From: Thermoplasmata archaeon
Lineage (GTDB): Archaea; Thermoplasmatota; Thermoplasmata; RBG-16-68-12; JAFNFQ01
Length of the DNA stretch: 24,112 bases
Direction of reading: 5' to 3'
Assembly (NCBI GenBank): GCA_041489255.1
Contig: JBGPQV010000029.1
Coordinates: forward strand, 1-24,112
A program made the position numbers and the translations under genes. Below the pieces are notes generated by a model. That model saw only the letters and a program-made list of their open reading frames with translations, was not told the DNA's origin and made no database searches. Positions 1 through 24,112 of this stretch are shown here, piece after piece. Numbering within the stretch: the first letter of the stretch is position 1; each line of letters starts with the position of its first letter.

Positions 1-93
1 CACCTTCTGTATGCTGGCTATCCTGGAGACCGGTTCCCCTTTCTCCATCTCCCGGATGATCCACTTCACCTTCTTCTCGTTCAGTTTGGCCAT
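1..93 (-). CDS. N-terminus of a probable IS481-type (HTH + integrase core) transposase, partial
   Basis: Not in the ORF track. Manual translation from ATG at 93 gives MAKLNEKKVKWIIREMEKGEPVSRIASIQKV, an HTH start resembling archaeal IS481 transposases. The ORF is open to the window edge. Confidence 0.65.
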   Translation of the reverse strand, partial: MAKLNEKKVKWIIREMEKGEPVSRIASIQKV

Positions 94-146
94 CCTGACC
101 CCTGCGAGGGGAGATATGGAAAGTGAATTCAGGATAGCGCAAAACA
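1..146 (-). mobile_element. Left end of a probable IS481-family (ISA0963-like) insertion sequence, cut by the window edge
   Basis: The minus strand reads TGTTTTGCGCTATCC from 146 (IS481 ends are 5'-TGT), about 50 nt upstream of a transposase-like start at 93. The other end and the target duplication are outside the window. Confidence 0.55.
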
Positions 147-182
147 CTTTGTGGCGGGATGGTTTTATGATTCTGGCCGCAT

Positions 183-404
183 ATGCGAATTGGCGGGATT
201 CCCTTGCGTCAGTCCACGTCGATGATTGGCGTCGAGCTCATGATCACGGGGATAGCGCTGGCCATGCTCATGTGGATGATGGGCGGGTTCATTCCGTCCG
301 GGGGCACAGAGGCCTGCATCCTCTGTGGAATGGGCCCAGGGCTCATCGTGCTGGGCTTGATCGTCTTCGTATATGGGCTCAAGAGGCCGCATGACGACGA
401 CTAA
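183..404 (+). CDS. Small two-TM membrane protein; true start may be ATG 222
   Basis: Two hydrophobic segments (LMITGIALAMLMWMMGG; GLIVLGLIVFVYGL), a KR stop-transfer and an acidic end. TATA-like TTTTATG at 163-169. Confidence 0.6.
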   Translation: MRIGGIPLRQSTSMIGVELMITGIALAMLMWMMGGFIPSGGTEACILCGMGPGLIVLGLIVFVYGLKRPHDDD

Positions 405-455
405 TGGGTCCCTTGGGTCAACCGCCAGCTCATATGCGCATGCGGAGCGATCCGT

Positions 456-1232
456 CTACGCGAATCCGATGAAGCCTCTATCGTCGAACCCGACTGGCTT
501 CATGTCGTCCTCGGCTTCCACGCCCGCCGGTTCCGCCAGCTCGATTTCCTCGGGTTCTGCGTCGGTGCCTGAGTATGTCGAGGCCGCCAACTGAACTTCA
601 TCGGCGAGTGTCGAAACGAACGGGTGAGTGAGACGCTCCATGACGCTCCCGATCAGTGTGCTGACCATGCTGTTGACGACGGTCATCGCCTCGTTGAACC
701 CGAGCTCTTCGAGATTCAACAGGTTGTTGTTGTCGACGACGAGGCAGGTGTGGCTCCTCTCCTTGAGCCTCTGCAGGCCCTCCGATGCCTCGTGCATCCT
801 GCTCTCGAATGCGAACGGCATGACGGCGATGGAGATCACGAGGGCGTCCTTCCCGCCAGCCATCTCGGCGATGACCGGCGCGACATTGGTCCCCGTCTTC
901 CCGCCCATTCCCGCCACGAGGAACAGGACCTCAGCATCGAGGGCCCTCTCCAGAGCGGCTTTTGCCGCCACGGCAGAGGTCTCCGCTTCCTCGACGCCGC
1001 ATCGTCCCTGCCTGGGGAGGTCGAGAAGGACCTTGACGTCGGCCCTCGATCTTGTCAAGGACTCCTCGTCGGAGTTGATAGCCACGAGTTCGAGGCCGTG
1101 CAGTTCCTTGTCGTAGAGTGCGCTCACCACGTTGCATCCTGCCCCACCAACACCGACGACGCTTATGCGGGGGTCCATTGCGCTATCGGGCAGCGAGACG
1201 GTCGTTTCGTTGACTTGTCCTTTTGTTGTCAT
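456..1232 (-). CDS. ftsZ: FtsZ-like protein: GTP-binding domain only, divergent, lacking the C-terminal domain
   Basis: Motifs PRISVVGVGGAGCN, AINSD, AGMGGKTGTN (for GGGTGTG), PFAFE and VVDNNNL. GGAGG RBS upstream of ATG 1232. Only 258 aa. Confidence 0.85.
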   Translation of the reverse strand: MTTKGQVNETTVSLPDSAMDPRISVVGVGGAGCNVVSALYDKELHGLELVAINSDEESLTRSRADVKVLLDLPRQGRCGVEEAETSAVAAKAALERALDAEVLFLVAGMGGKTGTNVAPVIAEMAGGKDALVISIAVMPFAFESRMHEASEGLQRLKERSHTCLVVDNNNLLNLEELGFNEAMTVVNSMVSTLIGSVMERLTHPFVSTLADEVQLAASTYSGTDAEPEEIELAEPAGVEAEDDMKPVGFDDRGFIGFA

Positions 1233-1278
1233 GTTGTGCCTCCAGTGACTCTCTTCCGGTCCCGGCGAGGGTCGAATA

Positions 1279-1396
1279 GCACCAGAAGGTCAGCCCCGGG
1301 CGAAGGAGTACATCCCATCCCTTCGTAACAGGTTCCTGCGCGTCTATCCGGGGGAGACATGCGTTGTGGACCTCGCGGGAGTTGGCCTTCCGGTGC
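1279..1396. ncRNA. Putative structured cis-element (three-way junction) in the RHH-ftsZ intergenic region
   Basis: 1279-1297 pairs with 1378-1396 (17 of 19 bp on either strand). It encloses hairpins at 1301-1325 and 1330-1373. Confidence 0.45.
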
Positions 1397-1413
1397 CTGC
1401 TTCCTCGGCAACC

Positions 1414-1794
1414 TTAAGGCGGTATGACCTCGTCCTTTTCGTCGAGCTTGACGGAGACCATCTTTCCGGTCATTTTCTTCATCTCCGTCCTGTGCTCGTC
1501 CACGTTCTTCAGCCGGTCCTTCGAGAAATGCTCCTCGACCGCCCTGACGATGGCGTGCTCTCTGTTCAGGTAGTAGCCATCGGCGACGAGGTGGTCGATC
1601 AGCTCAAGGTAGTGCCGCGGCATTCTCACGGTGACTGTGTTTCCGCCCTTAGTCACGATTTCTATGAAGGCCTGAACGGCCTCCCTGCATAGTTTGCTCC
1701 TGTTCCCAAAGGTTGGGTTTTCCAACAGGAACTGATCAATCAGTTCCAGGTTGTCCTTTTCGAGCCGCAGGGATATTCGTTCTCCGGTCTCCAT
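1414..1794 (-). CDS. Tandem ribbon-helix-helix (CopG/CdrS-like) transcription regulator
   Basis: Two RHH units: ERISLRLEKDNLELID...NRSKLCREAV and TVTVRMPRHYLELID...YYLNREHAIVRAV. GGAGGT RBS before ATG 1794 (the ORF track uses 1839). Its position upstream of ftsZ matches cdrS-ftsZ2. Confidence 0.85.
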   Translation of the reverse strand: METGERISLRLEKDNLELIDQFLLENPTFGNRSKLCREAVQAFIEIVTKGGNTVTVRMPRHYLELIDHLVADGYYLNREHAIVRAVEEHFSKDRLKNVDEHRTEMKKMTGKMVSVKLDEKDEVIPP

Positions 1795-1889
1795 CCGCGC
1801 ACCTCCCTGGTTCCCGAGGCCCGGTATGACGTCGGTCACACCTTTTCCTTATGGGTTGCCAAGGTTTTGCGTGGGCTGTATCCTGCTCA

Positions 1890-1905
1890 TAACTATTAAA
1901 GCTTT
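1890..1905 (-). promoter_or_regulatory. TATA box of the RHH-ftsZ unit
   Basis: The minus strand reads AAAGCTTTAATAG, a BRE-like purine run followed by TTTAATA. Confidence 0.55.
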
Positions 1906-1937
1906 GTCCATGCGGCATACTAAATATGACAAAGGTT

Positions 1938-1962
1938 CGACGGTCGTCTACGACGACCGTCG
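1938..1962. repeat. Perfect 11-bp inverted repeat (possible operator)
   Basis: CGACGGTCGTC-TAC-GACGACCGTCG in the divergent RHH/leuS intergenic region. Confidence 0.7.
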
Positions 1963-2087
1963 CAGTGCGTGTTTCGTCTCAGTCGCGCACAGGAAGGCAT
2001 TTTCATAGGACTCCCTGGATAATTATGGTCGATTCCTCGGTCTAGCCTCGCACAAAGGTTAAGCGAAGAATGTTGTTCCCGTCTTGA

Positions 2088-4976
2088 ATGCCTAACGTGG
2101 ATCCGAGACTGAGGCAAATCGAGGAGAAGTGGCAGGCGCGCTGGACCGCCTCAGAGATATTCAAGGCGCGAGCGGATCCTTCCCGCCCGAAGTATTTCGT
2201 CAATGTGCCTTATCCGTACATGAACGGATACCTGCACATCGGTTTCGGCGTCACATTCCTCCACGCGGACATCATGGCCAGGTTCAAGTGGATGCGGGGG
2301 CATAACGTGCTGTTCCCGCAGGCCTTCCACTGCACAGGGATGCCGGTGCTGGCGGCGGCGAACCTTGTCGCGGAGGGGAATCCCGCCCAGATCAAGATAC
2401 TGGCCGATATGGGAATCCCCGAATCCGAAATACCATCTTTTTCTGACATCAACAAATGGACGAGCTTCTTCCCCGATGCTGCCCGCAAGGATCTCGCGAG
2501 CTATGGCGCCTCGGTCGACTGGACGCGCAGCTTCATCACGACGTCGCTGAACCCCGCCTACGACAAGTTCGTGAGATGGCAGTTCCGCAAGCTCCGCGAA
2601 AGGGGATTCGTCAAGACGGGGAAGCATCCGGTAATCTGGTGCCCCAAGGACCAGCAGCCCGTCGCGGACCATGACAGGTACGAGGGGGAAGGCGAAATCC
2701 CCGTCGAGTTCACACTGCTGAAATTCCCGTGGAGGGGCAAATTCCTGGTCGCAGCAACGCTGAGACCGGAGACGGTGTTCGGACAGACGAACCTCTGGGT
2801 CGACCCAGATGCGACGTACGTCGTCGCGAGGGTCGACGGGGAAGAGTGGGTGATGAGCCGGAGCGCGATGGAGAAGCTCAGAGAGCAGGACAGGCACGTC
2901 GAAACCCTCGAAGAGGTAAGGGGGGAGCTGATGGTCGGGGGGAAGTGCGAGGCCCCGATTATCCACCGCCAGATCCCCATCCTCCCGACCAGGTTCATCG
3001 ACCAGACGAAGGGCACCGGGATTGTGACCAGTGTCCCATCCGATGCCCCGGACGATTGGATAGCGCTGAAGACTCTCAGGGAAGACGCGGAGTACGCGCA
3101 CAGGCACGCTCTGAACCTCGATGAAATCAGGAAAATCGAACCGATCCCCATAATCCGCACGGAGGGCTGGGGTCCGCTACCCGCCGTCGAGATCTGCGAG
3201 AAGCTCGGCATCAAGTCGCTGGACGAGAGAGAGAAACTCGAGAAGGCGAAGGAGGATGTGTATTCATCCGGCTTCTATCGAGGCGTGATGCTCGAGATTT
3301 GCGGGCGCTATGCTGGGATGCATGTCGCAGAGGCCAAGGACGAAATCAAGCGGGATATGATTCAGGCAGGCGAGGCGTCGACTCTCTGGGAGGCGAGCGG
3401 GGAAGTGATCTGCCGCTGCAGGACCCGTGCCACCGTGAAAGTCGTCTCCGACCAATGGTTCCTTGCTTACGGCGATGCGGATTGGAAGAAGAGGACCGGA
3501 GAAGCGCTGAGCCAATTGATACTCTATCCCGACACTGTCAGGAAGCAATTCGAGCATGTCCTGGGCTGGCTGAACGACTGGGCGTGCACGCACCATGCAG
3601 GGCTCGGTACCAAGCTCCCCTGGGACGAGCGCTGGGTGATCGAATCGCTGTCCGATTCGACCATCTACATGGCCTACTACACGATAGCGCATCTCACCGC
3701 CAATCCCGCGCTGGACCCGGCGACGCTGACAGACGAAGTCTTCAACCATGTGTTCCTTGGTGAAGGGTCGTCCGAGGAAGCTTCGAGGATTTCCGGTCTT
3801 CCCGTCGAGACTATCGAGGAGATGAGGCGGGAGTTTGAGTATTGGTATCCATTCGACCTCCGCCACTCAGGCAAGGACCTGGTCCAGAACCACATGGCCT
3901 TCTGCCTTTTCAATCACACAGCGATGTTCCCTGAGAAACATTGGCCAAGGGGCTTCGGCATCAACGGCTTTGTCAAGATCGGCCATGTCAGGATGTCCAA
4001 GTCGCACGGCGTGGCACTGTACCTCAGGGACGTGATCCGAGAGCACGGAGCGGACGTCGTGAGGCTCGCCTCGGCCCAGGGCGGCGAAGGATTGGACGAC
4101 CCGAGCTACGATGACGAGTTCGCGGCTTCGGCAGGGAAGAAGCTCCTCTCGCTGATCGACTACGCAAAGGAACATCACGAGACCAGGGGCGAATGGCGGG
4201 AGCTCGATGCATGGTTCAGGTCGGTACTGCATCGGACCATCCGCCTCACCGCCAAAGCCATGGAGGGGATGTGGCACAGGACGGCCATCCGGCTCTGCTA
4301 CTTCGACCTGCAGCGCCAATGGGCCTGGTATCTGAAGAGGTGTGGCGGCGTACCCAATGCGGACGTCCTTCGCGAGTTCCTGGATGTCGAGACCAGATTG
4401 ATCACACCATTCGTTCCGCACGCGGCCGAGGAGATATGGGAGGCGACCGGGCACAAGGGGTTCGTGTCGACCGCACAGTATCCCGAAGTTGACGTGTCGG
4501 TAATCAATGCCGCCGCCGAATTCGCAGAGGAATATATCCACCAGCTTCTGGAGGACGTGCGGGAGATAATAAGGGTCACCGGAATCACGCCAAGAAGAGC
4601 GACCATCTTCACCGCTCCGGCGTGGAAGCGGCGCGTCTACGAAATGGCGGTTGACATCTCGCTGCGCGGGAAGGCGGAAATGGGCGATTTCATGAGAGAG
4701 GCTCTGCAATCGCCTGAACTGAAAGCGAAGTCGAAAGAGCTCGCCGCATTTGCCCAAAAGATTCTTGAGAGCATGAGGAAGATGGCACGCGAGAATCTGG
4801 AGCTGAGAAGAAGAACCATCGACGAGACGGCGATGCTGCGCGAATCGATAGAGTTCCTGGAGACGGAGCTGGGTTGCGCCGTGGTTGTGCTCGACGCAGA
4901 GGCCCCGGACATCGTGGACCCCAAGAAAAAGGCCGGTCAGTCTGCCCCTTGGAAACCGGCGATCTTCGTCGAGTAG
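2088..4976 (+). CDS. leuS: Leucine--tRNA ligase, archaeal/eukaryotic type
   Basis: Motifs PYPYMNGYLHIG, FHCTGMP, DHDRYEGEG, ATLRPET, GTGIVTSVPSDAPDD (CP1 editing), IESLSDSTIYMAYYT, GKDL, RMSKS and C-terminal PWKPAIFVE. Confidence 0.96.
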   Translation: MPNVDPRLRQIEEKWQARWTASEIFKARADPSRPKYFVNVPYPYMNGYLHIGFGVTFLHADIMARFKWMRGHNVLFPQAFHCTGMPVLAAANLVAEGNPAQIKILADMGIPESEIPSFSDINKWTSFFPDAARKDLASYGASVDWTRSFITTSLNPAYDKFVRWQFRKLRERGFVKTGKHPVIWCPKDQQPVADHDRYEGEGEIPVEFTLLKFPWRGKFLVAATLRPETVFGQTNLWVDPDATYVVARVDGEEWVMSRSAMEKLREQDRHVETLEEVRGELMVGGKCEAPIIHRQIPILPTRFIDQTKGTGIVTSVPSDAPDDWIALKTLREDAEYAHRHALNLDEIRKIEPIPIIRTEGWGPLPAVEICEKLGIKSLDEREKLEKAKEDVYSSGFYRGVMLEICGRYAGMHVAEAKDEIKRDMIQAGEASTLWEASGEVICRCRTRATVKVVSDQWFLAYGDADWKKRTGEALSQLILYPDTVRKQFEHVLGWLNDWACTHHAGLGTKLPWDERWVIESLSDSTIYMAYYTIAHLTANPALDPATLTDEVFNHVFLGEGSSEEASRISGLPVETIEEMRREFEYWYPFDLRHSGKDLVQNHMAFCLFNHTAMFPEKHWPRGFGINGFVKIGHVRMSKSHGVALYLRDVIREHGADVVRLASAQGGEGLDDPSYDDEFAASAGKKLLSLIDYAKEHHETRGEWRELDAWFRSVLHRTIRLTAKAMEGMWHRTAIRLCYFDLQRQWAWYLKRCGGVPNADVLREFLDVETRLITPFVPHAAEEIWEATGHKGFVSTAQYPEVDVSVINAAAEFAEEYIHQLLEDVREIIRVTGITPRRATIFTAPAWKRRVYEMAVDISLRGKAEMGDFMREALQSPELKAKSKELAAFAQKILESMRKMARENLELRRRTIDETAMLRESIEFLETELGCAVVVLDAEAPDIVDPKKKAGQSAPWKPAIFVE

Positions 4977-5031
4977 TCCGGCGACACACACGCAGCCGGA
5001 CGATCTGGTCCAGCCGAATTCAACCGCGATA

Positions 5032-5041
5032 GGTTTAAAAC
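5032..5041 (+). promoter_or_regulatory. TATA box of the tRNA gene
   Basis: GGTTTAAAAC about 25-30 nt upstream of the tRNA 5' end. Confidence 0.7.
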
Positions 5042-5102
5042 GAGCGCATCCATGTCAAGCGAGCGGGCCCGTAGCTTAGCTAGGTAGAGCGATCGGCTCT
5101 TA

Positions 5103-5131
5103 TCGGTTTTCCTTCGGGGAAACCGCGGGAT
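5103..5131 (+). other. tRNA intron at canonical position 37/38 (29 nt)
   Basis: Relaxed BHB (CTCT/CGGG helix, bulges TA|T and AT|A). Internal hairpin CGGTTTTCC-TTCG-GGGAAACCG. Confidence 0.9.
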
Positions 5132-5153
5132 ACCGATAGGTCAAGGGTTCGAA

Positions 5154-5176
5154 TGAAGGCGCAAACCTTCCGAGAC
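5154..5176 (+). other. tRNA intron at non-canonical position 59/60 in the T loop (23 nt)
   Basis: Strict BHB: GGG/CCC, bulge AC|T, 4-bp TTCG/CGAG, bulge AA|T, GAAGG/CCTTC. Splicing restores TTCGAAT. Confidence 0.9.
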
Positions 5177-5248
5177 TCCCTTCGGGCCCGTTGCCTATTC
5201 TGCGGTCCCGACTGATTATCTATAACTAAGGACGGATTATCCTGCCCG

Positions 5249-6016
5249 ATGGCCCGCAACCTCTACCTCATCGGGACGGCCGGCAGCGGAAAAAGCACTT
5301 TGACCCAGGCGTTCCAGTCGTGGATGCTGTCACAGAAGCTGGATGCGGTCACTGTAAACCTCGACCCTGGCGCGGAGAAGCTACCGTACGAGCCGGAAGT
5401 CGATGTCCGAGATTGGATCATGCTCAAGGACGTCATGGAGGAGCAGGGTCTCGGACCGAATGGTGCGCAGATACTCTGCGCGGACCTGGTCGCTCTGAAC
5501 ATCAAGGAGATCGTCGAGGTCCTCGAAAAGTTCGATACTGATTACTTCCTGATCGACACGCCTGGCCAGATGGAGCTATTCACCTTCCGGGAGTCGAGCA
5601 GGGTCGTAATCGATTCATTCGGCGCGGACGATTCGGTGCTCATCTATCTCAACGATCCTGCGTTGGTCAAGCGCGCCTCAGGTCTCGTCTCGTCAATCTT
5701 CCTCAGCGCGACGACTCAGTTCAGACACATGCTGCCTTTCATCAACATCCTCGCGAAAGCGGACTTGCTGAGCGAAGAGGAGACGGAGACGATAGTGAAC
5801 TGGTCCACGGACCCTTACGCGCTGCACGACGCGCTCGTCGAAGAAGGGACCACACCCAAGACCGTCCTGGACATCGAGTTCCTGAAGGCGATAGAGTCGA
5901 TCGGCCTATACAAGCGCCTCATTCCGGTCTCGGCTGAAGTGCAGAGCGGGTTCGGCGACGTGTTCGACCTCGTGCAGCAGACATTCGCTGGCGGGGAAGA
6001 CTTGAGGCCCGATTGA
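5249..6016 (+). CDS. GPN-loop GTPase (XAB1/PAB0955 family)
   Basis: Walker A GTAGSGKST, VNLDPG, GLGPNGA (GPN loop), DTPGQME, AKAD and VSA motifs. Confidence 0.95.
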   Translation: MARNLYLIGTAGSGKSTLTQAFQSWMLSQKLDAVTVNLDPGAEKLPYEPEVDVRDWIMLKDVMEEQGLGPNGAQILCADLVALNIKEIVEVLEKFDTDYFLIDTPGQMELFTFRESSRVVIDSFGADDSVLIYLNDPALVKRASGLVSSIFLSATTQFRHMLPFINILAKADLLSEEETETIVNWSTDPYALHDALVEEGTTPKTVLDIEFLKAIESIGLYKRLIPVSAEVQSGFGDVFDLVQQTFAGGEDLRPD

Positions 6017-6055
6017 GACGGGCAGTCCCGCCAAATGCGTACAATGGACCTCGGC

Positions 6056-6076
6056 GTATTACAATACATATATATG
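6056..6076 (+). promoter_or_regulatory. Promoter/operator region of the PhoU-type regulator
   Basis: Adjoining palindromes GTATT-AC-AATAC and CATATATATG, ending about 25 nt before the start. Confidence 0.5.
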
Positions 6077-6099
6077 CCTACGTGCAGTGAATACCATTG

Positions 6100-7164
6100 A
6101 TGGAACTCGAGACGCGGAAGGTTCAGAAACTAGGATACTCGAGCCTGGGAATTTCCCTGCCGAAGGATTGGGCCGAGGGTCTTAGGCTCACCCCGGGCGC
6201 GATGGTGACCGTCATGCGCGAGGAGGACGGATCATTGAGGATAAGGGCCGGTCTATTCCAGCAGCCGGTCGAGCAGTCCGAGTGCATAATCGATGTCGAG
6301 AGCTGCGATGTGCCGGGCTCCCTCCACCGCCTCATCACGGGCAGCTACGTCGTCGGGAGGAACACGATACGCATCAGATCCCGGGAGGAGATCGACCCCG
6401 AGCAGCTGCAGGAAATACATGACGCCGTGAAGCGGCTCACGGGGTTGACGATAGTCAACCAGGGCCCCACGTTCGTAACCATCGAGAATTTCGCGGAACC
6501 CACGAGATTCCCCATCGAGGGGCTCATCAGGAGGCTCCATTACCTGACTGCGAGGATGGAGAAGCTCTCATTCGACTGCGTCATTGTCGGCGGTTCCGGC
6601 CTGGCGGACGAAGTGAAGAGACTGGAAGAGGAAGTCGACCGACTGTACTGGCTGGTCGTCCGCCAACTGCTGCTTGCGATCAAGGACAGGACGGTCGCTA
6701 GCAGCGTGGGAGAGACGGAGCCGAGAAGGATCGTCGAGGACAGGGTAGTGGCGTCGGAGCTGGAGAACATTGGGGATCTCTGGCGGGTCGTCGCTCGGGC
6801 ATTCACCGATTTGGGGGACAGCCGCTACAAGAAGAGCAAGGACTTCATTAGAGTGATCCAGGATCTCAGGCAGCTCCTCGAGAACCAGATCGAAACGACG
6901 ATGAACGCGTTCTTCGGCCAAGACTGGATACTTGCGAATGCGTCTCTGGAGACGCACGGCAAGGTCATGGAGACATCGAAGCAGCTCGAGGCGCTCGTAC
7001 CCATCCAGAAGACGATGAAGGACCCGTCGTTCTGTACGACATGTATCTCCGTCCGGGAGATGCTTACGCCAATCGCGCAGATATCTGGACACTATGCTAC
7101 GATATCCCAGATAACGATCAACCGCGCACTCCAGGCGACCGAGGGCGTCCTGCCGAGCAAGTAG
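6100..7164 (+). CDS. AbrB/SpoVT-PhoU phosphate-uptake regulator family protein
   Basis: N-terminal ETRKVQKLGYSSLGISLPKDWA (AbrB) and PhoU repeats (LEEEVDRLYWLVVRQL; ELENIGD). ATG at 6100, with TTG 6097 as an alternative start. Confidence 0.9.
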   Translation: MELETRKVQKLGYSSLGISLPKDWAEGLRLTPGAMVTVMREEDGSLRIRAGLFQQPVEQSECIIDVESCDVPGSLHRLITGSYVVGRNTIRIRSREEIDPEQLQEIHDAVKRLTGLTIVNQGPTFVTIENFAEPTRFPIEGLIRRLHYLTARMEKLSFDCVIVGGSGLADEVKRLEEEVDRLYWLVVRQLLLAIKDRTVASSVGETEPRRIVEDRVVASELENIGDLWRVVARAFTDLGDSRYKKSKDFIRVIQDLRQLLENQIETTMNAFFGQDWILANASLETHGKVMETSKQLEALVPIQKTMKDPSFCTTCISVREMLTPIAQISGHYATISQITINRALQATEGVLPSK

Positions 7165-7170
7165 CGCAGC

Positions 7171-7653
7171 TCACGCGGTCTTCTCGACATGCTTGAAAGC
7201 CAGCTCGACCGCCTGTGCTGGCGTCGATGCCTCGATCAGGAGTCCCTTGTCGACTCCGACCTTTTGCAGGGGCCAGCTGTGCAGCGAAATCACTGTCTTG
7301 CCTTGATCAAGGGCATGGGCAATCTCTGAGAGGGTTCCGTAGCTCCCGTCGATGGCGATTATCGCGTCAGCGGTCCTTACGATTATCACATTGCGTGCGG
7401 TGCCCATCCCGGTCGCTATCGGAATGTCCACGTACGGGTTCGCGTCTGATTTCGATCCCGCGGGCAGCACGCCTATGGTCGTCCCCCCGGCCTCCTTCGC
7501 GCCGCGGCACGCTGCCTCCATGACCCCCTCCATGCCGCCGCAGACCAGATACGCGTCGTGCTCGGCGATGAGGCGGCCGACCTCACGCGCCAGCTTCTTC
7601 GCCTCGTCAGAGACATTGCTCTGACCGCCAATCACCGCGACGATTGTTCGCAT
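7171..7653 (-). CDS. TIGR00725 family LOG/SLOG Rossmann-fold nucleotide-binding protein
   Basis: VCGGMEGVMEAACRGAKEAGGTTIGVLP, TGMGTARN and GSYGTLSEIAHAL motifs. GGAGG RBS. Confidence 0.92.
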   Translation of the reverse strand: MRTIVAVIGGQSNVSDEAKKLAREVGRLIAEHDAYLVCGGMEGVMEAACRGAKEAGGTTIGVLPAGSKSDANPYVDIPIATGMGTARNVIIVRTADAIIAIDGSYGTLSEIAHALDQGKTVISLHSWPLQKVGVDKGLLIEASTPAQAVELAFKHVEKTA

Positions 7654-7784
7654 TTGTCAGCCTCCTTTCTTCACACTTGGGAACTGATTCCACACCATGT
7701 GACTCTATAAGGCTTTGTCTGAAGGTTATCATGGACGATATTCTAGGGACAGACTTTATGCCTATTCCTAGAGAATGAACGTCG

Positions 7785-8114
7785 ATGCGCTGGCCAAGAA
7801 AGGAACGACTTTCTAAGACTGTTCAAACCGAGCAGCAGTTCGACGACCCATTACACCTCGTGTCTCTTCGACTCAAGACATGCGAAGACGCTCTCAGAAA
7901 GAACCCAGACGATCCCGACGCCCTATTCACGAAAGCCGTCTTTTTGGCCCGCATCCGAGAATATCGGCGGGCGATCGACTGTCTGGAGCGTGTCACCTCC
8001 CTCAACCCTGAATATCCCATGGTCTGGGGCCTGCTGTCACTGGTCTATGCACGCATGGGCGACTACCAGAAAGCCAAGGACTGCCGCGAGAGGAGCATGG
8101 TCGTGGACAGTTAG
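7785..8114 (+). CDS. Small TPR-repeat protein
   Basis: TPR patterns ALRKNPDDPDALFTKA..YRRAIDCLERVTSLNPEYPMVW..Y.RMGDYQKA. Confidence 0.85.
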   Translation: MRWPRKERLSKTVQTEQQFDDPLHLVSLRLKTCEDALRKNPDDPDALFTKAVFLARIREYRRAIDCLERVTSLNPEYPMVWGLLSLVYARMGDYQKAKDCRERSMVVDS

Positions 8115-8177
8115 GCGCCCTCCTCCAGCAACAATCGTTCCTATGGTTTTAAGAGGACACCGTCCGCTCGAATTAGC

Positions 8178-9152
8178 GTGCAGAAAGCTGACATAAGGGC
8201 GGTCGAGAACCCCATAAGCGCCACCTTCGACCTGGCATCAGACGTCTACGACAAGGCGCCGAAAGTCAGGAAGATGGTGACGTACAGCAGGGCGTTCATC
8301 TATCTGTGGCTCCTCTTAGATTTCGTCCTGATTGTCGCGCTCGCCGCGCATCCGCTCGTTTCCTTATTGCTCGCAATCCTCGCGTCGGCGTTCCTCTACT
8401 CGCTGAGATGGGCGGAAGAGAAGGAATGGAGAATAGTATTCCTCACACTTGCTGCGGTCGTTTCCTTCATGCTCATCCTCCTTGGGGGCGCTGCCTTCCT
8501 GCTTACACTTCTCTTTGTGTTGCTGTACTTCCTGGGATGGATCATACTCGACATGCTTCGAGACATCAGGAAGTTCTTCGACTTCTATGTGGTGAGACAT
8601 GCGGTCATCAAGGCGGTGCGAGACGCCAATCCGGTTGTGAAGATACCGGAGGGGCCCGACCCTGTCGCCCGCCTCCTTACCTACCTCAAGCACGCCTCTT
8701 CGGATACGGAACATGTCATGTCGCAGCCCGATGCGGTCAAGAGGGGGGTCACACTTAGGGGCGCCAGCGGCATCGCGCACGATTTTGACGCCATGGTCCT
8801 CGCGCAGCCTTCGTCTCTCTGGTCTCTGATCGGCTGGGCATATCCAGGCTGGTGCATGCTGGTCAAGATGTTTGGCGGTCCCCCGAAGTTGGACGAACTG
8901 AAGTACCTCAAGCACGCCGCGGAGGACGTCACAGCGACGATGAAAGTGCCCCCCAGCCGCGTCATAGCCCTCTGGCAGATGAAGGACGGGCAATCGATAG
9001 GCGATGAGGCGTACCAATTCGTGACAAGCCAGGTCGTGACATTCAGGCACCACGGCGACACGTTCGTCTGCAGCCTGGAGATAGTCGGCGAGGACGAGGA
9101 CGGCACCTACGACCTTGTGCCATTCGTCGTGCAGAACCCGCCGTCAGCGTGA
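8178..9152 (+). CDS. Membrane protein (about 4 TM) with a C-terminal restriction-endonuclease-like domain
   Basis: Hydrophobic aa ~38-125, then VTLRGASGIAHDFD (GxSGxxHxFD, Mrr-like fold). TATA TTTTAAG at 8147 and a GTG start. Confidence 0.7.
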   Translation: MQKADIRAVENPISATFDLASDVYDKAPKVRKMVTYSRAFIYLWLLLDFVLIVALAAHPLVSLLLAILASAFLYSLRWAEEKEWRIVFLTLAAVVSFMLILLGGAAFLLTLLFVLLYFLGWIILDMLRDIRKFFDFYVVRHAVIKAVRDANPVVKIPEGPDPVARLLTYLKHASSDTEHVMSQPDAVKRGVTLRGASGIAHDFDAMVLAQPSSLWSLIGWAYPGWCMLVKMFGGPPKLDELKYLKHAAEDVTATMKVPPSRVIALWQMKDGQSIGDEAYQFVTSQVVTFRHHGDTFVCSLEIVGEDEDGTYDLVPFVVQNPPSA

Positions 9153-9162
9153 AGCACGGCAT

Positions 9163-9540
9163 TCATCTGAACCAGTATGGAAGTCCGACGAACCTGTAGT
9201 GATCTTTTATCTCCTGTTCATACAGCTTCTTGTAGAACTCATTGTACCGCCGTATGTGTAAGACCCCTTCCTTCGTGATTTTCACTCGATACCTGTTCTC
9301 TTCCTTCTCGACAATTATCAGACCTTCTTCCTGCAGGCTGTCGAGGACCTTGTTCGTCATGAAGTGATTCGACCGTATCTCGTGCTTGATCGATTCCTTC
9401 GATACCCCCGAGTTCCTTTCCGCCAGAATCGAATCGAGCTTCTGCTCCAGTCCGTCCTGGTAGAGGTCGATGCCCAGTTCCGCAACAAGCCGGTTGAGGG
9501 CGAAGCACTGGTAGACCTTGTAGTCCTTGTAGTGGGTCAA
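9163..9540 (-). CDS. Winged helix-turn-helix protein
   Basis: VSKESIKHEI...TNKVLDSLQEEGLIIVE...RVKITKEG, a wHTH wing motif. TTG start. Confidence 0.75.
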   Translation of the reverse strand: MTHYKDYKVYQCFALNRLVAELGIDLYQDGLEQKLDSILAERNSGVSKESIKHEIRSNHFMTNKVLDSLQEEGLIIVEKEENRYRVKITKEGVLHIRRYNEFYKKLYEQEIKDHYRFVGLPYWFR

Positions 9541-9690
9541 CGGCGGGTCCTCGTATGACTAGCGAAGCTATTGCGGCGACTGAATGGACATCTTCAAGAT
9601 AAAAGAGTTGCCGGAGAAAGGAGAATCCTCATTAGCCCTCACAATGCATTCGGCGGTGCTATATTCGGGCAACTCGATTCATTCCCGCCC

Positions 9691-10797
9691 ATGAACGAAA
9701 GGAGGGAGACCAGCACATGCTCTGTATGCGGCAGGGAGCGCCTGGTCTCCGCCGCCCTAGGCGTCTGTCGCCAGTGCATACTCGACAACTATCCTGCCGT
9801 CGAGCCAGCCATTCTGAAGGCGCATGAGCGCGCGAGATTCGAGTTCAAGCTCCCGCTGCGCCCGCCGAGCGACGGGGCACAGTGCGCGCAATGCGTCAAC
9901 ATGTGCAAAGTTGGCGATGGTGAAGTGGGATACTGCGGAATCAGGCGGGGGGATGACGGCAACGTCATCAGATCGACGCGCGGCGCGGTGCTGCAATGGC
10001 ATTATGATAAGCTGCCGGCCAACTGCGTCGCGGAATTCGTCTGTCCTGCGGGGACCGGGTGCGGCAGCCGCAAGTACTCTCGGAGCAACGGAGCGGAGCA
10101 TGGCTACAAGAACCTCGCCGTTTTCTACGGGGCCTGCAACTTCTCTTGCCTGTTCTGCCAGAATTGGCATTTCCGCCGCCTGACAAAGGCGAAGTCCCCG
10201 GTTGTCTCGTCCAATAGGCTCGCCGCCAAGGTGGACAGGAAGACCGCCTGCGTCTGCTTCTTCGGTGGCGACCCCGCACCGCAGGTAGAGCACGCCATCG
10301 AGACCTCCGAGACCGTCATGGAGAAAAACGACAAGGTCCGCATATGCTTCGAGACGAACGGATCGATGAACAGAAGGTATCTCAGCAAGATGGCGGGCCT
10401 CAGCTACGATAGTGGCGGGTGCATCAAGTTCGGCCTGAAGACCTGGAACGTGAGAATGAACAGAGCGCTCTGTGGCACGGACAACAGGTGGACGCTCAAC
10501 AACTTCAGATGGCTCGCTGACTACTCGGCGAGGCGCGGGGACAGAGGCGTGCCGTTTCTGGTCGCGTCGACATTGCTCGTCCCCGGGTACATCGAGGAAG
10601 AGGAGGTCGCGGAACTGGCGGGTTTCATAGCCTCTCTTGACGAAAACATCCCATACAGCCTTCTTGCTTTCTCCCCGGCATTCCAGATGACGGATCTGCC
10701 GAAAACGAGCGAGGCCGAGGCGAAGGACTGCCTGGAGGCGGCGAAGGCCGCCGGTCTGGAAAGAGTCCGCCTCGGCAACGCGCATCTCGTGAGCTAG
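9691..10797 (+). CDS. Radical SAM protein, PFL-activase/AmmeMemoRadiSam-like
   Basis: CNFSCLFC (CxxxCxxC), FGGDP, ETNG, STLLVPGY and additional N-terminal Cys clusters. ATG 9691 is preferred over TTG 9571. Confidence 0.9.
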   Translation: MNERRETSTCSVCGRERLVSAALGVCRQCILDNYPAVEPAILKAHERARFEFKLPLRPPSDGAQCAQCVNMCKVGDGEVGYCGIRRGDDGNVIRSTRGAVLQWHYDKLPANCVAEFVCPAGTGCGSRKYSRSNGAEHGYKNLAVFYGACNFSCLFCQNWHFRRLTKAKSPVVSSNRLAAKVDRKTACVCFFGGDPAPQVEHAIETSETVMEKNDKVRICFETNGSMNRRYLSKMAGLSYDSGGCIKFGLKTWNVRMNRALCGTDNRWTLNNFRWLADYSARRGDRGVPFLVASTLLVPGYIEEEEVAELAGFIASLDENIPYSLLAFSPAFQMTDLPKTSEAEAKDCLEAAKAAGLERVRLGNAHLVS

Positions 10798-11375
10798 ATT
10801 TTCCTCGCATTGAAGCCGTAGTGTGAGGGGCTGATATCAAGCGAGGGACCCGGGTCGAAACCAACTGAGTGGAGCATCGCTGCGGCCTCGTCCTCGCCGA
10901 GCCTGTGTCTCCGTGGCGGGCCAATCAGCTCCGTCTTTTTCTTCCAATCAACGATGCCAAGTCTTCCAGAGGATTTCATGATCCTCCATGTTTCTCTGAG
11001 GGTCGATAATCCTTCAAGCTCGTGCAAGACCGTGGACATGAGGGCGAAGTCGACAATCCCAGCGGTCATTGGTATCGAATCCTCGTTGGAGAGGACCGCC
11101 GAGACGTTCTTCACGTGCAGGTCCTCGATTCGCTCCTTCAGCCTGACGATCATTCTTGGCTCCTCATCCACACCGTACACCCGACCCTCCGTGCCTACCA
11201 TTCCCGCCATAGGGAACGTGAAGAACCCGGGGCCGCACCCCACATCCACTACAATCCAACCCCGCTGGATATCGAAATGCTGGAGGATTCTTGGCGGGTC
11301 GAGCAGCGCCTTGCGTTCCTCGCTCTCGAGGTAGGCCATCCTTTCTGGGTCGAACTTGCGCCCACGGCGGTGCAT
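10794..11375 (-). CDS. Class I SAM-dependent methyltransferase
   Basis: Motif I VVDVGCGPG, plus VYGVD, VLHE, GRLGIVDW and GPP. Confidence 0.92.
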   Translation of the reverse strand: MHRRGRKFDPERMAYLESEERKALLDPPRILQHFDIQRGWIVVDVGCGPGFFTFPMAGMVGTEGRVYGVDEEPRMIVRLKERIEDLHVKNVSAVLSNEDSIPMTAGIVDFALMSTVLHELEGLSTLRETWRIMKSSGRLGIVDWKKKTELIGPPRRHRLGEDEAAAMLHSVGFDPGPSLDISPSHYGFNARKI

Positions 11376-11485
11376 CGCGTGCCGGTATCGCTCCCACCGA
11401 TATCCACCCTTGCATTTTGCACCATAGGAGGGCGCGGGGGCGGGAGATGTCGGGCAAAGCTTTTCACCGCCATGATGATGCCCCC

Positions 11486-12124
11486 ATGATGATTGCCCGC
11501 GGCGGCATGGTGTTCGTGGTTGTCCCCGCCCTGATCATGGGATTGCTCCTGATCACCGCCATCGCTGTCTCCAGCAACGTTCTTGTCCTGCTCACTTTGC
11601 CCTTCGGAATCCTCTTCGTCGTCCTCCTCGTCTTCTTCCGGGACCCGACCAGACCGATAGGCAAAGGGATCGTCTCGCCTGCCGACGGCAGGGTCATCGA
11701 GGCGAATCGGGACACGGGCTTCATTGCGATCTACATGGGGCTGCGAAACGTGCATGTGAACCGGGCCCCCTGGTCAGGCATCGTCAACGCAATGAGGCGG
11801 CAAAGCGGCGGCCATGCGGCCGCGAGCCTGAAGGCGGCTACCAACAACCAATCGGTCGATTGGGAAATTGGGACGCTTCTGGGGACAATCGAACTCAGGC
11901 AGATCGCCGGTGCTCTTGCCCGCCGAATCGTGCCATACGTCGACGAAGGGGCAAGGATAAAGAAGGGGCAGAAGATAGGCCTGATACGCTTCGGCTCGCG
12001 CGTCGAACTCCGGCTACCGCCAACGGCAAAGGTCGTCGTGGCGGTGGGGGACCGTTTGCGGGCGGGCGAGACGACGGTCGCGGAAGTCGAGCATGGATTC
12101 GCGCAGGAAGATACACCCGGCTGA
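11486..12124 (+). CDS. psd: Phosphatidylserine/archaetidylserine decarboxylase proenzyme
   Basis: FFRDP, SPADG, VHVNRAP, QIAG..ARRI and the self-cleavage motif FGSRV. The start was moved from 11291, which overlaps the divergent methyltransferase, to ATG 11486. Confidence 0.93.
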   Translation: MMIARGGMVFVVVPALIMGLLLITAIAVSSNVLVLLTLPFGILFVVLLVFFRDPTRPIGKGIVSPADGRVIEANRDTGFIAIYMGLRNVHVNRAPWSGIVNAMRRQSGGHAAASLKAATNNQSVDWEIGTLLGTIELRQIAGALARRIVPYVDEGARIKKGQKIGLIRFGSRVELRLPPTAKVVVAVGDRLRAGETTVAEVEHGFAQEDTPG

Positions 12125-12863
12125 CTACATCACAATCCTTAACGCAGTCGCCGGCTTCCTCGCTATCACATATATAATCGACGGGGAATTCCGCGCGGTC
12201 GACGCCCGCTTCCTCCAGGCAGCCCTGCTGATAATGGCGGCATTCTGCCTCGATGGTGTCGACGGCTACGTTGCGAGGCGATTTGGAGGCGGGAAAGGAG
12301 GCCAATACCTCGACAGCTTCGCCGACACCGTCTCCTTCTGCATCGCCCCTGCCCTCATGATCTACAGGATATGCTACGACCCGGATAGGGGGAGCGCTTG
12401 GGTTGCCCCGGAGAACACGCTTGCCGTCGGCGCCTCCACCCTTGTCGCCGCGTTCGGCATACTCCGCCTCGCGTGGTTCATCGAGTCCGACCATGAGAAG
12501 GGCGGGTTCAGGGGTCTGCCCGTCTCTGCAAATGCCATCCTGCTGACCTCCTTGGCATACTTATTCGGCGCGTCCTACAGCACGCCCGTCATTCTGCTCA
12601 GCATCGTCACGTCATTCCTCATGATTAGCGAGATTCCCTATCCCAGGATCACGGACGCAGCTCGAATGCCCATCGTCCTGATCATTGCGGTGGTCTGCGG
12701 GGTCGCCCTGGCGTTCATGGTCACCGCCGGGAACGCTTCTGACACCGCAAGGTTTCTATTCCTGGTGGCTTTGGCCGCGACGCTGGGCTACCTGATAGGG
12801 GGTCCGATATATGTTGGAAAGCCGCGACCCGGCAGCGAAGTACTTCGCGTGCAGCGAGAGTGA
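12093..12863 (+). CDS. pssA: CDP-alcohol phosphatidyltransferase (archaetidylserine/phosphatidylserine synthase)
   Basis: DGVDGYVAR...G..LDSFADTVSF signature, LRLA.F and FRGLP. Adjacent to psd. Confidence 0.93.
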   Translation: MDSRRKIHPADYITILNAVAGFLAITYIIDGEFRAVDARFLQAALLIMAAFCLDGVDGYVARRFGGGKGGQYLDSFADTVSFCIAPALMIYRICYDPDRGSAWVAPENTLAVGASTLVAAFGILRLAWFIESDHEKGGFRGLPVSANAILLTSLAYLFGASYSTPVILLSIVTSFLMISEIPYPRITDAARMPIVLIIAVVCGVALAFMVTAGNASDTARFLFLVALAATLGYLIGGPIYVGKPRPGSEVLRVQRE

Positions 12864-13194
12864 ACGTGCCTGTTTCGAGGCGGGGATCAAGCTCGGGGCG
12901 GTCTACCACCAGTACGTGGGGACGCCGGTGAGCGCTGAGAGCGTCGATGCTCTCGAAAGGGCGATTGAGGCGGGCGTGCGCATCCAGCCGTTCGTGACGA
13001 ACGTCAAGGTCCGGATAGACCGCTCTCGCATGAAGCCCAAGAGGTCGACCTACAGGTACACCAGCCTGAAGGGGGAGATGCTGGACGTGTGGCTGCAGGT
13101 CAGGTACGGCAACCACGTGGCGACTTGCGAGATGAAGTATGTCAAGGATCTCAGATACACGCTGATGCGGGTGGTGCAGGTGTCGGAGGCATGA
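12811..13194 (+). CDS. mptD: Archaeal dihydroneopterin aldolase (MptD)
   Basis: ERACFEAGIKLGAVYHQYVGTPV...QPFV...YTSL...LRYTLM matches the MJ0408-type family. Confidence 0.88.
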   Translation: MLESRDPAAKYFACSESERACFEAGIKLGAVYHQYVGTPVSAESVDALERAIEAGVRIQPFVTNVKVRIDRSRMKPKRSTYRYTSLKGEMLDVWLQVRYGNHVATCEMKYVKDLRYTLMRVVQVSEA

Positions 13195-13216
13195 GTCTCG
13201 TCGCCTCATGAAGGGC

Positions 13217-13227
13217 AACTTATATAA
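13217..13227 (+). promoter_or_regulatory. TATA box of the permease gene
   Basis: ACTTATATAAT about 30-40 nt upstream of ATG 13258. Confidence 0.65.
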
Positions 13228-13257
13228 TCACAGGTCAATCGGTCGGCAGGCGAGACC

Positions 13258-15513
13258 ATGGCAACGGTGGACAAGGGAAAGGAAGTTGAGGTCAAGTTCC
13301 GCAGGGACCTCGGCCTCCTCGAGATAACTATGATTGGTCTCGCGCCGACGATAGGTTCCACCATCTTCCTGCTCGTCGGACCGGGGATAGGCATCGCAGG
13401 CCCCGCCCTCCTCATCGTGTTCGTCCTGAACTTCTTCGTCTCAATCCTCACGGCGATGGGCTACATGGAGTTGGGGAGCGCCTTCCCCGAGACTGGCGGC
13501 GGGTATCTGTGGATAAAGACCGCCATGAAGGAACCGCTCGGCTTCCTGGGCGGGTGGCTGTCCTGGTTCGGCCACTCCATAGTCTGTGCATTCTATGCGA
13601 TGGGGTTCGGGCTGGGAGTCACTTGGTTCGCGGACAGTTACGGGCTGCTCTCCGGGTTCTCGCCCTTCCAGAGAGACATCTTCACCAAGACGCTGACCGT
13701 GGTCGTCGTCCTGATCTTCATCTACATCAACTACAGGGGTACGAAGACGACCGGCCGCTCGAGCACCTACGTGACGATGTCCCTGATCATCATGGTGATG
13801 CTCTTCATCATACTCGGGGCAGCGGGGATGATGATGGGTCGGGGGAGCTGGTCGAACCTTTCGCCGTTGCTCCCCGGCGATAGCAACGCGACGAATACGC
13901 TCGCGATCCTCATGGCCATGGGTTTCACTTTCATCGTCTTCGAAGGGTACGAGGTCATCGCGCAGACAGGGGAGGAATGCAAAGACCCCGAGAAGAACAT
14001 CCCAAAGGCCCACTGGATAACGCTGGTCATCGCAACTGTCATCTTCGTATTCGTCGCCCTGTTCACCATCCTTGGAGGGGGGACAACGAGTGCGGCGAGC
14101 CACGACCCCAAAGCAGTCGCGAGCGCCGCCAATGTCTTCCTGCCAGGCATAGGCCTGCCCATCGTCGTTGTCGGCGTGATACTCGGCGCCCTCACGTCTC
14201 TGAACAGCCTCGTCTTCTCCTCGTCGAGAGTCAGCTTCGCGATGGGCAGAGACGGAGCCCTGCCAAAGGCGTTCGGTCAGTTGCACAAGAAGAAAAGGAC
14301 GCCCCACGTCGCAATCCTCGCATCTGGCGCAATCATCATAACCATGGTGATATCCCTCGATATCGTCAAGATTGCAGCCTCCGCCGACATCATGTTCCTC
14401 GTACTTTTCACGATGGTCAACGCCGCGGTTATCATCCTGCGGAAGAAGAGGCCGGACGCGAAGCGATACTATATCATGCCGCTCTTCCCCCTGATTCCGA
14501 TTGTAGGGATGGCGACCAAGGGCGTCCTGGCGGTCTCCCTCTATTTGTACGAACCGGCTGCATGGGGCATAGCGCTGGGCTGGATAGCCCTGGGCCTCGG
14601 GGTCCACTATCTCTGGGCGAAGCGCGAGAGGATCGTGGAGGTGGCCGCCCCCGTCATCAGCGCGATAGTCCCCGCCGCAGAGGCGAAGTACTCCGTGATC
14701 GTCGCCCAAGACAATCTCGAGGACAGGTCCCTCGTTGAGTTCGCTTCGATAGTCGCCAAGGTGGAGGACGGGAATGTCCGACTGGTGCATGTGGTCGAGA
14801 TCCCGGACACGCTCCCTCTGGACGCGATCGACAGGTCTTACCATAGGGACGTGGAAAGGGACATGCGCACTCTCATTGACGAAATTACCGAACAGGGCGT
14901 GGAGGCAAGGGCCAGGGTGGTGATTTCGCACAGGGTCGAGGAGGCGCTCCTCGACGAGGTCAAGGAGCAAGAGCCTGACCTCATGGTCCTCGGCTGGCAT
15001 GGGCGTCGCGGGGTCGGGCGGATTCTGGGCACAACTGTGGACCGCATGGTGCGTGAGGCTCCCTGCGACATAGTTGTCCTGAAGACTACCGAGGTCAGAC
15101 CGCCCCTGAGAAGAATCCTCGTCTTCAATGCACCCGCTTGGCACGTCACCTACGCGACCAGCTACGCGATCCTCCTGGCGAAGAAGTACAATGCGGAGAT
15201 CGTGCTGTTCAGCGCCGTTACAACCGATGCGGAGTTGAAGACGGAACAGGCATACTCCGCCAGGCTGGCGGAGATGTGCCGCACCCACGGCATCAGGTAC
15301 TACGAGGAGTTCGCGAAGGTGAAGAACATAGTGGATTCCGTCGTGGAGGAATCGAAGACCTACGACATGCTGGTGATCGGCGCCGGCCCGGAGGAGGGGA
15401 TCAAGGGGGCCGTCCTCGGGGGTACGCAAGATCAGATAGCCCAGCGCTCTCCAGTGCCCGTGCTCGCAGTCAGGAAGGTCCGCGGTCCCGACGTGCTCGC
15501 GAAGGCCAGCTGA
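13258..15513 (+). CDS. APC-family amino acid permease fused to two universal stress protein domains
   Basis: IGSTIF, ELGSAFPETGGGY, FEGYE..GEE.KDPEKNIPKA and SRVSFAMGRDG.LP motifs with about 12 TM. USP motifs DLMVLGWHG..ILG.TVD....APCDIVV and DMLVIGA..VLG...SPVPVLAV. Confidence 0.93.
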   Translation: MATVDKGKEVEVKFRRDLGLLEITMIGLAPTIGSTIFLLVGPGIGIAGPALLIVFVLNFFVSILTAMGYMELGSAFPETGGGYLWIKTAMKEPLGFLGGWLSWFGHSIVCAFYAMGFGLGVTWFADSYGLLSGFSPFQRDIFTKTLTVVVVLIFIYINYRGTKTTGRSSTYVTMSLIIMVMLFIILGAAGMMMGRGSWSNLSPLLPGDSNATNTLAILMAMGFTFIVFEGYEVIAQTGEECKDPEKNIPKAHWITLVIATVIFVFVALFTILGGGTTSAASHDPKAVASAANVFLPGIGLPIVVVGVILGALTSLNSLVFSSSRVSFAMGRDGALPKAFGQLHKKKRTPHVAILASGAIIITMVISLDIVKIAASADIMFLVLFTMVNAAVIILRKKRPDAKRYYIMPLFPLIPIVGMATKGVLAVSLYLYEPAAWGIALGWIALGLGVHYLWAKRERIVEVAAPVISAIVPAAEAKYSVIVAQDNLEDRSLVEFASIVAKVEDGNVRLVHVVEIPDTLPLDAIDRSYHRDVERDMRTLIDEITEQGVEARARVVISHRVEEALLDEVKEQEPDLMVLGWHGRRGVGRILGTTVDRMVREAPCDIVVLKTTEVRPPLRRILVFNAPAWHVTYATSYAILLAKKYNAEIVLFSAVTTDAELKTEQAYSARLAEMCRTHGIRYYEEFAKVKNIVDSVVEESKTYDMLVIGAGPEEGIKGAVLGGTQDQIAQRSPVPVLAVRKVRGPDVLAKAS

Positions 15514-15535
15514 CCGTGCTTGCGCGTTGTCATAT

Positions 15536-15553
15536 TATAAGATACATCTTATA
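15536..15553. promoter_or_regulatory. Perfect 8-bp inverted repeat overlapping the NTPase-trm1 TATA box
   Basis: TATAAGAT-AC-ATCTTATA. The right arm is part of CTTATATA, about 30 nt before ATG 15587. Confidence 0.6.
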
Positions 15554-15586
15554 TAATGGCTCGGCCATAGAGGTGCCCGGAATCCA

Positions 15587-16132
15587 ATGGGCCAGAATCT
15601 GAAGATTGGGATAACTGGATTGCCCGGCGCGGGCAAGACCTACGCGCTCCTCAAGGTCATCGAGATGCTCGAGGGGGACGGGAAGAAGGTCGGCGGGATG
15701 GTCACCGAGCCCATCGTGAAGAGGGGCCGCCGCGAGGGCTTCTACGTCATGGACTGGGCGACCAAGGACAAGAAAGTGTTCGCCTCGAAGGACATCGAGT
15801 CGAAGGTCATGGTCGGGCGGTACGGAGTGGATATAACCGCGCTCGAGGACATCGGCGTCAATGCCCTGAAGGGAGCGACCGCCAGCGCGGACGTCATCGT
15901 CATTGATGAGGTCGGGAAGATGGAGGTGGAGAGCGAGTCGTTCGTGGCGGCGGTGAAGGAGGCGATGGACGCCGACAAGCCGCTCATCCTCACGCTCCAT
16001 AAGAAGTCCCGGAACCCGCTGCTCCAGGACATCAGGCGACGCGACGATGTCCGCATCCTAGAGGTCACCCAGGTCAACCGCAACCTCCTGCCGTACAAAA
16101 TCGTCAAGCTGATGAAAGGCGAACTACTTTGA
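15587..16132 (+). CDS. THEP1/NTPase-1 family nucleoside triphosphatase
   Basis: ITGLPGAGKT, VGGMVT, GRREGF, VGRYGV and IDEVGKME motifs. Confidence 0.95.
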   Translation: MGQNLKIGITGLPGAGKTYALLKVIEMLEGDGKKVGGMVTEPIVKRGRREGFYVMDWATKDKKVFASKDIESKVMVGRYGVDITALEDIGVNALKGATASADVIVIDEVGKMEVESESFVAAVKEAMDADKPLILTLHKKSRNPLLQDIRRRDDVRILEVTQVNRNLLPYKIVKLMKGELL

Positions 16133-17229
16133 ACGGCGTGCAGCTGCGCGAGATTCGGGAGGGCCTTGCGAGACTGCTTGTCCCCGACATCCCGCGCGGC
16201 AGGGGCCCGGGAAAGGATACGGGTCTGCCCTTCTATAATCCGACTATGGAGAAGAACAGGGACATGACCGTGCTGCTCATGAGGGTGCTTGGGCGCCATG
16301 GTGTCACATTTCTGGACGGGCTGTCTGCGACGGGCGCGTTGGGAATCAGGGTGGCGCTTGAGGTTAGCGGGACCAGAGTGACGTGCAACGACCAGAGCAA
16401 AACTGCTTCGGAACTCATCCTGAGGAACGCCGAAATGAACGGTGTCAGGCTCGAGTCGGTCGTCAATGACAGAATCCAGGCCCACCTCTCCAAAACCAGC
16501 TACGAGTTCATAGACATAGACCCCTTTGGTACTCCCGTTCCGTACATGGACGTCGCTTTCCAGGCGGCCCCCAGGGATGGCTTGGTGGGGATTACCGCCA
16601 CGGACACCGCAGTTCTTTGCGGAGCCCAAACGAAAGCCTGCATCCGACACTACGAGGCGAGGCCGCTCCACATAGACTGCTGCAAGGAGGTCGGGCTGAG
16701 GATTCTGATCGGCTGCTGCGCGAGGGTGGCAGCCAGGCATGACAAGTCGATAACCCCGTTGCTTTCCTTCAGCACGGACCATTATATGCGGGCGATCATG
16801 GCAGTAGGTACCGGCGCGAGGAAGGCGGACGAGACTTTGAGCCGCATGGGGGACGTTGCTCACGATACGGAGACCGGGGAAAGGCTTCTCTCAATGGGCC
16901 CACCGCCGAATCAGATTTCCGCCGGGCCACTGTGGGCGGGCGGACTGCTCGATGAGGGCCTTGTCGCCCACCTCACACCCCTCCATCACATGCGCCACGA
17001 GACTTCGCAATTGGTCGGGCTCCTCAAGGCCGAGGTCGGCGCGCCCGGCCTTTTCTACGATACGGATTATCTGTCAAGGAAGCTGAGGGTGTCTCCGCCC
17101 AAGATGTCCGCACTAATCGATGCCTTGCACAAGGCGGGGTTCGTGGCTGTCAGGACCCATTTCAGCCCGGAGGGTATCAAGACCGACGCGGCGTGGGGCG
17201 AGCTGGTCGAGGTCTACAAGGGTGTGTAG
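16129..17229 (+). CDS. trm1: tRNA (guanine26-N2)-dimethyltransferase
   Basis: FYNPTMEKNRD, DGLSATGALGIR, IDIDPFGTP, TATD, EVGLRIL, AGPLW and RTHF.P.GIKTDA. TTGA start/stop overlap with the NTPase. Confidence 0.95.
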   Translation: MNGVQLREIREGLARLLVPDIPRGRGPGKDTGLPFYNPTMEKNRDMTVLLMRVLGRHGVTFLDGLSATGALGIRVALEVSGTRVTCNDQSKTASELILRNAEMNGVRLESVVNDRIQAHLSKTSYEFIDIDPFGTPVPYMDVAFQAAPRDGLVGITATDTAVLCGAQTKACIRHYEARPLHIDCCKEVGLRILIGCCARVAARHDKSITPLLSFSTDHYMRAIMAVGTGARKADETLSRMGDVAHDTETGERLLSMGPPPNQISAGPLWAGGLLDEGLVAHLTPLHHMRHETSQLVGLLKAEVGAPGLFYDTDYLSRKLRVSPPKMSALIDALHKAGFVAVRTHFSPEGIKTDAAWGELVEVYKGV

Positions 17230-17280
17230 GCTCGGGCCTGTTGGCTGATCGCGGTGCCAGCGCCGTTGACCCCGAGTGGC

Positions 17281-20200
17281 TCAAGGTGTTCGCGGGGGAG
17301 GTGGCGAGGGTGGCGGCTGCAGCGGCGGCGAGGGTGGCGGGAACTGTGACGTTCCCTGCTGCGGGGGCAACGTTCCCTGCATCGGAGGTTGCTGCAACAT
17401 CGGTCCGCCTTGCTGACCCCTCCGCTCCTTCTTCCTCTTTCCAAGAAGGATGACAAGCACGACGCTGATGACCACGACTACAACGATGATGACAATCGAC
17501 AAGAGGACCCACAAGAGTGGGAAACCTGCTGCTGCGTCGCCTGGCGTCACCGTCACGGCCCATGTCGAAGAGACGGAATCAATCCCGTCGGTGACCATGA
17601 CCATGATCACGAACGAGCCGATCGTGGAGGACTGGAAGCTGTGCAAGGGCGAATTCGTCCCGACTGGCATGATGTTCACCGTCCAGCTGTAGCTGAGGAC
17701 GTCATAGTCGGCGTCGCTGGCGACCACGCTGAACGCCTGAGAGACTCCTGTCTTAAGGTTCGCGACCGCGAACGATGGCGTCCTGGAGGTGATTACCGGT
17801 TCCCTGTTGACCACATAGATGGTCAACGAGGTCAGGTCCGTTGCACCGTCACTGTCCGTGACTGTCAGCGTCACGCCGAACGACTGTTTCGAGGAGTAGG
17901 TATGCGTGACTATCGCTCCGGTGTCGCCATCTCCATCGCCGAAATTCCAGCTGTAGGATGAAATCGAGCCATCCGAGTCTGTCGAGCCGGTGGCATCGAA
18001 AGTGAAGACCGTGGTCACGTAACCAGACGAAGCGGGCGATACGGATGCCTGAGCTATCGGAAGTTGGTTAGCGACCGTGACCGTGAATGTGTCCATGTCG
18101 CTCTGGCCGGACAAATCCCAAATCGTGAGATTCACGGTGAAAGTCCCGAGTGATGCATAGGTGTGCGAGATCCTTTCGACGTTCGAGGTGAAGCCATCGC
18201 CGAACTCCCATTGCCACGCCGAGAGACCAAGGTCGTCTGTGGAGTTGGCGGCGTCAAAGACGAAGACCGAGTCCCTGAACCCATTCGTCATGGGCCAGAC
18301 CCTCGCATTGGCCATCGGCGGATCATCCACGTCTGGCGCATCAATCGCGATGGTCGGTGCTCCCGTGGCCCAATCCGTTCCGTCGGAAGCGCTGAAGGAA
18401 TACGCATAGTCCAGGCCAGATGGTGCCAGCGTCGTCGAAGCGTTGTAGACTGCTCCCGCGACGTAGTCCCCAGGCGCGCCGATCCATGACTCCCATGCCA
18501 AGGGCAGCGTGCCCCATGCGGTGCCCGACGGCTTCTCGATCAGGACATCGATGCTCGCAGGTGCGTCGTTGTCAAGGTCGGAGTACATAACCCTGAAGGT
18601 GAACAACGTGGAGGTGGTTCCGAGCTCGACGTCCAATCCGTCCGTCACGTAATTGCCTATACCCAGCCAGTTCAGGGTCGGAGCCGTATTGATTATGTCG
18701 GGGGCGTCGATGGGCGCGGTGGAATCGGACGCGCCCCAAGGATCCGAGGCAGTGAAATAGAATGTGTAATCCAGGCCCATGGCGGGGAGTGTCAATCCGA
18801 AGTCGTAGTCCCTGCCTGCCGCGAAGTCGTCGGGAGCTCCGACCCATGCTCCGGGCGTCATGGCGAAAGGTGATCCGGTGATAGGGACGCCGGCTTTCTC
18901 GATCCAGAGCAGAGGATTCCCTGGAACCGGTGCCTCGTTGTCCGCGTCGCTGTATCTGACAGAGTAGGCGAACAATGTGGTCGTGCTGCCGATCAGAGGA
19001 GCCACGGATGGCACGCCCAGCATCGGAGGCGTGTTGAGGATGGCGCTCGTCGTGAAGTTCCAGTCTGCGCTCCATCCTGACGGCTCCCAACCGTCGCTTG
19101 AACCGACATGCCAGCAATAAGCGCTGCTGATGTTGGTGACGAACGCTCCGCTCACGTTCGATGGTCCCACGCCGCTGGCCATTATGGAGGCGTAAGTGCA
19201 TGTCCCGTTCTCCTCGACCTCCCATGCATACGTGATTGGGTCGCCCTCCGCGTCGAAAGCTGTATCCCAAGTCATTGTCTGCGCGGGAGAGGCCGGGATG
19301 ATCGCGTCGTCCGGCGGGCTAATGGGGAATGCTGGGGCCTGAGGCGGCGTGTTGATGCGGGATTCCACCTCCGCCCAGCTGCACCACTGGACACCATCGA
19401 AGACTTGCACCCGGAAGTAGTAGGTCGCACCGTCCACAAGCGCAGCGCCATTGTAATTGACTGACGTCGCTGCACCGACTCCTGCGGGCGGATCCCACAT
19501 GAGGACCCCGCTACCCGAAGGCCCAGTCCACACCTGTACCTTGTACTCGCTCTGCGGGTCGCCGTCGCCGTCTGCGTAGCTCCACGCGAGAGGCGGGTCT
19601 CCCGGGGGAGTGACTATATGCAAGATGTCTGCGGTGAGCGCTGCGAATCCATTGACCGTAAGTCCGGCAGCGGTCGGCGGGGTGTTGACGCGGCTGTTCC
19701 ACGATTGCATGGGGAACACGCCTGCGACCGAATTGCCGCCGGCGAGCACGATGTCGCTCGCACCGGTCACCTGCGCTCCTATCGTCGCTCCGCTTGTGGC
19801 GGCGGCGGAGAAGTCGTAGATGATCAGGAATCGCTCCGGCGTGCCCATGATTATGTTCTTCGCCAGGCCCGTGAAGCTCGCAGAGCCACCTGAGAAGGTC
19901 GCGGTGGCTCCCAGTTGGACGTCGATAGCCGCGTCCAGGATTCCATTGTCATTCATGTCGTCAAAGAACTTCACTCCTGCAATGTCAGAATCGACACCCG
20001 TGCCCGTGGCGGTGACGTTGATTGCGTCGAAAGTCGCCATCGGGATGTTCGCCTCCATGGTCAGGTTCGCCATGGCCACATCGGTCTGCCCCTGCACAAC
20101 AACGAACGGTGCACGGTCGATCCATGTCACGATGACATCTGCCACAGGTGGTTTGCCGAGCACCAGGTTTCCGTATTCCTCAAGCGCGGGAGAGCCCATC

Positions 20201-23200
20201 ATCGGGCCGAAAGCAAACGGCCAGGAAGCGAAGTAGCCGAAGCCCCACGAATCCGACACTCCTGCCTGAGAGGCCCCAGCCGGAGAACCTGAGGCGAAGC
20301 CCAACGTGTCTCCAGGGACTGCGCCGAGTATCGCGAGCGGAACCTGGAACTCGATGACTGGATGGCTCATTGCCTCCAAGGGGGTCTGCGTGAAGCTCCT
20401 CTGCAGGTCGAGGGTGGCGTGGTTCGGCAAGCTGGATTCGAAAGGCGCGTCTTCCACGACCCAAGTCGCCGTGGTCGCGTTGTAAATCCTGTGATTCTGG
20501 TACGACTCGCTCCAACCGCCGACGCTGAAGATGTGTTCCATGCCTTCAGTCGCCACAGCGTCATTGCCGGTGTCGAACGCGATCGCTGCGGAGTCTTCGA
20601 AGTCGGCTGTGTGGTCTCCGACGACATCATAGGCGATGTAGAGGTTCGTCGCGTCGTTCTTGAGGAACATGAAGTTGGAAAGGCGGTTCCCCATCACCGT
20701 TCGAGGGTCGACCTGGAGCGCATCTGACCATTCTCCTGGAGAGAACTGGCCGTCGATGCTTGGTGGCGACAAGGTCCAAGGCGAGAAAATCGTGGGAATC
20801 GCCGCGATGCCGCGGACGACGAGGAGGCCGGTTGCGAGCGGGAAGTTGATTGGGGACACGCTGTCGCTGGTCATCGTGTCGATGTTGACGTTTGTCGGCG
20901 AGGATATCGTCAGGCCTATGGTCGCCAATGGAGTGGCGACCGGCGACAGATCGATCACGAGCAGGATTGATTCTGTCGTGCCGCCCTGAACCCGAAGTCC
21001 ATTCCAGCCGAACATCGGGTCGAAGGTTATCCATGACATCCCGCCTGAGAATGAGCTAGCGCCAAGGAACTGGTCTGTCAATGGATCCAGGAGCGAGTCG
21101 TCATCGACGTCGTGGTAGACCCCGACCGCGGAGACGTCTTGGTCCGAGGATGTTCCGACCCGGTTGATGCTAATGCCCCGGATTTCGACGTAATTGCTGC
21201 CGAGACCTGAAGGCACACTCAATCCGACCGTGCCCATCACGACCCCTGTCTCAAAAGGCGCCGCGGTCAGTGGAGCCAGGTTCGTCATATCCATCGTGAG
21301 GACATCCGAGGCGTTCATCTGAATGAGGGAATCGAACGATTGTGCTGGCAGATTGACTGGCGAGAGGACCGTTAACGTTTGGAAGCGGGCGGAGGTGACA
21401 TTGTCGATTCGCACCCCAACCGTGTCCCCCACCATCGCCGTCGTGCTGATCTGATAGGTCAAGATGAAGTTGCGGGGCGAGCTTGCGTAGATTTCTATCG
21501 GGCCCATGAACGGCGTCATCCTTGCGACCCATCCGAACACCGGGCCGCCGGAGAACCAGCCGCCCGCGGCCCTCAAGTCCGTGCCGAGATCCAGGACGCC
21601 ATCATAGTCCATGTCCGCCCAGAGACCGACCTGCCCCATCGGGCCGAATCCGATGTCCATCGCGTTCGGGGGAATCCCAGTCAATGTCACGTTCAGCCAG
21701 TTTGCGTTGTCGATCCTGGCCATGCCCGTGTCCACTGCAATGGTGAAGTCCGCCATCACCACGTTCGAGTCTCCCGTGAAGACCGTGGCGGGCGCCCTGT
21801 CGTTCCATGATGTGATGCTCACCGTGTTGGGTGTCCCCGCAACGACGAGAGCGTTACTGGAGATGCCAGGGAATCCTCCCGGCGCTATGACCGCGTTGCA
21901 GGTGTCGGTCATCATCTCGGCCGCCGAGGCCACGGAGCCCCCGATCGTGTCGCCCGGAACCGCATAGGGCGAGACATCGAAGACGACCAGGATGCGTTCG
22001 CGGTTTGCCGCTCCCGCGTCTATGCGGAATGAAATGAAGAAGGATGCGACTCCCGTGTTGAACACGGCATTCGCCAGTTCTTTATCGATCAGGGGCTCAT
22101 AGAAACCGTCGTCGTTGCTGTCGGAGATGAGGTACGCTCGGTACACATCTGCATCGCGCGGGGGAGTTCCCGTCATGGTCACGTTGACCCGTGTCAGCCT
22201 GACCGAGCCGGTGTCCACCGTGGCGTTCATCTCGAGCATCACGACGCCCCCTTCGCCTTGCATCACCGTGGCGGGAGCCCGGCCGGAGAACGACGTTGTG
22301 AGGGTGCTTGTGGGGAATGCCACGACCGTCGTCGTGCTGGAATCGATCGGGGCGGCCGGGGCATAGCTGACTGTGTCGATGCCCGCAAGGGTGGCGGATG
22401 GGATGGTGTCGGAAATGCGAACCCCGAGCGTGTCTCCGGGGAGCGCCCTGCATTGACAGTCAACCACGATTAGCCAGCGCTGCGTGCTGGTCGGGGTGAT
22501 AATCATTGGAGTCGTGAAGGTCACGGTCACGATTCCTGCCGTCGGAGAAGTCGATCCGATGATGAGCTGATCGGTGGACGTGTCGACCCTTGAGTTGTCG
22601 TTCGTGTCGTTGTAGATGCGCACGTATACATTCGAGTCCGCGACGGTGCCCAGCTTCTGAACCCTGAAGAACCTGAGGCCTATCGCGCCCGACCCCGCGG
22701 TCATCACATACCGCTCCATCAGGACCGACTCTGTCTGCATGGCGCTGGCGGGAGCGAAGTCCTGCCCCATGATCGTGAGGACGTCTGCCACCGGCGGCGA
22801 TGGAGGCGTGTATCTGACGTTCGTGCCGTTCCTGAGCATCCCAGGGGCAACGGATCCCGAGTACTGGAGGCCCATGTCACCCTGCTGGCTCTCGATTCCG
22901 GAGGTGATCGAGGAGTAGCCGTTCGGGATGCCTCTGTACTGGATGTCGATGACACCGGTGTCTTTCATGATGATCTGGAATTGCACACGGTAGGTTGCGG
23001 AGAGGCTGACGTTGTCCCATGTCACGACGCTCTGGGTCGCTTGCTTGTCGAAATAGACCATCCCGCTGCCCGGGAGCGTCGGGTCGAGAGAGGCGGAGCC
23101 GAATCCGATGATGTCGGCGTTGGGAATGCCGCTACCGGGGAGATTGATGTTCGCCGTTGTGCCGGAGTTCAGCGCTCCGGCGAATTTCACGAAGCCGTTG

Positions 23201-23481
23201 GGGCAGACCATCACATTGTTGTAGGCAACGCCATAGAACGTGAAGCCTCCAAAGAGGAAGTCGTTTGCTCCTGGCACGTTGTCGCAGTTCGTCGGCATGT
23301 TGGCCACGACGCTGCCCGCCGCAGTAATCCATGAGTACGGCGCTGTGTCATCGTAGGTGTAGCCGAAAGCGTCGGGACCACCCGACAGTGCTAGAACCTG
23401 ACTTGGGGCGATCATGAAAAGCGCCGCAAGCGAAGTCGTCGTCAAGATGGCCACTGCTACGATGCTCTTGTTTCTGTTCAT
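17281..23481 (-). CDS. Giant multidomain cell-surface protein (2066 aa)
   Basis: Signal peptide, GGPDAFGY NIDO-like domain, five ~160-aa repeats with D-x-[ND]-x-[ND] motifs, CBM9/DOMON-like domain, FN3-like domains, two PKD domains (WEFGDG, WNFGDG), C-terminal TM and a Pro/Gln-rich tail. Confidence 0.9.
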   Translation of the reverse strand: MNRNKSIVAVAILTTTSLAALFMIAPSQVLALSGGPDAFGYTYDDTAPYSWITAAGSVVANMPTNCDNVPGANDFLFGGFTFYGVAYNNVMVCPNGFVKFAGALNSGTTANINLPGSGIPNADIIGFGSASLDPTLPGSGMVYFDKQATQSVVTWDNVSLSATYRVQFQIIMKDTGVIDIQYRGIPNGYSSITSGIESQQGDMGLQYSGSVAPGMLRNGTNVRYTPPSPPVADVLTIMGQDFAPASAMQTESVLMERYVMTAGSGAIGLRFFRVQKLGTVADSNVYVRIYNDTNDNSRVDTSTDQLIIGSTSPTAGIVTVTFTTPMIITPTSTQRWLIVVDCQCRALPGDTLGVRISDTIPSATLAGIDTVSYAPAAPIDSSTTTVVAFPTSTLTTSFSGRAPATVMQGEGGVVMLEMNATVDTGSVRLTRVNVTMTGTPPRDADVYRAYLISDSNDDGFYEPLIDKELANAVFNTGVASFFISFRIDAGAANRERILVVFDVSPYAVPGDTIGGSVASAAEMMTDTCNAVIAPGGFPGISSNALVVAGTPNTVSITSWNDRAPATVFTGDSNVVMADFTIAVDTGMARIDNANWLNVTLTGIPPNAMDIGFGPMGQVGLWADMDYDGVLDLGTDLRAAGGWFSGGPVFGWVARMTPFMGPIEIYASSPRNFILTYQISTTAMVGDTVGVRIDNVTSARFQTLTVLSPVNLPAQSFDSLIQMNASDVLTMDMTNLAPLTAAPFETGVVMGTVGLSVPSGLGSNYVEIRGISINRVGTSSDQDVSAVGVYHDVDDDSLLDPLTDQFLGASSFSGGMSWITFDPMFGWNGLRVQGGTTESILLVIDLSPVATPLATIGLTISSPTNVNIDTMTSDSVSPINFPLATGLLVVRGIAAIPTIFSPWTLSPPSIDGQFSPGEWSDALQVDPRTVMGNRLSNFMFLKNDATNLYIAYDVVGDHTADFEDSAAIAFDTGNDAVATEGMEHIFSVGGWSESYQNHRIYNATTATWVVEDAPFESSLPNHATLDLQRSFTQTPLEAMSHPVIEFQVPLAILGAVPGDTLGFASGSPAGASQAGVSDSWGFGYFASWPFAFGPMMGSPALEEYGNLVLGKPPVADVIVTWIDRAPFVVVQGQTDVAMANLTMEANIPMATFDAINVTATGTGVDSDIAGVKFFDDMNDNGILDAAIDVQLGATATFSGGSASFTGLAKNIIMGTPERFLIIYDFSAAATSGATIGAQVTGASDIVLAGGNSVAGVFPMQSWNSRVNTPPTAAGLTVNGFAALTADILHIVTPPGDPPLAWSYADGDGDPQSEYKVQVWTGPSGSGVLMWDPPAGVGAATSVNYNGAALVDGATYYFRVQVFDGVQWCSWAEVESRINTPPQAPAFPISPPDDAIIPASPAQTMTWDTAFDAEGDPITYAWEVEENGTCTYASIMASGVGPSNVSGAFVTNISSAYCWHVGSSDGWEPSGWSADWNFTTSAILNTPPMLGVPSVAPLIGSTTTLFAYSVRYSDADNEAPVPGNPLLWIEKAGVPITGSPFAMTPGAWVGAPDDFAAGRDYDFGLTLPAMGLDYTFYFTASDPWGASDSTAPIDAPDIINTAPTLNWLGIGNYVTDGLDVELGTTSTLFTFRVMYSDLDNDAPASIDVLIEKPSGTAWGTLPLAWESWIGAPGDYVAGAVYNASTTLAPSGLDYAYSFSASDGTDWATGAPTIAIDAPDVDDPPMANARVWPMTNGFRDSVFVFDAANSTDDLGLSAWQWEFGDGFTSNVERISHTYASLGTFTVNLTIWDLSGQSDMDTFTVTVANQLPIAQASVSPASSGYVTTVFTFDATGSTDSDGSISSYSWNFGDGDGDTGAIVTHTYSSKQSFGVTLTVTDSDGATDLTSLTIYVVNREPVITSRTPSFAVANLKTGVSQAFSVVASDADYDVLSYSWTVNIMPVGTNSPLHSFQSSTIGSFVIMVMVTDGIDSVSSTWAVTVTPGDAAAGFPLLWVLLSIVIIVVVVVISVVLVILLGKRKKERRGQQGGPMLQQPPMQGTLPPQQGTSQFPPPSPPLQPPPSPPPPRTP

Positions 23482-23622
23482 TGGAGTCCACGCTCTTGAT
23501 GCCGACCCTCATTACACGATATTTCAGCGCTTTGGCGTGATTCTGGATTCTGATTCTCACAGGGTATCATCTGGCGGCGAAATCGTGACGGACGGCAGCT
23601 TCGCTCACTCTTTTGTTTGCGA

Positions 23623-23632
23623 GAAAAAATAT
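23623..23632 (-). terminator. Oligo-T terminator candidate downstream of 23S rRNA
   Basis: The minus strand reads TATATTTTTTC after the rRNA trailer hairpins. Confidence 0.45.
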
Positions 23633-23689
23633 AGGTCATATGCAGCCTGTTTGACGGCTAAGCCGTCTTTGCACCACCGACGTGGTACT

Positions 23690-24112
<423 letters not shown>

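What the first reader, a model, noticed from the sequence alone, without database searches (positions are those of the whole stretch)
456..1232. 'Half-FtsZ': intact ORF with the GTP-binding domain only and an altered tubulin signature
Seen: GGGTG[TS]G is GGKTGTN, and the glycine-rich T3 loop (GxGAG) is absent. Where the T7 synergy loop (NxDFAD) should be, it reads PFVSTLADEV, and an acidic linker then ends in KPVGFDDRGFIGFA. There is no room for the ~110-aa C-terminal domain, no frameshift is evident, and the RBS is good. Known: T7 and the C-terminal domain form the longitudinal contact and activate GTP hydrolysis in trans. Inference: this may be a non-polymerising derivative acting as a filament cap, nucleator or inhibitor for a canonical FtsZ, with an aromatic C-terminal docking or membrane peptide.
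Basis: partly seen in the sequence, partly recalled or inferred. Interest (0 to 1): 0.8.

Follow-up and report, generated by a model that had tools for sequence, protein, structure and literature searches.

The report
Half-FtsZ gene with own regulator
This archaeon keeps, under selection, a half-length copy of the cell-division protein FtsZ that has only the GTP-binding half plus a conserved tail, encoded behind its own DNA-binding regulator; the family is widespread in its class, seems undescribed, and its role in division is still unknown.

Summary
Window 456-1232 (minus strand) is an intact 258-aa gene: FtsZ GTPase domain plus helix H7, signature GGKTGTN, no T3 loop, degenerate T7, acidic linker and a conserved C-terminal peptide, with no FtsZ C-terminal domain. 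It is not a pseudogene. 57 protein clusters of 254-282 aa match it end to end. dN/dS is 0.19 overall and 0.05 for the tail. The same gene order (LeuRS, tandem-RHH gene, half-FtsZ) recurs in relatives.

New here:
- The genome also has a full-length RHH-linked FtsZ2, three FtsZ1-type genes and a tail-less FtsZ-like gene.
- Short RHH-linked FtsZs from many families of the class group together on the FtsZ2 side of the tree. This suggests an old duplication of the whole cdrS-ftsZ2-type operon.
- T3 loss and the altered signature are derived traits of this subfamily only.
- Two palindromic boxes flank the operon's promoter.
- In one family the short form is the only FtsZ with a strong match.

The mechanism is inferred: a GTP-binding subunit that cannot activate hydrolysis and modulates the division machinery through its tail. 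Capping of FtsZ filaments is untested. I found no paper on the family.

The parts
456..1232 (-). Half-FtsZ (sFtsZ) coding sequence, 258 aa plus the TAG stop
   Evidence: ORF list and translation. PF00091 only. 57 end-to-end homologue clusters of 254-282 aa. dN/dS 0.19 against a same-genus relative.
618..1175 (-). GTPase domain plus core helix H7 (residues 20-205)
   Evidence: AF2 pLDDT is mostly 82-95 here. Foldseek finds the FtsZ N-terminal domain, TMq about 0.65. The family profile aligns to the genome's own FtsZs only up to profile position 203-209.
885..911 (-). T4 tubulin-signature region GMGGKTGTN (residues 108-116)
   Evidence: G108, G110, G111 and G114 are invariant and T115 nearly so. 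The third glycine varies in the subfamily but is canonical in other short subfamilies.
573..626 (-). Degenerate T7 and an H8-like helix (residues 203-220, HPFVSTLADEVQ...), with invariant E212
   Evidence: Alignments. AF2 predicts a helix at 209-220 with low confidence, pLDDT about 50.
498..572 (-). Acidic, poorly conserved linker predicted to be disordered (residues 221-245)
   Evidence: pLDDT 40-44. dN/dS 0.27, the highest of the three parts.
459..497 (-). Conserved C-terminal peptide PVGFDDRGFIGFA (residues 246-258)
   Evidence: P246, V247, F249, G253, F254, I255 and G256 are invariant in 27 sequences; F254 is Y in the same-genus relative. dN/dS 0.05.
1239..1243 (-). Shine-Dalgarno-like GGAGG, 6 nt before the ATG
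   Evidence: Read from the sequence.
1414..1794 (-). Tandem ribbon-helix-helix (CdrS-like) regulator gene, 126 aa from ATG 1794. The ORF list extends it to GTG 1839.
   Evidence: NCBIfam CdrS is the best hit, in 2 stretches, 44.6 bits, below the cut-off of 100. Relatives of 126 aa start at the same place. GGAGGT lies before ATG 1794 and Box B overlaps the GTG extension.
1825..1841 (-). Box B: palindrome GTGTGAC-N4-GTCATA in the 5' leader of the RHH gene
   Evidence: Present at -59 to -70 in 29 of 29 upstream regions. It is the only match in the 2.74-Mb genome. The pattern was derived from these same sequences.
1914..1930 (-). Box A: imperfect palindrome GTCATAT-TTA-GTATGCC just upstream of the TATA-like box
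   Evidence: Present at about -150 in 28 of 29 upstream regions. The consensus in relatives is GTC(C/A)TAC-GTC-GTATGAC.
1893..1900 (-). TATA-like TTTAATAG between Box A and Box B
   Evidence: Read from the sequence. A/T-rich TATA-like words sit at the same place in relatives. The promoter function is inferred.
2088..4976 (+). Leucyl-tRNA synthetase gene, the divergent neighbour (context only)
   Evidence: Pfam tRNA-synt_1 and Anticodon_1. Found at the same place in 26 of 33 related loci; the other 7 have too little upstream DNA.

Best explanation
What it is, as shown: a functional, selected paralogue of archaeal FtsZ2 reduced to the nucleotide-binding domain, helix H7 and a remnant of T7/H8. 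An acidic disordered linker and a conserved 13-residue C-terminal peptide follow. It is the second gene of an operon whose first gene is a tandem-RHH, CdrS-like DNA-binding protein. Two palindromic boxes sharing the half-site GTATGAC flank the operon's promoter. The pair is a sister copy of the class's tandem-RHH + full-length FtsZ2 operon, which this genome also carries.

How it most likely works, as inferred:
- The RHH protein binds the two boxes and autoregulates the operon. This would resemble the way CdrL/CdrS control cdrS-ftsZ2 in haloarchaea.
- The half-FtsZ still binds guanine nucleotide, because T1, the glycines of T4, T5, T6 and the H7 contacts are conserved.
- It cannot build a canonical protofilament or activate GTP hydrolysis in a neighbour, because the activating domain and two of the three T7 polar residues are gone.
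- In this subfamily it has also lost the gamma-phosphate-sensing T3 loop.
- It therefore acts as a non-propagating, GTP-loaded FtsZ-type subunit that modulates the division machinery. Its C-terminal peptide tethers it to a partner that recognises FtsZ-type tails (SepF or another ring component). Its nucleotide face can accept the T7 face of a full-length FtsZ and so end or limit a filament.

The capping step and the identity of the tail's partner are hypotheses.
For: Real and selected:
- 57 of the 120 listed homologue clusters are 254-282 aa, cover 97-100% of the query at 38-98% identity, and carry PF00091 only.
- dN/dS is 0.19 overall, 0.18 for the N-domain, 0.27 for the linker and 0.05 for the tail. 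It is 0.19-0.29 among f5 members.

Operon:
- An RHH gene lies upstream in 32 of 33 loci.
- It also lies upstream of all 15 short FtsZs that entered the tree from 14 of 21 class genomes, and of 6 of 6 in f11.
- Both kinds of RHH partner are tandem RHH proteins with CdrS as best NCBIfam hit, in 2 stretches each.

Origin:
- In the quick tree the short clade (SH-aLRT 86) is sister to the RHH-linked full-length clade (88), joint support 86, and the FtsZ1-type clade has 95.
- In the careful tree 14 of 16 short rows form a clade at 93/91. One clade for all 16 is not rejected (AU p = 0.446).
- The best own paralogue for the family profile is the RHH-linked C27 FtsZ, at 149.7 bits.
- The profile matches solved FtsZs at 1e-45 to 1e-30 and CetZ only at 1e-13 and 1e-11.

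Nucleotide site kept, activating parts lost:
- See the invariant columns and the alignments.
- The fold is an FtsZ N-domain with a disordered tail.

Operator:
- Box A is present in 28 of 29 and Box B in 29 of 29 upstream regions at fixed spacing. Box B is unique in the genome.

Tail:
- Archaeal FtsZ tails centre on a near-invariant GID motif that binds SepF (PMC8178401, passages read).
- This tail has G-F-D (A-F-D in most relatives) followed by GFIG.
- The genome's own FtsZ2 ends in SGFLRR and its FtsZ1-type proteins end in G(M/L)(D/E)VVR.
- SepF is present in 25 of 25 genomes of the order.

Known precedent:
- cdrS-ftsZ2 co-transcription and CdrL binding upstream (PMC7439475, passages read).
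- An RHH_1 gene is typical of the ftsZ2 context (PMC9871819, passages read).
Against: - No experiment or prediction here shows binding to FtsZ, to SepF or to nucleotide.
- In coded family f11 (six genomes, five of them single-contig and 99% complete) the short RHH-linked form is the only strong tubulin-family gene. FtsZ_C was sought in five of these genomes and found in none. The ancestral job of the family therefore cannot be only to regulate canonical FtsZ.
- SepF was found in 3 of 5 of those genomes, so SepF cannot be the universal partner either.
- The C-terminal tails differ between subfamilies.
- In this subfamily the T3 loop, which is part of the face that receives a neighbour's T7, is deleted. 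The T2 glutamine is replaced and the third T4 glycine varies. This weakens the case for a canonical longitudinal contact.
- FtsZ1 and FtsZ2 labels rest on gene context inside this class, not on named reference sequences. Deep tree support is moderate.
- Evidence of expression is thin: a few short contigs in one metatranscriptome.
Confidence: 0.4

Rival explanations
1. Autonomous minimal FtsZ. The short protein self-associates (dimer or filament) through its nucleotide face and the H8 remnant with E212. It does its own job at the membrane or division site, independent of canonical FtsZ, possibly together with the divergent tail-less FtsZ-like proteins of the class.
For: - In six f11 genomes it is the only strong FtsZ homologue. 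A weak second tubulin-like gene is present in 5 of those 6.
- That second gene carries a T7-region motif, GPFFSTLSERVYT, like the short family's PFVSTLADEV.
- An acidic residue at the E212 position is kept across most of the clade.
- The family is old and retained in many families of the class.
Against: - Half of the canonical longitudinal interface and two T7 residues are missing.
- In the window's subfamily T3 is gone too.
- AF2 gives low confidence for the H8-like helix.
- No self-association test was run.
- The window's genome has four full-length FtsZs, so autonomy is not required here.
Confidence: 0.22
2. DNA-positioning (partition-like) cassette analogous to TubZ-TubR-tubC or ParM-ParR-parC. 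The tandem-RHH protein would bind the palindromic boxes as a centromere and couple DNA to the tubulin-like GTPase.
For: An RHH DNA-binder sits directly in front of a tubulin-superfamily GTPase, with conserved palindromes beside them. The RHH protein has a conserved C-terminal extension...KDxIIPP.
Against: - Only two palindromes are present, at fixed positions bracketing the TATA-like box and in the 5' leader. That is operator geometry, not a repeat array.
- The locus is chromosomal and single-copy, next to leuS in 26 of 33 loci.
- It is sister to the RHH + FtsZ2 operon, whose RHH protein is a transcription factor in haloarchaea (PMC7439475).
- The profile matches FtsZ best.
- The GTPase lacks the domain needed for filaments.
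- Earlier notes of this scan reached the same view; these are AI notes, not independent evidence.
Confidence: 0.07
3. Decaying remnant of FtsZ2: a pseudogene or a recently truncated copy without function.
For: - The C-terminal domain is missing, and the T3, T4 and T7 motifs are altered.
- It is the fastest-evolving gene of its neighbourhood: 86% amino-acid identity against 94-99.6% for its neighbours, and dS 0.36 against 0.05-0.14.
Against: - Length and architecture are conserved in 57 clusters down to 38% identity.
- dN/dS is 0.19, and 0.05 in the tail.
- The short clade spans many families of the class.
- The ribosome-binding site and the operon structure are conserved.
- A full-length FtsZ2 coexists in the genome.
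Confidence: 0.02

Closest known systems
cdrS-ftsZ2 operon of Euryarchaeota (Halobacterium salinarum, Haloferax volcanii; Darnell et al. 2020, PMC7439475, passages read; Liao et al. 2021, PMC8406309, search listing only)
   Same: A small RHH regulator sits directly upstream of, and is co-oriented with, an FtsZ2-side tubulin homologue. CdrS is the best NCBIfam match of the RHH protein. The tree places the half-FtsZ on the FtsZ2 side.
   Different: - The FtsZ here lacks the whole C-terminal domain and, in this subfamily, T3.
- The RHH protein is a tandem repeat of 126 aa with a C-terminal extension.
- The module coexists with a separate tandem-RHH + full-length FtsZ2 operon in the same genome.
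- No function has been tested.
Canonical FtsZ (TIGR00065; solved structures such as 1fsz, 1w5e, 9v7v)
   Same: GTPase-domain fold and sequence: the profile matches at E 1e-45 to 1e-30, and Foldseek gives TMq about 0.65 over 180-210 columns. T1, T5, T6 and H7 are kept.
   Different: - There is no PF12327 domain.
- TIGR00065 scores 130.8 bits against a cut-off of 295.2.
- The signature is GGKTGTN.
- T3 is deleted.
- Two of the three polar residues of the T7 NxDxxD motif are lost.
Separately expressed N-terminal domain of FtsZ, and engineered one-face 'capper' mutants of FtsZ (Oliva, Cordell and Lowe 2004; Du, Pichoff, Kruse and Lutkenhaus 2018; both recalled, not read here)
   Same: A subunit with a usable nucleotide face but a defective T7 or C-domain face. 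As I recall, such proteins bind nucleotide but cannot activate hydrolysis, and they poison filament growth at sub-stoichiometric levels.
   Different: Those are laboratory constructs. This is a natural, ancient, selected gene with its own tail and regulator. Whether its nucleotide face still accepts a neighbour is unknown.
ARC3 of plant chloroplasts (FtsZ-like domain without a working GTP site, fused to MORN repeats; a negative regulator of FtsZ assembly; recalled, not read here)
   Same: An FtsZ-derived, degenerate paralogue that regulates canonical FtsZ and does not form the ring itself.
   Different: ARC3 is eukaryotic, has different added domains, and keeps more of the FtsZ fold. There is no evolutionary link, and the role here is not shown.
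MciZ and SulA, protein cappers or sequesterers of FtsZ (the FtsZ:MciZ entry 4u39 appears; the mechanism is recalled)
   Same: The proposed outcome is the same: limiting filament ends.
   Different: They are unrelated folds that bind the FtsZ C-terminal subdomain or T7 face. The half-FtsZ would instead act as a defective subunit.
TubZ-TubR-tubC type III partition systems (recalled)
   Same: A DNA-binding protein gene lies next to a tubulin-superfamily GTPase gene, with nearby repeats.
   Different: TubR is a winged-helix protein, TubZ is a two-domain filament former, and tubC is an iterated array on plasmids or phages. Here there is an RHH protein, a one-domain GTPase and two operator-like palindromes on the chromosome.

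Membership tests
Canonical FtsZ (NCBIfam TIGR00065 equivalog) | Tubulin/FtsZ GTPase domain (PF00091) | tested here: met
   PF00091 E 2.9e-24, residues 23-174.
Canonical FtsZ (NCBIfam TIGR00065 equivalog) | FtsZ C-terminal (GTPase-activating) domain, PF12327 | tested here: not met
   No Pfam hit. The six-frame genome search gives 5 hits, none on this contig. AF2 shows disorder after residue 221.
Canonical FtsZ (NCBIfam TIGR00065 equivalog) | Whole-protein score at or above the curated cut-off | tested here: not met
   130.8 bits against 295.2. Only model positions 13-209 of 353 are matched.
Canonical FtsZ (NCBIfam TIGR00065 equivalog) | Tubulin signature GGGTG(T/S)G and the T3 loop | tested here: not met
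   The signature is GGKTGTN and the T3 stretch is deleted. Both are canonical in other short subfamilies.
Canonical FtsZ (NCBIfam TIGR00065 equivalog) | T7 synergy loop NxDxxD | tested here: not met
   It reads STL-ADE. Only the last acidic position (E212) is kept.
Archaeal FtsZ2 lineage (cdrS-linked) | RHH (CdrS-type) gene immediately upstream on the same strand | tested here: met
Archaeal FtsZ2 lineage (cdrS-linked) | Groups with FtsZ2 and not FtsZ1 in a tree | tested here: inconclusive
   It is sister to the RHH-linked full-length clade with support 86-93. FtsZ2 was labelled by gene context within the class; no named haloarchaeal or methanogen reference was in the tree.
Archaeal FtsZ2 lineage (cdrS-linked) | Two-domain FtsZ architecture with a GID-type C-terminal tail | tested here: not met
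   It has one domain. The tail has G-F-D plus GFIG, which is only GID-like (motif from PMC8178401).
CetZ | Closer to CetZ than to FtsZ in sequence | tested here: not met
   The family profile matches FtsZ chains at 1e-45 to 1e-30 and CetZ chains 4b45 and 3zid at 1e-13 and 1e-11.
TubZ/TubR-type partition module | Two-domain filament-forming TubZ, a winged-helix TubR, and an iterated centromere on a mobile replicon | tested here: not met
   The GTPase has one domain, the DNA-binder is an RHH protein, there are two palindromes at promoter positions, and the context is chromosomal next to leuS. No TubZ sequence was placed in the tree.
Unnamed 'half-FtsZ + tandem-RHH' module of Thermoplasmata | FtsZ-like ORF of 235-312 aa that ends just after H8, preceded by a tandem-RHH gene | tested here: met
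   Earlier notes of this scan describe the same module in 8 other genomes (AI notes).

The most novel reading that the evidence does not exclude
The half-FtsZ is not an accessory of the Z ring but the core of a minimal FtsZ-type system that works without the GTPase-activating domain. Together with its dedicated RHH regulator, and perhaps the divergent tail-less FtsZ-like proteins, it can stand in for canonical FtsZ1 and FtsZ2. This is what the f11 genomes suggest: they keep only this form. It would be the first tubulin-superfamily protein known to function as a single-domain GTPase.
Probability: 0.2. Interest if true: 0.85.

Novelty: new variant of a known kind. Interest (0 to 1): 0.66.

Why it matters
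Archaeal FtsZ-based division is known from a handful of proteins: FtsZ1, FtsZ2, SepF, CdrS/L and a few newer ring proteins. This is a class-wide, selected FtsZ paralogue that has shed the domain thought indispensable for polymerisation and GTPase activation, and it has its own autoregulated operon.

If it modulates filament ends, it would be a natural counterpart of the engineered 'capper' subunits used to establish FtsZ filament polarity, and a new kind of division regulator.

If it acts alone, as the f11 genomes hint, it changes what counts as the minimal functional unit of the tubulin/FtsZ fold. It also raises the question of how those methanogen-related archaea divide.

Both readings can be tested directly with recombinant protein. 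Cultured Methanomassiliicoccales relatives could also be used if they carry the module; I did not check this.

Tried and rejected
1. Complex prediction. I sent the SepF core (residues 38-130, two copies, 19-row alignment A3) with the half-FtsZ tail (residues 213-258 of alignment A1). The verdict was 'no answer', score 0.01 against a mark of 0.32, and the controls were not run. This says nothing for or against binding. Three earlier hand-ins met a full queue.

2. Class-wide scan with the family profile at E <= 1e-30 (201 genomes, among them G098, which is flagged unpublished). The profile also hits full-length FtsZs, so the tally does not measure the short family's distribution. I make no claim from it and took nothing from G098.

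3. Long (744-840 aa) top hits in the representative library looked like possible fused half-FtsZs. They are tandem fusions of two full-length FtsZs and are irrelevant here.

4. Third-gene idea. Earlier scan notes mention a tiny 2-TM protein behind the half-FtsZ.
- In 30 loci of this subfamily a crude hydropathy screen found no conserved small co-oriented membrane ORF within 450 nt downstream. Two unrelated hits appeared.
- The window's own 73-aa 2-TM ORF (183..404, plus strand) is convergent and has no homologue in relatives.

5. Expression. One sediment metatranscriptome holds three near-identical short contigs (852-1000) and one contig at 95% identity (971-1085). Three other runs hold only 90-95% relatives of the RHH gene. 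All are contigs and could be DNA carry-over. I treat this as a weak hint only. Parts without cover mean nothing.

6. The sigma-70 promoter and terminator scan is not informative for an archaeon.

7. Earlier-findings look-ups by sequence and by place gave nothing.

8. Literature. Eight searches found no description of a C-domain-less FtsZ family in Thermoplasmatota or Methanomassiliicoccales. Passages of PMC9871819, PMC9856176 and PMC8178401 mention none. Their supplementary tables and trees were not read and might list such sequences as 'divergent' or 'non-canonical'.

9. Rejected readings: pseudogene and CetZ (see the rival explanations and the membership tests).
Full report
**1. The observation**

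The minus-strand ORF 456..1232 encodes 258 residues from an ATG, preceded by GGAGG with a 6-nt spacer.
- GMGGKTGTN at residues 108-116;
- PFVSTLADEV at residues 204-213;
- an acidic stretch;
- the C-terminal KPVGFDDRGFIGFA.

Pfam sees only the tubulin/FtsZ GTPase domain (PF00091, 2.9e-24, residues 23-174). NCBI's FtsZ equivalog model matches only its first 209 of 353 positions, at 130.8 bits against a cut-off of 295.2.

Aligned with the genome's own full-length FtsZs, the GLGAG-bearing T3 stretch is deleted and NLDF(A/N)D is replaced by STL-ADE. [quoted passage not shown] So there is no frameshifted remnant.

An AF2 model built on a 27-sequence family alignment (mean pLDDT 75.9) shows:
- a confident Rossmann-type domain plus H7 (residues 20-204);
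- a low-confidence helix at 209-220;
- disorder to the end.

Foldseek matches FtsZ N-terminal domains over 180-210 columns, TMq about 0.65.

**2. It is a conserved gene family, not debris**

A search of 5.8 billion clustered proteins returned 245 hits. Among the 120 listed, 57 clusters are 254-282 aa, cover 97-100% of the query at 38-98% identity, and carry PF00091 alone. The named ones come from Thermoplasmata MAGs.

I aligned 27 sequences: the query and 26 of these 57 clusters. Invariant columns include:
- the T1 glycines;
- G108, G110, G111 and G114 of T4;
- P139, F140, E143 and R145 (T5);
- D167 and N168 (T6);
- E212;
- in the tail, P246, V247, F249, G253, F254, I255 and G256.

F254 is Y in the same-genus relative.

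Against that relative (locus L012, which is the same record as G177), the Nei-Gojobori estimates are dN 0.069, dS 0.358 and dN/dS 0.19. By part, dN/dS is 0.18 for the N-domain, 0.27 for the linker and 0.05 for the tail. Pairs within coded family f5 give 0.19-0.29, with the tail at 0.08-0.19.

The gene is nevertheless the fastest-evolving one of its neighbourhood: 86% amino-acid identity against 94-99.6% for the flanking genes, and dS 0.36 against 0.05-0.14.

**3. Surroundings**

*The RHH gene.* Upstream on the same strand lies an RHH gene. Its real start is most likely ATG 1794 (126 aa, GGAGGT in front), as in the 126-aa relatives. The GTG 1839 of the ORF list is unlikely.

It is a tandem RHH protein. 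NCBIfam's CdrS model is its best hit, in two stretches, at 44.6 bits and below the haloarchaeal cut-off of 100.

*Gene order in relatives.* In 33 genome loci that hold a full-length family member:
- the RHH gene precedes the half-FtsZ in 32 (the remaining locus has only 99 nt of upstream DNA);
- leuS lies divergently beyond it in 26 (the other 7 are cut short).

*Operator-like boxes.* The region upstream of the RHH gene is conserved:
- a palindrome, Box A, with consensus GTC(C/A)TAC-GTC-GTATGAC, lies at about -150 from the conserved ER codon in 28 of 29 regions;
- a TATA-like word follows it;
- a second palindrome with the same half-site, Box B (GTATGAC-N3-6-GTCATA), lies at about -62 in 29 of 29 regions.

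In the window these are 1914-1930, 1893-1900 and 1825-1841. Box B is the only match in the whole genome. I derived the patterns from these same sequences, so the counts are descriptive. The geometry is that of an autoregulated promoter.

*Synteny break.* Downstream of the half-FtsZ, nucleotide homology with the same-genus relative stops exactly at the stop codon.

**4. Place in the FtsZ family**

*The genome's own tubulin-family genes.* The window's genome has six PF00091 matches:
- three FtsZ1-type genes, one on C3 and a tandem pair on C2;
- a full-length FtsZ on C27;
- a divergent tail-less FtsZ-like gene on C1;
- the half-FtsZ.

The C27 gene is itself preceded by a 105-aa tandem-RHH gene whose best NCBIfam hit is CdrS, at 59.1 bits in two stretches. 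By context it is the genome's FtsZ2. An RHH gene next to ftsZ2, and translation genes next to ftsZ1, are the published contexts (PMC9871819; PMC8178401; PMC7439475).

*Survey of 20 further genomes.* I scanned 20 genomes from 20 coded families of the class with PF00091 and labelled every FtsZ-like ORF by length and by an upstream RHH gene.
- 15 short (235-312 aa) RHH-linked ORFs from 14 of the 21 genomes passed my E < 1e-40 filter.
- 4 more genomes have weaker short RHH-linked ORFs that I left out of the trees.
- 13 genomes have a full-length RHH-linked FtsZ.
- 9 genomes have both.

*Trees.* All trees used 194 N-domain columns.
- Quick 106-row tree: all 15 short ones plus a 264-aa protein of a record titled Candidatus Methanogranum form one clade (SH-aLRT 96) on the side of the tree that holds the RHH-linked full-length FtsZs.
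- Quick 58-row tree: the short clade (86) is sister to the full-length RHH-linked clade (88), joint support 86, and the FtsZ1-type genes form a clade at 95.
- Careful tree: 14 of the 16 short rows form a clade at 93/91. The two copies from one f8 genome sit weakly inside FtsZ2.
- The AU test does not reject one clade for all 16 (p = 0.446).

*Other comparisons.* The family profile scores the C27 FtsZ best among the genome's paralogues, at 149.7 bits. It matches solved FtsZs far better than CetZs: 1e-45 to 1e-30 against 1e-13 and 1e-11.

Both operons begin with a tandem RHH gene. The simplest history is therefore an old duplication of the whole RHH-FtsZ2 operon, followed by loss of the C-terminal domain in one copy.

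*Caveats.* The FtsZ1 and FtsZ2 labels come from gene context inside this class. No named reference sequence was in the trees. Deep support is moderate.

**5. What is ancestral and what is special to this window**

- The truncation falls just after H8 in all short forms.
- The first two polar T7 residues are lost clade-wide, with a one-residue deletion.
- The acidic position aligned with the last T7/H8 aspartate is mostly kept.
- Most other subfamilies still have a T3 loop of the GxGxxG type and a canonical GGGTGTG.
- T3 degeneration or deletion and the variable third T4 glycine occur only in the window's order. The 258-aa subfamily is the extreme case.
- C-terminal tails differ between subfamilies. 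The PV(A/G)FD(D/E)xGFIG(L/F)(R/A) tail belongs to the 258-aa subfamily and, in weaker form, to neighbouring families.

**6. The f11 result**

- I examined six genomes of coded family f11. Five are single-contig and 99% complete.
- The f11 short protein groups with the Methanogranum one (100/84).
- In all six, the only strong tubulin-family gene is a short frame of 237-260 aa.
- All six are RHH-linked and score best against the short-clade model.
- 5 of the 6 also have a weak, divergent gene of 279-311 aa. Its T7 region (GPFFSTLSERVYT) resembles that of the short family.
- None of the five genomes searched has an FtsZ_C match.
- SepF was found in 3 of 5.

So the family cannot everywhere be a mere accessory of canonical FtsZ, and SepF cannot be its universal partner.

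**7. How it most likely works**

*Shown:*
- the domain content;
- conservation of the nucleotide-site motifs;
- loss of the activating parts;
- purifying selection that is strongest on the tail;
- the operon with a CdrS-like tandem RHH gene and conserved palindromes;
- sisterhood with FtsZ2.

*Inferred from established knowledge of FtsZ (recalled):* T7 and the C-terminal domain of one subunit complete the GTPase site of the next and make up half of the longitudinal contact. From this I infer:
- the protein binds GTP or GDP;
- it cannot activate hydrolysis in a neighbour or propagate a canonical filament;
- in this subfamily it has lost gamma-phosphate sensing;
- it acts as a non-propagating FtsZ-type subunit, tethered through its tail.

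The tail has a G-F-D that recalls the near-invariant GID of archaeal FtsZ tails that bind SepF (PMC8178401). Its GFIG recalls the SGFLRR end of the genome's own FtsZ2. SepF is present in 25 of 25 genomes of the order.

I put this modulator reading at about 0.4. Filament-end capping is its most specific form and is untested. The rivals are:
- an autonomous minimal FtsZ, 0.22, favoured by f11;
- a partition-like cassette, 0.07, disfavoured by the operator geometry and the chromosomal context;
- a pseudogene, 0.02.

**8. Comparison with the known, and novelty**

The closest known system is the cdrS-ftsZ2 operon. The protein fails the membership tests for canonical FtsZ on four counts: no C-domain, a score below the cut-off, an altered signature and an altered T7. 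It also fails the tests for CetZ.

Functionally it resembles laboratory N-domain constructs and one-face capper mutants, and, by analogy only, ARC3 of chloroplasts. These comparisons are recalled, not read here.

Eight full-text searches and passages of five papers gave no description of such a family. Supplementary tables were not read. The ESM Atlas holds Thermoplasmatota clusters of 245-268 aa with automatic names only. Public annotations call the members 'cell division protein FtsZ' or 'hypothetical protein'.

Eight earlier notes of this scan describe the same module in other genomes and reach a similar reading. They are AI notes, not independent evidence, but they prompted the operator and third-gene checks.

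I class the finding as a new variant of a known kind.

Noticed in passing
window 1-455: Nucleotide homology with the same-genus relative (L012) ends exactly at the half-FtsZ stop codon, position 456. In L012 a YjbQ-like gene and a GTP-cyclohydrolase-like gene follow (names from my reading of the sequences, not from a search). The window instead has unrelated DNA up to the contig end, with a convergent 73-aa two-TM ORF (183..404, plus strand) that has no homologue in relatives.
   Followed up: partly
G000:C27, locus L004 1002-2505: A second tandem-RHH (105 aa, CdrS best hit) plus full-length FtsZ operon, the genome's FtsZ2 by context. Its FtsZ ends in SGFLRR. A 271-aa transposase-like ORF lies just upstream (L004 83-898; name from my reading, not searched).
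   Followed up: partly
G000:C1, locus L006 1294-2205: A divergent 304-aa FtsZ-like protein without a C-terminal tail, with T4 GGNTGGD and degenerate T3 and T7. Relatives in other genomes of the order form a 100/100 clade. Similar tail-less proteins occur in many genomes of the class.
   Followed up: partly
loci L160, L213-L216 (f11 genomes): The second, weak tubulin-like gene of f11 genomes (279-311 aa) has a T7-region motif, GPFFSTLSERVYT, like the half-FtsZ family's. It also has a C-terminal part that PF12327 does not recognise.
   Followed up: partly
window 456-6016 against L012: Synonymous divergence of the half-FtsZ gene (dS 0.36) is 2.5 to 7 times that of the flanking RHH, LeuRS and GPN-type genes (0.05-0.14). 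This could mean recombination or a locally raised rate.
   Followed up: no
window 1938-1962: A perfect 11-nt inverted repeat with a 3-nt spacer (CGACGGTCGTC / GACGACCGTCG) lies between leuS and Box A. It is shared with the same-genus relative but not with more distant loci.
   Followed up: no
G000:C2, loci L002/L003: A tandem pair of FtsZ1-type genes (364 and 368 aa). The same two subtypes recur, often adjacent, in many genomes of the class, so FtsZ1 is itself duplicated there.
   Followed up: partly
proteins P0125, P0130, P0132, P0143, P0151: Proteins of 731-840 aa in the representative library have two PF00091 domains; four of the five also have two PF12327 stretches, P0143 only one. They appear to be tandem fusions of two full-length FtsZs.
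   Followed up: partly
window 17281-23481 (minus strand): A 2066-aa ORF appears in the ORF list. I did not examine it.
   Followed up: no
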